Part shown: positions 1 through 64,000 of the stretch, in pieces | How positions within the stretch are numbered: the stretch's first letter is position 1 | Layout: every line of letters begins with the position of its first letter | DNA from: an uncultured Nitrososphaerota archaeon | GTDB taxonomy: Archaea; Korarchaeota; Korarchaeia; Korarchaeales; Korarchaeaceae | DNA length: 64,000 nt | Direction of reading: 5' to 3' | Assembly: GCA_964519515.1 (NCBI GenBank) | Contig: CAZFIJ010000042.1 | Coordinates: forward strand, 33 to 64,032 | Made by a program: the position numbers and the translations under genes | The notes under the pieces: generated by a model | Databases searched by the model: none | What the model was told of the DNA's origin: nothing | Seen by the model: only the letters and a program-made list of their open reading frames with translations

Positions 1-70
1 TATTCGCTCCTGCAGGAATTCATAAGTAGGTGATCTAGTGATCCTGAGTCATGAATGATAGAATCCGTTA

Positions 71-80
71 ATATTTAAAT
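71..80 (+). promoter_or_regulatory. putative TATA box (ATATTTAAAT) for the 100..756 gene
   Basis: The A/T element is centred about 25 nt upstream of the ATG at 100, the spacing expected for an archaeal TATA box driving a leaderless mRNA. The same ATTTAAA core recurs upstream of other genes in this window. Confidence 0.4.
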
Positions 81-99
81 CCAGAGTTCCATAGAGCTT

Positions 100-756
100 A
101 TGCGTATACTCAAATGTGAGAGGTGCGGGAGGATCATTGAGGAACATGTAGAGGGAAGGGGCCCTATCTTATGTTGTAATGACGAAATGAGAGTTCTAGT
201 CCCTAATGAATCCCCTGAGCTCCTGGAGGAGCATAGACCGAGGATCTACCACGAAGATGGGATCCTAGTGGAAATAGGATCGATACCCCATGAGATGAAT
301 GAGTCAAGTAGGATAATATGGGTCGAAATCATGAAGGGAGATGGCTCCAGGATCAGGAGATATCTAGAGGAAGGGAAGAGTCCTGAAGCCTCTTTCGGGG
401 AGATAGATGGAGATATTGAGATTAGGATCCTCTGCAGTAAACATGGCCTCTGGATCTTCGAGCATAAAACCGCGAAGCTTGACACAATGGAAGCAGTGAG
501 GAAAGCTGTTGAGAGATTCAACGAATTGAGGGGAAGGGAGTCCTCGGCTAGGATATTGGAGATATCGGGCGAGTCAATCATTGTGGAATTTACCGGCAAT
601 TTCTGCAGGACCTGTGGATTTTACGACTATTTTGAGGATCTCAGACTCCTCATGGAGGATTATAATGTAAGAACTTCGATAAGAGCCATTGAGGAATTTG
701 AGGATGGTTCTATAGTCACTTATTCGATAGAGAGGGATGGGGATGGGGGTGGATGA
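100..756 (+). CDS. desulfoferrodoxin/superoxide-reductase-like protein fused to a NifU-like C-terminal CxxC domain
   Basis: 218-aa ORF. The N-terminus MRILKCERCG...ILCCNDEM matches the CxxC...CC desulforedoxin-like domain. The central part carries SOR-like EEHRP, IPHEM and LCSKHGLW motifs. The C-terminal ~90 aa contain FTGNFCRTCG, as in NifU-type domains. Confidence 0.6.
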   Translation: MRILKCERCGRIIEEHVEGRGPILCCNDEMRVLVPNESPELLEEHRPRIYHEDGILVEIGSIPHEMNESSRIIWVEIMKGDGSRIRRYLEEGKSPEASFGEIDGDIEIRILCSKHGLWIFEHKTAKLDTMEAVRKAVERFNELRGRESSARILEISGESIIVEFTGNFCRTCGFYDYFEDLRLLMEDYNVRTSIRAIEEFEDGSIVTYSIERDGDGGG

Positions 757-1372
757 TTTAGTGAATGACTTGATAAGATTGAAAGGTAGCAAGGTGAGGG
801 AGATCATAGAGAGAAGAATGAGGGAATTTGAACGTGAGAGAAGCGATGAAGAACTCTTTAAAGAGTTGGTCTTCTGTATACTAACGGCCAACTTCAGCGC
901 AGAAGGCGGCCTGAGGATCCTAGAATCTTTAGGCGATAGTATCTTCACACTAAGTGAGGAGGAACTAGCCGCTAAGTTAGCTGAGCTAGGTCATAGATAC
1001 CCTAAGAAGAGAGCGGAATTCATAGTTGAGGCTAGAAAGCTCATCTCAATGCTGAGGGATATCATATCCAGCTTCAGGGACGAGAGGCTCTTGAGGGAAT
1101 GGTTAGTGAAGAATGTGAAGGGATTGGGCTATAAGGAGGCGAGCCATTTTCTGAGGAACATCGGGTTCAAGAATGTCTCGATAATAGACTTCCATATCCT
1201 TGACCTTTTGACGAGATATGGTATACTTGAGGAAAAGCCTAAAAGCCTGAGTAGAGCTAGATATCTGATGATAGAGTCTATTCTAGAGGACATCTCGAGG
1301 AGGACGGATATGAACCTGGGGGAGCTCGATCTCTATCTATGGTATATTGAGACGGGAAAAGTTCTTAAGTAG
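737..1372 (+). CDS. ogg: archaeal Ogg2-type 8-oxoguanine DNA glycosylase/AP lyase
   Basis: 211-aa ORF with ELVFCILTANFSAEGG and the helix-hairpin-helix block KGLGYKEASHFLRNIGFKNVSIIDFHIL. The start (ATG 737 or 743) overlaps the upstream stop. Confidence 0.8.
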   Translation: MGMGVDDLVNDLIRLKGSKVREIIERRMREFERERSDEELFKELVFCILTANFSAEGGLRILESLGDSIFTLSEEELAAKLAELGHRYPKKRAEFIVEARKLISMLRDIISSFRDERLLREWLVKNVKGLGYKEASHFLRNIGFKNVSIIDFHILDLLTRYGILEEKPKSLSRARYLMIESILEDISRRTDMNLGELDLYLWYIETGKVLK

Positions 1373-1392
1373 ATGTAGGAGAGGCAGCTAAT

Positions 1393-1869
1393 ATGAAGGG
1401 GAAGAGTGTTGCTATAAGAGTAGCATTAACTTCAATCTTCGCTGCTCTATATACATCTTTAACTGTTGTTTTAGCCCCGCTCTCATTTTACGAGGTACAA
1501 GTGAGGATCTCAGATTCCCTATTAGCTCTCTCCATACTTTTCGGCCCACCTGTCATAATAGGAACATCCCTAGGATGCTTCATCGCAAATCTCATCGGCC
1601 CATTTGGCATAATCGACGCTTTAGGAGGGTCTATTGCAAATTTAGTCGCGACTTACATCGGATGGAAGTTGAGGAAAAGGAGAGCATTTGCGTTAGTCCA
1701 GATGCCGATCACAGTCTCCTTAATAGTATCAGCTTATCTGCACATTCTGTTAAATCTTCCCCTACTAGTAGTCTTCCTCTACTTGCTTGCGGGATCCATC
1801 GTATCGATAGATATCATAGGCCTGCTCCTCCTCAGGGTGGTCGAGGCCCGTTACAACAAATACATATAA
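1393..1869 (+). CDS. queT: QueT-family membrane protein (queuosine/archaeosine precursor transporter family)
   Basis: 158-aa polytopic membrane ORF. IFAALYTSLTVVLAPLSFYEVQVRISDSLLAL resembles the QueT signature. Confidence 0.6.
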   Translation: MKGKSVAIRVALTSIFAALYTSLTVVLAPLSFYEVQVRISDSLLALSILFGPPVIIGTSLGCFIANLIGPFGIIDALGGSIANLVATYIGWKLRKRRAFALVQMPITVSLIVSAYLHILLNLPLLVVFLYLLAGSIVSIDIIGLLLLRVVEARYNKYI

Positions 1870-2076
1870 TTTCAAACACCAAAAAATCCATCTTTAATAT
1901 AAATAAAAATTCATCGATCTATTTCATAATTTTTTATACTTTCTATCGCCTATTACGAGCAAATTTTTAGTTCCATAACTGTGTAACAAATATTTTTAGG
2001 TTATACACCCCCAGCCAATTCGATCTTCAACGATTCCTGCTATAGCTCCGGTCTCAAGGAATGAAGGGGAGGCCCT

Positions 2077-3162
2077 ATGAGGTCGAATAGGAAGGTAGGG
2101 ATCATCGGATGGGGTGTCTACGTACCGAAGTGGAGGATAAGATCGGAGGAGCTCGCTAGAGGATGGGGAAGGGAATGGAAGCGATACGCAGCAGGTATAA
2201 TGGTTGAGGAGAAGAGCGTACCCGGATTGGATGAGGATACTCTCACTATAGCATACGAAGCGTCCTTGAATGCCCTGAGGAGGGCTAGGATAGATCCATC
2301 GAAGCTCAGGGCTGTATACGTTGGCACAGAGTCAAAGCCTTACGCTGTTAAAACTACAGCGACGATACTCGCAGAGGCTTTAGGCGCCGGAGGACCGAAA
2401 AGACTTACTACAGGCGCTGATTATGAGTTCGCATGTAAGGCAGGGACGGAAGCTATTCAATCGGTGATAGGGCTTGTAGGATCTGGGATGATAGATTATG
2501 GGCTAGCAGTAGGGGCTGATACCGCACAAGGGGCCCCTGGAGATGCCTTAGAATATACTGCATCAGCTGGAGGTGCAGCATACGTTTTGGGACCTGCTGA
2601 TGATTCTATAGCTATTATAGAAGCGTCCATATCTCATGTGACCGATACGCCGGATTTCTGGAGGAGGCAACATGAGCATTATCCAGCTCACACGAGAGCT
2701 TTCACAGGAGAGCCGGCTTACTTCAAGCACATAATATCAGCCGCGAGAGAGTTGATGAGCTTAATGGGGACTGGACCCAATGATTATGATTATGCTATAT
2801 TCCACCAACCCAATGGTAAGTTTCCACTGAGAGTAGGGGCTAGGTTGGGTTTCACACCTGACAAGATAAAACCTGGGCTCATAACTCCCTATATAGGCAA
2901 TACTTACTCTGGCTCAGCTCTGGTCGGTCTCGCTGCAGTTCTAGATCAAGCGAAGCCCGGGCAGAAGATACTCCTGGTCTCCTTCGGATCTGGTGCTGGC
3001 AGCGACGCCTTCCACATAGAGGTTCGCGATGGGATCGAGGCTGTCCAAGATCTCGCGCCTAAGACGATGGACTATGTCTCGAGGAAGGAATACATAGACT
3101 ACGCTATTTACGCTAGGTTCAGGAGGATGATAAAGATGTTACACGATTTCAGCGGGTACTGA
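2077..3162 (+). CDS. hydroxymethylglutaryl-CoA synthase
   Basis: 361 aa. Catalytic motifs GTESKPY (Glu), EFACKAGT (Cys), FHQPNGKFP (His) and GNTYSGS are present. It is the first gene of a three-gene abutting operon, downstream of a 200-nt AT-rich promoter region. Confidence 0.9.
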
Positions 3163-3163
3163 G

Positions 3164-4309
3164 GTGATGATCATGACATACATCATAGGTGCGGGTATTT
3201 TAAAGGTTGGAGATCATTGGGAGAAGTCATTGAGGAATTTAGCTGCTGAAGCATCAATATTGGCTATAGAAGACGCGGGAGGAGTTCCAGTAGATTATGT
3301 CGTGATAGCTAATTCCCTCTCAGGAGTGGTGAATGCTCAGGAGAACCTCGGATCTTATGTAGTATCACGGTTGAACCTTAAGGGAGTGCCCGCACTGAAA
3401 GTTGAGGCCGCTAATGCCTCTGGGGCTGCTGCCGCTATTGTAGCAAATTCATTGATAAAAAGCGGGGAAGCTCAGAGAGTTCTAGTCATTGGAGTTGAGA
3501 AGATGACGGATTATACATCTCTAGAGGATTCTAATGCCGCTCTATCGACGCTCATAGATTCTGAGTATGAGGCATTCCACGGGGCTACCCTTGACTCCCT
3601 ACATGCTCTACTAATGAGGGAATATTTAAGAAAATATCAGATAAATAGAGAAGATTTCTCCTATTTCCCGATCTTAATGCATGAAAATGCTACAGATACT
3701 CCGCATGCTCAATATAGATTCAAGATAGATCTCGACGCTTACATATCTTCCCCTCTAATAGCCGAACCGATAAGCATGATGGACGTTCCCAGCCCCTCTG
3801 ATGGCGCTGCTGCAATATTGCTTTCAGCGAAGAGTGAAGGCCCAAATGGAAGCGTTAAGATATCCTCATTCGGCCAGGCTACTGATAGAATATCTCTATA
3901 TGATAGGGAATCTGTCTTAGAGATGCCATCAATTAGGATGGCATTCAATAGAGCTGTCTCGAAGTTGAATAACTTCAAGCCCGATTTCTATATCATAGGG
4001 GAGTACTCGAGTGTGATGGGCTATATAGCTACGGAGGAGTTGGGTCTAGCTGAGAGGGGAAAGGCTTACAGGCTTTTCATGGATGGAGAGGCCAGAAGGA
4101 GCGGATCCGTCCCCATAAACCCAGAAGGTGGTTCTAAGGCGAGAGGAGATCCTATAGGAGCGACTGGGGTCTATCAGTTAGCTGAAGCTTACCTCCAGCT
4201 CACAGGAAGGGCTCAGGGATGGCAGGTCGATGGCGCTAGAAGGGCCCTCGTCCTCAGCATCGGTGGAGTGGGATGCAATTCCGTGGTCCATTTAGTTGAG
4301 GGGGTGTGA
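3164..4309 (+). CDS. thiolase-fold protein (acetyl-CoA acetyltransferase-like; catalytic fingerprint residues not conserved)
   Basis: 381 aa, colinear with archaeal/SCP2-type thiolases (WEKSLRNL, VIGVEKMTDY, DGAAAILL, GDPIGATGV). It reads EAANASG where the nucleophile Cys is expected, and GDP where GHP is expected. Confidence 0.8.
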   Translation: MMIMTYIIGAGILKVGDHWEKSLRNLAAEASILAIEDAGGVPVDYVVIANSLSGVVNAQENLGSYVVSRLNLKGVPALKVEAANASGAAAAIVANSLIKSGEAQRVLVIGVEKMTDYTSLEDSNAALSTLIDSEYEAFHGATLDSLHALLMREYLRKYQINREDFSYFPILMHENATDTPHAQYRFKIDLDAYISSPLIAEPISMMDVPSPSDGAAAILLSAKSEGPNGSVKISSFGQATDRISLYDRESVLEMPSIRMAFNRAVSKLNNFKPDFYIIGEYSSVMGYIATEELGLAERGKAYRLFMDGEARRSGSVPINPEGGSKARGDPIGATGVYQLAEAYLQLTGRAQGWQVDGARRALVLSIGGVGCNSVVHLVEGV

Positions 4310-4728
4310 GTATGTGGGCTTACTGGTTGAGTGTCCCCGCTCATTGGAGGGAATTGCCAGCTAGGTATAGGCTGGAAGGGGGCTTGTGTAGTAACTGCGG
4401 TCACACGATGTTTCCTAAGGGAGAAGTATGTCCTATCTGCGGATCTAAGGACATAGTTACCAAGCAACTCCCGAGGAGGGGAAAGGTGATCAGCTACTCT
4501 GTTATATGGAATGCTCCCAGAGGATATGAGTACTATACACCCTACATCGTGGCTCTAATTGAGCTGGAGGATGGAACTAAGTTGATGAGCCAGTTAACGG
4601 ACATCGAACCCTCCCAAGTGACTGAGGGTATGGAGGTCGAGATGGTACTCAGGAAAGTGAGGGTCAGCGGCGAGTCCGGGATAATTGCATATGCCTATAA
4701 ATTCAGGCCCCTACTGAAGAAGAAATGA
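4306..4728 (+). CDS. DUF35 zinc-ribbon/OB-fold protein (thiolase-HMGCS scaffold family)
   Basis: 140 aa. A four-Cys ribbon CSNCGHTMFPKGEVCPICGS is followed by an OB-fold-like region. The start overlaps the stop of the preceding gene. Confidence 0.85.
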   Translation: MSMWAYWLSVPAHWRELPARYRLEGGLCSNCGHTMFPKGEVCPICGSKDIVTKQLPRRGKVISYSVIWNAPRGYEYYTPYIVALIELEDGTKLMSQLTDIEPSQVTEGMEVEMVLRKVRVSGESGIIAYAYKFRPLLKKK

Positions 4729-4929
4729 TAAAACGCTATAGCCCAGCGTTAACTTCCGTCCCTCCCTCTATTTTTCATAAGAGCTCTGGGATCTGATGGA
4801 ATCGAGTTTATGCAGGCTTCATCTGTCAAACGGGTTGAGCCGATCCAGAGCTATCAGCGTTGAACTTCATAGCAGGTGAGGGCTGTTTCCAACACTACCG
4901 TTTTTTAACTCCTATCGTAACACATCGAG

Positions 4930-6255
4930 ATGCTCCATTACAGGGGTAAAGCTAGAGAGATCCTCTCAAGTCTTGGGCTCGAGGATTTCGATAGGATAAG
5001 GGTTAAGAGAGGAGGCGATGTTTACGAGGGGATACTCATCCCAAGGCCCGAGATACTCGACGATGAGCACGTAATAATTAAGCTAGATAGTGGATACAAT
5101 ATAGGCATCAGTTTAGAAGGAGCTGAGATAGAACTAATTTCCAAGGGATCGAGGAAGAGGGAGAAGAGACTCCCAGAGTTGGGTTATAGAGAAGATCTTC
5201 CCGGGGTTTCGGTGGTCGTTACGGGAGGAACTATAGCCTCTAGGGTCGATTACTCGACAGGAGGTGTCATAGCTCACGAGAGGCCTGAAGAACTCCTCGA
5301 TCTTATTCCAGAGCTCGCTGATATAGCTAATTTGAAGTACGTTCAACTCTTCGCGGAGTTCAGTGAGAACTTGACCCCTAAGCATTGGAGAGAGATCGCT
5401 AAGACAGTAGAATCCGAGCTAAGGGGGGGAGCTGAGGGAGTAATCGTAGCTCATGGCACAGATACGATGCATTTCACTGCCTCCGCTTTAGCATTCATGT
5501 TGAGGGATTTAGATAAACCCGTGGTCTTCGTGGGATCACAGAGATCTGTGGATAGACCATCGACAGACGCTGTGCTTAATATGATAGCAGCGACGAGGCT
5601 AGCCGCTCAAGGACCTATAGCTGAGTCCGTCATAGTGATGCATTCCAGTCCCTCGGACGATCATGCTTATGCCTTGAGGGGGGTGAGAGCTAGGAAGATG
5701 CATACATCTAGGAGAGATGCCTTCCTCCCAGTGAACGATCTCCCGTTAGCTAGGATAAGTAGGGAGCGTATTGAATTGATCTCACAGAACTTCAGGAGAA
5801 GGAGGGAAGGGACTAGCGGAGTATATCTCGACGATAGAATCGATGAGAGGGTCGCTTTAATTCAAGTATGGCCTGGAATTCCACAAGGTTTCCTGAGCTC
5901 CTTGGAGGGGATCTTCAGAGGTATAGTGATCGCTGGAACTGGGCTCGGCCATGTCCCAAAGCAGATCATACCTGAGATCAGAGATCTAATAAGGAGAGGG
6001 ATCCCTGTCGTCATCTCCTCCCAGTGTCTGTATGGAAGGGTAGATTTGAAGGTTTATGAGACCGGAAGGAGACTTCTTGAGGCAGGAGTCATACCCGCGA
6101 TGGATATGCTGCCAGAAGTAGCATTAGTGAAGCTCATGTTCGTCTTAGGGCACACTGATGATCTAGATGAGGTGAGAGATCTCATGTTAACGAATCTCGC
6201 TGGGGAATTGGGAGCACATCTAGGGCTCAACATATTCCCTCCTTGCTGGAGGTGA
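4930..6255 (+). CDS. gatD: Glu-tRNA(Gln) amidotransferase subunit D
   Basis: 441 aa with asparaginase-type motifs VVVTGGTIASRVDY and AHGTDTM, directly followed by gatE. Confidence 0.95.
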   Translation: MLHYRGKAREILSSLGLEDFDRIRVKRGGDVYEGILIPRPEILDDEHVIIKLDSGYNIGISLEGAEIELISKGSRKREKRLPELGYREDLPGVSVVVTGGTIASRVDYSTGGVIAHERPEELLDLIPELADIANLKYVQLFAEFSENLTPKHWREIAKTVESELRGGAEGVIVAHGTDTMHFTASALAFMLRDLDKPVVFVGSQRSVDRPSTDAVLNMIAATRLAAQGPIAESVIVMHSSPSDDHAYALRGVRARKMHTSRRDAFLPVNDLPLARISRERIELISQNFRRRREGTSGVYLDDRIDERVALIQVWPGIPQGFLSSLEGIFRGIVIAGTGLGHVPKQIIPEIRDLIRRGIPVVISSQCLYGRVDLKVYETGRRLLEAGVIPAMDMLPEVALVKLMFVLGHTDDLDEVRDLMLTNLAGELGAHLGLNIFPPCWR

Positions 6256-6259
6256 TCTC

Positions 6260-8155
6260 TTGGAGGACGCCTTCTACAGGGATGTCGGATTGAAGGTGGG
6301 ACTAGAGATACATCAGAGGCTCGATTCTCATAAATTATTCTGCAACTGCCCTTCGACCCTGAGAGAAGAAGAGCCTCATTCCTGGGTAAGTAGGAACCTT
6401 AGTGTTTCTTATAGTGAGCTCGGGATGATAGATCCGGCGGCTAGATTCGAATCCTTAAGGAAGAGGAATTTCCTCTATGGGATATACTTCGATACGACAT
6501 GCGAGGTGGAGATAGATGAGGCCCCACCTCACCCCTTGAATGAGGATGCTCTCGAAATATCCATTCAAGTGGCCTTGATGCTGGGGATGAAACCCGTCGA
6601 TGAGATACATGTGATGAGGAAGATAGTAGTCGATGGTAGCAATACTACTGGTTTTCAGAGGACTGCTCTAGTTGCTTTAGGACATGAGAAAAGCTACATA
6701 GAGACTTCAAAGGGAAAAGTAAGATTAGAAACACTCTGTCTCGAGGAAGAATCCGCATATATCATTGAGAGCACACCAGAATTCGCTAAGTACAGACTAG
6801 ATAGGTTAGGAATACCCCTAGTTGAGATCTCCACTGCTCCAGATATATGGCACCCAGAGCAAGCGATGGAGGCTGCTTTGAAGATAGGGAGGATCCTCAG
6901 GGCAACTGGGAGAGTTCAGAGAGGTATCGGGACGATTAGACAGGACATAAACGTCTCTATAGAGGGAGGAGCCAGGCAAGAGATAAAGGGGATACAGGAG
7001 CTCGAGCTCATACCTGAGGTGATCAGAAGAGAGATCTTAAGGCAGCAGAACCTCTTGAAGATCCAGGAGGAATTGAGAAAACGCGGGATCAGCGAGGAAG
7101 ATATAGATGATCCGATATATGATATAACGGATGCCCTCTCTCAGACAGGATCTCAGCTGATCAAGAGATCCCTTTCCAAGGGAGAGAGGATCTTCGGGAT
7201 GAGAGTTAAAGGCTTCAGGGGATTGATTGGCAGGGAGATACAACCAGAGAGACGTTTTGGGACGGAGTTAGCTGATTACGCTAGAGTATTCGGTGGTGTC
7301 AAAGGTATACTGCACGGCGATGAATTACCAGGTTACGGTATAGGGGATGAGGAAGTAAGGAAGATCAGGGATATGCTCTCATGCGATGATGATGACTCCT
7401 TCATATTAGTTATAGGGGAGAAGTCATCCTCTACAATAGCTTTAGAGTCCGTCAGATCGAGGATCAGGTTCTCCATTAAGGGAATACCTAACGAGACTAG
7501 GAAGGCTTTGCCAGATGGGAACACCTCCTTCATGAGACCAATGCCCGGAGCAGCTAGGATGTATCCTGAGACAGACATACTTCCAGTTAAAACAGCTACG
7601 ATAATCAGTAAGATAAGAGAACTCCCAAAGATGCCTGAGGAGACTGTAAACGAGCTTATTAGGGAATATGGGATTAACAGCGAGCTTGCTTGGGATTTAT
7701 ATGATGAAGGCAAGATACCGCTCTTCAAGAAGCTCGTTAGCTACGGGGCCCCGGCGAGCTTCACAGCAGCCACACTGACATCGACGATGAGGATGCTCAG
7801 AAGGGAGGGGGAGAATATCGAGAGGATCGCTGAGGATCATCTAATCGAATTATTCAAATTTCTGGGAGAGGGGAGGCTTGCGAAGGAGGCTGTCCCCGAT
7901 ATACTGAGGGGAGTTGCGAGGGGCGATTACTCAAGTGTCCATGACTACTTGGAAGCATATTCGATGAATTTAGATGAGTTGGATTCTTTAATAGATTCAA
8001 TACTGGAGAGATTCAGGGATAAAGTATTGGAGAGGGGTGATAGGGCCTTCGGGATGCTCATGGGGGAGGTCATGAAGATCGCGAGGGGGAGGATAGATGG
8101 TGCTATTGTGAGCGAGAGGCTGAGAATTAAGCTAAAAGAATTTCTCAAGACTTGA
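6260..8155 (+). CDS. gatE: Glu-tRNA(Gln) amidotransferase subunit E
   Basis: 631 aa with a GatB/GatE-type N-terminus VGLEIHQRLDS..KLFCNC and a long C-terminal helical tail. A TTG start lies 4 nt after the gatD stop. Confidence 0.95.
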   Translation: MEDAFYRDVGLKVGLEIHQRLDSHKLFCNCPSTLREEEPHSWVSRNLSVSYSELGMIDPAARFESLRKRNFLYGIYFDTTCEVEIDEAPPHPLNEDALEISIQVALMLGMKPVDEIHVMRKIVVDGSNTTGFQRTALVALGHEKSYIETSKGKVRLETLCLEEESAYIIESTPEFAKYRLDRLGIPLVEISTAPDIWHPEQAMEAALKIGRILRATGRVQRGIGTIRQDINVSIEGGARQEIKGIQELELIPEVIRREILRQQNLLKIQEELRKRGISEEDIDDPIYDITDALSQTGSQLIKRSLSKGERIFGMRVKGFRGLIGREIQPERRFGTELADYARVFGGVKGILHGDELPGYGIGDEEVRKIRDMLSCDDDDSFILVIGEKSSSTIALESVRSRIRFSIKGIPNETRKALPDGNTSFMRPMPGAARMYPETDILPVKTATIISKIRELPKMPEETVNELIREYGINSELAWDLYDEGKIPLFKKLVSYGAPASFTAATLTSTMRMLRREGENIERIAEDHLIELFKFLGEGRLAKEAVPDILRGVARGDYSSVHDYLEAYSMNLDELDSLIDSILERFRDKVLERGDRAFGMLMGEVMKIARGRIDGAIVSERLRIKLKEFLKT

Positions 8156-10618
8156 CTCCTTCCTATCCTTTATGATCTCATCGAAATTCATGTCGAGAGC
8201 CCCTAATATTTGCTCGAATGTCGATCTCATTATCTCCACATACTTCTCCTTATCTATCTGCGACTTGCTAGCTAGTTCCACAGGCATCACTCCCTCCCTC
8301 CCGACGACCTTTACGTACTTAATCACTTGCCCTACCTCAACGCGTTTACCCATGCTCTCCAATATCCTAGCGACCTTGACGTGTTGAGGCGTGGTCTTAG
8401 TATAATCGTCGGGGCTCTTACCCAGCATGCACCTGAAAGCGAGCTTCTCCAAATCATAATCTCCGGACTCTAACATCTTAACGTAGCCTCTTATGGTCTC
8501 CTCTATCTTCATCTTCGCATTTGAGAAATCTTCCGGGCTTCTGACCTCTGATAAAGTTTTTATGACGTCATCGAATGCTTCTTTCACTAGAATAGGTATG
8601 TTTCTCTTCTTACCTAACAATCCCTTTATCACGACAGATCCATCTTTAGTTACTCCTAAGTAGTTCTTCTTCAATCTCGAGAAAACCACGTACCTGTACC
8701 ACTTATCGAGCTCCAGGTCTATTCCTAGCTTCTCTTCGACCCTCCTCTCGAACTCCTCTATCTGTTCTTGCGTCGCCCCCCTGATGAATAGACTATCTGT
8801 ATCCCCGTAGATGACCTTCAGATTCATCTTACGCGCCTCATCTATCGAGAGGAGCATCGCCTTCCTAGCGAGAGCTGTGATCATCTCAGCCGCGGGAGGG
8901 GAATAGAGAGGGAAGTTCTCATATCCAAATACTCCATAAGAAGCATTTAGGAAAACTTTGAGGCTCCTTTGAACGGCATCAAACCACTCCCTTTTATTTT
9001 CATCCTTCTCCTCCTTTGCTCTCCTCTTATACCTCTTGACCCTGAGATCCCTTAACGCTTGAATCAAGTATGGGACTATTCCCCTCTCCTTCTTACATAT
9101 CCAATGAGGGAGTTCATTGACTGGTCTGTTTTCCCTACAATCCTCATGAGGGCAGTTTATTGTCTCGAAACTGACTTTCCAACGTCCTATTATCGATGGA
9201 TATAGACTAGCGAAGTCCATCACTGCCACATCGAAGTGTATGCCAGGGACTGGCTCCAGAACTATGGCTCCCATGTACTTCTTCCCCTTTATGATCGCTT
9301 GAGAATATGTCCTCTCCCCTCTCACTTTCATTATCTCCTCTTTTTCAGGGATGAGCCAGCCCCTCCTCCTATATTCGAAGAATATCATATTCCTTATCCA
9401 TGACGATACCCCCTGCCTCGATACTTCCTCGAGCGACATCTTGCTTATCCTGGAGAATAGGAAGAGAAGCCTGATTATCTCTCCAGAACCTATATTTCCG
9501 AGCTTAAATGTGAGCTCAGCATCCTTGAGGCAATATTCTGCTAAAGTCATGGTCTCAATGGAGTAGAAATCTCTGGCTTCTAGTTCCATCTTCTTCTCGC
9601 CCAATATGGCTTCAGCTACTTCATCTAACGTGTAACCTGCATATTTATTGTCGAAAACGTAAACTTGTATTGATCTGTTGCTGAATAACTTGTAAAGATC
9701 TATGTGGATGCCCGTATCTAATATAGCTCTGTCCTTCTCGAGCCTCACTGGCCTATCGCTCACCCCCAGTTTCTCAGCCCTTTTAGCTAAGTACGGGAGA
9801 TCGAAGTTATCTCCATTATAAGTAAATAAGAGAGGATATTCACTTATTCTGTCCAATAAGCTCCTTATAAGCCTCCCCTCACTCTCATAGCTTATCAGTT
9901 TAGCACCGTTTGGTAACTCATCAGGGAGGCTCCCTCCTCTATGCAAAACATGAACCTCCTTTCTCCCTGAGCTATCTACTATTGCGGCAGCTGCAACCGG
10001 TTTGTCCGGTTCCCTTGGATCAGGTATCTTATCTAATGGAGATAGAACCTCTATATCGAGTGCTGCATTCGGCATGCTCGGAGAGGGTTCATCGAAGAGT
10101 GGGATCGTCGAGAGTAATATGTCCCTAACTTCACCATCAGAGTTAAGCAAATCCTCCTCTAGTTCAACTTCTATACTAATCCTCCTCGGATTTCCTGAAT
10201 CATCTACCTCATAGAGACATCCCGGTATTAGATTTCTATCAAAGATGAAACAATCATAATATTTTATTCTCGCCTCCCAGACATCGTATCCGAGCTTAGC
10301 TAATGTATCTCTCATGTTTTTGGGGGATCCCCCTATCGCAAGCGGGTCCTTAGCCTCAACTTTAGTTAACTCGACCTCCTTATCTCTGAGGATATCGTAT
10401 TTCCTGACTCTTGAGATCGAGTGAATCCTCGATGCGAACTCCGAGAGAGCTTCAGATATCCTCTCCTCAGGAGCATTAGTGAGGAGATATGGCTTATGTT
10501 CTGTTTCGTCTTTAACCAGAAATATCTCTCCGCTATCCGCATCATAGAACTTCATCACAGCAGCTCTATCATCTCCTGAGTAGAATACTGAGAGTAGGAC
10601 TCCTCTTCTCGGGGGCAT
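8132..10618 (-). CDS. polB: family B DNA polymerase with intact exonuclease and polymerase motifs
   Basis: Exo I LDIEV, Exo II YNGDNFDLPYL, Exo III EYCLKDAEL, Pol A MDFASLYPSII, Pol B KVFLNASYGVFG and Pol C VIYGDTDSLF are all present. The ORF is open to 10660, but the ATG at 10618 sits ~28 nt from a TATA-like element, so I place the start there. Confidence 0.9.
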   Translation of the reverse strand: MPPRRGVLLSVFYSGDDRAAVMKFYDADSGEIFLVKDETEHKPYLLTNAPEERISEALSEFASRIHSISRVRKYDILRDKEVELTKVEAKDPLAIGGSPKNMRDTLAKLGYDVWEARIKYYDCFIFDRNLIPGCLYEVDDSGNPRRISIEVELEEDLLNSDGEVRDILLSTIPLFDEPSPSMPNAALDIEVLSPLDKIPDPREPDKPVAAAAIVDSSGRKEVHVLHRGGSLPDELPNGAKLISYESEGRLIRSLLDRISEYPLLFTYNGDNFDLPYLAKRAEKLGVSDRPVRLEKDRAILDTGIHIDLYKLFSNRSIQVYVFDNKYAGYTLDEVAEAILGEKKMELEARDFYSIETMTLAEYCLKDAELTFKLGNIGSGEIIRLLFLFSRISKMSLEEVSRQGVSSWIRNMIFFEYRRRGWLIPEKEEIMKVRGERTYSQAIIKGKKYMGAIVLEPVPGIHFDVAVMDFASLYPSIIGRWKVSFETINCPHEDCRENRPVNELPHWICKKERGIVPYLIQALRDLRVKRYKRRAKEEKDENKREWFDAVQRSLKVFLNASYGVFGYENFPLYSPPAAEMITALARKAMLLSIDEARKMNLKVIYGDTDSLFIRGATQEQIEEFERRVEEKLGIDLELDKWYRYVVFSRLKKNYLGVTKDGSVVIKGLLGKKRNIPILVKEAFDDVIKTLSEVRSPEDFSNAKMKIEETIRGYVKMLESGDYDLEKLAFRCMLGKSPDDYTKTTPQHVKVARILESMGKRVEVGQVIKYVKVVGREGVMPVELASKSQIDKEKYVEIMRSTFEQILGALDMNFDEIIKDRKESSLEKFF

Positions 10619-10641
10619 CCATAATCTAATACGGGAGGGAG

Positions 10642-10650
10642 AATTTAAAT
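10642..10650. promoter_or_regulatory. palindromic TATA-like element (AATTTAAAT) shared by divergent polB and the 10688 gene
   Basis: This is the only A/T element between the two divergent genes. It lies ~28 nt from the polB ATG (10618) and ~42 nt from the ATG at 10688. Confidence 0.4.
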
Positions 10651-10687
10651 AAGGTGTCACTAGGGGTTGCGAAAGAGGTGTTCACCA

Positions 10688-11659
10688 ATGAGGTACAAGC
10701 TATTCGCGGTAGCTATGCTCACGTTTATGCTAGCTAGCCAGATGAGAATAGTAGATTCAGCGTATCCAATGCCAATAGCGACCATCCAGATAAGGGAGGA
10801 TTTCTCAGCTACGATGAAGGCGAGCGTATATAGAACGTTGAGTGGTGATGAAACGCTCTTCTTCACAAACACCTTGAAGGCACCTATCCTATATTGGATG
10901 AACTTCAGAGGGAATATCACGATGAATCAAACACCTGCTGGGCTTAGAGGAGATTATAGATTCTTATTTTACCCTCAAGTCGGGGATCCAGAGAATAGAG
11001 CGGACTTCCTCAGGAAAGCTGTCGCCAGAGGCTACATCTCAAATTCGACGATATTGAACATGATGAGCTTCCTCTATGGGAGAAACTTGTTAATTTTATA
11101 CGGACTTAGATGGAATCTCTTCAATGTAACTTATAGAGGAGTTCCCGAAGTTAACTATACTGGTATAGCTGCGATATCATCAGCTTCCTCGGACTCGAGC
11201 GTGATAAAGAGCTTATGGGTCTCATATAAGAGCGAGACCCTTGAAACTCAAACAGTAGTCATAAGTTATGAGATATATGCCGAGACCAAACCTCTGACAC
11301 TCAAGAAGAGTGCTAGTGGCGATTATTATGTGATGGATCTGAGCCCCCTCACCTACTTACTACCTGACGACATAGCTTGCAACCTCTGGGTCAACTTCAC
11401 GAATCCATCTATACAGATAATGGGGGGCAATTTAGCACCTAAAGTGATCGTCTGGAACAACGCACTCTGGGAGTTCGTTCCCCAGCTTCAAAAGGATGGG
11501 AAGTCCCTTACAATAATAGTTAAACGCTCTGAGATTTACGTTACACCTCAACTGGTTCTCTTGGCTTCATTACCCCCAATCGTAGTAGGAGCATATATCT
11601 TCTGGAGGATGAGGGGAGAATTCTTGAGAACTGAAGGGAGATCTAAGGAAAAAAGTTAA
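10688..11659 (+). CDS. secreted/membrane-anchored glycoprotein, unknown function
   Basis: It has a signal-peptide-like N-terminus MRYKLFAVAMLTFMLASQ, multiple N-x-S/T sequons, and a C-terminal TM helix LLASLPPIVVGAYIFW followed by a basic tail. The ORF is open from 10667. Confidence 0.5.
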   Translation: MRYKLFAVAMLTFMLASQMRIVDSAYPMPIATIQIREDFSATMKASVYRTLSGDETLFFTNTLKAPILYWMNFRGNITMNQTPAGLRGDYRFLFYPQVGDPENRADFLRKAVARGYISNSTILNMMSFLYGRNLLILYGLRWNLFNVTYRGVPEVNYTGIAAISSASSDSSVIKSLWVSYKSETLETQTVVISYEIYAETKPLTLKKSASGDYYVMDLSPLTYLLPDDIACNLWVNFTNPSIQIMGGNLAPKVIVWNNALWEFVPQLQKDGKSLTIIVKRSEIYVTPQLVLLASLPPIVVGAYIFWRMRGEFLRTEGRSKEKS

Positions 11660-11766
11660 TTTTTACATGGCCTATCATACATATACCATTTTTGTTAGCT
11701 CCGCACAAGTAGAGTGGAATTTTTATAAAGGCTGGGCCGCAGTGCCTCATGTAGGGGTGTAAAGTA

Positions 11767-12234
11767 TTGCCTACGTGGGGATACTCATACGCGGCTCAAG
11801 GCGAGAAGGAGGCAATGGCTTCTGGAAGGGATTTGAGAGTATCCTTCAAGGAGATGGTAGAGCTACTGAGGGAGATAAGGGGAAAGAAGCTATCAGAAGC
11901 TTATAATATACTAGACGATGTGATAGCTTTGAGGAGAGCGATCCCCTTCAGGAGATATAATGGGGGCGTACCTCACAGGAAGGGCATCTCTGGAGCGGGC
12001 AGATACCCTGTTAAAGCCGCTAAACTCTTGAAGAAGATCTTGAAGAGCGCGGAGCATAATGCGATGAATAAGGATCTAGATCCCGATAACTTATACGTGA
12101 AGCATGCTGCAGCCCAAATGGGGATGAAGTTGAGGCGATTTTTCCCGAGGGCCTATGGAAGGGCGACCCCTAAGATCGAACAGATGGTCCACGTGGAGAT
12201 AGTGCTGGAGGAGAGGGAGGAGAGTGAAGAATGA
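11767..12234 (+). CDS. rpl22: 50S ribosomal protein uL22
   Basis: 155 aa. GRDLRVSFKEMVELLREIRGK and an archaeal-type C-terminus. A TTG start is preceded by TTTTTATAAAG ~40 nt upstream. Confidence 0.9.
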   Translation: MPTWGYSYAAQGEKEAMASGRDLRVSFKEMVELLREIRGKKLSEAYNILDDVIALRRAIPFRRYNGGVPHRKGISGAGRYPVKAAKLLKKILKSAEHNAMNKDLDPDNLYVKHAAAQMGMKLRRFFPRAYGRATPKIEQMVHVEIVLEEREESEE

Positions 12235-12983
12235 GCTCCGCGAAATCAATGCCGATATATAAGAAATTCGTCCAGGAGGGTATCGTTAAATATAAGCTCC
12301 ATGAGTTCATGGAGAAGATATCCGATAAGGCGGGATTTCACGGAGTAGAGATCTCATCCACGCCTATAAGGGATATAATAACTGTTTACGTTGAGAGCCC
12401 CGGTGTCATGATTGGCAGGGGTGGTAGGACATCTAAGAGGATAAGTGACATCCTCAGGGAGGAGTTAGGAATACAGAATCCATATATACAAGCTAAGAAA
12501 GTTGATAAACCCTTCCTAAGCACGAGGATAGTCGCAAGCTATATAGCCAGGAGGATCGCTAAGGGGGAGAGGTACAAGAAAGTAGCTTACTCAGCTCTAG
12601 GGAGGGTCATGGCTGAGGGAGCCAAGGGAGTTGAGATAAGGCTTTCTGGAAAATTTGGAAGTCAGAGAGCCAGGGAAGAGAGATTCAGGGAGGGAGTTAT
12701 ATATAGATGTGGCCAGGACTACATTGAGAACGTTGAATATGCAGTGAAGCACGTCTTAATGCCGCAGGGTATGATAGGAGTGAGGGTAAGGATAGTCAAA
12801 CCAGGCGTGAGGGGACCCGATGCTGTTGTGATAAAGGAGGATGAGATAGAGAGAATTAGAGAGAGGATAAAGTCTGAAATAGAATCCTTATCGGAATCGG
12901 AGGTCGTAGAGATACCTGAGGAGTTGGAGGGAGAGCTCGAGGTTGCTAGTGAGGTGAAAGAGGATGAGTCCGAGCAAGCTTGA
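12231..12983 (+). CDS. rps3: 30S ribosomal protein uS3
   Basis: 250 aa with a KH-domain region GVMIGRGGRTSKRI and an acidic C-terminal tail. ATGA overlap with the rpl22 stop. Confidence 0.95.
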   Translation: MSSAKSMPIYKKFVQEGIVKYKLHEFMEKISDKAGFHGVEISSTPIRDIITVYVESPGVMIGRGGRTSKRISDILREELGIQNPYIQAKKVDKPFLSTRIVASYIARRIAKGERYKKVAYSALGRVMAEGAKGVEIRLSGKFGSQRAREERFREGVIYRCGQDYIENVEYAVKHVLMPQGMIGVRVRIVKPGVRGPDAVVIKEDEIERIRERIKSEIESLSESEVVEIPEELEGELEVASEVKEDESEQA

Positions 12984-13167
12984 TGAGCTGAGGGGATTAG
13001 AATCAGAGGAATTGCTGGAGAGGCTTAAGGAAGTGGAGAGAGATCTCTTCATTAATGAAGCTAAGAGGTTACTTGGAGCAGCTGAGAAAACCCATCTAAG
13101 GAAAGCTTTGAGGAAGGAAAGAGCGAGGATACTGACGATATTGAGGGAAAGGGGTATAAAGTTATAG
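12964..13167 (+). CDS. rpl29: 50S ribosomal protein uL29
   Basis: 67 aa. ELRGLESEELLERLKEVERDLF is a typical uL29 helix pair. Its position after uS3 is conserved. Confidence 0.9.
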   Translation: MSPSKLDELRGLESEELLERLKEVERDLFINEAKRLLGAAEKTHLRKALRKERARILTILRERGIKL

Positions 13168-13217
13168 GTCCAGTCAGGGCTAGCAATATACTATATCATG
13201 AGCTCATAGGTTTAGAA

Positions 13218-13436
13218 GTGAGTGTTTTCAGTTCCCCGAATCTATCTGAGGTAGGGATTAAGGGGAGGGTAGTATATGAAACGAGGAACTGCCTCATCAT
13301 TGAGAGGGGAGATAGGAGATCCCTCATCGCTAAGAGTGGTAGATTATTTTTATTTAGGGTAGATGATGGTAGCTCTGTGTTGGTATTGGGTGATAGGTTA
13401 GTAGGCAGGCCTGAGGAGAGGGTGAAGAAGGCATGA
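13218..13436 (+). CDS. rnp1: RNase P protein component 1 (Rpp29/Pop4); true start probably upstream of 13218
   Basis: GIKGRVVYETRNCLIIE is the Rpp29 core. Coordinates run from the first canonical start (GTG 13218), but the conserved HELIGLEV block is encoded in frame just upstream (see findings). Confidence 0.85.
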   Translation: MSVFSSPNLSEVGIKGRVVYETRNCLIIERGDRRSLIAKSGRLFLFRVDDGSSVLVLGDRLVGRPEERVKKA

Positions 13437-13765
13437 GAAAGATCTCGGAAGATCTTTTAGAGGATATAGCTCCACCTGAGAGGAGTTGTGATGATGATAA
13501 GTGCCCCTGGCATGGGAACATATCCCTAAGGAGGAGCTCTCTCGATGGCAGAGTCATAAGCACTAAGATGACGGGGACTGTCACGGTGTTAGTTGAATAT
13601 CTACACTATGACAAGAAGTATAAGAGATATGAGAGGAGAAGGAGTAAGATACATGCGCATCTGCCCCCTTGCATCGAAGTTAATGAGGGAGATCTCGTTA
13701 GGATAGTCGAGACTCGCAGGTTGGCGAAGACAGTCAGTCATGTCGTTCTTGGGAAACTGAAGTAA
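13433..13765 (+). CDS. rps17: 30S ribosomal protein uS17
   Basis: 110 aa. CDDDKCPWHGNISLRR and the OB-fold region GDLVRIVETRRLAKT. ATGA overlap with the rnp1 stop. Confidence 0.9.
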   Translation: MRKISEDLLEDIAPPERSCDDDKCPWHGNISLRRSSLDGRVISTKMTGTVTVLVEYLHYDKKYKRYERRRSKIHAHLPPCIEVNEGDLVRIVETRRLAKTVSHVVLGKLK

Positions 13766-14852
13766 CTCTCCTCCAACCATAGATCTTTTCGTCGTAGAAT
13801 GGCATCTTCTCAACTCTCACTTTCAGTTTCCTCTCCTCTCCCACATCGAGTTCCCTACCGATCTCCGCGTACTCCTTCTTAATGTAAGCCATTCCTATGC
13901 CTCTCTCGATAGTCGGACTAAAAGTTCCGCTCGTCACGATCCCTACCTTCTCCTCACCTATGTATACACCTTCGCCCCTCCTAGGGGCGCTCCTACTGAA
14001 GCTCAGTACACCTACTCTGACCCTCTCAATGCCCTTGTTGATCGCCTCGATGATCGCTCCTTTGCCCACGAAATCCTTCCCCAGATCGACCGCGAACTCG
14101 AGCCCAGCTTCGATAGGATTGATATCCTCATCTATATCATTGCCGTAGAGGACGAGCCCGGCCTCGAGCCTGAGGATGTCTCTGGCGACCAATCCGCATG
14201 GTTTAGCTCCCGCTACTACCAGAGATCTGAATAGCTCCGAAGCTAGCCCTTTATCTCCTATTATCACTTCATAGCCATCCTCTCCGGTGTAGCCAGTTCT
14301 ACTGACAATGAGTTCTTCTCCCCTCCAATTCACAACAGCTAAATTAAATTTTTTTATTTTTAGTTGAGTTTCAGTAACATTGTGGAAAATTTCTCTCGCC
14401 TTAGGCCCCTGAATCGCAAACATAAAAGTTCCTAATGTTACATCATCAATCCGGATATTCATATTCCATTTTTTTCTTAATTCATTAAACCAGTTTAATA
14501 TTTTTATTCTATTTGCTGCATTAGCAACAAAAATATATTTATTATCAGATAACCTGAATACCACATTATCATCCCTTATCCCACCCCCTTCATTGAGAGT
14601 GAGCGTATACTTGCTCCTGCCAACTTCGATATCGACGTTATTAGATGTCGCTCTCTGCAGGAAGTTGGATGCATCAGCTCCTTCGATTATGAATCTACCC
14701 ATATGGGAGACATCAAATATCCCACAGTTCGTCCTCACGGATATCGCTTCTTCCAATGAATTCGTATATCTCATCGGCATTTCCCATCCAGCGAATTCGA
14801 AAAACTTCGCGTTTAACTCCCTATGAAGATCCGCCAGGCCCAGTCTAAGCAT
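13734..14852 (-). CDS. gcvT: glycine cleavage system aminomethyltransferase (T protein)
   Basis: 372 aa. FEFAGWEMPMRY, CGIFDVSHMGRF, FAIQGPKA and SRTGYTGEDGYE motifs. The 3' end overlaps the rps17 3' end convergently. Confidence 0.9.
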   Translation of the reverse strand: MLRLGLADLHRELNAKFFEFAGWEMPMRYTNSLEEAISVRTNCGIFDVSHMGRFIIEGADASNFLQRATSNNVDIEVGRSKYTLTLNEGGGIRDDNVVFRLSDNKYIFVANAANRIKILNWFNELRKKWNMNIRIDDVTLGTFMFAIQGPKAREIFHNVTETQLKIKKFNLAVVNWRGEELIVSRTGYTGEDGYEVIIGDKGLASELFRSLVVAGAKPCGLVARDILRLEAGLVLYGNDIDEDINPIEAGLEFAVDLGKDFVGKGAIIEAINKGIERVRVGVLSFSRSAPRRGEGVYIGEEKVGIVTSGTFSPTIERGIGMAYIKKEYAEIGRELDVGEERKLKVRVEKMPFYDEKIYGWRRVTSVSQERHD

Positions 14853-14921
14853 CTATATCCCTCTCGATCTAATGTGGATTAAGATTATTACTATTTCCAT
14901 ACTGGAGAGCCCTGAGATGCT

Positions 14922-16262
14922 ATGAGCGGAGATAATATTGAAAAGGCGTTGGAGGAACTATCCTCTCAGTTAAGTGGAGATCAGATACTTAGGGAAGAAG
15001 TTGATAGATATGCCTACTCTTATGACTCCTCTGGGGTTGAATATGTTCCAGATGCTATTATAAGGCCGAGGAAACTTGAGGAAGTCTCTATAGTACTGGA
15101 GATCGCCGACAAATATGGTGTGCCCGTGACTCCCAGGGGCTCCGGCACCTCACTCGTAGGAGGACCGCTAGCAGTGAGAGGGGGTTTCATCTTAGATATG
15201 CAGGGGATGAATAGAGTCATAGAGAAGGACGATAGCACAGGCATTATCAGAGTGGAAGCGGGCATTAAGCTCAGGGATGTCAATAGGTTAATAAACGGGA
15301 TGTTTTTGCCGATAAATCCTGATGGAATTGGGTTCTCAACGATAGGCGGGATGATAGCTGAGGATGCCGCATCCCCTCTCTCAGTGAGATATGGGACTAT
15401 GAGAGATCACGTTAGGGGCTTAGAGGTCGTGATACCTGGGGGGCAGATGATATCTTTAGAGCAGCCTGGACCCCCGAGCAAGAGGAATGCGATGGATCTG
15501 ATGATCGGGTCTGAGGGGACTCTGGGAGTCATAACTTCGGCCCTAATAGAACTCAGTTACAGGCCTGAGGCCAGGATCTCATATTCTATGGAACTTAATG
15601 ACGTCTCGGATTCCCTCACGATATATGATGCCATTAGGAGAGCGGGTATCGATATCTACGGGTTCGAGGTCTATCATAACTATAAGGAGCTCATTGAAGA
15701 GAGGGAATTCGTCGGAGTCGAGGCTATAGGCTTCTTGGAGATAGCTGGAGCCAGCGAATGTGTTGAGAAGTGGAGGGGGAAAGTTGAGGGTATACTCGCT
15801 GAGACAGCTTTGGAACACATGGAAGTGGAAGCTGAGGAAGTAGAGGGCATCTGGGTGAGGAGGGAGAAAATATATGAGCTCTGTAAGAGGAGAAAGGTCT
15901 CCATGCGAGTGGTTAGCATGCTATCATATCAGAATTTAGTGAGGGATATCGTCCAAGAGGTAGATAGGACGAGCTCTAGGATGAAGATACCATCTATTAC
16001 AGTAATAGATCCGCCTTTGGGATGGGTGACCGCGATATTCCTCTACAACTCAAGGGATCCTAAGGAAGTTGAGAGGACTGAGAGGGCTGCATCCAATCTG
16101 ATAGAGAATGCGACCTCTCTCGGTGCATCCTTGGGGTTCGGGACAGGTGTAGGTATATACAAGTTAGATGAGAATTACGATGAGGGTTACCTGAGTATCA
16201 TGAAAGCCATAAAGGGAGTCCTAGACCCGCATGGGATAATGAACCCTGAGAAGTTAATATGA
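14922..16262 (+). CDS. FAD-linked oxidase (GlcD/D-lactate dehydrogenase family)
   Basis: 446 aa with an FAD-binding PCMH-type region VTPRGSGTSLVGG and C-terminal DPHGIMNPEK. Confidence 0.8.
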   Translation: MSGDNIEKALEELSSQLSGDQILREEVDRYAYSYDSSGVEYVPDAIIRPRKLEEVSIVLEIADKYGVPVTPRGSGTSLVGGPLAVRGGFILDMQGMNRVIEKDDSTGIIRVEAGIKLRDVNRLINGMFLPINPDGIGFSTIGGMIAEDAASPLSVRYGTMRDHVRGLEVVIPGGQMISLEQPGPPSKRNAMDLMIGSEGTLGVITSALIELSYRPEARISYSMELNDVSDSLTIYDAIRRAGIDIYGFEVYHNYKELIEEREFVGVEAIGFLEIAGASECVEKWRGKVEGILAETALEHMEVEAEEVEGIWVRREKIYELCKRRKVSMRVVSMLSYQNLVRDIVQEVDRTSSRMKIPSITVIDPPLGWVTAIFLYNSRDPKEVERTERAASNLIENATSLGASLGFGTGVGIYKLDENYDEGYLSIMKAIKGVLDPHGIMNPEKLI

Positions 16263-16271
16263 GGTGATCCC

Positions 16272-17351
16272 TTGGAGATAGAATTCGAAGAAGAGCTTTC
16301 CTCGGACTTCGCTAGATGCATAAGCTGTGGCGGGTGTAACATACCCTGCCCGCTCTTCAACGTGGACCAGATCGAGAGCTCTGGCATGAGATCAAGGATT
16401 AAGATTTTATCAATGCTTTCCAAAGGGAAAATAGAACTTACAGAGGGTATCCTCAGACATGTGTTTACTTGTGCTAACTGCGGAGTCTGTAATGATTACT
16501 GCCCAGTAGGGTTACGCCCCTTCGACTTACTCGTTAGGGCTAGGGGGTCTTTCATCGATATGGGTTACGTCCCCCTAGTCACTGTGGATATAAGGAACTC
16601 TTTCAGGAGGGTGGGAACCCCTATAGGGGATGAGCTCATTAAGGGCAGCTGGTTGCCACCCGATTTCCAGCCCACGAAGAACTCTGAGACCCTATTCTTC
16701 GCCGGATGTTGGATGCATAAGGCCATAGAAGTTGCCTTGAATACGAGGAAACTCCTCGAAAGGATTTCCGGGGATATCACAACTATAGGCCCGAGCGAAC
16801 CTTGCTCAGGCGCCCTTCTATACATATTAGGGGAGAAGGACCTCGCTGAGGACTCGAAGAGGAATTTAGAGGGCATGATCTCAGAGCTCAACCCTAAGCG
16901 TATTGTCTCCGGATGTTCACTCACGGCTAGGATTTACCCAGATCTCGGCTTCATAAATTTATCCTCTTACATCTTGGATGCTATACACTCCGAAAAGATA
17001 AAGCTAGGTAAGATGAAGGGAAGGGATAATGTACTACCGATACCATCGTGCGGGAGAGATATTTCGTTCTTGGAGATACTAAAGAGCCTCAACGGCTTGA
17101 AGATCCTCGAAGCTCCAGAGTGGCTCTGTTGTGATTGCGGTTTCACTCTGATCTATAGGACCGATAGGAACATTTTCTCCAGATGGGTTCAGAAGGTGCT
17201 GTCGCTGGCAGAGGAACTGGGAGCGAATCACATAGTGATAGAAGATGCCGGATGCTATGCGATGATAACGGAAGCTATGCAGACAAAGGGAAGGCTTAAA
17301 GGTATAAAAATTTCACATATATCCGGACTTATAATGGAACTTTTGAAATAG
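16272..17351 (+). CDS. Fe-S oxidoreductase (GlcF/heterodisulfide-reductase-like, 2x[4Fe-4S] plus CCG domains)
   Basis: 359 aa. CISCGGCNIPCP and CANCGVCNDYCP ferredoxin motifs are followed by Cys-rich CCG-type repeats. It is adjacent to the GlcD-like gene. Confidence 0.75.
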   Translation: MEIEFEEELSSDFARCISCGGCNIPCPLFNVDQIESSGMRSRIKILSMLSKGKIELTEGILRHVFTCANCGVCNDYCPVGLRPFDLLVRARGSFIDMGYVPLVTVDIRNSFRRVGTPIGDELIKGSWLPPDFQPTKNSETLFFAGCWMHKAIEVALNTRKLLERISGDITTIGPSEPCSGALLYILGEKDLAEDSKRNLEGMISELNPKRIVSGCSLTARIYPDLGFINLSSYILDAIHSEKIKLGKMKGRDNVLPIPSCGRDISFLEILKSLNGLKILEAPEWLCCDCGFTLIYRTDRNIFSRWVQKVLSLAEELGANHIVIEDAGCYAMITEAMQTKGRLKGIKISHISGLIMELLK

Positions 17352-18717
17352 TTTCGCTAAAAGCGAATACCTCATCCTTAATACGCCTCAGTGACGATAA
17401 ATTACCTACAGAGATGTAGATGAAGCCCGAAGCTTCTGCTTTCTCCTTATCTATTATCAACCTTCCATCTAAGAGCAGTACAGGATCCCTACCAACTAAC
17501 TCCCTCACCCTCCCGAGATCCATCTGCTTGAACTCACTGTGATCGCTCACTATTACTATCGCATCAGCGTCCTTCACAGCTTCCTCGAGCCTATCATAAA
17601 ACCTAGCCCCAAAAGATTCCTTCACGATAGGATCGTGGACTTTCACTCTATAACCTCTCCCCATCAACTCACCTATCAGATATTTAGCGGGGGATTCTCT
17701 CGTATCGGCCACATCCCCTTTATAGGTCACGCCGAGTACACAGACGATCCCGCTCCCTGAGTTCTTCCATCTGAGGAAGTCATCTATCAGATTTACATAA
17801 TGAATGGGCATCGATTCATTTAACTCCCTAGCTATGTTTATTAACTCTGGTGAATATCCATTCTCTCTTGAGATCCAGGACAGGAACAGAGGGTCTTTCG
17901 TGAGGCAACTTCCACCGACCCCTATACCAGGTAAAAGCATATTCACTCTAGGATGCTTATTGACGAGTTCTCTGACCTTCCTGACATCGCTACCGAGAAC
18001 CTCACAGATCCTCGCTACTTCGTTAGCGAAAGCTATGTTCACATCCCTATAAGCGTTCTCGACGAGTTTAGCTATCTCTGCGGTGAGAGGATCTGTTATC
18101 TCTATTTCACCTTTAACGAAGCATTCATATAATATTTTTGATAGTTCTGCAGATATGGGATCTTTCGCACCGATTACTCTGTAATTGGATATCAATTCAT
18201 CTATTAATTTCCCGGGCATCGCTCTCTCGGGACAATAGGATACGAACACGTCCTCCCCGGGCTTTAGGCCCGCTTTACCTATCTCAATGAGTAGGATATC
18301 GAAGGTCTTGGGAGGGAGAGTACTCTCAACTACTATGAGACCCCCCCTATTTATCGTCGATGATGCGAGCTTAATCGCATCCATCAGCATCCCGAGCTCT
18401 ATAGTTCCGTTGACTCTGGGCGTGGGGACCGCTACTATTATCACATCAGATCCCTTCAGCTTCCTCTGATCATTAGATGGGAAATATCTAGACCCTAAGT
18501 GCTTTAGCAAGAGATCTCTAACTTTTTTCTCATTTCTCAGCCTGGTTATTCCGTTGGATAGTTCTTCAATGAGTTTAGAGTCCACATCGTAACCTATGAC
18601 GCTGAACCCCGAATCCGCCAATAAGAGTGATAGAGGGAGGCCTATATATCCCTGACCTATCACTGATATATGGGCGCTCCTATCCACTATCTTATTCTTG
18701 AGCTCATAGGGATTCAT
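17329..18717 (-). CDS. nucleotide-sugar dehydrogenase (UDP-ManNAc/UDP-glucose dehydrogenase family)
   Basis: 462 aa with Rossmann motif VIGQGYIGLPLS and catalytic-Cys motif GIGVGGSCLTKDP. Confidence 0.85.
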   Translation of the reverse strand: MNPYELKNKIVDRSAHISVIGQGYIGLPLSLLLADSGFSVIGYDVDSKLIEELSNGITRLRNEKKVRDLLLKHLGSRYFPSNDQRKLKGSDVIIVAVPTPRVNGTIELGMLMDAIKLASSTINRGGLIVVESTLPPKTFDILLIEIGKAGLKPGEDVFVSYCPERAMPGKLIDELISNYRVIGAKDPISAELSKILYECFVKGEIEITDPLTAEIAKLVENAYRDVNIAFANEVARICEVLGSDVRKVRELVNKHPRVNMLLPGIGVGGSCLTKDPLFLSWISRENGYSPELINIARELNESMPIHYVNLIDDFLRWKNSGSGIVCVLGVTYKGDVADTRESPAKYLIGELMGRGYRVKVHDPIVKESFGARFYDRLEEAVKDADAIVIVSDHSEFKQMDLGRVRELVGRDPVLLLDGRLIIDKEKAEASGFIYISVGNLSSLRRIKDEVFAFSETISKVPL

Positions 18718-18764
18718 TTTAGGTCCTGGATACGAGCCATCGACCCCTCAAAAACGGTACTATT

Positions 18765-18791
18765 GAAACAGATGAAACTGATGAAAACGAG
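18765..18791. repeat. three tandem ~9-nt units (GAAACAGAT GAAACTGAT GAAAACGA)
   Basis: Read directly in the 95-nt spacer between the rps17e 3' end and the start of the dehydrogenase gene. Confidence 0.5.
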
Positions 18792-18812
18792 TATTTTAGG
18801 GAGTATTAACCG

Positions 18813-19016
18813 TTATACGAGAGTACCCTGCCTCTCTCTGACCTTCAGCCTTGTTATATAACCTGCTATTCTATTCCTGTAAACCTTAGATTTTATCTCA
18901 GCTATCTGAGATAAGATCATCTTATTATGCTCAAAGTCCTCAGTCCATAGATCAGGGTACTGTTTAACGAGCTTGTATGCCACTCTCTTTATCGCCCTCT
19001 CTCTTACCGTCCCCAT
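18813..19016 (-). CDS. rps17e: 30S ribosomal protein eS17
   Basis: 67 aa. MGTVRERAIKRVAYKLVKQYPDLWTEDFEHNK is a typical eS17 N-terminus. Confidence 0.9.
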   Translation of the reverse strand: MGTVRERAIKRVAYKLVKQYPDLWTEDFEHNKMILSQIAEIKSKVYRNRIAGYITRLKVRERQGTLV

Positions 19017-19071
19017 ACTGATCCTCGAATTGGAGCATCAGCCATTATTAAGCGTTACCACTGAGGGGCGA

Positions 19072-19085
19072 AGAGATTATATTTA
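19072..19085 (+). promoter_or_regulatory. putative TATA box (AGATTATATTTAGC) upstream of the candidate H/ACA RNA
   Basis: The A/T element is centred ~25-27 nt upstream of position 19107, where the predicted lower stem begins. Confidence 0.35.
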
Positions 19086-19106
19086 GCGACAAGTGACGTA
19101 TTAGTA

Positions 19107-19190
19107 CCGCCCGCCACCAAATGACCCCGGAGGTAGAGAGGAAAGCGTGGGCTGATCCGTGACCTCTGGGGACTAGTTGGCGGGCGGACA
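19107..19190 (+). ncRNA. candidate single-hairpin H/ACA box guide sRNA
   Basis: A 10-bp lower stem (19107-19116 / 19178-19187) is followed immediately by ACA (19188-19190). An internal loop (8 nt 5' side, 6 nt 3' side) and a 10-bp upper stem (19125-19134 / 19162-19171, one G-U) follow, then a 27-nt apical region containing UGAU and GA. The segment is GC-rich and non-coding, between rps17e and dnaG. Confidence 0.5.
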
Positions 19191-19216
19191 TTGAGTTTAG
19201 GGGGAGGATTAGCTTT

Positions 19217-20422
19217 ATGGAGAGTAAGAAGGAAGCTACGCACCCTAAATATATTGCTAAGCTTGAAGTATCGGTAAATGGTGTTGTGGAGACTAGCGAT
19301 GTCATAGGAGCGATATTCGGGCAGTTAGAGGGTCTTTTAGGCCCTGAATTGGAGCTCAAAGACCTTCAAAGGACTGGAAAAATTGGTAGGATAAATATAA
19401 GGTTGAGGAGAGAGGGCGAGGGTTCGAAGGGGATAGTTGAGCTCTATTCAGGGCTAGATAAGGTAAGAACGGCCCTTCTAGTCGCAGCTATGGAGACGAT
19501 TGACAAAGTCGGTCCGTACCAGGCGAGCTTCAAGCTCATAAAGATAGTAGACGAGAGGGAGGAGAGGAGGAATGATATAGCAAGGAGAGCCGCTGAGATA
19601 CTGAGGAATTGGTCAATAGAGAAGGAAGATAGCTTCAGAAGGCTCATAGAATTTGTAGAGAGGGAGAGCGCTAAGTCCAACTTCATACTCTACGGGGAGG
19701 AGCAGTTACCGGCTGGCAGAGGGATAGAGGAAGCATCGGAGATAATAGTAGTAGAGGGAAGAGCTGATGTCATGAACTTACTTAAGTACGGTTTTGATAA
19801 CGTAATAGCCATGGGAGGGGCTTTAGAGAGAGTTCCTAAATCTTTAGAGAAATTAATAGAAGAGAAAGAGGCCATAGCTTTCGTAGATGGAGATAGAGGT
19901 GGCGAAATGGTCCTAAGGACTCTCTTAGAGCAAACAGATATAGATTATGTGGCTAGAGCACCTGAGGGAAAGGTAGTGGAGGAATTGACTGCTAAAGAGA
20001 TAAGAAAAGCTCTCTCATCCGCTGTACCAGCGGAAGAAGTGAGAAGGGAGCTCGGGATATCTCCGCCTAAAGCGAAACTCTTTACCGAGCCTGAGGCGCA
20101 TGAGACGAGATCAGCTAGGGAGATAAATGAGAGGATAATCAGGGTCCCGGAGATGTTCAGGGGGTTTTATGAGAGGGTCATGAATACCGATAAGGTTATC
20201 CTTCTAGATGAAGACCTCAGGGTCCTCAAGGAGACATCAGTCGCAGAGCTCCTGAATGAACTGAACGAAATGAAGGGTGTGAGATACATAATATATGATA
20301 GGATAGTTACCCAGAGGATAGTTGATAAGGCTTACGAGATCGGTGTTAAGGCGATAGTTGGGAACGTAGCTAAGGATATCGTAAGGAAGGGCGTTGGTCT
20401 CGCGATCTACACGATACAGTGA
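19217..20422 (+). CDS. dnaG: archaeal DnaG-type primase (Toprim domain)
   Basis: 401 aa. N-terminal AKLEVSVNGVVETSDVIGAIFGQ and Toprim block IIVVEGRADVMNLLKYGFDNVIAMGG...FVDGDRGG. A GGGGAGG Shine-Dalgarno-like element lies ~10 nt upstream. Confidence 0.9.
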   Translation: MESKKEATHPKYIAKLEVSVNGVVETSDVIGAIFGQLEGLLGPELELKDLQRTGKIGRINIRLRREGEGSKGIVELYSGLDKVRTALLVAAMETIDKVGPYQASFKLIKIVDEREERRNDIARRAAEILRNWSIEKEDSFRRLIEFVERESAKSNFILYGEEQLPAGRGIEEASEIIVVEGRADVMNLLKYGFDNVIAMGGALERVPKSLEKLIEEKEAIAFVDGDRGGEMVLRTLLEQTDIDYVARAPEGKVVEELTAKEIRKALSSAVPAEEVRRELGISPPKAKLFTEPEAHETRSAREINERIIRVPEMFRGFYERVMNTDKVILLDEDLRVLKETSVAELLNELNEMKGVRYIIYDRIVTQRIVDKAYEIGVKAIVGNVAKDIVRKGVGLAIYTIQ

Positions 20423-20426
20423 TTAG

Positions 20427-21503
20427 GTGGATGAAGTGAGGATATTGGAGGAGGACCTCAAGAGAGGTCTCATTAAGCTTAGAGTAGATAACTTAAACGA
20501 TATCTATTGGTTGGCCTCTATAATTGAAGAAGGAGACCTCATTACGATGAAAACACTCAGAAGAGTGAAGCAGGAGGGGATAAGAGCTGATAGTGGTGAG
20601 AGGATCCCTATGATACTGACTATAGAGGTCGATAAGGTGAAGCTAGATCCATATTCATCTAGATTGAGGATATCCGGCGTTGTGAGGGTTGGTCCAGATA
20701 AATTCGGAATCCAGGGGCAACATCATACCTTTTCCGTTGATGAGGGATCTTCCTTGACAATAATAAAGAAAGAATGGAAGAAAACTCACTTGGAGATATT
20801 GAAGAGGGCTGAGAGCATGTCTGAGAAGGGAGAGATTCTTCTCGTAGCTATGGATGATGAAGGTGCTACTATAGCGAAGGCGAGCTCCATGAGGGTCGAG
20901 GAGATCACTTACATAAGGTCGAGGCTACCATCTAAGATGGATACGAGAGGAAGGGAGGGGGAGGAGAGGAGATACTTCTCAGAAATTTTAGATACCATAA
21001 GGGAGCTTTACTCCAAGGTAAAACCTAGAGCGATAGTTATAGGAGGGCCTGGCTTCTTCAAAGATAGGTTCCTTTCCTATGCGAGGGCCAAGGACCCGGA
21101 GATAGGGGAGAAGATGAGGGAAGGGGATGCTAGTAACGCTACATTCTCAGGGGTGCTGGAGATGATAAGGAGAGGGGAAGCAGATAAGGTGCTGAGGGAG
21201 CTAGATCTTGCCAAAGATATGGCTGCTGTTGAGGAGATATTTGAGCTACTATCTAAAAATTCCGATTTAGTGACTTATGGGGTCGAGGAGGTATTAAAGG
21301 CAGTGAACCAGGGCGCCGCTGAGATCGTCCTCATATCAGCCTCAGTGTTCTTCGATCCAGATATGAGGGATGAGGTATTCTCGTTAATCGAAGGATGCGA
21401 GAGGACGAGAGCTGAATTCAGGATAATTGACTCAGCAAGTGAACCGGGAGAGAAGTTAGACGCTATAGGTGGAATAGCAGCTAAGCTCAGGTATCGCATC
21501 TAA
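20427..21503 (+). CDS. pelA: Pelota (Dom34-like mRNA surveillance factor)
   Basis: 358 aa. The N-terminal Sm-like domain [22 protein letters not shown] and the eRF1-like central and C-terminal domains are present. Confidence 0.9.
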
Positions 21504-21616
21504 TATGTAATACTTCCGTACTCATAGCAGCGGTAATTCTCTCAATTTGAGCTTCTTCAAGTAGATCCCTAAGAGCCCAATGAACAAGGACCTGCAACTC
21601 GGAGCGATGTTAGGTA

Positions 21617-22327
21617 TTAGAGTTCCTCGCTTAACCTCTCATCGAACCATCTCTTGACGCTCTTCAGTTTGAGGATGGCCTCCTCCGCAGTTTCAATGGG
21701 TAGGAGTCTATAACATATGTACAACCCAGTCTTCCCCACGACCCTCCTCTTGGTCAGGATGGTTATCCTTTCCTTAATGACTCCCTCGTCGATACCTAAT
21801 ATCCTCGCTGTAGCACTCTCATAACCGATTACAGGGAATACTAGATGACCAGTTTCCACTGGGAAAATAAGTTTCAGCTCTTTATTCACTCCTGGCTTTC
21901 TGATACCCCTTTCTATCTCCTCCAAGCTCACTTTACCACCGAAATTGTAGAACTCCCTCTCGCTCCTTCTAATGGATCCCAGAGGGATAGAGACGACGAG
22001 CTCTTCATCGAAGTGTATATGATATTTCGGTATGCTTCTGGGCGATGCTTGAACTATCTCCCTGTAATATGGATTACCCAACTCACTGGAGAGTATATCC
22101 TCTATGAAGGATAGGGGAAGGGAATAATCCAATACTATTACATCGAGATCGCTCTCTTTCCTCACGTCACCCCTTGCGACACTCCCATAAATGAATCCAG
22201 TAATACCGATTTTCCTCAGAACCCTCAGGACATGAGCCCCTCTGCCCCTCTTCTTCCTCAGTAACTCCCATCTATCCTCATCGTATACTTCCTCGCCCTC
22301 AGGCTTTATATTGAGTGATTCATACAC
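21617..22327 (-). CDS. Pol-beta superfamily nucleotidyltransferase-domain protein, function unknown
   Basis: 236 aa with NTase signature YGSVARGDVRKESDLDV, plus a ~130-aa C-terminal domain of unknown function. Confidence 0.65.
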   Translation of the reverse strand: MYESLNIKPEGEEVYDEDRWELLRKKRGRGAHVLRVLRKIGITGFIYGSVARGDVRKESDLDVIVLDYSLPLSFIEDILSSELGNPYYREIVQASPRSIPKYHIHFDEELVVSIPLGSIRRSEREFYNFGGKVSLEEIERGIRKPGVNKELKLIFPVETGHLVFPVIGYESATARILGIDEGVIKERITILTKRRVVGKTGLYICYRLLPIETAEEAILKLKSVKRWFDERLSEEL

Positions 22328-22336
22328 CTGATTCAG

Positions 22337-23005
22337 ATGATGGATTCCCCTAAAAATATGATATGCTCGAGGTGCGGATCCCCCGACGTGGTTTTGATCA
22401 GGAGATACTCGGGGGAGATTTTGTGCGAGAACTGCTTGAGGGATTCCCTATTGAGCCGTATGAAGCGTACTGTTAGCAAATATAGTTTATTATCGAGGGA
22501 GGATAACATATTATTCTTAAGGACGAAACTACCCTACGCGGAGATCCTCTTCGATCTTTTCATGGAGATGGAGTCTAAATTTCCCGTTAAAATAAGTTCG
22601 ATAGATCTGGATTTTGATTCTAGAGATGAGATAGTTGACCTGCTCCGGGAGATATCGAGGAATCTCATTTCCTCTAGGGAAAAGGTGGTTCTTCCATTGA
22701 TCCTTGACGATGCTGTTTCCCTACTCCTGAGATCAATATTTACTGGCTCTCCAGATTTCCTAATAATATCAGGTAGACTTTACCTCCTCTTAAATGAGTT
22801 AAGCAATTTCGTTGCCCCTTTCATCGAGATACCAGTTGAGGAGTTATCAGCTCTCTGCGGAGGCTCCAGATATGAGGTCAGAGATCCCTATATGAGGATG
22901 GTAGAGGAGTTCGAGGAGGAGAGTCCGGGGATCAGATTCAATATTTTGAGGTTCATGGAAAGAGCAGATTTTTTAAGAGCGATGGGGCTCGGTAATCGAA
23001 AGTGA
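22337..23005 (+). CDS. degenerate PP-loop (NcsA/TtuA/CTU-like) paralogue lacking the SGGxDS ATP-binding motif
   Basis: 222 aa. It shares an N-terminal CxxC...CxxC finger, the block R.KRTV.KY, an LDD block (VVLPLILDDAV vs VLVTGHNLDDLV) and an ESPG block with the NcsA-like protein at 45190. It has LFLRTKLPYAE where SGGKDS is expected. Confidence 0.55.
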   Translation: MMDSPKNMICSRCGSPDVVLIRRYSGEILCENCLRDSLLSRMKRTVSKYSLLSREDNILFLRTKLPYAEILFDLFMEMESKFPVKISSIDLDFDSRDEIVDLLREISRNLISSREKVVLPLILDDAVSLLLRSIFTGSPDFLIISGRLYLLLNELSNFVAPFIEIPVEELSALCGGSRYEVRDPYMRMVEEFEEESPGIRFNILRFMERADFLRAMGLGNRK

Positions 23006-23017
23006 TAAGGTGGTAAC

Positions 23018-24457
23018 ATGTCCGAGAGAGAGGCATATGAGGTCGTACCTAAGGGTGAGGATTTCTCTAGGTGGTTCGATGAGGTGATCTTCAAATCGGA
23101 GATACTTGATGAGAGATATCCCGTGAAGGGAATGTACGTTTGGCTTCCATACGGATACGAGCTTATGGAAAACATAATGAGCATAATGGAGAGACTTTTA
23201 AGACAGACTGGACATAAGAGAGTATATTTCCCTTCAATAGTCCCTGAAAGCGTCCTTAGTAGGGAGTTCAGATTCATAAAGGGTTTTCAGGATTCCGTGT
23301 TCTGGGTAACTAAGCTCGGAAGACAGGACGCCCCTGAGAAGCTCGCTCTCAGGCCCACCAGTGAGGCTATAATGTATGAAGTCCTCTCTAGATGGATAAG
23401 TAGCTATAGAGATCTCCCGATAAGGATCTACCAGATAGCCCCTATCTACAGGTATGAGACTAAGGCCACGAGACCTATGTTGAGAGTTAGGGAAGTCGCG
23501 TTCTTTAAGGAAGGTCACACATTTCATGCGACATACGAGGAAGCCGTTGAACAAGTTAACTTAGAGGTCTGGATATACAAGAGCTTCTACGATGAGCTCC
23601 TCATCCCTTACATAGTGGTCAAGACGATGCCATGGGACACCTTCCCAGGGGCTCTTTACAATTACGATATAGTCACTATAATGCCAGATGGAAAGGCCCT
23701 GGAGTTAGGGAGCGCGATAAATTTCGGTGATCTATTCGCTAAGACATACGACCTGACTTACATGGATGAGGATGGGAAGAAGAAGAACGTCAACACCACA
23801 TCCTTTGGGATATCGGAGAGATCCCTCGCTGCCGTCATCGCGATACATGGAGATGACAGAGGCTTGAGGCTCCCTCCGAAGATAGCACCGATACAGATAG
23901 TCATAGTTCCCATCCCGACGAAGGATTACGAGGAGAGGATACTGGAGTACTCTAGGGAAGTGAAGTCAACGCTCGAGAGGAGCTTCAGGGTCCATCTCGA
24001 TGAGGGTGAGGAGAGGCCAGGCTACAAGTTCTATAAATGGGAGATGAAAGGCGTCCCCATTAGGATAGAGATCGGGAGAAATGAACTAGAGAGAAGGGAA
24101 GTTACGGCGTTCAGGAGAGACAAGATGGAGAGGAAAACTATACCCTTTGACGAATTAAATGAGAGGATCTCCGAGCTCTTAAAGGATATAGAGAGAGTTC
24201 TCTCTGAACAGGCATGGAACTACTTTATGAAAAGGATATTCCACGCTAGGAATATGGAGGAGCTCATTGAGAATATCAAAACTAAGGTGGTATCGTTCGC
24301 ATGGTGTGGTAAAGAGGAGTGTGGCCATGAGGTTGAGGAGAAGGGCGGCTACGGTCTCTTAGGATATGAAGAGGATGCTCTGAAGGGCAGAGGGGAGAAG
24401 TGTATCGTTTGCGGTGATGAGGCCAGACATAGGTGTTGGATAGGAAGATCTTATTGA
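23018..24457 (+). CDS. proS: prolyl-tRNA synthetase (archaeal/eukaryotic type)
   Basis: 479 aa. FSRWFDEVI, class II motifs LRPTSE and FKEGHTF, and a C-terminal Zn-binding region CGKEECGHEV...CIVCG. Confidence 0.95.
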   Translation: MSEREAYEVVPKGEDFSRWFDEVIFKSEILDERYPVKGMYVWLPYGYELMENIMSIMERLLRQTGHKRVYFPSIVPESVLSREFRFIKGFQDSVFWVTKLGRQDAPEKLALRPTSEAIMYEVLSRWISSYRDLPIRIYQIAPIYRYETKATRPMLRVREVAFFKEGHTFHATYEEAVEQVNLEVWIYKSFYDELLIPYIVVKTMPWDTFPGALYNYDIVTIMPDGKALELGSAINFGDLFAKTYDLTYMDEDGKKKNVNTTSFGISERSLAAVIAIHGDDRGLRLPPKIAPIQIVIVPIPTKDYEERILEYSREVKSTLERSFRVHLDEGEERPGYKFYKWEMKGVPIRIEIGRNELERREVTAFRRDKMERKTIPFDELNERISELLKDIERVLSEQAWNYFMKRIFHARNMEELIENIKTKVVSFAWCGKEECGHEVEEKGGYGLLGYEEDALKGRGEKCIVCGDEARHRCWIGRSY

Positions 24458-24574
24458 ATTCTCTTTTTAAAAACCTCTTCTATTTATCATAATCACTCTT
24501 ATTGTCTGGCAGTGGATTACCTTCCCCAGAGGAAACCTTTTATTCTGGAGGTGGTATGCTGAGCGGGTGATAGT

Positions 24575-24916
24575 ATGACAAAAAAGAGAAAGAACAGGGG
24601 TAGGAAGTTGGGAGGATCTGGACATGAGAGAACTGTTCAATGCTCACAATGCGGGAGGGTTATACCAGCTGATAAGGCAGTGAAGGTAACGAAATGGACG
24701 TCTCCCGTAGGTGGGAGCTTGGGGAAAGATCTGGAGAGGCAAGGGGCCTATATCTCTAAGAGACTTGAGACCAGGTATTACTGCGTGAGCTGTGCAGTCT
24801 ACTTGGGCATAGTCAGACCAAGGGCAGAGGAGGAGAGGAAGGAGGCCTTGCCAATAAATAGACCGTATACAAAGAAACAGGTATCCAATTTACCGCTCAA
24901 ATTCCTCAAGGTCTGA
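24575..24916 (+). CDS. rps26e: 30S ribosomal protein eS26
   Basis: 113 aa. MTKKRKNRGRKLGGSGHERTVQCSQCGRVIPADKAVK and a second Cys pair YYCVSCA. Confidence 0.85.
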   Translation: MTKKRKNRGRKLGGSGHERTVQCSQCGRVIPADKAVKVTKWTSPVGGSLGKDLERQGAYISKRLETRYYCVSCAVYLGIVRPRAEEERKEALPINRPYTKKQVSNLPLKFLKV

Positions 24917-27100
24917 TCAGAACCATTCCTCTAACCCACCCTTCTTACTCTCCTGAACCTTTAGAGGGGAGAGAGTCCTCTCAATAACTTGGTCGAACAA
25001 GCTCAAGTAATAATCCAAATCTGCATCACTCACGTCAAAGAATTCTGCCGGTCTGGCTCTTTCTGTCACGCTCCCAGGTCCTTTAACTATTATTACCCTC
25101 AGGACCTGGCCCCTATGGACCTCTATCCCCTTCTCCGCTTTCAGCCATGTCGAGACCCTGAGGCCCTTCGTCATCCTCTCAAATCTTTCCTCTTCCTTTC
25201 CGATAGTCTCAAATATTATTAGATCTTCCCTCTTGATGTCCCCCCTTATTATTTTATCTCTGAATTTATTTACTATTTTTTCAATTTCGCTCTCCTTCCC
25301 CTTGAGGATAGCCTCAACGACCTCCCTCTGAGCCTCTTTGATTATCTTAGGATAATCCCTCCTTATGAACTCAAATCCCTTGACAATAATCCTTCCGTCC
25401 TCTAGTAAATGTGCATACTTTTTCTTCGCCAAATAAATTCCTTTTAATGCCTTATAACGGAGATCCAGCCTGAGTGGTATCTCCGAATTTATATCATCGA
25501 TTACGTCCTCACACTCCTTTCCGATGAATTGAATACCATCTGTATCTATGTAAATCACGCTTAAACCCTTAGATTCCAGCATCTCCCTGACCTTCTTTAT
25601 GTAGAGCCTTCCGTAGGCTGATGTCAGCCTAGCTGCAGATATATTCATGAATATAGCACTCTCCCAACCCATATACCCATAGATCGCATTAGTAACTACC
25701 TTTATTGCTCTTTGAGCTGCTTCCAGTCTCTTATACTCAGGGTCATCCGGTTTCAAATTCATGAGGCTTTCCTTAATCTTCGATCTTTCCTCTATCAACT
25801 TCCTCACCAATTGGGGGACGAGGCCCTCCCTATCTCTGCATACCTTAGCTCTCACTCCCTCCACATTCACCTCCTCTACTTCATCGCAGAGACCTTCCTC
25901 AGGATTGACTGTCTCGAAGCTCAAATTGTGTAGAGCCATTATAGAAGGGTACATGCTAGCGAAATCCAGATAACAGATGTCTTCATAAATCCCTGGAGAT
26001 CTTATCCAAACGAATCCTCCCTCATAACTCTCTTCGAGTCTTTGAGGCGATGAGAAAGCGATCCAATCCCTTGATCTCGACTCCCTGAGGAGTATCGCCT
26101 CTACTATCTCCCCGACAGAACTCCTGAGCAGTTTGTGGATAGGGACCAGCGACATCTTAGATAGAGCGACCTGATTATCGATTATTTTCGAGTATATTCC
26201 AATTATTGTACTTAATTTCTTCCTCATATAGTCTAGGACATTGTCCCTATTCAGCTTCCAAGCTTCAGCCACTCTGAACTTCATCATGACCTCTGGTCTA
26301 TCGACCCCGAGCTCGTCAGCTAATTCGTACCAAGTCCTCTCAGGGAGTTGGGGGAAATCCCTCCAAGCCACTGAGAAGAGATCTAGATTGGCCCTCCCTC
26401 TGATCCTGTTCTCCACTATGATAGTACCTCTGAAGAACTTACCGGTCTCCATAGGTTCAGATCCATCCCTCCCAATCGAGAATCTGAGCCCGAGGTGTTT
26501 AGAACGGGCCATCATGTGCTTGAATTCATCAGCATCTTGACCATAACCTACTATTACATCCGGATTCTCCTTATTTATCACTGAGGCAAATTCCCTTATG
26601 ACGGAGGAATCGTCTAAATCGTTTGTTGATATCACCTCAATGGGGCCATCATCCACGGAATAAGAAATAGCGACTATCGGGCTTTTTCCCTCAACAGGAA
26701 ATCCATCTTCGCTGTATATCATCCCGGAGAAGAAGAACTTCTTCAGATCCTCAATACCATAGCTCTCGCTCGGATTATCTGGATCGCTGAATGGGATCAA
26801 TCCGCTATCCAAGATGAACTTAAACCAGGATGGTATTCCCGTCTCCATCGGATTTTTCAACCCCTTCATCGCTTTTTTCATCGATCTCTCGTCCTTAAAA
26901 TAGACCTTCACTAGATCCCTCTCTACCCCCATCACTTTCTTCCTCACTCGTTCCTTCTCCAAGAAACCGCTCAGATTTCCCTCCTCTTCAGGTAGAATAT
27001 AGAAATAAGGCCTAAATTTTACCCTCTCACTCATTCCACCTGAGAACCAGAGCTCCAATTGATCCTCCATATCCTCTATGTGAAAGTATATTTTACGCAT
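24917..27100 (-). CDS. family B DNA polymerase paralogue with degenerate 3'-5' exonuclease motifs
   Basis: 727 aa. Pol A YLDFASMYPSIM, Pol B KVVTNAIYGYMG and Pol C VIYIDTDGIQF are present. The Exo I (IVAISYSVDD) and Exo II (GYGQDADEFKHM) positions lack the acidic and NxxxFD residues. Confidence 0.85.
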   Translation of the reverse strand: MRKIYFHIEDMEDQLELWFSGGMSERVKFRPYFYILPEEEGNLSGFLEKERVRKKVMGVERDLVKVYFKDERSMKKAMKGLKNPMETGIPSWFKFILDSGLIPFSDPDNPSESYGIEDLKKFFFSGMIYSEDGFPVEGKSPIVAISYSVDDGPIEVISTNDLDDSSVIREFASVINKENPDVIVGYGQDADEFKHMMARSKHLGLRFSIGRDGSEPMETGKFFRGTIIVENRIRGRANLDLFSVAWRDFPQLPERTWYELADELGVDRPEVMMKFRVAEAWKLNRDNVLDYMRKKLSTIIGIYSKIIDNQVALSKMSLVPIHKLLRSSVGEIVEAILLRESRSRDWIAFSSPQRLEESYEGGFVWIRSPGIYEDICYLDFASMYPSIMALHNLSFETVNPEEGLCDEVEEVNVEGVRAKVCRDREGLVPQLVRKLIEERSKIKESLMNLKPDDPEYKRLEAAQRAIKVVTNAIYGYMGWESAIFMNISAARLTSAYGRLYIKKVREMLESKGLSVIYIDTDGIQFIGKECEDVIDDINSEIPLRLDLRYKALKGIYLAKKKYAHLLEDGRIIVKGFEFIRRDYPKIIKEAQREVVEAILKGKESEIEKIVNKFRDKIIRGDIKREDLIIFETIGKEEERFERMTKGLRVSTWLKAEKGIEVHRGQVLRVIIVKGPGSVTERARPAEFFDVSDADLDYYLSLFDQVIERTLSPLKVQESKKGGLEEWF

Positions 27101-27111
27101 GTTCCCTCCTT

Positions 27112-27140
27112 ACTTATAAAACGGACGTCCCCTATAATAA
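27112..27140. promoter_or_regulatory. two interleaved TATA-like elements (ACTTATAAAA and CCTATAATAA) in the 41-nt polB-paralogue/thiI divergent spacer
   Basis: Each element lies ~25-35 nt from the start codon of the gene on the far side (thiI GTG 27142; polB paralogue ATG 27100). Confidence 0.35.
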
Positions 27141-27141
27141 T

Positions 27142-28263
27142 GTGAGGGAGTTCAACGCAGTAATAATCAGGTACTCAGAGATCGGCCTTAAGAGTCCGGG
27201 CGTCAGATCGAATATGGAGAGAGCTCTCCAGAGGAACTTAGAGGAAACATACAGGAATGAGGGTGTTAACTTCATAAAGGTAATTAAGAGAGCTGCTAGA
27301 TTGATAGCTTACACTAAGGATCCTAAAGTCAGAGAGATCACAAAACTAGTCCTTGGGATTAGCTCTTACAGCCCCTCTCTGGAGACAAATGCTGATCTCG
27401 ATTCTATCACTAATGCTGCTAAGTTGGTAGCTACATGGGGGGAAGGGAGCTTCGCCATAAGGGTCCAGAGGGTGACTAAGGAATTTCCAATGACTTCCCC
27501 AGATTTAGCTAAGGAGATAGGGGCTAAGGTGAAAGAGAGCACCGGTAGAAGTGTGAATTTAGATCATCCGGATCAGGAGATATATATAGAGTTGATCAGA
27601 GGCTATGCTTATGTCTCCGATGAGAAGATCAGAGGATATGGAGGACTGCCCGTGGGTACTCAGGGCAAGGTCTTAGCGCTTATATCAGGAGGTATCGATA
27701 GCCCGGTTGCTGCTTGGCTCCTCATGAGGAGAGGCGCTCAGATAATTCCCCTACATTTCAGGAAGAGCCCCGCTGAGGAGGAGACCTTCATTAAGATAGT
27801 CAACGTCCTGAGAAGGTATTCCTACGGGGTGAAGATGGAGCCCATAATTCTGGAGCACGGGGGATTCCTCTCTGAAATATCGAGGGAAGCGAGGGAGTGG
27901 ACCTGTCTCTTATGCAAGAGGAGGATGCTAGTGACAGCTGATAAGATAGCTAGGGAGATCGGAGCCCACGGAATCGTGACTGGGGATTCTCTCGGACAAG
28001 TTGCATCTCAGACCCTAGCCAATCTCGAGGTAGAGAGCAGATGCCTCGAGAGGCCCGTCTTCAGACCTCTTATAGGAATGGACAAGGATGATATCATTAA
28101 GATAGCTAAGGAGATCGGGACTTATGATATCTCGATAAGCTACAAGGAGAGCTGCCCTTTCGCACCTAAGAGACCGAAGACGCTAGCTAATTGGAGGAAT
28201 TTCGTGAAAATCGCTGAAAAACTCGGTCAAAAGGGAATTATAAGTGGATGTAATGGGGCTTAG
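27142..28263 (+). CDS. thiI: tRNA 4-thiouridine synthase ThiI (THUMP + PP-loop, no rhodanese domain)
   Basis: 373 aa. N-terminal ferredoxin-like/THUMP region, PP-loop LISGGIDSPVAAWL, and CLLCKRRM. Confidence 0.9.
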   Translation: MREFNAVIIRYSEIGLKSPGVRSNMERALQRNLEETYRNEGVNFIKVIKRAARLIAYTKDPKVREITKLVLGISSYSPSLETNADLDSITNAAKLVATWGEGSFAIRVQRVTKEFPMTSPDLAKEIGAKVKESTGRSVNLDHPDQEIYIELIRGYAYVSDEKIRGYGGLPVGTQGKVLALISGGIDSPVAAWLLMRRGAQIIPLHFRKSPAEEETFIKIVNVLRRYSYGVKMEPIILEHGGFLSEISREAREWTCLLCKRRMLVTADKIAREIGAHGIVTGDSLGQVASQTLANLEVESRCLERPVFRPLIGMDKDDIIKIAKEIGTYDISISYKESCPFAPKRPKTLANWRNFVKIAEKLGQKGIISGCNGA

Positions 28264-28382
28264 CAGCTTCCGTGTTTCCCGAGCCCTTGAGGAGCTCAGT
28301 ACTCCACGGAACGCGGCCAGGCTTAACTTCCGGGTTCGGAATGGGTCCGGGTGTGTCCCTGGCCGCTATGGCCGCTCGCCCC
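28255..28382 (-). rRNA. rrf: 5S ribosomal RNA
   Basis: The reverse complement reads GGGGCGAGCGGCCAUAGCGGCCAGGGACACACCCGGACCCAUUCCGAACCCGGAAGUUAAGCCUGGCCGCGUUCCGUGGAGUACUGAGCUCCUCAAGGGCUCGGGAAACACGGAAGCUGCUAAGCCCC. It contains the universal CCGAACCCGGAAGUUAAGCC core. The ends pair as helix I (GGGGC/GCCCC and AGCGGC/GCUGCU), and GGCCAGG/CCUGGCC forms helix II. Confidence 0.93.
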
Positions 28383-28398
28383 ACTTACATGACTAGCT

Positions 28399-28410
28399 CT
28401 ATTTAAAAAC
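28399..28410. promoter_or_regulatory. near-palindromic TATA element (CTATTTAAAAAC) between 5S rRNA and ileS
   Basis: It is centred ~23 nt from the 5S 5' end on the minus strand and ~28 nt upstream of the second in-frame ileS ATG (28433). Confidence 0.45.
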
Positions 28411-28420
28411 TTAGGCCCTC

Positions 28421-31405
28421 ATGTTCGGGAGAATGAAGGGGAGAGGTGCTAAGGGGATGCCTAAGCTGAGGAGGCTGGGAAGGAACTTCGATCCTAAAAG
28501 CTACGAGCAGGAAATTTTGAGATATTGGGATGAGAGAAAGATTTATGAAAAGTTAAGGGAATCTAGAATTGGTGCAAAGAAGTTCCATTTTCTAGATGGA
28601 CCGCCATATCCATCATCAGATACTCCCCATCCCGGTACCGTCTGGAATAAGGTAGTGAAGGATGCTGTAGTGAGGTTCAAGAGAGGGGAAGGCTACTTCG
28701 TTCTCGACAAGCCTGGTTGGGATACGCATGGGCTACCGATAGAGGTCATGACAGAGAGATCTCTCGGTTTCTCATCAAAAAAAGACATAGAAACATTCGG
28801 GATAGCGAAGTTCGTGGAACAGTGCAGGGAGCTAGCAGCGAGGAACATAGAGTCCATGACGCGACATTTCAAGGAGTTCGGGGTCTCATTGGATTGGAGC
28901 TCTCCATATATAACATACGAGAGGGAGTACATTGAGAGCGCATGGTGGGGGATAAAGAAGATATGGGAGAATGGAATGCTTTATCAAGGGGAGAGGCCTG
29001 TCCATTGGTGTCCTAGATGTGAGACAGTCCTCTCCGATTATGAGGTCAGTGAAAGTTACAAGGAGTTAGTGGATCCATCTATATATGTGAAATTTAAACT
29101 AGTTGATAAGCCTGAATATATTCTAATTTGGACCACTACTCCCTGGACACTTCCCGGGAACGTAGCGGTAATGGTGCATCCAGATGAGAAATATGTGAAA
29201 GTTAAGACGGATTCAGGAGTTCTCATACTGGCCGAGAAGAGGCTTGAGCACGTTATGAAGGAAGCGGGTATCAAGAGCTATGAGGTCATAGACGAATTTC
29301 AGGGAAGATCCCTAGAGGGCCTGAAATATGAACACCCTCTCGAGGACGTAGTCGATATCCAGAGGGAGCTGAGGGATCATCATACGATAATCCTGAGCTC
29401 AGAATATGTAACGATGGAGGAAGGGAGTGGATGTGTTCATTCAGCCCCCGGACATGGGAAGGAAGATTTTGAGGCTTGCTCAAGGTATGGACTCCCGGTG
29501 AAGAGTCCAGTAGATGAGAGAGGCTTATTCACTGCTGAAGCTGGGAAATATGCTGGTCTTAACGTTAGGGAAGCTAATAATTTGATAATAAGAGATCTGG
29601 AGGAGAGAGGCGCTTTAGTAGCTAAAGGTACTGTAGTCCATAAGTACCCTGTATGTTGGAGGTGCGACACTCCCCTAATAATAAGAGCGACGAAACAATG
29701 GTTCATACGGATATCCGATATAAGGGAAAAACTTCTTAGCGAGAGTGATAAGGTGAAATGGGTCCCCAAATGGGGAGGGGAGAGGAGATTCAGGGACTGG
29801 CTGCTGGGCGTCGAGGATTGGATAATATCTAGGCAGAGGTATTGGGGGATACCTATACCCATATGGACTTGTGAGAAATGCGGTAAGGTTGAGGTAGTAG
29901 GATCCTCAAGGGAGTTGGAAGAAAGGTCGGGCGTCAAATTAAGTGACTTGCATAGGCCTTGGGTCGATGAAGTCTCAATTAAATGCGACTCCTGTGGTGG
30001 CACTATGAGGAGGATTCCCGATATAATGGATGTCTGGTACGATTCAGGGATCTCCTTCTTCGCGAGCTTAGGATATCCTTACAAGACCGATTCAATTAGC
30101 GAGATATTCCCAGTGGACTTCATAACTGAGGGACATGATCAAGTGAGGGGGTGGTTCTTCTCACTCCTTAGGATGGGCGTCCTCCTCTTCGGAAGGGCTC
30201 CTTACAGATCTGTCCTCATGCACGGTTTCATGCTCGATGAGAAAGGAAGGGAGATGCATAAGAGGCTTGGGAACTACGTCCCACCTCAAGAAATAGTTAA
30301 GAGATTCGGAAGGGATTGTTTCAGGGCCTTCGTATTGACGAAGGTCCCATGGCAGGATCTTAGGTTCTCCTGGAAGGGAATGGAGGAAGTTTTGAAGAAG
30401 TTGAACATAATATGGAATGTTTACGTTTTCGCTACGACATATATAGGGGATAGAGAGGTCAAGGATCTAGATCCAGGGGATGTGAGAGATCCTATAAATA
30501 AATGGCTCATTTCCAGGCTCAATACTATGATGAAAAACTACAGGGAGGCTATGGAAGAATACAATCTTCATGTCGCGAGTAATGAGATCATAAACTTCCT
30601 CGTGGAGGATGTGAGTCATCTATACCTCAGGGTCTCCAGGAAGAAGATAAGGTCTAAGGATGAAGCCACTTCCTCAGAGTGGATGAGTGTCCTCTACTAT
30701 GTGCTGAGAAATGCTATTCCCTACTTATCTGTAGTGACTCCCTTCCTAGCTGAGAAGATCTATCTAGATGCTTTCATGATGAATGGTGACCCTGAGAGCG
30801 TGAACTTCCTAACCTTACCGGAACCGAATCGCTACATGATAGATGAAGAGCTCGAATCCCTGATGGACATCGTTAGGGGGATAATAAGTTCGTCAGGGCA
30901 AGCTAGATCAAGCGTGGGGCTTAAGAGAAGGCAACCACTCAGACAGATGGTAATATCCTCCGAGGATCCTCGTGTGAAGAAGGCCGTAGAGAATTTCTCT
31001 GAGGTCATAATGATGGAGGCTAATTTGAGGGAAGTGGAGCTTGGGGATCCACCTAAGGATGGGAAGTGGGTAGAGGGGAGCTTCAATGGTGGGAAGATAT
31101 ATCTCTCTCTAGAGATAGGGGAAGAAGAACGCTTAGAAGGCCTCTCTAGGGAGCTTATCAGAAGGATACAGCTCATGAGGAAGGAATTGGGACTCACCTT
31201 AGGCGTTGAGAGGATAGAGGTTTATATACAAGGGGATGAGGAGATAAAAAAGGCTGTTGATAGTTTCTACGATGATATAGTCTGGAACTCCGATGCGGAT
31301 CTCGTACAGATAGTGAATAGCCCGGAGGAGGTTTCTGAGTTCTCCCTGGGCAAGGAGTGGGAGATAGATGGTAAAAAGGTGGTCATATGGGTGAGGAAGA
31401 TCTAG
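28421..31405 (+). CDS. ileS: isoleucyl-tRNA synthetase
   Basis: 994 aa. DGPPYPSSDTPHPGTVWNKVVKD, GWDTHGLPIE, editing-domain TTPWTLPGN and VHSAPGHGKEDF, Zn-site CWRCDTPLI, and a KMSKS-region GREMHKRLGN. The start may be ATG 28433 rather than 28421. Confidence 0.9.
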   Translation: MFGRMKGRGAKGMPKLRRLGRNFDPKSYEQEILRYWDERKIYEKLRESRIGAKKFHFLDGPPYPSSDTPHPGTVWNKVVKDAVVRFKRGEGYFVLDKPGWDTHGLPIEVMTERSLGFSSKKDIETFGIAKFVEQCRELAARNIESMTRHFKEFGVSLDWSSPYITYEREYIESAWWGIKKIWENGMLYQGERPVHWCPRCETVLSDYEVSESYKELVDPSIYVKFKLVDKPEYILIWTTTPWTLPGNVAVMVHPDEKYVKVKTDSGVLILAEKRLEHVMKEAGIKSYEVIDEFQGRSLEGLKYEHPLEDVVDIQRELRDHHTIILSSEYVTMEEGSGCVHSAPGHGKEDFEACSRYGLPVKSPVDERGLFTAEAGKYAGLNVREANNLIIRDLEERGALVAKGTVVHKYPVCWRCDTPLIIRATKQWFIRISDIREKLLSESDKVKWVPKWGGERRFRDWLLGVEDWIISRQRYWGIPIPIWTCEKCGKVEVVGSSRELEERSGVKLSDLHRPWVDEVSIKCDSCGGTMRRIPDIMDVWYDSGISFFASLGYPYKTDSISEIFPVDFITEGHDQVRGWFFSLLRMGVLLFGRAPYRSVLMHGFMLDEKGREMHKRLGNYVPPQEIVKRFGRDCFRAFVLTKVPWQDLRFSWKGMEEVLKKLNIIWNVYVFATTYIGDREVKDLDPGDVRDPINKWLISRLNTMMKNYREAMEEYNLHVASNEIINFLVEDVSHLYLRVSRKKIRSKDEATSSEWMSVLYYVLRNAIPYLSVVTPFLAEKIYLDAFMMNGDPESVNFLTLPEPNRYMIDEELESLMDIVRGIISSSGQARSSVGLKRRQPLRQMVISSEDPRVKKAVENFSEVIMMEANLREVELGDPPKDGKWVEGSFNGGKIYLSLEIGEEERLEGLSRELIRRIQLMRKELGLTLGVERIEVYIQGDEEIKKAVDSFYDDIVWNSDADLVQIVNSPEEVSEFSLGKEWEIDGKKVVIWVRKI

Positions 31406-32664
31406 TAAGAGTTCATGGATGGGTAAGTGAAGTCAGAAACCTTGGAAAAGTGAGATTCATAGTTATAAGGAATTGGAATGAGAAGATTCAGATAACACTG
31501 AAGAGAGGGATAGTTGAGGATGGCCTCTTCGATCTCACTGAAAATCTAACTCAAGAATCCGTGATAGAGGTCTTAGGGAGAGAGTTAAAGGAGAAGATAG
31601 CAATCGGAGCCGATAGAGAGGTCATACCAGAGAGGATAATCGTGCACTCGCTCGCCAGCCCCCAGTTACCGCTGGACCCTAACTGGAAGGTACCGGCTCA
31701 AGTCCCGACTAGATTCGATAATAGGCCATTGGACTTGAGGAGACCTGAAATTCAGGCGATATTCAAAATAGAGTCCTCCTTACTCGATGGAATGGAGGAT
31801 TGGCTCAGAAGAAATGGTTTCATAAGAGTATTCACTCCAGCGCTCATAGGGGCAGCTAGTGAGAGTGGGGCTGAGGTGTTTAAGGTCCTCTACTTCGATA
31901 AGGAGGCTTACCTAAGGCAAGACCCCCAACTTCACAGACAATTGACAATCTTAGGAGGTTTTGAGAGAATTTATGACCTTGGAACGAACTGGAGAGCTGA
32001 ATTGAGTAGGACTCCAAGACATTTAAGTGAGTTCAGATCTTTAGCAGTAGAATTGGCCTTCATAGAGAATGAACAGGATACTATGAGGGTAGAGGAGCAG
32101 ATCATAAGGGAAGGGATTAAGAGAGTCGTCGAGGAGAGGTCTAAGGAACTGGAGCTCCTTAATGTGTATCTGGAAGTCCCTAAGGTACCGTTTCCCGAGC
32201 TAAGGTTCCCGAAGATTTACGACATCCTCGAAGAGTATGGGAAGATAATTGAATATGGAGAGGACTATGATACTGAAAGCGAGAGACTTCTTTGGCAATA
32301 TGTGAGAGAAAATTATAATTCTGACTTCTTCTTCGTCAATCGCTTCCCCTTCAAGGTGAAGCCGTTCTACGTAATGAGAGAAGATGATACTTGGGCTAGG
32401 AGCGTGGATCTCCTCTACAAAGGGTTAGAGCTGAGTTCTGGAGGACAAAGAGAGCACAGATATGACGTCTTGATATCTCAGATAAGGGAAAAGGGTTTAG
32501 ATCCCAGAAGCCTAGAATGGTTCACTAAGTTCTTCGCTTACGGGGCTCCACCACATGGTGGATTCGCGATAGGCATAGAGAGACTCCTAATGAAGATGCT
32601 GGAGCTGAGCAGTGTCAAGGAGGCCTCACTGTTTCCTAGAGATCCCGATAGAATTCTGCCTTAA
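31387..32664 (+). CDS. aspS: aspartyl-tRNA synthetase (archaeal type)
   Basis: 425 aa. N-terminal OB fold VHGWVSEVRNLGKVRFIVIR, class II motif 2 WRAELSRTPRHLSEFRSL and motif 3 GGFAIGIERL. The start overlaps the ileS 3' end. Confidence 0.9.
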   Translation: MGEEDLVRVHGWVSEVRNLGKVRFIVIRNWNEKIQITLKRGIVEDGLFDLTENLTQESVIEVLGRELKEKIAIGADREVIPERIIVHSLASPQLPLDPNWKVPAQVPTRFDNRPLDLRRPEIQAIFKIESSLLDGMEDWLRRNGFIRVFTPALIGAASESGAEVFKVLYFDKEAYLRQDPQLHRQLTILGGFERIYDLGTNWRAELSRTPRHLSEFRSLAVELAFIENEQDTMRVEEQIIREGIKRVVEERSKELELLNVYLEVPKVPFPELRFPKIYDILEEYGKIIEYGEDYDTESERLLWQYVRENYNSDFFFVNRFPFKVKPFYVMREDDTWARSVDLLYKGLELSSGGQREHRYDVLISQIREKGLDPRSLEWFTKFFAYGAPPHGGFAIGIERLLMKMLELSSVKEASLFPRDPDRILP

Positions 32665-32727
32665 TATGAGGGCCTTAATTACGACAATCATCGTAAAATG
32701 ATAATGATAGGACGAGATATGGAGAGC

Positions 32728-35139
32728 ATGATGAGGAAACTGTTGCCCCTGCTATTGATACTGCTGCTGTATAGCCAAGCTCGGATCTCAGCCGATGGTA
32801 TAAGGTATGGAGGAGATGCTATAGTCCTCATGGGGAGTGGCCCTGAATCCATCAGTAAGCTTTGTTCAGTGAGGCTCCTAAGTTTCATCAGCCCTAACGA
32901 GACCTCACCACTCATCGTTCAGAATAGTACTTTCAATAGAGTGGCATTCAACGGGACTCATTTGAGTTTCGTTTTAGAAAGGAACTCTACAGTTATCGCG
33001 AGCAAGGATTACGGAGTATCCTTTCTTCCCCCATTTCTGATCAGAGTTGAGAATGGGAAAATCGTTGAGGTCAATTACCTGAGCGATAAGGCTAGCTTCG
33101 GGAACTTCGAGTTGATTGAGGCGAAGAAAGGACAGAGCGCGAGGATATCCATAGATGGTGAGATAATCGAGGGATCGTGGATTCCGGAGTTCGAGGGATG
33201 GTTGCTCCGCAGGGAATGGAGTGCTCACATGGAACCATCTTACCTGCTTCTCTTCAACAACGGGACCTATGTCGCTTTCGGAGGAATAACTAAATCTTAT
33301 ACAAATTTCGTTACCCTAGAAAATATTAACCCCCAGTATTCGAGAGCTGAATTGTCACTCTTGAATAACTCCGCTTTCCTCAGGGCCTTTGGACCCTCTA
33401 TTAAGGTTAGGAAGGTCGATGCCGTAGGGCTGGAGGAAGGCCTCTTCGTATATGGCCGCGATAACATGTCCCTAATTGAAGTTAAATGCTCCGGCCCAGC
33501 AAACTTCAAGATAATAGACCCAAAATATTGTAATATTTGTGAATTTAATGGAAATGAATTTTACTTTGACTCCAACTTCAGTATTGCGCTCAATATAGAT
33601 TCACCGAGTGAGGTGATGAGCGGAAGCTCATTTCAAATCCTCGTGACTCCCCCTCAAGGATCAAGGGAAATCTCTATAGTTTTCGGGGATTCCTCGATCG
33701 TCCTGAGGAACATCAGCATACCGATGAGGGTTGAGATTAGAGCTCCTACAACTGAAAGAGAAGTTATGAATGACTTATTCATTACTGTAACGACAAACGA
33801 TGGTATCTTCGGATTAAGGAGGGGGATAAAGATACTGTCAACGTATACGGCACACCTCCTGAATTCGACTGAAGTTTACCTCTTAGGCGGGAGGGGATCT
33901 ATCTCTATAAAGGTTTATAACTTTGGTGACCTATACTCACAAATTTCTAGCGTTAGAATGGATTTATTAGGAAGTAAATCTGAAAAAATTCCGCTTAATT
34001 TTCCAATTTATTATCAAATACCTCCTAAATCATCCGTCACGATAAGCCTCCCCTTGGACATCCCGACCGGAGAGTACCTCGGGAGCATCCAGCTGAACTT
34101 AAGTGACTCAGTGAATAGGAGTTACTCCCTATCTCTGCAGAGTATCAGGATAATTTCGACCTCAGAGACTCCATTATCGATCTTAACACTCATATCTCCG
34201 GAGATCCCGAATGTCGGGGATGATGTCAGGCTCTCCCTCAGTTTGAGCTCCGCGATCCCATTGGAGAAGCTACTAGTGAACGTCAGCTCAGCGGGAATGG
34301 ACCCCATTTCGGATACCTCCAAGTTCCTGCTGAACATAAGCAAGGAGGAAGTTGTAAGATTGGAGTTCTCCTTCAGGGCTAAAAGTGTGGGACCATCTCA
34401 GATATTGATATCAGCCTATTACCTACCTAAGGGCTATTCAACCTATAGGACCGCGGTTAAGGAGGTTAAGATACCTATCGGTAATGTGGAGGGGATCGTC
34501 TACGCAGAGGTCAATGAGACGAACGTGAGAGTAGGTGAGAGCGTCGAATTGAAGGTAAGGGTTGAGGGTGTGAGCGGTGAAGTTACGATAGATTTTCCCA
34601 GAGGTACCTCTATAATCGAATCACAAGGAGCTGTGAGAGGAAATAAGGTGAGCGTATTGGCTCCAGCTGATGTGAGGATCGTATTGAGCTTCAACACAAC
34701 CGGTAATTTCACTTTACCCAGTTTCGCGATATTCAATGGGACCAGAGCCCTACCCATTAATGCTGTGCATGTGAACGTAGTGGGGGGATCGATGAATGAG
34801 AAGGAGAGATCCCTAAGAGCGAAGTTAGCTGAGCTCAATAGGAGGTATAAGACCTTAACTGAGGCATCTAGCAGCCTAGAATCTTCTGATCGTGAGCTCC
34901 TCGATAAAGTCAGCAGTTTATTGAGAGAAAGCGAGAATTTGATCAATAAGGGTATTTATTCTGATGCTGAGAAATCGCTGAGAGAAGCTGAGAATATCCT
35001 TTCAAGCTTAGAAGAGAGAGCTTATGGTTATATGAGTAGTCTAATCAACTTTCTGATGTATTTCATAATAGGAGCCGGCTTCTCGTCCCTCCTACTCATC
35101 TATAGAAGGCTGAGGAAGAGGCGTGCAGTTTGGAAGTAG
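32728..35139 (+). CDS. large secreted, C-terminally anchored glycoprotein (possible S-layer/cell-surface protein)
   Basis: ~800 aa. Signal peptide MMRKLLPLLLILLLYSQA, more than a dozen N-x-S/T sequons, beta-rich repeats, a C-terminal coiled-coil segment, then TM helix FLMYFIIGAGFSSLLLIY and a basic tail. The ORF is open from 32698. Confidence 0.6.
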   Translation: MMRKLLPLLLILLLYSQARISADGIRYGGDAIVLMGSGPESISKLCSVRLLSFISPNETSPLIVQNSTFNRVAFNGTHLSFVLERNSTVIASKDYGVSFLPPFLIRVENGKIVEVNYLSDKASFGNFELIEAKKGQSARISIDGEIIEGSWIPEFEGWLLRREWSAHMEPSYLLLFNNGTYVAFGGITKSYTNFVTLENINPQYSRAELSLLNNSAFLRAFGPSIKVRKVDAVGLEEGLFVYGRDNMSLIEVKCSGPANFKIIDPKYCNICEFNGNEFYFDSNFSIALNIDSPSEVMSGSSFQILVTPPQGSREISIVFGDSSIVLRNISIPMRVEIRAPTTEREVMNDLFITVTTNDGIFGLRRGIKILSTYTAHLLNSTEVYLLGGRGSISIKVYNFGDLYSQISSVRMDLLGSKSEKIPLNFPIYYQIPPKSSVTISLPLDIPTGEYLGSIQLNLSDSVNRSYSLSLQSIRIISTSETPLSILTLISPEIPNVGDDVRLSLSLSSAIPLEKLLVNVSSAGMDPISDTSKFLLNISKEEVVRLEFSFRAKSVGPSQILISAYYLPKGYSTYRTAVKEVKIPIGNVEGIVYAEVNETNVRVGESVELKVRVEGVSGEVTIDFPRGTSIIESQGAVRGNKVSVLAPADVRIVLSFNTTGNFTLPSFAIFNGTRALPINAVHVNVVGGSMNEKERSLRAKLAELNRRYKTLTEASSSLESSDRELLDKVSSLLRESENLINKGIYSDAEKSLREAENILSSLEERAYGYMSSLINFLMYFIIGAGFSSLLLIYRRLRKRRAVWK

Positions 35140-36176
35140 AGAGCTGGGCTAAGAGAGCTGCAATCACTATAGAGGAGTCCCTTAAGAATAGTGAAAAGAT
35201 CGCGATAATACTACCGCCAACGCCCGACGGGATATCTTCCTCCGTGATACTCTCTGAATTATGCTCCCAGCTTGGTGTTGACTCTGAATTCGTTGTCTCC
35301 CTTCCAGAGACATTCCTAGATGTGATCGAGCACTTAATAGGGAAGTTCGATCACTTGATCTTTTTGGAACTCCCGCCTCATGGTCCCGGGCCTATCTCCA
35401 TCGCAAAGGAACTATTCAAGAGGTTAATTGCCATCGATCATGGATCTTCGGATCTACCGCAAGATGTCCTCAGGGTGAGATTTGACTATGGGGGTATTTG
35501 CACTAGCCTCTTGCTCTACATGATCTCCTCACAGATCGGGAGAGATAATGAGTACCTCTCATGGATAGCGGTATCTGGCTTTAGGAATAAGTGCACTTCT
35601 AAGATATGCGAATCCGTTAAAGAGAGATCTCAGCTTTACTGGCCCGACTTAGTTGAAGAGGCAAGTATAGATCTCATCCAGAGGATGCTGTTAGCGGCAT
35701 CTTTCGAGGGGGAGGAGTGGATAATGATGGCTATCTCCTCCCTTCAGGAGTCGGCGGAAGATCCTTGGTGGTTTATAAGAGGAAGCTCTGTAACTGCGAG
35801 CTTATTGAGGTCGAAGGTACCTGAAGTCGAGGCTAAGGTCAGAGACTCCTTAAGCGAGCCCTTCCTCCTCGATGGTTCGGTTGGCATCTGGGAAGTCGAT
35901 GAGCCTCATCAAAGATTTGTGCTCTCAATAGAGGCCAGGAGATTCGTAGATGTAGCGATGACATTCTTCTATGATCCCCCACTCGGCCTCGTTTATATCT
36001 CAGCCCCGCATTATATCGACTTATACTCTGAGGCCATTGGATTACTCAGGGGGGAGTCGGAATGGTCGGCTTTCGGGGGAAGGGGTTTCCTGTCGATGAT
36101 ATTAGACTCCGAAAGGATGATTTCTGTGCTCATGAGTTTCAAGGATAGGTTAAATGGTATATTGGGAAGGGCCTGA
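35130..36176 (+). CDS. DHH/DHHA1-superfamily (RecJ/Cdc45-like) protein with degenerate catalytic motifs
   Basis: 348 aa. Motif I-like IAIILPPTPDGISSSVIL, motif III-like LIAIDHGSS (DHG instead of DHH), and DHHA1-like AFGGRGFLS (GGRG instead of GGGH). The TTG start overlaps the upstream stop. Confidence 0.45.
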   Translation: MEVESWAKRAAITIEESLKNSEKIAIILPPTPDGISSSVILSELCSQLGVDSEFVVSLPETFLDVIEHLIGKFDHLIFLELPPHGPGPISIAKELFKRLIAIDHGSSDLPQDVLRVRFDYGGICTSLLLYMISSQIGRDNEYLSWIAVSGFRNKCTSKICESVKERSQLYWPDLVEEASIDLIQRMLLAASFEGEEWIMMAISSLQESAEDPWWFIRGSSVTASLLRSKVPEVEAKVRDSLSEPFLLDGSVGIWEVDEPHQRFVLSIEARRFVDVAMTFFYDPPLGLVYISAPHYIDLYSEAIGLLRGESEWSAFGGRGFLSMILDSERMISVLMSFKDRLNGILGRA

Positions 36177-36564
36177 AAACATTATATCTTCTTGGGCGGT
36201 GTCTTGCTGGGATGCTCTGGGAGGATGGGATGGTTTGCCGATTAGGGTGGCCGTCGCTACAGATGATGGTAAGAGCTTATATGATAAGCTCTTCCATAGT
36301 GCAAAATTCTTCGCAATATATGACATTTTAGGAAGAAGCCCTACAAAAGTAGAGATGAGAGTCAACACAAGGAGGGAGAGTAAGAGCGCTGCCTCCGTCC
36401 TCGAGATATTGAGGGATTGCGAGGTCCTCGTCGCTAAGAAATTTGACTCAAAACTGAAGGAATTAGTGGAGGCCAGAGGAATAATAACAGTGGAAACCGC
36501 CAAAGATGACGTTGAATCCGCTGTGCTTGAGGTCGCTGAGAACATATCGAGGCTAAGCGAATGA
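36154..36564 (+). CDS. NifX/NifB-C-terminal-like (dinitrogenase FeMo-cofactor-binding fold, PF02579-like) small protein
   Basis: IRVAVATDDGKSLYDKLFHSAKFFAIYDI matches the family N-terminus (M.IAV.s.dg...HFG.a..F.iyd). The real start is probably an internal TTG/GTG near 36234-36246. Confidence 0.55.
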   Translation: MVYWEGPENIISSWAVSCWDALGGWDGLPIRVAVATDDGKSLYDKLFHSAKFFAIYDILGRSPTKVEMRVNTRRESKSAASVLEILRDCEVLVAKKFDSKLKELVEARGIITVETAKDDVESAVLEVAENISRLSE

Positions 36565-36651
36565 TGTTAATTTTGGATTCCAGCGAATCCCTTTCATATG
36601 AGAAGAACGCATGGCTCATTGAACACCACTCGGATCCATGGAGGTTTATCG

Positions 36652-37401
36652 ATGGGTGTGCCCATTAAAAGCGTTGATTGGAAGGAGAGGGAGATCTTCT
36701 CAGGATTGAGGGTCCCCTCTGATGCTCCGGTGATGGTGAGGATAGACGGCTGGAGGTTCCACAAGGTAGCGGATGAACTTGGATTAGAGAGACCATTCGA
36801 TCGGAGATTAATAGAAGCGCTTATTCAGGCTCCTCTCTCTTTGATGAGGATAGGATTCCCTTTAGCATTGTCCTTCGCTTTCTCTGACGAGATCTCGTTC
36901 CTCATATATCCTCCGATCCCATGGAACGGGAGAGTCGAGAAACTTATAAGTGTGATCCCTTCCCATTCCTCAGCTGTTGTTTCAATGATTTTGAATTATC
37001 CAGTGTGTTTTGATGCAAGAATAATCATTCTAAGGGATTTAGATGAGATCCTCGGTTACCTCAGTTGGAGACAATCCGAAGCATGGAGGAATGCCCTCAA
37101 TTCCTACGCGTTACTTGCCCTGGAGAGATCTGGGATGAAAAGGGAGGATGCCGTCAAGGAACTGAGGAATAAGAAAGCAGATAGTCTCCATGATATTATA
37201 TTCACTAAATTGGGGGTAAATATTGCTACGATACCTTCCTGGCAGAGGAGGGGCGTGATCGTCAGGAAGAGACACGAAGAAAAACCTTGTGAATCGGGAA
37301 AAGTCGTTAGAAGGGTTCCTGAAGTCGATTGGGATGTCCCCTTATTTTCGACACCTGAGGGAAGGGATTACTTATTAGAAGCCCTCAAGGCCCTTGAGTG
37401 A
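36652..37401 (+). CDS. tRNA(His) guanylyltransferase Thg1-like protein (3'-5' nucleotidyltransferase)
   Basis: VMVRIDGWRFHKV and LSFAFSDEISFLI match the Thg1 catalytic Asp/Glu blocks. The ORF is open from 36598; the ATG at 36652 gives the usual N-terminus. Confidence 0.8.
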   Translation: MGVPIKSVDWKEREIFSGLRVPSDAPVMVRIDGWRFHKVADELGLERPFDRRLIEALIQAPLSLMRIGFPLALSFAFSDEISFLIYPPIPWNGRVEKLISVIPSHSSAVVSMILNYPVCFDARIIILRDLDEILGYLSWRQSEAWRNALNSYALLALERSGMKREDAVKELRNKKADSLHDIIFTKLGVNIATIPSWQRRGVIVRKRHEEKPCESGKVVRRVPEVDWDVPLFSTPEGRDYLLEALKALE

Positions 37402-37441
37402 TAATTTTTAGTATCTAGATGGAGAGGTAGTAGGTGATGAT

Positions 37442-37945
37442 ATGCTCATAGGGGTGATCTCAGACTCTCATGATGATATAGAGGCCATTGAAAGAGCTCT
37501 GGAGATCTTTCAGAGGATAGGCATTGATGAAGTGATTCATCTAGGCGATCTCATCTCTCCATTTGCGCTGATCCCGATTTTAAACTCAGGAATACCATTT
37601 AGGATCCTCAGGGGTAATAATGATTCGGAAGTGTTGGTAGCTCTCATGATCAGAGAGGGAGGTATCTATCATCCCAGCCCCGTTGAACTCGAAATCAATG
37701 GAAAGAGATTACTAATTTTTCACGGATTCGGAGAGAAAGATCTGACGAAGTTTGTCGCGATATCTCTAGCTAGAAGCGGGAGGTTTGATTTCATACTTTA
37801 TGGACATACCCACGAGGTCCATGTCGAGGAAGTAAACGGGACCTTCGTCGTGAACCCTGGAGAGGCTTGCGGTAAGCTAACTGGGAGAAGAACGATTGTT
37901 GTTGTAGACACTGAAGAGAAAAAAGTTGAGGTATTTGACTTATAA
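37442..37945 (+). CDS. MJ0936/YfcE-family metallophosphoesterase
   Basis: 167 aa. The motifs VISDSHDD, LGDLISP, RGNNDS and YGHTH appear in the canonical order. Confidence 0.85.
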   Translation: MLIGVISDSHDDIEAIERALEIFQRIGIDEVIHLGDLISPFALIPILNSGIPFRILRGNNDSEVLVALMIREGGIYHPSPVELEINGKRLLIFHGFGEKDLTKFVAISLARSGRFDFILYGHTHEVHVEEVNGTFVVNPGEACGKLTGRRTIVVVDTEEKKVEVFDL

Positions 37946-39109
37946 GGACGAGATATATTCCCTTATTCTCCTCATTCCCTCTCTTATATCTTCCATGGGA
38001 CCCGCAAAAGAGATCCTCAAGTATCCCTCACCGGCATCTCCGAAAGCAGTTCCCGAGAGAAGAGCTACTCCAGCTTCACGTAAAAGTCTATCTGCGAGCT
38101 CGTCCGATGAAAATCCAGTCCTCTTTATGTTTGGAAATGCATAAAATGTTCCTGCAGGTTTAAGCATGCTGAATCCCTTTATCCTAGATATTTCGTCGTA
38201 TATAACATCCCTCTTCCTCTCGTAATCCCTAATCATCTCATATACTTCCTCCTGGGGTCCCCTTATAGCATGTATAGCTGCAACTTGAGCGAAATGCGCG
38301 GGACAGGAGGATGTATTGAGCTGCACTTGAGCTATCTTATCCACGAACTCCTTCTTTCCGACAGCATACCCTAATCTGTAACCTGTCATGGCCCATGTCT
38401 TACTGAACCCGCTTATCATTATAGAGACCTCTTCAGCCCCCGGGATCGATAATATACTCTCATGTTTCCTACCATCGAATATTATATCCTCATAGATCTC
38501 ATCAGATATCACTAAGATGTCCCTCTCCCTCGCTAGCTTAACTATCTCCTCCAAATCTCTCCTACTGTAGACGGCTCCAGTTGGGTTAGAGGGTGTATTT
38601 ATCACTATAGCCTTAGTCCTGCTCGAAACCTCCTTCACTATGTCATCTATGCTTGGGGAGAAGCCTCTCTCCTCCTTCAGGACTACGGGTCTCACAACGC
38701 CTCCTATAAACTTAGTCACGCTTTCGTAAGTTGGGTAAGCTGGCATAGGGATTATCACTTCATCCCCTGGATCTATGAATGACATAAGAGCACCAAATAT
38801 CGCGAGTTTGGCACCTGTAGTAACTACGACATTTTCAGGTTTAATCTCTATACCTCTAGTTTCAGAAACTCTCTCAGCTATAGCTTCCCTCAGCTCATAG
38901 ATCCCCGCAGATGGAGTATATTTTGTCATACCACTTTCTATTGCCTTCTTCGTCGCCTCCACCACATGTTTAGGTGGATTGTATCCCGGTTCCCCTATCT
39001 CCAGATGTACTATATGCTTTCCCTCTCTCTCCAGCTCCCTAGCTTTTGCTAGGACTATGAAAGCTCCCTCAACACCAAGACTACTCATCCTAGATGCGAA
39101 CTCAGGCAC
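37940..39109 (-). CDS. class I/II pyridoxal-phosphate aminotransferase (aspartate aminotransferase family)
   Basis: 389 aa. HLEIGEPGYNPP, NTPSNPTGAVY and the PLP-lysine motif SGFSKTWAMTGYRLGY. Confidence 0.85.
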   Translation of the reverse strand: MPEFASRMSSLGVEGAFIVLAKARELEREGKHIVHLEIGEPGYNPPKHVVEATKKAIESGMTKYTPSAGIYELREAIAERVSETRGIEIKPENVVVTTGAKLAIFGALMSFIDPGDEVIIPMPAYPTYESVTKFIGGVVRPVVLKEERGFSPSIDDIVKEVSSRTKAIVINTPSNPTGAVYSRRDLEEIVKLARERDILVISDEIYEDIIFDGRKHESILSIPGAEEVSIMISGFSKTWAMTGYRLGYAVGKKEFVDKIAQVQLNTSSCPAHFAQVAAIHAIRGPQEEVYEMIRDYERKRDVIYDEISRIKGFSMLKPAGTFYAFPNIKRTGFSSDELADRLLREAGVALLSGTAFGDAGEGYLRISFAGPMEDIREGMRRIREYISSL

Positions 39110-39136
39110 GGGATCCCTCCATAATACCCCATATAT

Positions 39137-40159
39137 TTAATTAAAACTTTTGCTCGGACTGGAGGAGGAGAGCAGGACCACATAAGCTAAGAGCCCGAAG
39201 AAGAGTTCATTTAGAAATACAGTTATCGTAGATGATGTTAGTGTTATCGCAAGTGCCTCCCCACTGCTCAGTCCTATTATCGTCAATAGTGCGGCCATCA
39301 CCCATTCCCTAACGCCTACATTCCCTGGGATCCCTATAGGGATCAGGATGAGTATTATAGATACTGAGTAGATGAGTATGCCCAAAAGGGGGTCCAGATT
39401 ATGGCCTAATGCGTGAAAATAGATGAAGATAGGGAGCATATCGAAGAGCCAGTTGAGGAAAGCGCATACCATCGTGATCGAGAGGAGGGGCTTATTCGAT
39501 ATCAAATACTTGAAGGAGGAGACATATTCCTTTGCCATCTTCCTGCTACTCTCCAAGTTTCTCTTGAGGACTCTCTCTACTATTGAGATCACTCTCTCTA
39601 TGTAATCCTCCCTCAGGCTGATCTTGTATATGATGTAGAAGATCAAGGTCAGGAGTATTACCGGCAGTAATATAACAGTTGCATCGCCCTTGAAAGCGAA
39701 ACTCATTAAATAGGAGAAGCCAAGAGTTATGCTAACTATGAAAGGAACTATCATGACTATTCTATGGACTATTATAGAGGAGAGTGCTTCAGCCGGGCTT
39801 ATGCCATTTCTCTTACTCACTAGGTATATCCTAGCTATTTCTCCACTTGTAGAGGCTGTTGGAATCAATAAGCTCACGAATAGACTCACCCACCCTATCA
39901 AGAAGGCCTCCCTGAACGACACTCGCCTCCCTAAGAGGAAATACCATCCTAAAATGTAGAAGAGGACTCCTATATGTATCGAAGCGAAAGCCAAGATTAT
40001 GGGTACTATGCCAATCGCAGCCATCCTTTCCGCAGCTGATTTGAAGTCAAAAGCGATGAGAAGGGGTATCGTCAGGACCAGTCCTATTAGGATGAGTATC
40101 ACATTTTTTCTCCCAATCCTCGGAATTTCCCTCTGATTCTCCATTTTTACCACCTTCAT
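39137..40159 (-). CDS. polytopic membrane protein, UPF0104/lysylphosphatidylglycerol-synthase-TM-region-like (flippase-like) family
   Basis: 340 aa with ~8 predicted TM helices. The family assignment comes from overall pattern only. Confidence 0.45.
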   Translation of the reverse strand: MKVVKMENQREIPRIGRKNVILILIGLVLTIPLLIAFDFKSAAERMAAIGIVPIILAFASIHIGVLFYILGWYFLLGRRVSFREAFLIGWVSLFVSLLIPTASTSGEIARIYLVSKRNGISPAEALSSIIVHRIVMIVPFIVSITLGFSYLMSFAFKGDATVILLPVILLTLIFYIIYKISLREDYIERVISIVERVLKRNLESSRKMAKEYVSSFKYLISNKPLLSITMVCAFLNWLFDMLPIFIYFHALGHNLDPLLGILIYSVSIILILIPIGIPGNVGVREWVMAALLTIIGLSSGEALAITLTSSTITVFLNELFFGLLAYVVLLSSSSPSKSFN

Positions 40160-41061
40160 TTCCCATAGAATATTAGTTTCATCGTCTGTATCTCATCCCA
40201 AGTTGGCAGGCTATCTATACCACTCGGCCTCGAGACCTTTATCGTTGAGGCAGCGTTCGCGAGTTTCAAGCAATCATCTATTGAGAATCCCCTCCTCCTG
40301 GCCTTGAGATATACTGCTGCGAATATATCACCAGCTCCGGTCGTATCCACTACTTTGACCGGGATCGCATCGACACGATGGGCCTCACCATCTACATACG
40401 CTAGAGAGCCTTTAGATCCCATTTTTATCACTACTTCCTTAGGTCCTTCTTTCGCTATTTTAGCAGCACAGTCTATAGGATCTCTCTCCCCTGAGAGCTC
40501 TTGGGCCTCTTTCTCGTTCAGGAAAATTTTTCCAGTCTTCCCGAGGAGTGACCAGATCTTATGCTTGTACTTCACGATCATCCTCATCCCGGGATCCCAA
40601 GAGGCCTCTCTCATCTCTAGGACGGATTCTGCTATCTCAGGCCTCACAGTCGCCATATGGACTTCATCAGCTGAAGATATGAGTTCCCTCCTTTCCGAGA
40701 TATCTGAAGGTGAGAGCTCCTCATTTGCCCCTGAGCTCTGTATCATCCTCCTATCCTCACCTAGCACGTTCAGTATGAGGACGAGGCCCGTCCTAACGCC
40801 CTCAACTATTTTTATGTAAGATGTGTTAACATTTCCCCTCCTCAATGCCTCCAAGTAGAATTTACCGAGTTCATCGTTCCCAAGCGATGCGATTACGTAG
40901 GACTCGATGCCTATCTTAGCTGCTGCCATAGCGAAGTTAGATGCTGCCCCTCCAGAACTAATAGTGATAGCTAGAGCATCTAGCGATTCATCCTGCCCGG
41001 GTATGGTCTCTAAGAATACCTTTATGTCGACATTCGCATTGCCTATTGCTACAAACCTCAT
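40156..41061 (-). CDS. PfkB-family carbohydrate/nucleoside kinase
   Basis: 301 aa. GGAASNFA and the C-terminal signature VVDTTGAGDIFAA. Confidence 0.85.
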   Translation of the reverse strand: MRFVAIGNANVDIKVFLETIPGQDESLDALAITISSGGAASNFAMAAAKIGIESYVIASLGNDELGKFYLEALRRGNVNTSYIKIVEGVRTGLVLILNVLGEDRRMIQSSGANEELSPSDISERRELISSADEVHMATVRPEIAESVLEMREASWDPGMRMIVKYKHKIWSLLGKTGKIFLNEKEAQELSGERDPIDCAAKIAKEGPKEVVIKMGSKGSLAYVDGEAHRVDAIPVKVVDTTGAGDIFAAVYLKARRRGFSIDDCLKLANAASTIKVSRPSGIDSLPTWDEIQTMKLIFYGK

Positions 41062-41633
41062 CCTCTCTCCCCCAATTTGTTGAGCAATATATTAAGGATT
41101 TCCTCCGAGATCTCCTCCTCCTCCCTCCCGGCATCTATTAGGTACGTTATAGAGCTCCAAGGCTCCACTCTGATGAGCTTAAGGTAATTCTCTCTCACGA
41201 TGCTCAGGAAATCTAATGAATGATATATTTCCTTATTTTCAATCCTATTGATAGCAATGTCGGGGCTTATATCAAGGTAAAAAACTATATCCGGTAATCC
41301 AGCCCATCTATTGATCTCATTTATCCATTGAATAGGGAGGAAAACTCCCTGATAAGCTAGCGAAGATAGCAAATATCTATCCAAGATTATTATTCCATCC
41401 ATTTTCAAACTTCTCATATGCTCGATCCTATCCGCTGCGAAGAGAAGGGCTATCGTCTTCTGGTCGAGCTCTATCTCCCCTTTAAGTGCCCTCTTCAGTA
41501 TCTTCCCTATTTCCCCATCAGTTGGCTCCTTAGTGTAAATCGCTCTCATACCAAGCTCCGTTAGCTTATTGAACAATCTTCTGCTCTGAGTCGTCTTTCC
41601 GGCCCCATCTATCCCCTCGAATGCTACTAACAT
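41058..41633 (-). CDS. tmk: thymidylate kinase
   Basis: 191 aa. P-loop FEGIDGAGKTTQ and LDRYLLSSLAYQG. Confidence 0.85.
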   Translation of the reverse strand: MLVAFEGIDGAGKTTQSRRLFNKLTELGMRAIYTKEPTDGEIGKILKRALKGEIELDQKTIALLFAADRIEHMRSLKMDGIIILDRYLLSSLAYQGVFLPIQWINEINRWAGLPDIVFYLDISPDIAINRIENKEIYHSLDFLSIVRENYLKLIRVEPWSSITYLIDAGREEEEISEEILNILLNKLGERG

Positions 41634-41685
41634 CCTGCCTTACCCCACCGCTTAATTTTTAACTGCTAAGCATTGAATAGCCTAT

Positions 41686-42591
41686 ATGCTAGTAGTGGGT
41701 CCGGAAGACGAATTCAACATCGAACTCTCAAGGAGACTTGAAACGAGGCTTGTGCCAATTGAGAGAAGAGTATTTCCCGATGGGGAGGTATGCCCCAGGG
41801 TCCTGGGCAACGTGAATGGGGAAGATATCTTACTCTCTATGAGGATGAAAGCAGGAAGTTGTCGGCCGAACAGCTATCTAATCGAGATTCTCTTCACATT
41901 AAGGAACCTCAAGGAGCATATGGGAGCTAAATCAATATATCTATTGATGCCCTATTTCCCCTACTCGAGACAGGATGCTATATTCAGGGAGGGGGAGCCG
42001 TTCTCCTCGAAGTACGTAGCTGAGCTCTTGGAGGATTCTGGTGTTGATGAGGTCATCACGATCACAGCACACCTCCACAGGGTGAGCGATACGAGGGCAC
42101 TCTTCAATAGGACCGACTTCTATAACTTAAGCGGGTTCGAATCCCTCGCTAAGGAGCTCAAGAGGATCCCCCTGAGGGATCCTTTCATCCTCGGACCAGA
42201 TACTGAGAGCATAAACTGGGCTAGGGAGCTGGCTGAGTACTACGGAACGGAGGAATTCGATTCATTCGGGAAGGAGAGAGATGTCAGCTCAGGGGAGATA
42301 AGGACTCTAGTTAAGGAACTCAAGCTCGAGGGGAGGGATGTTATCTTAGTCGATGACATGGTCTCCACCGGAGGGACTATGGCTAATGCCATCAGATCAG
42401 CTAAGATGATGGGCGCCAGGCTCCTCATAGCTGCTTTCGTCCACCCCGTGATGGTCCCTGGTTCCCTGGAAAGGATATTAGGAGCGGGAGCCGATATTAT
42501 AGTGGCAACCGATACGCTCGAATGGTCTGGATCGAGAGCGAGCGTCGTGCCCACAATAGCTTCAGCCTTAAGAGGGGGTGTTTCCACTTGA
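41686..42591 (+). CDS. prs: ribose-phosphate pyrophosphokinase
   Basis: 301 aa. YFPYSRQD and PRPP-binding loop VILVDDMVSTGGT. Confidence 0.9.
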   Translation: MLVVGPEDEFNIELSRRLETRLVPIERRVFPDGEVCPRVLGNVNGEDILLSMRMKAGSCRPNSYLIEILFTLRNLKEHMGAKSIYLLMPYFPYSRQDAIFREGEPFSSKYVAELLEDSGVDEVITITAHLHRVSDTRALFNRTDFYNLSGFESLAKELKRIPLRDPFILGPDTESINWARELAEYYGTEEFDSFGKERDVSSGEIRTLVKELKLEGRDVILVDDMVSTGGTMANAIRSAKMMGARLLIAAFVHPVMVPGSLERILGAGADIIVATDTLEWSGSRASVVPTIASALRGGVST

Positions 42592-42974
42592 AATTAAAGT
42601 TAGGAATTCTAATTTCTGGAGTAATAACAGCTGTAATCTCCATGACTTTGATCTATTTTTCAATAGTCTTTAATACGAAAACTCAGTTATCGTACGTAGG
42701 TATGTTAGTTGGGCTCATCCTAGCGGCATTATCCTTAGGCGTCCTCTCAAACAAGGAATTCGCCATTAGAGTTTTATCGATCTTTTACCTGATCTTAGCG
42801 CTTTCGGGAATTTTAATAATGGTGAATCTACCGCCTGAGGGTCTCCTGATAACGTTACCCTCCTTAGCCTTAGGATCTTATCTCTGGAGAAGTACTGGGA
42901 GTACAGAGGAGGCCTCTGAGGGATCCGAAACCGAGAATTTTATGGTTAGAGAGGCATATGCTAGTGAAGATTAA
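42588..42974 (+). CDS. small membrane protein, unknown function
   Basis: Four hydrophobic segments and an acidic C-terminus. A TTG at 42588 overlaps the prs stop; the ORF is open from 42522. Confidence 0.4.
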   Translation: MKLKLGILISGVITAVISMTLIYFSIVFNTKTQLSYVGMLVGLILAALSLGVLSNKEFAIRVLSIFYLILALSGILIMVNLPPEGLLITLPSLALGSYLWRSTGSTEEASEGSETENFMVREAYASED

Positions 42975-43067
42975 GCAGTAAGCTTACTTAACCTCATTAA
43001 AGATTATATATCCGCTGATTCAGCTCTCCTCGGAAGGTGATGGTGCATCCCGAGGAGAAAGGTTAGA

Positions 43068-44078
43068 GTGGAGGAGCCTCCTGAGGATGAGTTTGAGGAA
43101 GAGAATGAGGGTTATTATGAGGAGGAAGTTGATGTCTCCGGGGACTATGATCTGACCGAGCTTGAGGGAGTCGGCCCCGCAACTGCTAAGAGGTTAGCAG
43201 AGGCTGGTTTCACTAGTCTCGAGTCCATAGCGATGTCAACTCCATCGGAACTCGCTGTATACGCTGGGATAAGTGAGTCTGTCGCTCAAAAGATAATACA
43301 GGCTGCGAGGAGTAAGCTTAATATAGATGTCATGTCAGCTTATGACTTTTATCAGCAAAGGAAGGCTGTTCAAAGGATAACAACTGGATCGAGAGCTCTA
43401 GATGAATTATTGGGAGGAGGTGTCGAGACCCAATCGATAACTGAAATATATGGCCCCTATGGATCTGGGAAGACGCAATTCTGCCACCAAATGGCTGTTA
43501 CTGTCCAGTTAGCTGAGGAGAAGGGCGGACTCGGTAGAGGAGCTATGTACATAGATACGGAGGGCACTTTCAGACCCGAGAGGATAATACAGATAGCCGA
43601 AAGGTTCAAAATCGATCCTGAACACGCATTGAAGAATATACTTTATGCGAGAGCTTTCACGAGCGATCATCAGATGATAGTGACCGAGAGAGCTGAATCT
43701 TATATAAAGGAGAGGGATATTGGCCTCATAATAGTGGATTCCCTGATAAGCCACTTCAGGGGGGAGTACGTCGGCAGGGAGACTCTAGCGGAGAGGCAGC
43801 AGAAGCTCAATAAATACCTGCATAAGCTTCTCAGACTCGCATTAGGATACAATATGGCTGTTATAGTCACAAATCAAGTCGTCGCGGATCCCACAGCATT
43901 CTTCGGTGACCCAAATAAGCCCGCAGGAGGCCATGTTCTAGGACACGGGGTGACAGCAAGGCTTTATATAAAGAGAGGGAAGAAGGACAGGAGAGTTGTA
44001 AAGCTCGTCAAGAGCCCATACCTCCCAGAAGGTACTGTTGAAGTAGCCATAACTCAGGGTGGTATTGAAGACGTCTAG
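43068..44078 (+). CDS. radA: DNA repair and recombination protein RadA
   Basis: 336 aa. HhH LEGVGPATAKRLAEAG, Walker A GPYGSGKTQ and Walker B LIIVDSL. A GTG start is followed by a ~25-aa acidic N-terminal extension. Confidence 0.93.
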   Translation: MEEPPEDEFEEENEGYYEEEVDVSGDYDLTELEGVGPATAKRLAEAGFTSLESIAMSTPSELAVYAGISESVAQKIIQAARSKLNIDVMSAYDFYQQRKAVQRITTGSRALDELLGGGVETQSITEIYGPYGSGKTQFCHQMAVTVQLAEEKGGLGRGAMYIDTEGTFRPERIIQIAERFKIDPEHALKNILYARAFTSDHQMIVTERAESYIKERDIGLIIVDSLISHFRGEYVGRETLAERQQKLNKYLHKLLRLALGYNMAVIVTNQVVADPTAFFGDPNKPAGGHVLGHGVTARLYIKRGKKDRRVVKLVKSPYLPEGTVEVAITQGGIEDV

Positions 44079-44764
44079 ATCTCTTCATACCCCCTCCTTT
44101 TCTCGTCATACTCTTCCCTAGTTCCGACGACTCTCGCAGGAACTCCCATAACGACCTTCCTAGGTTGAACGTCTCTAGTCACGACGGCCCCTGAGGCTAC
44201 TACAGCCCCCTCTCCTATCCTCACACCAGAGACTAGCACTGAATTCGCACCTATTACAGCATCATCCTCTATCTTGACCCCTAAAAGCTTCCTACTCGGC
44301 GGATATTTATCGTTTGTGATTACTACGAATGGTGCTAGGAAAACTCTATCGCCTATCTCGCTCATCGGAGGTATATAGACCCCGCTCTGAATACTCACCT
44401 CCCTCCCTATCTTGACTCTCCCGTCTACGATGGAATGCGTCCCTATCAAAGTACGATCCCCTACACTGGAGTCCTCCCTTATTAGGACCGAATGTCCTGT
44501 TTGGACACCGTTCCCCAAAGTTACCCTCTCATAGATGACCGAATGGCTCCTTATGAAGCATCCCTCCCCTATCTTAGCCCCCTCACTCAGACGATCGTAC
44601 ACCTCGATACTCACCTCTTTACCCCTCAACTTGGGCAGCGTTGGGTATCCTATCACTGAGTAGAACCCTATCACGGATCCCTTACCTATTATCGTCTCCC
44701 CTAGGACTACGGCCTCACCCTCGAAGCTGACTCCATCGATAATCGCCTTTTTAGATAGGTACAT
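44075..44764 (-). CDS. hexapeptide-repeat (LbH) acyl/acetyltransferase
   Basis: 229 aa of left-handed beta-helix repeats ([LIV]-G-x4 periodicity throughout). Confidence 0.75.
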   Translation of the reverse strand: MYLSKKAIIDGVSFEGEAVVLGETIIGKGSVIGFYSVIGYPTLPKLRGKEVSIEVYDRLSEGAKIGEGCFIRSHSVIYERVTLGNGVQTGHSVLIREDSSVGDRTLIGTHSIVDGRVKIGREVSIQSGVYIPPMSEIGDRVFLAPFVVITNDKYPPSRKLLGVKIEDDAVIGANSVLVSGVRIGEGAVVASGAVVTRDVQPRKVVMGVPARVVGTREEYDEKRRGYEEI

Positions 44765-44781
44765 ATGAATCGAGTGGGATC

Positions 44782-45003
44782 ATGAGGAAGACTATAAAAG
44801 TTTCTATAGGGGGAGAGGAAAAAGTGCTACCGGCAAATACTCAGTTATCTGATCTCTATAGGATTCTGGGGCTCAATAAATGGGAGATCCTTCTCCTGGT
44901 CAATGGTGAACCGCGTTCTGATGATAGTTACCTTGAGGATGGTGACTTAGTGACATGGCTCAGGATAACACTCCATGAGAGCCCTGTCGATGGATCGAGG
45001 TGA
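44782..45003 (+). CDS. ThiS/MoaD/SAMP2-like beta-grasp small protein without a C-terminal Gly-Gly
   Basis: 73 aa. The pattern IKVSIGGEE...LSDLYRILGL...LLLVNGEP...LEDGDLVTWLRI follows ThiS/SAMP2. The C-terminus is ITLHESPVDGSR. It lies just upstream of the NcsA/TtuA-like gene. Confidence 0.5.
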   Translation: MRKTIKVSIGGEEKVLPANTQLSDLYRILGLNKWEILLLVNGEPRSDDSYLEDGDLVTWLRITLHESPVDGSR

Positions 45004-45189
45004 TTAAATGCCAGAATCTCTTGAAGAAATGCCTTTTCATGGAAGCGTCGGAGCTGCTGACATCCCTAAGGCTCCCCTCTTCATTCCCAATACTTCAAGC
45101 TCTTGCCTCGAAGAGGATTCTCTACTCACTCAAAGACCGATTATCCCTGGAGGTGCCCGCACTTAGGAGTTCAAAATTGCGGTGAGATC

Positions 45190-46176
45190 ATGAGGCTCTG
45201 TGATATTTGCGGATCTGAGGAAGCTATCTATACTAATTACATGACTGGAGCTTCTTTATGCGCTAATTGCTTGAAGAATTCGATCAAAAGGAGGGCTTGG
45301 TCCGTGATGAAGAAGGAGCTTCGCCCCGGAGATAAGGTAATGGTGGCGCATTCCGGAGGGAAAGATAGCTCATTAGCACTCCTCTTGACTAAGGAGTTCT
45401 CTGATGAGATGAGAGAGTTCGATTTGAAGGTGATTTCGGTGACATTGGATGAGGGGACCCTCTATAGGAGATCCTCTATAGAACTAGCGAGGAAGTTAGC
45501 TGAGAGGTTGCGAGTCAAACATCTGACCATTCAGATGAGGGAGATCCTCGGGTTCTCCTTGGAGGATCTGAGGTTAGCGATACCGAAGGGTTGGAAAAGG
45601 AACGCTTGCACTTACTGTGGCGTTTTAAGGAGGCAGATAATGAATGCAGTAGCGCGAGAGATAGGCGCGACAGTTCTAGTTACTGGTCACAATCTGGACG
45701 ACCTGGTTCAGACTTCCATCATGAACCTAGTTAGGGGAGACGCTAATGCATTAGTGAAGACGATAATACACGAGAGGAAGTATGAGGAAGGTCTCGTTCC
45801 CAGAGTTAGACCATTGAGATACGTCTACGAGAGAGAGATAGCTAGTCTCGTAGTAGCCCTTGGAATCCCAGCTCACTTGGGTAAATGTCCCATGGCCCAA
45901 GGGATGAGAATAGGTATGAGGAGGGAAATAGATTTTATAGAAGATTCTAATCCAGGAGCAAAGCTTAGGGCTTTCTTATTCCTTGAGAACCTCTCATCCA
46001 AGATGAAGGTCGATGTTAACTTGAGGAAATGTTCATTATGCGGGGAGCCGACTACTTCCGATATCTGTAAAGCATGCCAACTTAGAAAAGAGGCTTCCCA
46101 CCTCATAGGGATCGAAGATAAAAATATTAGACTAGATAGCCTTAAAGCCTTAAAGGATTCAACATTTCAATCTTAG
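45190..46176 (+). CDS. tRNA 2-thiolation PP-loop ATPase (NcsA/TtuA/Ctu1 family)
   Basis: N-terminal Zn finger CDICG...CANC, PP-loop VAHSGGKDS, Fe-S ligand candidates CTYCG and GKCP, and C-terminal finger CSLCG...CKAC. The ORF is open from 45103, but homology starts at ATG 45190. Confidence 0.85.
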   Translation: MRLCDICGSEEAIYTNYMTGASLCANCLKNSIKRRAWSVMKKELRPGDKVMVAHSGGKDSSLALLLTKEFSDEMREFDLKVISVTLDEGTLYRRSSIELARKLAERLRVKHLTIQMREILGFSLEDLRLAIPKGWKRNACTYCGVLRRQIMNAVAREIGATVLVTGHNLDDLVQTSIMNLVRGDANALVKTIIHERKYEEGLVPRVRPLRYVYEREIASLVVALGIPAHLGKCPMAQGMRIGMRREIDFIEDSNPGAKLRAFLFLENLSSKMKVDVNLRKCSLCGEPTTSDICKACQLRKEASHLIGIEDKNIRLDSLKALKDSTFQS

Positions 46177-47449
46177 GTATATAATCCCTGGGCCTCGGGA
46201 AGGGCCTCAGCCCGTACTCGAGGGCTCTATCGGAGTAATTCAATATCAATCTCATCATACTGGATCCAGTGAACCACCCCAAGCCACCGACCTGAGCATC
46301 CAATTCATGGAAGTTCGATGAATCATCCTTAGGAAGCCCCTTTCCGTAGAACAGGACGGGTACAGGGTCTCCAGAGTGCTTACCGAGGGAACAGGGAGTC
46401 GCATGATCTCCCGTTATGACAACTAGAAGGTCCTCCGGTGGATCTGTGAGGGGTTCTAAAGCTAGATCTATTCTCTCTAGGACCCTGACCTTCTGCTCAG
46501 GGTCTTTATTATGCGAAGCGACATCCGTACCTTTCATATGGACGTAAATGAAATCAAATTCCTCTAGAAGGTCTAAGGCTTTCCTTATTTTAGAGGAGAA
46601 ATCCGAATCCGGGAGGCCTGTCGCACCGGGTGGATGGAATACCTCAAATCCCAGAGCCCTAGCGATCCCTTTGTACATGGGGCCCGCTGCTACAGCAGCA
46701 GGCTTAAATCCCCATCTTAAGGAGAAGGGCTCGAGTTTCGTCGGGGATGAGGCCCCTCTTAAGAGTATGAAGTTAGCTGGTAACTTGCCTTCAGCTATCC
46801 TTTTTCTATTCACCTCATGATCCTTCAATATCCTATAGGAGATGAGGAGAAATTCTCTCACTGCTTCAACAGTTTTAACTGCCTTATCATCGATAGGCTC
46901 CGGTTCCAAGACGTAGTAGCCCTCCTCATGGGGATCTACATCGGTGACTAAACTCGATAGTCCCTCTCCTTCTAAAATAAGGAATCCTCTATGCTCTAAT
47001 GTGTGTAAAAATTTAGCCTTAACTTCCCCATTCAATAAATATAACTCCTTCAACTCGGATGATAATGAAAATGCATCTTCTCCCTCTATCCTTCCAGCTC
47101 TCCTATCTACGACCACGAGCTTCCCATTTTCCTCCCTCACGGTGGAGAAATTAGCCCTAAATATCACTCCAACACTCACTACCCCTTCGCTCAGAGCTTC
47201 GAATACCCCTCTACCTGGATACTCCCTATCTAGGTCGTACCCGAATATGGAGAGGTGACCGGAATCACTACCCGGAGGGATCCCAGGGGCTATCGGATAT
47301 TGCATGCCTAAGAGTCCCTTCGCTGCCATTAGGTCCATATTAGGTATCTCCGCTGCCTGAAGGGGAGTCAGCCACTTAAGGGATGGGGATGGCCTATCAC
47401 CTAAGCCGTCTATTATGAGTAGGATCACCCTCCTCATAGGTCGCATCAA
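46142..47449 (-). CDS. apgM: 2,3-bisphosphoglycerate-independent phosphoglycerate mutase, archaeal type
   Basis: 435 aa. LLIIDGLGDRP, HMKGTDVASH and VITGDHATP metalloenzyme motifs. Confidence 0.88.
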   Translation of the reverse strand: MMRPMRRVILLIIDGLGDRPSPSLKWLTPLQAAEIPNMDLMAAKGLLGMQYPIAPGIPPGSDSGHLSIFGYDLDREYPGRGVFEALSEGVVSVGVIFRANFSTVREENGKLVVVDRRAGRIEGEDAFSLSSELKELYLLNGEVKAKFLHTLEHRGFLILEGEGLSSLVTDVDPHEEGYYVLEPEPIDDKAVKTVEAVREFLLISYRILKDHEVNRKRIAEGKLPANFILLRGASSPTKLEPFSLRWGFKPAAVAAGPMYKGIARALGFEVFHPPGATGLPDSDFSSKIRKALDLLEEFDFIYVHMKGTDVASHNKDPEQKVRVLERIDLALEPLTDPPEDLLVVITGDHATPCSLGKHSGDPVPVLFYGKGLPKDDSSNFHELDAQVGGLGWFTGSSMMRLILNYSDRALEYGLRPFPRPRDYIPKIEMLNPLRL

Positions 47450-47498
47450 CAGCGATTCGATTTAATAATCAACCCGCGCTTATGAATGGGTCTGACTG

Positions 47499-48266
47499 AT
47501 GGGATGGATGAAAATTATAGAATTGTCAAAGCCTCTAGGCGCTGAGATAGCGATAATCGGATTCCCAGGAGTAGCTAATGTTGGGGAACAGGTGATAACA
47601 TATTTGGTGAGGGAGAAGAACGCGATACCTATAGCGAGGATATACTCGGAGTACCTAGTCTTCCCGAACAACATGGTCGGCATCTCCGTGACAGAAGACG
47701 GCAAGTTCCTCCTACCCTCAGTATCGATATTCCAGTTGAGGGACCCTCCCCTCATACTAGTGACCAGCGATGTACAACCTCTAGCTTGGGGCGCTATGGA
47801 AATAGCGAATGAAGTCATGAGGATCCTCTCGGGCCTAGGCGTCAAGAGGATAATAGTGATAACGGGTTTCGTTGAGGAGAGTGCTGCTGGTAAAGTCATC
47901 GCCTTTGGAACGGATAATGAACTTTTAAATGTATTTTTAAAGGCTAATACCGTAAAAGAAGATCTGATAAAGGTCGTAGTTGGTCTAGCTGGTTCCGTTC
48001 TTGGGATGGCTAAGATAAGGGGGATTAAGAGTCTAGTGCTGAGTGGTGTATCTCCGGACTACTCTCCAGATCCTAGAGCTGCTAAAAGCGTCTTATTATC
48101 CCTAGACTCAGTTTTCTCATTAGGTTTGGACTTCGAGTCGCTCGATAGGCAGATAGAGGAGATAGATAGGATAAAGAGTGAGATACTGAAGGAAATCGAG
48201 AGGAGGTTGAGGGAGGAACAAGGATTCCAGGGTGAGGAAGTTGGCTCAGCGGAGTACGTCGGCTAG
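47499..48266 (+). CDS. PAC2-family protein (proteasome assembly chaperone PbaA/PbaB-like), copy 1
   Basis: 255 aa. IIGFPGVANVGEQV N-terminus, a C-terminal charged helical tail, ending ...SAEYVG. Confidence 0.65.
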   Translation: MGWMKIIELSKPLGAEIAIIGFPGVANVGEQVITYLVREKNAIPIARIYSEYLVFPNNMVGISVTEDGKFLLPSVSIFQLRDPPLILVTSDVQPLAWGAMEIANEVMRILSGLGVKRIIVITGFVEESAAGKVIAFGTDNELLNVFLKANTVKEDLIKVVVGLAGSVLGMAKIRGIKSLVLSGVSPDYSPDPRAAKSVLLSLDSVFSLGLDFESLDRQIEEIDRIKSEILKEIERRLREEQGFQGEEVGSAEYVG

Positions 48267-48603
48267 GACGCCAGCCCCTCTACAGAGGTTAGAGGAGAAG
48301 CTCACCAAGGAGAACCTTTGGCTTTACGTACTCTCAATACTCAAGGAGAGACCTGCTTATCCTTATGAGATCGGGAAGCTCATAGAGGAGAGGTTCGGTT
48401 GGAAGCCCGCTAGAGTGACCGCCTACATGGTCATGAGATCGCTGAAAGCTAAGGGGTATGTGAGGATTTCAGTCAGGAGGGGGGAGGATACCGGTAAGAT
48501 GAGGAATTACTATGAGATAACTGAATCTGGGATCAAGTTGCTCGAGAAAGGTCTCCAATTCCTTGAGAAGACATTGGAATCTCTGAAGGGAGAGCATAAA
48601 TGA
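48232..48603 (+). CDS. PadR-family winged-helix transcriptional regulator
   Basis: LWLYVLSILKERPAYPYEIGKLIEERFGWKPARVTAYMVMRSLKAKGYV is a PadR-type wHTH. The N-terminal extent is uncertain. Confidence 0.75.
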   Translation: MRKLAQRSTSARTPAPLQRLEEKLTKENLWLYVLSILKERPAYPYEIGKLIEERFGWKPARVTAYMVMRSLKAKGYVRISVRRGEDTGKMRNYYEITESGIKLLEKGLQFLEKTLESLKGEHK

Positions 48604-49616
48604 GGATCTGGTTTGATGTCATAACGCCGAAGCAAGCTAGACTCATGTCATCGATCGCTAAGAGACTGGGAAGGGAATACGTGATAACAGTGAAGGGATA
48701 TAGCGAATCTGTAGATATATTGAGGGAACTCAATGTGAATTTCATTCAGATAGGGGATTATTCCATCGGCGACCTAAAGAAAAAGCTCTTATCTTATGCT
48801 GAGAGGGTGAAGCTTCTCTCTGAGTTCGTCTACGATTACAGACCGGACTTTCTAATATCTTTCTCCTCTCCTGAGGCTGTGAGAGTAGCTTATGGCCTCT
48901 TAATCAGATCGATAACGATGAACGATTCCCCTCATTCCTACCACGTCGGGAGACTCACTCTCCCCCTCTCCTGGAAGGTCGTCTACCCAGAAGCGATCCC
49001 AGAGGATGATATGATAAGGCTTGGTGCTTCTAAAGAATCCCTAGTTCCATATAGAGGAGTTGATGAAGTCGCCTGGGTTAAAGATAGATTATATGATTTT
49101 AGGGATTCGAAAAGAGAGTTTAAAGTCTTCATTAGACCTGAGGAGAGTGGAGCATCCTACATGCTGGGAAAAGAGGGGTTCACGATGAAGCTCGTGGATG
49201 AAGTCATAGAGATGGGGGCCGATGTCATCGTAAAGCCGAGATATGAGAATCAATCCATAATGATCAAGGAGAAATATGGTAAAAAAGTTACTATTTTAGA
49301 CAATACAGTAGACACTCTTGACCTCTTCGGGAAGGTCGTTTTAGTCGTGACTGGAGGCGGCACCATGGCGAGGGAGGCAGCTCTACTCGGGACACCTTCT
49401 CTCTGCGCCTTCCCCTTGGACGTAAAGCTTTATGTCAATGACTTCCTTAGAGATATGGGATTCCCGATATGGAGGGCAAACTCATTAACAGAGGCGATCA
49501 GTATAATTAGGATGATCCTCAAGGATCCCGACTCTTATGTAATGGATACTAGACCCCTGGTGGAGGAGTTAGAGGATCCCAGGGTAGTTATTGAAAAAAT
49601 TTTGGATACTAATTAG
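48600..49616 (+). CDS. DUF354-family protein (GT-B/epimerase-like fold)
   Basis: 338 aa. MRIWFDVITPKQARL N-terminus and C-terminal GGGTMAREAALLGTPS, typical of DUF354. Confidence 0.6.
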   Translation: MRIWFDVITPKQARLMSSIAKRLGREYVITVKGYSESVDILRELNVNFIQIGDYSIGDLKKKLLSYAERVKLLSEFVYDYRPDFLISFSSPEAVRVAYGLLIRSITMNDSPHSYHVGRLTLPLSWKVVYPEAIPEDDMIRLGASKESLVPYRGVDEVAWVKDRLYDFRDSKREFKVFIRPEESGASYMLGKEGFTMKLVDEVIEMGADVIVKPRYENQSIMIKEKYGKKVTILDNTVDTLDLFGKVVLVVTGGGTMAREAALLGTPSLCAFPLDVKLYVNDFLRDMGFPIWRANSLTEAISIIRMILKDPDSYVMDTRPLVEELEDPRVVIEKILDTN

Positions 49617-50965
49617 TCCTCAGATTTGAGTAAATATTTCCTGAACATCCCTTCAGCAGCTATAGCGATAGGTTCTAGGACATCGCAGACCTCCGGTTGA
49701 TATGCGAATTCCATTATCCTTATATCTTCTACATTAAATCTAGCGTATATAGCTGCTGTTAGGAATAGGATCCTCTCTCTGACCCCTCTCCTCCCGAAAA
49801 CCTGACCTCCTAGAAGCTTACCCCCTCTATCCGTGATCAACCAGATTACAGTGTTTTCCTTCCCCGGCATGTACTTCGGTAGGTCGGAACCCGAGAACCT
49901 GAACGCCCTATACTCCATCTTAAGAGAATCCGCCCTCGTCGCGGACAGACCTACGCCCCCGAAGAGATAGTCCCCTACCGATACGAGGAATGGTGATAGC
50001 GCCCCTAAGTATCTAGTTTTCCCACCGGCAGCGTTCTCGGCGGCAATCCTGCCTTGAACTAATGCGGTTGAAGCTAAGCCTGTAAGTGTAGGCTTCCCTG
50101 AGACGAAATCCTTAACTTCAGCGACATCTCCTGCTGCCAATATGTTCTGATCAGATGTGAACATGTACTCATCTACCTTTACTCCTCCCGTCTCCCCTAC
50201 TACTAATCCGGAGTTCAGAGCTACCTCTACGTTGGGTCTAGCTCCTATCACGATTATCGCTGTATCAGCTTCTATCTTCCCCTTAGGCGTCACTACATGC
50301 GTCAACCTACCTCCGGATCCCTCTAGCCTTTCCATGGGCGCCTTAAGCATCACCTTAACGCCTAGATCATTTAGAGAGTTCATCACCATTGATGATATAG
50401 GCGGATCTACCTTCCCCGGCATCAGTTGCTCCATAGCCTCTATCAATGTGACGTCCCTTCCAGTGCTAGCTAGCTCAGATGCTACCTCTATGCCTGTCGC
50501 GCTTCCCCCTACCACCACTACCTTATTCCCCAAATATTTGAGCAGTTCGCTCACAGTCTCCAAGTCCCAAACGGTGCCGACTCCCTCTAAGTCCATACCC
50601 TCGATCTTAGGTATTATCGGACTTAGACCGGTTGCCAAGATCAGTTTGTCATAATGTATGGATTCTTGCGTTCCATCCCTGATGAAGTATACAGTTTTCC
50701 TCTCTCTATCTATTCTCTTAGCCTCGCTTCTCAGTAATATATCTACCTTGCCCCTGGGGACTCTCTCCTCAATATCCTGAGGTGAGAGCTTCCCGCTAAG
50801 CACCATGGGAAGCGAACAGGGATGTATCGCCACATGGATCCCCTTCTCAATCACCGTAACATTTGATTCTGGATCTACTTTCTTCAGAACTGCTGCCGCA
50901 GTCTGACCTGCGGTACCATGACCTATGACTACGTAATCCATATTGGTATCGATATGGTTTTTCAT
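49613..50965 (-). CDS. pyridine nucleotide-disulfide oxidoreductase (NADH oxidase/CoA-disulfide reductase family)
   Basis: 450 aa. FAD motif VVIGHGTAGQTAA, single redox Cys HPCSLP, second Rossmann VVVGGSATGIE, and AAGDVA. Confidence 0.85.
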   Translation of the reverse strand: MKNHIDTNMDYVVIGHGTAGQTAAAVLKKVDPESNVTVIEKGIHVAIHPCSLPMVLSGKLSPQDIEERVPRGKVDILLRSEAKRIDRERKTVYFIRDGTQESIHYDKLILATGLSPIIPKIEGMDLEGVGTVWDLETVSELLKYLGNKVVVVGGSATGIEVASELASTGRDVTLIEAMEQLMPGKVDPPISSMVMNSLNDLGVKVMLKAPMERLEGSGGRLTHVVTPKGKIEADTAIIVIGARPNVEVALNSGLVVGETGGVKVDEYMFTSDQNILAAGDVAEVKDFVSGKPTLTGLASTALVQGRIAAENAAGGKTRYLGALSPFLVSVGDYLFGGVGLSATRADSLKMEYRAFRFSGSDLPKYMPGKENTVIWLITDRGGKLLGGQVFGRRGVRERILFLTAAIYARFNVEDIRIMEFAYQPEVCDVLEPIAIAAEGMFRKYLLKSED

Positions 50966-51001
50966 TTTTAAGTGGATCTTCCATGAGAGGAGGGTGTAGG
51001 C

Positions 51002-51757
51002 TTGGGATACATTGAGTTGATTAAGCTGAAGGATGTGAGGCCTAGAAATCCCGTTTTGGTGCAGGGAGTTCCTGGGCTTGGCCTAGTCGGTAAAATAGCA
51101 GCAAACTATCTGATAGAATCCTTAGAGTCCGAGAAGATAGCTGTCATATATAGTGATTACCTGCCCTTGCCCGATGGATCCTCAGGCGTTAGGATTGAGG
51201 AGGAGGATATCGTACCTCCAAGTTACGATCTTTATTTAGCTAAAGGAGATAACTTGGATCTCATAATTCTAACTTCAGAGGTCCAACCAACTATTTTCGG
51301 CCAGTATGAGATAGGAGAGCTTGTTTTGGATTACGCAATTCAGTTAGGCGTTAAAATAGTCATAACGATGGGGGGATACGTCCCCGGTTCCCCTGAGGTT
51401 AAAGGCGTATTCGCTTGCTCGAATGATGAGGAGTTCATGAGGAGGCTCAACGAAGTCGGAGTTAAGCCGCTGACCGGAGGTTATGTGACTGGTGCTGCCG
51501 GTCTCTTAGTGGGGCTAGCGGATCTCAAGGGTTTAACGAGCGCTTGCCTCTTGGGAACGACAAATGGGGCATTTCCGGATCCAAAGGCATCTAAAATGGT
51601 GCTAGAAGCCCTTTCAAAGCTTTTCAAATTCGGGATAGATTTAGAAAAGTTGGAAAGGGAAGCTGAAATAGCTGCCGAAGTGATGAAAGAGGAAGTGAAG
51701 CTCCCTGAGACTGAAGTTTATAAGGAGGAAGAGAAAGGACTCCCGTATCACGGCTGA
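51002..51757 (+). CDS. PAC2-family protein (proteasome assembly chaperone PbaA/PbaB-like), copy 2
   Basis: 251 aa. VQGVPGLGLVGKIA N-terminus, a C-terminal charged helical tail, ending ...GLPYHG. TTG start. Confidence 0.65.
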   Translation: MGYIELIKLKDVRPRNPVLVQGVPGLGLVGKIAANYLIESLESEKIAVIYSDYLPLPDGSSGVRIEEEDIVPPSYDLYLAKGDNLDLIILTSEVQPTIFGQYEIGELVLDYAIQLGVKIVITMGGYVPGSPEVKGVFACSNDEEFMRRLNEVGVKPLTGGYVTGAAGLLVGLADLKGLTSACLLGTTNGAFPDPKASKMVLEALSKLFKFGIDLEKLEREAEIAAEVMKEEVKLPETEVYKEEEKGLPYHG

Positions 51758-51759
51758 AG

Positions 51760-52755
51760 GTGAGTGTGATGCCGAGGAAGGATGATGAGATCCCTGTGTA
51801 TGCTCCTGAGTTGCCCATAAGGGGAAGACTTAGCCCTAAAGTTTTTATGATCGCCCTCATAATCTTAATAGTTTTGCTTCTATCTTACCTCAGCGTATAT
51901 GTTGTGGATCTAGGTTACGCAGCTGTTACAGTAGACCCTCTAACTGGGAAGATCTCAGATCCTGTTGTAGGACCTAGAGTAGCATTTAAGATGCCCTGGC
52001 AATTCGTCAAGGAGGTTTACGTAGCTACAGATGCTCTCAATATGTGGACCGATATTAATGCGACGATATACGGTTACAGTAGCTCTGTAGGAGATTACCC
52101 GGCTGTGGAAACTCTCACTAGAGATGGCTTACAAGCTTGGATCGATATAACTGTGAGGTGGCACATCTCCCCGAGCTCCCTACCAGTCCTCGTGAGGAAC
52201 TATCCTGCTATAGACTATAAAGACAAGCTCATAGTCCCAGCGATAAGGCAAGTTTGCAGAGATGTTGTATCGGATTATGAGGCAGCAGAGGTCCCGTTAG
52301 CTAGGGGAAGGATAGGTGTTGAGATCTTCGAGGCCCTTCAGTCTTCTCTGAGCAAGGATCCCACTACCGGAGGAGGCATAATATTAGATGAAGTCTACAT
52401 CAGGAACATAAGGCTACCCGATGAGTTCCTGAAGGCGATACAGGAAAAGCTGACCTCTCAGCAGAGGATGATAGCAGCATATTTCGAGAGGAATAGGACG
52501 CTTATCCTAGCGAACGCTAGCGCTACTGCTAAGATCTTAGAAGCTGAAGGAGAAGCAAAATCCAGGCTCATATTGATAAATGCCACCTCTAAAATCATTG
52601 ATATACTCATTAAGAGGGGAGCTAAGCCAGATGAGATAGCCTCCCTCCTCGTGTATATGGAGGGGCTGAAGGATATCTCTAAATCCAATGCCACTGTAAT
52701 AATCGCAGGCGGAGGCAACATCCCCCTCATATATCCCATAAGAGGAGGTGGTTGA
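51760..52755 (+). CDS. SPFH/band-7 (prohibitin/stomatin-like) membrane protein
   Basis: 331 aa. An N-terminal TM helix is followed by an SPFH core (ETLTRDGL..IDITVRWHI) and a coiled-coil tail. Confidence 0.8.
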   Translation: MSVMPRKDDEIPVYAPELPIRGRLSPKVFMIALIILIVLLLSYLSVYVVDLGYAAVTVDPLTGKISDPVVGPRVAFKMPWQFVKEVYVATDALNMWTDINATIYGYSSSVGDYPAVETLTRDGLQAWIDITVRWHISPSSLPVLVRNYPAIDYKDKLIVPAIRQVCRDVVSDYEAAEVPLARGRIGVEIFEALQSSLSKDPTTGGGIILDEVYIRNIRLPDEFLKAIQEKLTSQQRMIAAYFERNRTLILANASATAKILEAEGEAKSRLILINATSKIIDILIKRGAKPDEIASLLVYMEGLKDISKSNATVIIAGGGNIPLIYPIRGGG

Positions 52756-53169
52756 TTGAGATCTTTTAACCTCAAGAAAGTCCACGTACTCAGGGTGGAT
52801 CAGGGGAAGGAAGTCTTGAGGGAGATCTTGAGGGTATGCGAAGAGAGTGATATTAAAGCAGCAATTATACTTGGGCTAGGGCTCCTTTCAAGAGGTAGGA
52901 TAGCTTTCTTCGATATAGAAACTCAGAGCTATAGGTATATGGATTTAGAGGAGCCTATGGAACTCGCCTCATTAGTAGGAAACGTGAGCTTGAAGGAAGG
53001 TAAACCTTTCGCTCATGTACACGTAGTATTGGGGAATGAGAGGGTAGCTCTGGCGGGCCACTTGATCGAAGGTTATGTGGGTGGGACTGTTGAAATCACT
53101 ATCTTCGAGCTTGAGGGGGAGCTCGTGAGGGATATCATCAGTGGAGGGCTCGTCCTTCTCAACGTTTAA
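52756..53169 (+). CDS. PPC/DUF296-domain protein
   Basis: 137 aa. HVLRVDQGKEVLREIL...ELASLVGNVS..GKPFAHVHVVLG follows the DUF296 pattern. Confidence 0.65.
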   Translation: MRSFNLKKVHVLRVDQGKEVLREILRVCEESDIKAAIILGLGLLSRGRIAFFDIETQSYRYMDLEEPMELASLVGNVSLKEGKPFAHVHVVLGNERVALAGHLIEGYVGGTVEITIFELEGELVRDIISGGLVLLNV

Positions 53170-54032
53170 GTCCCCTTTAAGGACTCCCTCAAGTACTCAA
53201 CGAGCGACTCGAGTTCCTCGAGCGCCCTCTCCCTTTTTCTGTTGACTTCATCGCAATTTAGAAGCTCTAAATTCATATCTAACGTTATGGGTGTTATCGA
53301 AATAGCCCTCTCCACTGTCAAAGCATAGAGGTCTGTCCCTCTATCTCTCTCGGTCACTGGGACAGGGTTTCCACCGAGCCAATAATAAGGACTTCCCCTG
53401 GTGTCTATCCTCTCGAGCACATAGTTCTCATATTTCGCTCTAGCTAATCTCGTTATCCTTATAGGAGTATCTTGAGAGATCCTATAGGGGAAATTGACGT
53501 TCAGAAGGTCCACTCCCTCTGGCATCCCCCTCCTGAGGATCCAATCAGTTATCCTCGCTGCTACTCTCGCGTGAGCGAGGAACCTATCCACCGGCCTACT
53601 GAGTTGTCCTCCTGGGATCTCGACGCTGAAGGCTGAGGACTTTATGCCCATTATAGAGGCCTGCAAGGCAGCAGCTATCGTGCCGCTCGTGAATAGATTA
53701 TCCAGTGTTATGTTATCGCCTATATTTATCCCTGATACGACCATATCGGGCGTTGAATTCATTATGAATTTTAAAGCGACTGTCACAGCGTCTCCAGGAG
53801 TTCCACTGACTGTGAAGGCCTCTCTATAGCCGAACCCACCGACCTTGACCGGCAATTTCCTTATCCTCAGGGGTTTATGAAGCGTTATACCCTTGCCAGC
53901 AGCGCTCATCTCATGCTCAGGGACGACTACAGTTACCTTCCCTATTTTCGCCTCTAATAAAGCGATCCAAAGTGCTCTGAATGGTGCTGAGTGGACCCCA
54001 TCATCATTTGTTAAGAGTAACTCACTCTCCAT
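53166..54032 (-). CDS. surE: 5'/3'-nucleotidase SurE
   Basis: 288 aa. N-terminal LLLTNDDGVHSAPFRAL and SGINIGDN. Confidence 0.88.
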   Translation of the reverse strand: MESELLLTNDDGVHSAPFRALWIALLEAKIGKVTVVVPEHEMSAAGKGITLHKPLRIRKLPVKVGGFGYREAFTVSGTPGDAVTVALKFIMNSTPDMVVSGINIGDNITLDNLFTSGTIAAALQASIMGIKSSAFSVEIPGGQLSRPVDRFLAHARVAARITDWILRRGMPEGVDLLNVNFPYRISQDTPIRITRLARAKYENYVLERIDTRGSPYYWLGGNPVPVTERDRGTDLYALTVERAISITPITLDMNLELLNCDEVNRKRERALEELESLVEYLRESLKGT

Positions 54033-54738
54033 GCTTAGACCTCAGCGACCTGAGTAAATCCATAGCGTACTTCTCCTCAGGCTGGGAGCCCACTGATGTA
54101 TCTAAGATCACTTCATTTCCATCTTCCCTCATTAATATGACGCTATGAGGAACTGCTGAGACTTGATAATTATCAGCTAGATCGGGGTTCTCATATGCCT
54201 CTATGCAATCCGCCTCTAAAATCCCCTTCAATTCTATAGCGAATTTGTTCGCGAGGAGGACCTGATAGGGGCAGTACGGACACGTCGGTGTGACAAAGGT
54301 CATTATATGTATGTCATTTGAAAGATCGATCTGGCGAACGGAGCTCAGGATTTCCTTAGTCCTCTCACTCAATCCGCTCTCATCCCTGCTGAGTAGGATT
54401 ATCGTTTCGACGAAAGCCCAAGCCTCGTATCCCAGTGGAGCGCCCACGTATCTTATCTTATAACCTCTCCTCGGATCTAGAAGTATTGTCGGAGTCCTAG
54501 TGACGTTGAATTCCTCCAAGGCTTCCGGATCTATTTTGACGTCTATTACCCTTACATCTATCATATCCGACAGGTCCCCTAGCTCTAAGAGTAAGCTCTC
54601 CGTCCACTCAGAGTATTCTTCATTCCCGAGCCCCTTTAATAAGAAAATTTCAACTGGTCTGACCATCTCCGATTCAAATCTAGCTCTTAGCTGAGCGGCT
54701 GTTTGATCATCTATTATCCTTCCTCCTTTCGATGACAT
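54022..54738 (-). CDS. protein disulfide oxidoreductase (PDO, two thioredoxin-fold units; only the C-terminal CPYC retained)
   Basis: 238 aa, with the size and architecture of archaeal PDO. TPTCPYCPY is in the second unit. The first unit reads GNEEYSEW where a CxxC is expected. Confidence 0.75.
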   Translation of the reverse strand: MSSKGGRIIDDQTAAQLRARFESEMVRPVEIFLLKGLGNEEYSEWTESLLLELGDLSDMIDVRVIDVKIDPEALEEFNVTRTPTILLDPRRGYKIRYVGAPLGYEAWAFVETIILLSRDESGLSERTKEILSSVRQIDLSNDIHIMTFVTPTCPYCPYQVLLANKFAIELKGILEADCIEAYENPDLADNYQVSAVPHSVILMREDGNEVILDTSVGSQPEEKYAMDLLRSLRSKHGE

Positions 54739-55150
54739 ACCTCCACCGGCTCAAGATGTGTAGAATCTATTTAAAAATTCACGATCGATTGATTGATGAC
54801 CCTTAAAATGCCTTACCTCAATTCAGATGCTTCATTATTGGATCCAGATCTCCTTTAGAGATCTGCACTATCTACCGTACCTCATTAATGGAGGCACCCA
54901 CTCGAAGCCGATCCATGAGACAAGACTGTTCCGTTGAGATGCTACCTCTAGAGGTCCCTTGAACATATAGTTTATCGCTTGAAGTTGGCATTCTACTCCG
55001 AAAGATGTTGGATACCTAGTTTAATCGATTTATATTTTTCCATATCTTTGAGACTTACTAAAAAGATCGGTTTATTTTTTATATTGTATAGATGCTATTA
55101 TGAATTATTACATAAAGAGCGAATATATGTACAAATTTCATGTAAAAAGT

Positions 55151-55168
55151 GAGAATATATAAAGATAG
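55151..55168 (+). promoter_or_regulatory. putative TATA region (GAGAATATATAAAGATAG) for the por operon
   Basis: This is the strongest TATA-like element in the AT-rich spacer. A GGGGTGA Shine-Dalgarno-like element lies ~10 nt upstream of ATG 55235. Confidence 0.3.
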
Positions 55169-55234
55169 TCTAGGGAGAGGGATTAGATATCTTTTTACCT
55201 TATACTACTCTCTTGAATTGGGGTGATGTTCCTC

Positions 55235-55822
55235 ATGATAGAGATAAGATGGCATGGAAGAGGAGGACAGGGTGTTTGGAGTGGCTCTGCCGTCCTCGCT
55301 TATGCCGCGATAAAAGCTGGAAAATATGCACAATCTTTTCCACAATTCGGACCTGAAAGGTTAGGTGGTCCTGTTACAGCATTCAATAGGATAGATGATG
55401 AGCCCATAGTCGAGAGAGGACCTATATATGAGCCCGACATAGTCATCGTCATAGATCCTAGCTTAGTGAAGCCCAGGTATGTCCCCTCGCTTATAGAAGG
55501 ATTGAAGCCTGGCGGTAAGCTACTAGTCAATTCTGAGAGTGATCCTTCACATATCAGATCGCAGTTAAGTATCTCAGACGAATTCGAAGTTTGGAGTGTG
55601 GATGCAACAACTATAGCATTAGAGGAGATCGGGAGAGCTTCTCCCAATACTACAATGCTTGGATTACTCCTGGCAGCTACGAATCTAATACCGATCGAGT
55701 ACCTTGAGGAGGGGATAAGGTGGAGATGGTCCGGTGATGTAGCCCAGAAGAACATAAACGCTTTGAAAAGAGCGATGAAGGAAGCCTCTGTTGATCGCGT
55801 GAAGGAGGTGATTAGGGCTTGA
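55235..55822 (+). CDS. porG: 2-oxoacid (pyruvate/2-ketoisovalerate):ferredoxin oxidoreductase gamma subunit
   Basis: MIEIRWHGRGGQGV is a typical gamma-subunit N-terminus. The ORF is open from 55223. POR versus VOR cannot be decided from sequence alone. Confidence 0.85.
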   Translation: MIEIRWHGRGGQGVWSGSAVLAYAAIKAGKYAQSFPQFGPERLGGPVTAFNRIDDEPIVERGPIYEPDIVIVIDPSLVKPRYVPSLIEGLKPGGKLLVNSESDPSHIRSQLSISDEFEVWSVDATTIALEEIGRASPNTTMLGLLLAATNLIPIEYLEEGIRWRWSGDVAQKNINALKRAMKEASVDRVKEVIRA

Positions 55823-56094
55823 GCTCCAGTTTAGTCGGTTGGAAAGACCTTCCAATAGGTGGCGTTGCTTTTATAAGCACGAAGGAGTATCCGACAGGCG
55901 AGTGGGCTGTATTCCAGCCGAAAATCGATGAGAGTAAATGTATCAAATGCGGCCTTTGCTGGATGTACTGCCCAGATAGCGTCTATAGATGGGATGGAGA
56001 GAGCGTTCCAGTGCCAGATCTCGATCATTGCAAGGGATGCGGCATTTGTGAAGTTGAATGTCCTACCAAAGCCATCCAGATGGTGAGAGTCTGA
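55819..56094 (+). CDS. porD: 2-oxoacid:ferredoxin oxidoreductase delta subunit (2x[4Fe-4S])
   Basis: 91 aa. CIKCGLCWMYCP and CKGCGICEVECP. Confidence 0.88.
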   Translation: MSSSLVGWKDLPIGGVAFISTKEYPTGEWAVFQPKIDESKCIKCGLCWMYCPDSVYRWDGESVPVPDLDHCKGCGICEVECPTKAIQMVRV

Positions 56095-56098
56095 GGAG

Positions 56099-57340
56099 GT
56101 GTTCAATATGTTGAAGCAAATTAAGGGAACCATGATGGCCCTGAATGGTGATGAGGCAGTCGCTTGGGCTGTAAAGCAGAGTAATGTCGACGTAGTCTCA
56201 GCATACCCGATAACTCCACAGACGATAATAGTTGAGAGGATATCGGAATTCGTTAATAACGGCGAGATGGATGCTGAATTCATACACGTGGAGAGTGAGC
56301 ATAGTGCGTTAAGTGCAGCGTGGGGAGCGGCTTTAGCCGGTGCTAGAGCATTTACAGCGACCTCAGCGCAAGGCCTAGCACTAATGTGGGAAATTCTGTA
56401 TATTACAGCCTCAACTAGAGCTCCTGTTGTGATGGCTGTCGTAAATAGGGCTTTGAGCGCCCCGATAAATATACATAATGACCACAGCGATACGATGGGA
56501 GCTAGAGACTCCGGTTGGATACAGATATACAGCGAGGATGCCCAGGAAGTATATGATAACACGATAATGGCTTTCAAAATTGCTGAACAAACACTATTCC
56601 CCGTGATGGTCACCCTAGATGGATTCACAATCTCTCATACACTCCAGAATGTTATAGTGCTCCCGGACGAAGTCGTCTCGGACTTCGTCGGTGTGAGGAA
56701 GATCCCTAGGATAAAGTTACCCAGGATCCATGGTGAGAGGGAGATACCGTTGATGCTCAACCCCAAGTACCCGATAACTTTCGGCCCACTTGACCTCTAT
56801 GACTATTACTTCGAGCACAAAGTCCAGCAGAATGAGGCTATGAAGGAGACTTTCCCGATAATAGAGAGGGTCCATAAGGAATATGGGGAGATCAGCGGGA
56901 GGTCTTACGAGCCCGTCTTCATGATCCCCTACAGGACGGAGGATGCGGATGTAGTGATCTTCGGGCTCTCCTCAACGATGAGTGTAGTGAGGAAAGTAGT
57001 GGATGAGCTTAGAGCTGAAGGGAAGAAGGTTGGTGCGATTAGGCTCAGGGTATTCAGACCATTCCCAGCAGATATAATTAGAAAGGAGCTCTCAAAGTTC
57101 CATGCAGTTGGCGTCCTAGATAGATGTATAAGCTTCGGAGGAGAGGGTGGCCCTCTCTTCACAGAGGTAAGATCTTCACTGTACGGATCGAGCTCCAGGC
57201 CCATAGTACATGATTACATATATGGATTGGGAGGAAGAGATCTTCCACGCAAACTCATAGTTAAAATCTTTGAGGAACTTCTCTCCGCTAGGGAGGAGCC
57301 AGAGTCACCTGTGATAAGATATGTGGGGGTGAGGGAGTGA
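56099..57340 (+). CDS. porA: 2-oxoacid:ferredoxin oxidoreductase alpha subunit
   Basis: 413 aa. NGDEAVAWA, YPITPQT and SEHSALSAAWGAALAGARAFTATSAQGL. Confidence 0.9.
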   Translation: MFNMLKQIKGTMMALNGDEAVAWAVKQSNVDVVSAYPITPQTIIVERISEFVNNGEMDAEFIHVESEHSALSAAWGAALAGARAFTATSAQGLALMWEILYITASTRAPVVMAVVNRALSAPINIHNDHSDTMGARDSGWIQIYSEDAQEVYDNTIMAFKIAEQTLFPVMVTLDGFTISHTLQNVIVLPDEVVSDFVGVRKIPRIKLPRIHGEREIPLMLNPKYPITFGPLDLYDYYFEHKVQQNEAMKETFPIIERVHKEYGEISGRSYEPVFMIPYRTEDADVVIFGLSSTMSVVRKVVDELRAEGKKVGAIRLRVFRPFPADIIRKELSKFHAVGVLDRCISFGGEGGPLFTEVRSSLYGSSSRPIVHDYIYGLGGRDLPRKLIVKIFEELLSAREEPESPVIRYVGVRE

Positions 57341-58320
57341 TGTCCGCTTGGAGGCCCGATATAAAGGAGTTAGCTAGGAAGGAGCTTCAGACAAGGCCTA
57401 TAGAGTCTGGACATAGGCTCTGTGCTGGATGTGGAGCGGGAATCATAATAAGGCAGATAGCTATGGCCGCGAGGAAGCCTATAGTCTGGATCACAGCGAC
57501 TGGCTGTGTTGAGGTCGCGACCACTATATTCCCGTACACTTCCTGGAACGTCCCTTGGGCTCACAATGCGTTTGAAAACGCAGCTGCCGTGGGCTCCGGT
57601 GTTGAAGCCGCTAGAAAGAAGCTTTTCAGGTCAAAGAGATTCCAAGGTGATCCTGACGTTGAGTTAGACTACGATGTCGTTGTCCTCGGAGGGGACGGAG
57701 GGACTTACGATATAGGGCTTCAGGCAATATCGGGAGCCTTCGAGAGGGGTGATAAGATACTCTACGTCCTATACGATAACGAGGCTTACATGAACACTGG
57801 TATCCAGAGGTCAGGAGGCACTCCATTTGGAGCTAGGACGACTACTACGCCAGTTGGCAGCGTCATAAAGGGTAAAATACAATTCAAGAAGCCAATAATG
57901 GACATAATGGTTGCCCACAGGATACCATATGCTGCGACTATATCCTCAGCTTACTGGAATGATGCGATATTAAAGCTTAGGAAGGGTTTCGAGGCTGAGG
58001 GACCGGCTTTCATCCATGCCTTCTCGACATGCCCTCTCGGATGGGGTAATGAGGTGTCTGAAACAATTAAGATCATGAAGTTGGCTGTTGAAACATGCGT
58101 CTTCCCTCTATATGAGGTCGAGAACGGTCAATACAAGTTAACTGGTCCTACATTAGCTATAGCGAAGAATCCCGATAGGAAGAAACCGGTAGAGGAATAC
58201 TTAAAGCTCCAGGCGAGATTCAGGCATATGTTTAGACCAGAGAATAAATGGATGATCGAGAAGTTCCAAGAGTGGGTTGATAGAGAGTGGGAGCTCCTCC
58301 TGAAGAGAGCGGGCTTCTAA
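57337..58320 (+). CDS. porB: 2-oxoacid:ferredoxin oxidoreductase beta subunit (TPP-binding)
   Basis: 327 aa. CAGCG, GGDGGTYDIG and DNEAYMNTGIQ. Confidence 0.9.
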   Translation: MMSAWRPDIKELARKELQTRPIESGHRLCAGCGAGIIIRQIAMAARKPIVWITATGCVEVATTIFPYTSWNVPWAHNAFENAAAVGSGVEAARKKLFRSKRFQGDPDVELDYDVVVLGGDGGTYDIGLQAISGAFERGDKILYVLYDNEAYMNTGIQRSGGTPFGARTTTTPVGSVIKGKIQFKKPIMDIMVAHRIPYAATISSAYWNDAILKLRKGFEAEGPAFIHAFSTCPLGWGNEVSETIKIMKLAVETCVFPLYEVENGQYKLTGPTLAIAKNPDRKKPVEEYLKLQARFRHMFRPENKWMIEKFQEWVDREWELLLKRAGF

Positions 58321-58371
58321 CACCCTTTTTATTTCAGAAAAATAACGGAAAATACTATTAAAAGTTAAAGC

Positions 58372-58623
58372 TTAGAACTCCTCTTCCTCCTCCCAGAAGG
58401 TCTCTTCCTCACTCTCTTCCCAGAAGTCCTCGTCCTCTAACCACTCTTCCTCCTCTAGGCCTTCCTCCAGTGGGATAACGTCCTTCAATTCTCCTCTCTC
58501 TATCCTGACGTCAAGCAATGTACCGCAGTTTGGGCACTGCAGCTCTCCCTCGTAATCATCCTCATCTAGGTAAAATTCGTAACCACATGCCGGGCAGACG
58601 ATCTCTGGCAAGGTCTTCACCAA
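58372..58623 (-). CDS. LysW-like zinc-ribbon protein with an extended acidic Trp/Phe-rich C-terminal tail
   Basis: 83 aa. CPACGYEFYLDEDDYEGELQCPNCGTLLDV...IPLEE is colinear with the LysW/ArgW carrier-protein ribbon. The tail is EEEEWLEDEDFWEESEEETFWEEEEEF. It has its own TATA-like ATGTATATATAGG ~28 nt upstream of the TTG/GTG start. Confidence 0.55.
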   Translation of the reverse strand: MVKTLPEIVCPACGYEFYLDEDDYEGELQCPNCGTLLDVRIERGELKDVIPLEEGLEEEEWLEDEDFWEESEEETFWEEEEEF

Positions 58624-58667
58624 GACGCAGGGCTTGATGACCCTATATATACATTTCGCTCCTCTTC

Positions 58668-59099
58668 CTACTCCATGGAACTCCTAGAAGTACTAATATC
58701 TGTGACTTCCCTCATGCGTCTTATAGCTGAGAGCATTAGCGCAAGTTCCACGATCCCTCCGATCAGCGAGAGGGAGAAGAGCCTGAATCCTACCTCTATA
58801 TCCTCCCCGAAGGGGCATGCTTCAATACATGGATTAGCGATGTAATTCATGTAACCTAGCAGGCCATAAGATGAAATAATTATTATAAATACTGCGATTA
58901 GTGTAGCAATAATCCCAATTTTTCTCTTGAATATTGATATTGCTTGTACTGGAATAAGAGTAAGATAACTGTACCTCAGGATGTAACATGAGAGACAAGG
59001 TTTCATTAAGAGCACATATTCCGTGTAAAAGCTTATTATTTCCCCCGATAGTGCTATTAAAATACCTAGTACCATAATGTCCTTATAACTCATCCTCAT
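58668..59099 (-). CDS. DsbB/BdbC-like disulfide bond formation membrane protein
   Basis: 143 aa with four TM helices. KPCLSCYILRYSYLTLIPV resembles the DsbB-family PC.LC..QR motif at the end of TM1. A second Cys pair NPCIEACP sits in the second outer loop. Confidence 0.55.
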   Translation of the reverse strand: MRMSYKDIMVLGILIALSGEIISFYTEYVLLMKPCLSCYILRYSYLTLIPVQAISIFKRKIGIIATLIAVFIIIISSYGLLGYMNYIANPCIEACPFGEDIEVGFRLFSLSLIGGIVELALMLSAIRRMREVTDISTSRSSME

Positions 59100-59261
59100 A
59101 TCGGGAGTCGGGACTTTTACTTTAAAAAATGTTATTCTAAATTCGCCGTATAAGCTGTAGCTCTTAAAGAATGCACTAAAATCACACCTCAGGAGAAATA
59201 GGAACTTATTGCTGCCGTTAGCTGGAAATATGATCCCCTAATAGGATCAGGAGTTATAGAG

Positions 59262-59510
59262 TCATCTTTCATGAAGGCTGACATAGAGGAGCTCATTTCC
59301 CCTCCAGATAGCTATTATTCTATGATGCGGTATCTCTCTTCCATCCCTTAGGATGATCCTATCTGATCTTACCTCTATCTCATCTCCTCTAACTTCGTTG
59401 ATATCATTAGGCATCCCTCTATCCCTGAAAACTATCCTATAATCTTCCCTCCTGTTCCTAGTATCCCAGATCATCGACTCTAATACCGCGCGGACCTTTC
59501 CCTTCCTCAC
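59262..59510 (-). CDS. DUF504/UPF0248-family small protein
   Basis: 82 aa. VLESMIWDTRNRREDYRIVFRDRG...IPHHRIIAIWRGNELLY matches the UPF0248 pattern. Confidence 0.65.
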   Translation of the reverse strand: MRKGKVRAVLESMIWDTRNRREDYRIVFRDRGMPNDINEVRGDEIEVRSDRIILRDGREIPHHRIIAIWRGNELLYVSLHER

Positions 59511-59561
59511 ATGATATCATGGTAGTTAAAGTAAAAATCCGAGAGTAGTATAGCGCGAGGG

Positions 59562-60275
59562 ATGGAAATGAGGATACTTGGACTCTCCGATGTACATGCC
59601 CCGATATTCCTAAGAGAGCTGAAGGATGCTGCGAGCGAATTTGAGGAAGCTGATCTCATTCTACTAGCGGGAGATATAATTGATAGAGGGAAGGTAGAGT
59701 ACTACGGCGAAGTCGTCGATACTTTATCTAGCACAGGGGCTAAAATCGTAGCGGTCTTCGGGAACGATGAATTCGACGATCTCAAGGGGACGTTGAGGAG
59801 CGATAATCCGGAAGTCCTATTTCTTGACGATGAGAGCGTTATTTTGGAGATCCAGGGGGTTAGCATCGGTATAGTGGGATCGAGGGGAAGCCTTGAGCTC
59901 CCAACGACTTGGCAGAGGAGGAAGATACCAAAGATAGAGGAGATATATGAGGATAGAGTTAGGGTAATAGGTGAGATGCTTAAGGATCTGAGGGATAAAG
60001 TGCATATCTCGGTTTTACTGACTCACTACGCCACTACTATGAGGACTCTGAGAGGCGAGAACCCGAGAGCATGGAGGTATTTGGGCCATAGAGGTTACGA
60101 GACTTACATGAACGAGGGACTCATCGATATAGCTGTTCACGGCCATTCACATAACGGAACAAAATTTGCAGTTGTTGGCAAGGCTTCTGTATATAACGTG
60201 GCATTCCCCCTCTGGAAGAAGATCGTGGATATTGTCCCAAAGGGAGAAATTATTTTGGAGAGGTACTTCGAGTAG
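59562..60275 (+). CDS. calcineurin-like metallophosphoesterase
   Basis: 237 aa. The motifs GLSDVHAP, LLAGDIIDRG, FGNDEFD, LLTHY and VHGHSH appear in canonical order. Confidence 0.8.
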   Translation: MEMRILGLSDVHAPIFLRELKDAASEFEEADLILLAGDIIDRGKVEYYGEVVDTLSSTGAKIVAVFGNDEFDDLKGTLRSDNPEVLFLDDESVILEIQGVSIGIVGSRGSLELPTTWQRRKIPKIEEIYEDRVRVIGEMLKDLRDKVHISVLLTHYATTMRTLRGENPRAWRYLGHRGYETYMNEGLIDIAVHGHSHNGTKFAVVGKASVYNVAFPLWKKIVDIVPKGEIILERYFE

Positions 60276-60283
60276 GTGATCGG

Positions 60284-60616
60284 ATGCTGAGGATAGTGAT
60301 GACCACTGTCGAGAGCTTGAAGCAGGCAGAGGAACTCTCAGACAAGATATTGAAGCGGAGACTCGCCAGCTGTGTCTCAATGTTCCCCATAACTAGTAAG
60401 TACTGGTGGAAGGGGGATATCGAGAGGGCTGAGGAGATACTCCTCCTAATAAAGACTCATCAGGAACATGTTCAGGAGCTCCTCAATTTTTTGAGGGCGG
60501 AGCATTCGTACGAAGTACCGGAGATTCTCGTGATACCGATAGAGATCGCTGGTGAAGATTATCTGAGGTGGGTGGAGGATGTTACGATACGCGAGGCAGC
60601 TCCCTCTGATAGGTGA
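60284..60616 (+). CDS. cutA: divalent-cation tolerance protein CutA
   Basis: 110 aa. RLASCVSMFPITSKYWWKGDIERAEEILLLIKT and YEVPEILVIPI. Confidence 0.85.
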   Translation: MLRIVMTTVESLKQAEELSDKILKRRLASCVSMFPITSKYWWKGDIERAEEILLLIKTHQEHVQELLNFLRAEHSYEVPEILVIPIEIAGEDYLRWVEDVTIREAAPSDR

Positions 60617-61280
60617 GGAAGGGCAAGCGAAGCTGAAGAGCTCCCTCGTCGCCATAGTTGGAGCTGGAGGCATAGGATCGCCCCTATCCCTTTACTTAGC
60701 CTCTGCGGGCGTCAATCTAAGGATAATAGATGGGGATTCAGTGAGCTTCAATAATTTACACAGACAGGTACTTTATGGAGAGGAGGATTTAGGGCTCCCG
60801 AAGGCCCTCGTTGCTGAGAGGGAACTGAGGAGGAAGAACTCTGAGATATATGTAGAGGGGATAACTGAGAGATTGACTGAGGAGAACGCTCCTAGGCTCC
60901 TAAGTGGCGTAAATCTCGTCATGGATGCCTCAGATAATTTCAGAACTAGGTATATAATAAACGATTTCTGCATTAGAAATGACATACCATTCGTTTATTC
61001 CGCTATCAATGGCTTCTATTTCGCGATCTCTTTCATAGTCCCTGGAAAGACCGCATGCCTCAGGTGCATCTTCCCCAACGTTGAGGACTCAGGTCCCGTC
61101 CCGGTCATCGGGATGACGCCCGCTTTAGTAGCTTCAATAGCCGCTGCGGAAGCGATAAAGTATATTGTGGGATTAGGGCCTTCCCTCGCGGGAAAGCTCC
61201 TAATAGGTGACCTAAAGGATATGGAATTTACCCATATTAGCGTAAGTAAAAGTAAAAATTGTCCTGTTTGCTCTAAATAA
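60579..61280 (+). CDS. ThiF/MoeB/UbaA-type E1-like adenylyltransferase
   Basis: 233 aa. RYARQLPLIGEEGQAKLKSSLVAIVGAGGIGSP and Zn-site pairs CLRC and CPVC. There is no rhodanese domain. The start overlaps the cutA 3' end. Confidence 0.85.
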   Translation: MLRYARQLPLIGEEGQAKLKSSLVAIVGAGGIGSPLSLYLASAGVNLRIIDGDSVSFNNLHRQVLYGEEDLGLPKALVAERELRRKNSEIYVEGITERLTEENAPRLLSGVNLVMDASDNFRTRYIINDFCIRNDIPFVYSAINGFYFAISFIVPGKTACLRCIFPNVEDSGPVPVIGMTPALVASIAAAEAIKYIVGLGPSLAGKLLIGDLKDMEFTHISVSKSKNCPVCSK

Positions 61281-62807
61281 TTATATTTCATGTATACTTA
61301 GATCGCTATTAAGGAATTTTCTTACCTTCGTTGGGAGGTCCTCCCTCCTCACTCTCACTTGCATCATCGTATCCCTATCCCTCAAAGTGACTGTATCATC
61401 TTCCAGCGTCTGATAATCGATGGTAACACATAGAGGAGTTCCTATCTCATCCATCCTCCTATATCTCCTTCCAATGGTTCCAGAGTCGTCGTAAAATGCG
61501 ATTATACCTTCATTTATGAGATCGTGATAGATCTCCCTCGCCCTCTTCGGTAACTCATCCCTCTTGAGGAGTGGGAATACTCCTACCTCTATAGGAGCTA
61601 TGTTCCTGGGGAGCTGAAGCCATACTCTATCTTCATCCTCCCTATATGCGAGCATCAACTCATGGAGGATAACTCTATCTATGCCTATAGATGGCTCATA
61701 CATGTGAGGTAGGATCTTCCTATTGCTTTCCGGGATCGCTACCCTCAGGTCAATTCCTGAGACTCGCATATGCCCAGAGAGGTCATAATCAGTCCTATAA
61801 GCATTATTTACGAGCTCGATCCAGCCTAGATCCTCAGTATAAACCTCCAGGTCCCAGTGGACGAGCGAGTAATGGGCTTTCTCACCTTCCACCAGTTCCC
61901 TATATCTCAACCTCTCAAGAGGGAAGCCCAGAGTTTCATTGAAGAACCTCTGATAGACGACTAGCCAGTAAGTTATGAGGCTATTAACTGTGTACCCACT
62001 CATTAGGGCCTCTCTCGCTGGTATCTCCACTATCCTTCCGGATTCCCTATCCTCCCTCCTCAGGAACCTGAGCTTATAATCTAAGAAGGGTTCGAGTTTC
62101 TCCCTATATAGCTCATCTGGATTCTCCGGATCGAAGAATATCTGTACCTCAAGCTGTTGGAACTCTCTCATCCTGATAAGCGCTCTCCTAGGGGAGATCT
62201 CATTCCTGAAAACTCTTCCAACCTGACCTAGAGCGAAGGGGAGCTTCCCCCTCATGACTGTGAAGGTCCTCCTGAATTCGACAACACTGCCCTGCGTTGT
62301 CTCAGGCCTAAGAGCGGCATTGGGCTTCGAGGCCTCAGCCCCTACAGCGAGTGTGAACATCAGATTGAAGTTCCTTAGATCACCCCAATCGAATGCCCCA
62401 CAGTTAGGACATTTAAGATTATTTTCTAGGACCATTTTCAAGAGCTGATCGTCAGAAAGACCTTCAAGATTCTCTTCTATTCCTAAAGCCTCTTCTAATA
62501 GCTTGTCAATTCTGAATTTCGAGTGACACCTCCTGCATTCTATGAGCTTATCGAAGAAGTGTTCCAAGTGACCCGATGCCTCAAAAACCTCTATTGGAAG
62601 TACGTTTGGCGTCTCGATCTCATTGACCCCCTCCTTGGTTACTATCTCCCTCCTCCAGAGCCCTATTATCTTCTCCTTCATCCTGACGCCGAGGGGACCA
62701 TAAGTATAGAAGCCAGCCGGGGCGTCTGAATATACCTCCTTCGAGGATGGCCAGAAGAAGCCCCTCCTACTGGATAGCTCTATGACCTTATCGTATACCC
62801 CCTTCAC
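61281..62807 (-). CDS. glyS: glycyl-tRNA synthetase (archaeal/eukaryotic alpha2 type)
   Basis: 508 aa. RRGFFWPS..Y, motif 2 RVFRNEISPRRALIRMREFQQLE, and an anticodon-binding C-terminus. Confidence 0.93.
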   Translation of the reverse strand: MKGVYDKVIELSSRRGFFWPSSKEVYSDAPAGFYTYGPLGVRMKEKIIGLWRREIVTKEGVNEIETPNVLPIEVFEASGHLEHFFDKLIECRRCHSKFRIDKLLEEALGIEENLEGLSDDQLLKMVLENNLKCPNCGAFDWGDLRNFNLMFTLAVGAEASKPNAALRPETTQGSVVEFRRTFTVMRGKLPFALGQVGRVFRNEISPRRALIRMREFQQLEVQIFFDPENPDELYREKLEPFLDYKLRFLRREDRESGRIVEIPAREALMSGYTVNSLITYWLVVYQRFFNETLGFPLERLRYRELVEGEKAHYSLVHWDLEVYTEDLGWIELVNNAYRTDYDLSGHMRVSGIDLRVAIPESNRKILPHMYEPSIGIDRVILHELMLAYREDEDRVWLQLPRNIAPIEVGVFPLLKRDELPKRAREIYHDLINEGIIAFYDDSGTIGRRYRRMDEIGTPLCVTIDYQTLEDDTVTLRDRDTMMQVRVRREDLPTKVRKFLNSDLSIHEI

Positions 62808-63363
62808 CCTCGATCACCCACTTGACTATATCCTCCGGTATCTTGGCCTTCCTAATGAGCTCAAATATGAAATTTTCACCTTTATCTCGGAATTTTCTCA
62901 AAAAGTATTTAACTGTTTCTGCATATTCCCAGAAATAGACCACCCAAGCTTCCGTCTCCTCGGAATAATAATCTGGCTTAAGTTTGCTCCAGGGTTTGTA
63001 ATGCATCGTAGCTATCTTAACCTCAGAAGCGCCTCTCTCGAACAGATGGTCCCTAGCTACGATGAGGCTCTCCCCCGTATCAGCTACATCATCGACAAGT
63101 AGTACCTTCATGCCATCCAGCCTGCAATTTATCGGTTCAACTATCTCAGCCACCTTCTTAGATTCTAAAGCATCGTAATGAACGACTCTCATCACCTTTA
63201 TCTCCCCGATACCGAGGAGGTCGCTTAGCAACCTAGCCAGAACGACCCCTCCCCTCAATATCGCTACTATCAATTCTGGCTCGTACTTAGACTCTACTAT
63301 TTTCTCAGCTATTCTCTTCGCATGGAGTAGGGCATCTTCGGGGCTCACATTTATGAAATCCAT
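62788..63363 (-). CDS. purine phosphoribosyltransferase (hypoxanthine/guanine/xanthine PRT family)
   Basis: PRPP loop VLLVDDVADTGESL. The ORF is open to 63402, but ATG 63363 (MDFINVSPED) abuts the upstream gene's stop and gives the usual length. Confidence 0.8.
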   Translation of the reverse strand: MDFINVSPEDALLHAKRIAEKIVESKYEPELIVAILRGGVVLARLLSDLLGIGEIKVMRVVHYDALESKKVAEIVEPINCRLDGMKVLLVDDVADTGESLIVARDHLFERGASEVKIATMHYKPWSKLKPDYYSEETEAWVVYFWEYAETVKYFLRKFRDKGENFIFELIRKAKIPEDIVKWVIEGEGGIR

Positions 63364-63365
63364 CT

Positions 63366-63656
63366 TCACACCTCCGGGCATGTGCACGGGATCTTCCCGC
63401 ACTTTGGACAGCCTCCACCATACCTCCTAACGAACGCATCCTCCAAATCAATTGAGAGAAGTTCTGAGACACTCAAGAGCCAGGCTAACACATCTGCTAG
63501 CTCATCCTCGGTATTATCTGATTGATTGCTCCTTATAGCTCTAAAAAGCTCTCCAACTTCCTCCCCTAGATGGAGAGCAGTTCCAAATATTCCCCTCTTC
63601 GAATCTCTCTCTCCATAGATCTCCCTGATTAGTCCCTGGGCTTCTTTTATCCTCAT
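63366..63656 (-). CDS. MazG-like nucleotide pyrophosphohydrolase
   Basis: 96 aa. LHLGEEVGELFRAIR and ELADVLAWLL metal-binding helices, and a Cys-rich tail GGGCPKCGKIPCTCP. Confidence 0.7.
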   Translation of the reverse strand: MRIKEAQGLIREIYGERDSKRGIFGTALHLGEEVGELFRAIRSNQSDNTEDELADVLAWLLSVSELLSIDLEDAFVRRYGGGCPKCGKIPCTCPEV

Positions 63657-63671
63657 CCCTCACTACCTTCT

Positions 63672-63836
63672 TTAAATGAGATTGAGAGTTATTACGGCAA
63701 TTCCAGTGGCTATTGATAGGAGAATGGGGAACCACCTCGGTACTTTGAATCCTCCGGCCTCATCTGTACTGAATGAGAGTATTCCAGCTACTGACATCGG
63801 CATGAACCCCTTCTCCCTCTTCTTCACCTTAGGCAT
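63672..63836 (-). CDS. secG: preprotein translocase subunit Sec61-beta/SecG (archaeal)
   Basis: 54 aa from the internal ATG. MPKVKKREKGFMPMSVAGILSF...WFPILLSIATGIAVITLNLI has a basic N-terminus and a single C-terminal TM helix. Confidence 0.7.
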   Translation of the reverse strand: MPKVKKREKGFMPMSVAGILSFSTDEAGGFKVPRWFPILLSIATGIAVITLNLI

Positions 63837-63897
63837 GATGACCCCCGAGGCTATGCCCTCAATAAAAATAAATTCTTCCAATCGTGAGCTTGATGTG

Positions 63898-64000
63898 ATG
63901 AGGTTCAGATACGGCAACGGTATCGAAATAGAGTGCGGAGAGAGGATACTAATAGATCCAAAGAGGGCCATTGAGGGGATTCCAGTTCTGATATCACATG
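63898..64000 (+). CDS. N-terminal fragment of a metallo-beta-lactamase-fold hydrolase (runs off the window)
   Basis: MRFRYGNGIEIECGERILIDPKRAIEGIPVLISH resembles an MBL-fold N-terminus leading into the HxHxDH motif. CAATAAAAATAAATTC TATA-like element lies ~30 nt upstream. Confidence 0.4.
   Translation, partial: MRFRYGNGIEIECGERILIDPKRAIEGIPVLISH

Follow-up and report, generated by a model that had tools for sequence, protein, structure and literature searches.

Why does a korarchaeal genome keep, between the genes for an intact HMG-CoA synthase (HMGCS) and a DUF35 protein, a thiolase-fold protein that has lost every thiolase catalytic residue? The complex of thiolase, HMGCS and DUF35 is the accepted archaeal entry to isoprenoid lipids, in which acetoacetyl-CoA from the unfavorable thiolase reaction is channeled into HMGCS. 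In the 64,000-nt stretch of DNA analyzed here (the window), which belongs to a Korarchaeum-like archaeon, the three genes lie on the forward (+) strand. HMGCS occupies 2077..3162, with its catalytic set of Glu85, Cys120, His243 and Asn275; the thiolase-like protein of 378 aa occupies 3173..4309 (Pfam Thiolase_N and Thiolase_C_1); and a DUF35 scaffold protein of 138 aa occupies 4312..4728 (Pfam zf-ChsH2 and OB_ChsH2_C; a four-Cys Zn ribbon plus an OB fold). Start/stop spacing identifies them as a translationally coupled operon, with the DUF35 ATG 3 nt past the stop codon of the thiolase-like gene. Across Korarchaeia the order HMGCS-THL-DUF35-GatD-GatE-PolB is conserved, THL being the thiolase-like or thiolase gene. 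The start of the thiolase-like gene was placed at ATG 3173 because a GAGGTGAT Shine-Dalgarno stands upstream and every gene call in relatives uses this codon. The preliminary description had begun the gene at 3164 and given a 381-aa product, but GTG 3164 falls within the GAGGTGAT Shine-Dalgarno.

The four motifs that the preliminary description had read as altered are correct. EAANASG (3404-3424) spans the nucleophile site, IIGEYSS (3992-4012) the HDxF region, RGDPIGATG (4142-4168) the GHP region, and LSIGGVGC (4253-4276) the C-terminal region. The register was set by HMM alignments to 7yvy, 6esq_A and 4yzo, which are the Pyrococcus furiosus thiolase PFC_04095, the thiolase of the Methanothermococcus thermolithotrophicus complex, and Sulfolobus tokodaii ST0096, respectively, and by an alignment of 342 sequences. 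In both sets the nucleophile Cys is matched by Asn (AAT, 3413..3415), the His-Asp of HDxF by Gly-Glu (GEYS, 3998..4009), the His of GHP, which thereby reads GDP, by Asp (GAT, 4148..4150), and the Asn of the xNxGG loop by Ser (4256..4258). In 258 catalytic-type relatives these positions are 91-100% conserved. The HDxF His is essential, as H284A abolishes the activity of an archaeal complex (PMC12960953). With all four motifs changed and the catalytic sites drifting within the clade, the earlier claim that thiolase catalytic competence has been lost is supported.

We considered whether a shifted register could restore a Cys elsewhere, and rejected this. The only Cys of the protein, at aa 368 of the 378-aa form, varies even among sequences of the genus, and no Cys whatsoever is present in 25 of the 36 members of the Cys-less clade, so no alternative register is possible. 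A sequencing or assembly error was likewise rejected, as the exact 378-aa protein occurs on eight contigs from independent ENA, Logan and JGI assemblies.

The preliminary description had asked for a profile alignment and a structure model against the archaeal complex, and both the fold match and the catalytic loss were borne out. The AF2 model (pLDDT 92) shows a predicted fold in common with the thiolase of the archaeal complex whose structure has been solved; Foldseek gave TM 0.94 to 6esq_A (E 1.7e-39) and TM 0.90 to 7yvy_A. The systems represented by 6ESQ/6ET9 (M. thermolithotrophicus) and 7YVY also agree with the window in the order of the gene relative to HMGCS and DUF35. Unlike the thiolases of 6ESQ and 7YVY, the window protein has no nucleophile Cys, HDxF His-Asp, GHP His, loop Asn or conserved Cys, and it falls under every NCBIfam thiolase cut-off (PRK06064, 325 vs. 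a cut-off of 420; NF053570, 268 vs. 600). Canonical Korarchaeota thiolases score 429–437 on PRK06064, and the subfamily score drops with the stage of decay, from 437 (canonical) to 391, 362 and finally 325. The gene carries the database label acetyl-CoA acetyltransferase, which would be a mislabeling that affects metabolic reconstructions if the loss of activity is confirmed.

The thiolase-like gene is under strong purifying selection. Its dN/dS is 0.049 in two independent pairs, compared with 0.037 for a canonical thiolase pair and 0.013–0.033 for HMGCS, and across ~50% divergence dozens of genomes preserve its open reading frame. The protein retains 68 of the 96 sites that are conserved in the 258 catalytic relatives, and the lost set includes every catalytic motif position. 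Of the three proteins encoded by the operon it evolves fastest: THL and HMGCS distances stand in a ratio of 2.5 in the Cys-less clade vs. 1.25–1.3 in canonical operons, a weak test indicating modest acceleration, because the canonical comparison set is saturated and one close canonical pair reaches 2.1.

These properties leave little room for a decaying remnant, such as a pseudogene in a lipid scavenger, or for a sequencing or alignment artefact. The faster evolution of the protein would fit decay, but a dN/dS of ~0.05 with an intact frame, an identical protein on eight independent contigs, agreement on register among three HMM alignments and the TM 0.94 model, and a very strongly constrained HMGCS all oppose this reading, which the present results effectively refute.

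The neighbors, described earlier as functional-looking, hold up under closer comparison. HMGCS passes the NCBIfam equivalog cut-offs (NF003274, 570.9 bits vs. 244; TIGR00748, 543.9 vs. 353) and aligns to 6esq_I (E 3.5e-134) with all residues of the E/C/H/N tetrad matched, while DUF35 aligns to 6esq_E (E 2.6e-28) with its four Cys matched. The E-C-H-N tetrad is found in 68 of the 68 HMGCS genes examined, 34 of which adjoin a Cys-less partner, and HMGCS identity across genera is 83–89%. A three-residue insertion, GPK (aa 106-108; 2392..2400 on the forward strand), is specific to the HMGCS of Cys-less Korarchaeia, being present at 15 of 15 such loci and missing from 33 of the 34 HMGCS genes that partner a Cys-containing thiolase. 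P93T is also clade-specific in these proteins, and both changes lie between the catalytic Glu and Cys. Archaeal HMGCS alone is inactive; its CoA site is fused, or held in common, with the thiolase subunit, and DUF35 glues the two together (PMC12960953). Its dependence on partners is documented in two studies (PMC12960953, PMC12329534). For the proteins studied here, start/stop spacing and homology to 6ESQ point to a putative physical complex of the thiolase-like protein with HMGCS and DUF35.

The thiolase-like gene descends, as an orthologue, from a canonical Korarchaeota operon thiolase. Basal Korarchaeota (loci L088, L089, L015 and L019) keep the Cys, HDAF, GHP and the loop Asn in the same synteny, and the loss is an old, clade-wide event that took place a single time, basal to a Korarchaeia clade, and then advanced stepwise. 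As to whether orthologues share the substitutions, a question raised in the preliminary description, the Asn at the Cys site is common to 11 distinct Korarchaeum-genus sequences, whereas the remaining Cys-less Korarchaeia have Gly (or Glu) there. Clade members thus carry N, G or E in place of the Cys, His or one of G, S and E at the HDxF His position, and His or one of N, D and Y at the GHP His position. Variable replacement at these three sites suggests decay rather than redesign. Other replacements are fixed or nearly so, namely N144H and F279S (36/36 each), A125S and N362S (35/36 each), and A278Y (30/36; Ser or Asn in early-branching Cys-less members), and all of them lie at altered motif positions or candidate pocket positions.

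Cys-less copies adjoining an intact HMGCS are not confined to Korarchaeia: they are found in Picrophilus (a Thr variant, L091), Acidilobus/Caldisphaera (a Glu variant), Bathyarchaeia and others. Neither the clade-wide, stepwise nature of the loss nor its recurrence in several other archaeal lineages figured in the preliminary description. One locus, L173, represents a second, recent loss, in which the Cys was replaced by His. In the searchable literature we found no report of a Cys-less thiolase beside an intact HMGCS, nor of the Korarchaeum case.

If the subunit is non-catalytic, acetoacetyl-CoA might be made by a thiolase encoded elsewhere, as the preliminary description had suggested. In the window, tblastn with five thiolases matched only the known thiolase-like gene, IorAB was absent, and Pfam scans of 30 further ORFs detected no acyl-CoA metabolism gene except one 2-oxoacid:ferredoxin oxidoreductase. 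Scans of genome and metagenome contigs gave at least 599 and at least 600 stretches, respectively. In one sister-lineage MAG, a Cys-less operon copy (L014) coexists with a canonical thiolase adjoining IorAB (L018); the two lie on different contigs, linked by metagenomic binning only. Among the best 120 matches to the stand-alone canonical paralogues (the L018 protein and P0126), a search outside which distant thiolases could fall, none on the crown-group contigs of 1.63 Mb and 1.30 Mb was a close canonical relative. No canonical paralogue was detected for the Korarchaeum genus or the “Gly” genera among the matches listed. The suggestion is therefore borne out only in part, by the sister-lineage MAG, with no close canonical relative for the Korarchaeum genus among the matches listed.

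We conclude that the protein is probably a pseudo-thiolase, a non-catalytic subunit retained as the structural, CoA-binding partner of HMGCS in the HMGCS/thiolase/DUF35 complex. Such a subunit would be folded and stably expressed, with acyl-enzyme formation and Claisen condensation no longer possible, and it would be kept because HMGCS presumably cannot work without it. The complex would take up free acetoacetyl-CoA produced by a distinct thiolase, like the one beside IorAB in the sister lineage, or by another acyl-CoA pathway; with the thiolase-like subunit non-catalytic, the first step of membrane-lipid synthesis would thus be supplied from elsewhere. The features expected of a pseudoenzyme were found, namely variable replacements at catalytic sites together with purifying selection and co-conservation with an intact HMGCS. 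Of the earlier interpretation, the catalytic loss and the scaffold branch are supported: the catalytic sites drift, strong purifying selection acts on HMGCS, on the operon and on the remainder of the protein, and HMGCS needs a partner (PMC12960953). Its analogy to Ltp2-type aldolases is not.

That analogy can be judged against a defined motif, Y-D-(H/C)-(F/Y), YDHF in Ltp2, which carries the catalytic Tyr at position 1 (PMC12329534); the second catalytic residue is Tyr344 in Ltp2 and, at position 3 of the motif, Cys304 in Sal. The steroid aldolases Ltp2-ChsH2(DUF35) and Sal-Shy(DUF35) likewise combine a thiolase fold without nucleophile Cys and a DUF35 partner. The window protein (TM 0.83, 22% identity) instead has Gly in place of the catalytic Tyr, and its relatives have His, Ser or Glu; its DUF35 partner is a free protein of Zn-ribbon and OB domains only, not fused to a MaoC hydratase, and there is no steroid-degradation context. 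We therefore rejected an Ltp2-type aldolase. At position 3 of the motif, the site of Sal Cys304, 30 of the 36 clade members have Tyr and the early branches Ser or Asn. A decarboxylase of the KSQ/chain-length-factor type, which would keep the two His/Asn and a conserved Gln or Asn at the Cys site, was also rejected, as the Asn is limited to the Korarchaeum genus, other members having Gly or Glu, and both His are lost here.

A redesigned site is conceivable, because several substitutions at motif or candidate pocket positions (His144, Ser279, Ser125 and Ser362) do not vary across the clade. The protein would then be a neofunctionalized enzyme performing a thiol-independent reaction at the mevalonate entry through His144, Ser279, Asp/Glu277 and, mostly, Tyr278, for example aldol, retro-aldol or decarboxylative chemistry or a non-covalent Claisen condensation. 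The new residues (144, 279, 125, 362 and 278) are fixed over an otherwise ~50% diverged clade, purifying selection equals in strength that on catalytic orthologues, the matches listed contain no other thiolase for the Korarchaeum genus, and both the DUF35-partnered, Cys-less Ltp2 and Sal and the repurposed HMGS/ACAT/DUF35 complexes provide precedents. We nevertheless hold this to be unlikely, given that the three positions on which any thiolase-like or KS-like chemistry relies vary freely in the clade, that Gly or His occupies the place of the Ltp2/Sal catalytic Tyr, that Tyr278 gives way to Ser or Asn in early-branching members, and that the fixed residues may be mere inherited packing changes. 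Quite unlikely, too, is an arrangement like KS-CLF or PqsBC, in which the Cys-less protein would be the inactive member of a heterodimer, a distinct thiolase would supply the catalysis, and channeling into HMGCS would persist. Thiolases are obligate dimers, and the MAG holding L014 contains a canonical paralogue, L018, which, like L016, lacks an adjacent DUF35 gene; however, the other stand-alone IorAB-THL loci (L090, L092 and L093) do have their own DUF35 gene, and for the Korarchaeum and “Gly” genera the matches listed include no canonical paralogue to serve as the other half. It is very improbable that HMGCS, with its KAS III-like Cys/His/Asn plus Glu, performs both condensations, e.g., with malonyl-CoA, leaving the thiolase-like subunit as a CoA site only. 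The clade-specific GPK insertion and the P93T change would suit this proposal, as would the lack of another detected thiolase among the matches listed, but it is purely inferential, and the tetrad and the overall HMGCS sequence are unchanged. We know of no precedent for an HMGCS that performs both condensations. Taken more broadly, it is doubtful, though conceivable, that the Korarchaeia clade, and possibly Thermoplasmatales, Acidilobales and some Bathyarchaeia, make the C4 lipid precursor without a thiolase acyl-enzyme, whether by a new thiol-independent condensation or aldol-type activity (His144, Ser279, mostly Tyr278) or by an HMGCS doing both condensations with the dead subunit as a CoA-binding module.

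Inactive thiolase-fold subunits kept as the obligate partner of an active one are known in the KS chain-length factor and PqsB. Those pairs form inside one enzyme's heterodimer, whereas here the intact partner of the pseudo-thiolase would be a different enzyme, HMGCS, with DUF35 as the putative bridge. An archaeal SCP2-type relative, S. tokodaii ST0096 (4YZO; E 1e-54, TM 0.86), likewise has no nucleophile Cys, with Ser aligned at that site, but keeps HD and GHP; the searchable literature yielded no functional paper on ST0096/4YZO. Bacterial HMGS/ACAT/DUF35 complexes with a dead HMGS include PhlACB, MucABC and P. fluorescens ACAT/HMGS-DUF35 (PMC12960953). Complexes of the PhlACB/MucABC type have the same three parts, one of the two thiolase-fold subunits being dead yet retained. 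The korarchaeal operon would be their mirror image, with HMGCS intact and the ACAT-like subunit dead, and in archaeal primary lipid metabolism.

A korarchaeal clade thus keeps the genes of the complex although its thiolase subunit is free of catalytic residues and usually free of Cys, and the situation is similar in the cultured Picrophilus, Acidilobus and Caldisphaera. If the pseudo-thiolase is confirmed, pseudoenzymes can arise on either side of this architecture, as follows from the mirror-image relationship to the bacterial complexes with a dead HMGS. Channeling would be dispensable in the Cys-less lineages, and the source of their acetoacetyl-CoA would become a directly testable question.

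All catalytic positions of the thiolase fold are substituted in the 378-aa product of the thiolase-like gene (3173–4309, +), in agreement with the preliminary description, whose nucleotide coordinates for the motifs are exact. In phmmer alignments with three solved relatives (P. furiosus thiolase 7yvy, E 7e-75; 6esq_A, the thiolase subunit of the M. thermolithotrophicus thiolase/HMG-CoA synthase (HMGCS)/DUF35 complex, E 2.5e-60; S. tokodaii ST0096, 4yzo, E 1e-54), Asn occupies the position of the nucleophile Cys, Gly-Glu that of the HDxF His-Asp, Asp that of the GHP His, and Ser that of the xNxGG loop Asn; the register is identical in a 342-sequence alignment. Two ways out had been left open. 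An active-site Cys in a shifted register is ruled out by the distribution of cysteines: the window protein has a single one, unconserved even within the genus, and 25 of the 36 Cys-less clade members have none. An error at the AAT (Asn) codon is excluded because the exact protein is encoded on eight contigs whose assemblies (ENA, Logan and JGI) are independent. An AlphaFold model (pLDDT 92.2, pTM 0.93) superposes on 6esq_A with a TM of 0.94, predicting a well-folded member of the thiolase-subunit structural family. The protein falls under every NCBIfam thiolase cut-off (PRK06064, 325 vs. 420; M. thermolithotrophicus-type equivalog, 268 vs. 600), and databases annotate it as “acetyl-CoA C-acetyltransferase” or “thiolase family protein.”

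The best database matches of the window are named Candidatus Korarchaeum sp., pointing to a Korarchaeum-like archaeon. HMGCS (2077–3162, +) opens a tight operon and is followed by the thiolase-like gene, which starts at ATG 3173, downstream of GAGGTGAT and at the ATG used by all gene calls in relatives, rather than at GTG 3164 as previously placed. The DUF35 gene (ATG 4312, +) begins 3 nt beyond the thiolase-like stop codon, a spacing so short that it suggests translational coupling; next in the window come gatD, gatE and, on the reverse strand, a gene for a family-B DNA polymerase. Both partner genes look functional, as first noted: HMGCS keeps its E-C-H-N tetrad and exceeds two NCBIfam equivalog cut-offs, and the DUF35 protein has all four zinc-ribbon Cys. 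The window holds two family-B polymerase genes 14 kb apart (8132–10660 and 24917–27100, both −), the second of which (727 aa) has a weak exonuclease domain as its sole match passing Pfam cut-offs. Pfam gives nothing at E ≤ 1e-5 for three ORFs of 813, 348 and 330 aa (32698–35139, 35130–36176 and 10667–11659, all +), of which the first two share 10 nt and are a possible pair. Two PAC2-family (proteasome assembly chaperone-like) genes 3 kb apart (47499–48266 and 51002–51757, both +) lie on either side of a DUF354 gene and a pyridine nucleotide-disulphide oxidoreductase gene on the reverse strand. A 218-aa protein (100–756, +) carries N-terminal CxxC pairs and more Cys motifs in its C-terminal half, and its orthologues on related contigs have weak desulfoferrodoxin Pfam matches.

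Synteny of HMGCS, thiolase-like gene, DUF35, GatD, GatE and PolB was recovered from many Korarchaeota assemblies, and the orthologues can be arranged in stages. Basal loci, with the operon after the indolepyruvate:ferredoxin oxidoreductase genes IorAB, are canonical (L015, L019, L088, L089; Cys, HDAF, GHP, loop Asn). Early Cys-less copies have Gly at the Cys site and loop Ser, with either HDSS and GHP (L013, L172, P0029–31) or HD(N/S)S and GYP (L014, P0033); a middle group has Gly (Glu in P0015), HDYS, GNP and Ser (L007, L010–12, P0011–28), and the Korarchaeum genus has Asn, (G/S/E)EYS, GDP and Ser (window, L001–L009, P0001–9). The Asn and Asp substitutions are common to the genus and are not found in the early and middle Cys-less groups. 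The Cys-less proteins group as a single clade in a neighbour-joining tree (bootstrap 93), with the canonical Korarchaeota clade as its sister (bootstrap 94), and NCBIfam subfamily scores drop by stage from 437 (canonical) to 391, 362 and 325.

Beyond Korarchaeota, Cys-less thiolase-like genes between an intact HMGCS and DUF35 also occur in several archaeal lineages and in one MAG of Chloroflexi. Among loci sampled by similarity to the query, a biased set that gives no estimate of prevalence, 34 of 68 tetrad-intact HMGCS genes adjoin one, and 15 of these 34 are Korarchaeia loci, including some duplicates. The Cys site holds Glu in Acidilobus (L021/L022), Caldisphaera (L047/L059/L064) and Hestiella, Asp in several Thermoproteota/Nitrososphaerota MAGs and one Anaerolineae MAG, Gln or Ser in Bathyarchaeia, His or Gly in other MAGs, and Thr in Picrophilus (L091), where HMGCS is 58% identical with its tetrad intact (other loci: L024, L027, L032, L039, L044, L050, L051, L055, L057, L062, L070, L071). 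Because most of these copies keep HD and GHP, they may be functionally unlike the fully stripped Korarchaeum protein. Ser aligns to the nucleophile in the solved archaeal structure ST0096 (PDB 4YZO), for which we found no functional study in the searchable literature.

Across the Korarchaeota-type loci examined, a Cys-bearing thiolase always lies directly downstream of IorAB (L015, L016, L018, L019, L088–L090, L092, L093) and a Cys-less one never does (window, L001–L014, L172, L173). Locus L173 is collinear with L088 (75–77% nucleotide identity) but has ~285 nt in place of the 2.4 kb IorAB segment; its thiolase changes, C to H and AF to DP, mark what by sequence is a second, recent loss of Cys. 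In one basal genome (L089) an HMG-CoA reductase gene (7596–8804) lies between DUF35 and gatD, giving the cluster IorAB-HMGCS-thiolase-DUF35-HMGR. The 64-kb window contains neither IorAB nor a second thiolase. The earlier suggestion that the real thiolase lies elsewhere has a parallel in one MAG, CAZGKA01: besides the Cys-less copy in the operon (L014), a different contig carries a canonical thiolase (L018), immediately downstream of IorAB and without an adjoining HMGCS; L016, L090, L092 and L093 are further stand-alone IorAB-thiolase(-DUF35) loci. For the Korarchaeum genus no counterpart was seen: protein searches seeded with these canonical paralogues had a handful of relatives among the matches listed, none of them on the two crown-group contigs (1.63 Mb and 1.30 Mb) bearing the Cys-less gene. 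The ancestral canonical paralogue thus appears to be absent from this genus, where a more distantly related thiolase is possible.

The thiolase-like gene is not decaying. Its dN/dS is 0.049 both for the window vs. L001 and for L007 vs. L011, compared to 0.037 for a canonical Korarchaeota pair and 0.013–0.033 for HMGCS, and a remnant or artefact is extremely improbable. Of 96 positions at least 85% conserved among 258 relatives with Cys/His/His, the 36 Cys-less proteins keep 68; the 28 lost include all catalytic motif positions (C81, H276, D277, A278, F279, H326, N362) as well as G46, M48, A125, A127, F140, N144, E274 and 13 others. Several of the new residues do not vary within the clade (His144, Ser279, Ser125, Ser362), and Tyr278 is present in 30 of 36; these could be either packing changes from a common ancestor or pieces of a new site. 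A new thiol-independent activity built on the fixed His/Tyr/Ser residues is unlikely, however, since key positions hold different residues in different sub-lineages, which reads as the signature of lost constraint rather than of a redesigned catalytic set. Two specific chemistries were rejected: the proposed analogy with the Cys-less steroid aldolases Ltp2/Sal breaks down at the catalytic Tyr and in how the domains of the DUF35 partner are arranged, and a KSQ-type decarboxylase does not fit because only one genus has Asn and neither His is retained.

HMGCS of all Cys-less Korarchaeia carries a 3-aa insertion (GPK in the window, 2392–2400, aa 106–108) and P93T, both between catalytic Glu85 and Cys120 and missing in nearly all HMGCS genes partnering a Cys thiolase. 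These may be co-adaptations; they are also noted with the reading that HMGCS performs both condensations itself, which we consider quite improbable. A heterodimer, in which the protein is the non-catalytic half paired with a separate thiolase, is unlikely.

Dead subunits in the same architecture are already known from PhlA, MucA and the P. fluorescens HMGS domain, but there on the opposite, HMGS side. In the searchable literature, outside of which many subscription papers lie, we came across no description of a catalytically stripped thiolase in an archaeal HMGCS operon, nor any work on Korarchaeum thiolase biology; the apparently new part is a dead subunit on the thiolase side of such an operon. 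In the archaeal complex, HMGS by itself is inactive and thiolase (ACAT) by itself insoluble, a fused CoA-binding site forms where the two meet, DUF35 joins both enzymes, and the HDxF change H284A abolishes HMG-CoA formation (PMC12960953; PMC12329534). Given this inactivity of HMGS alone and the shared CoA site, the most economical reading, and a reasonably probable one, favours the scaffold over the new chemistry proposed alongside it: the Korarchaeum protein would be a pseudo-thiolase, kept as the structural and CoA-binding partner that HMGCS requires, with acetoacetyl-CoA supplied from outside the complex.
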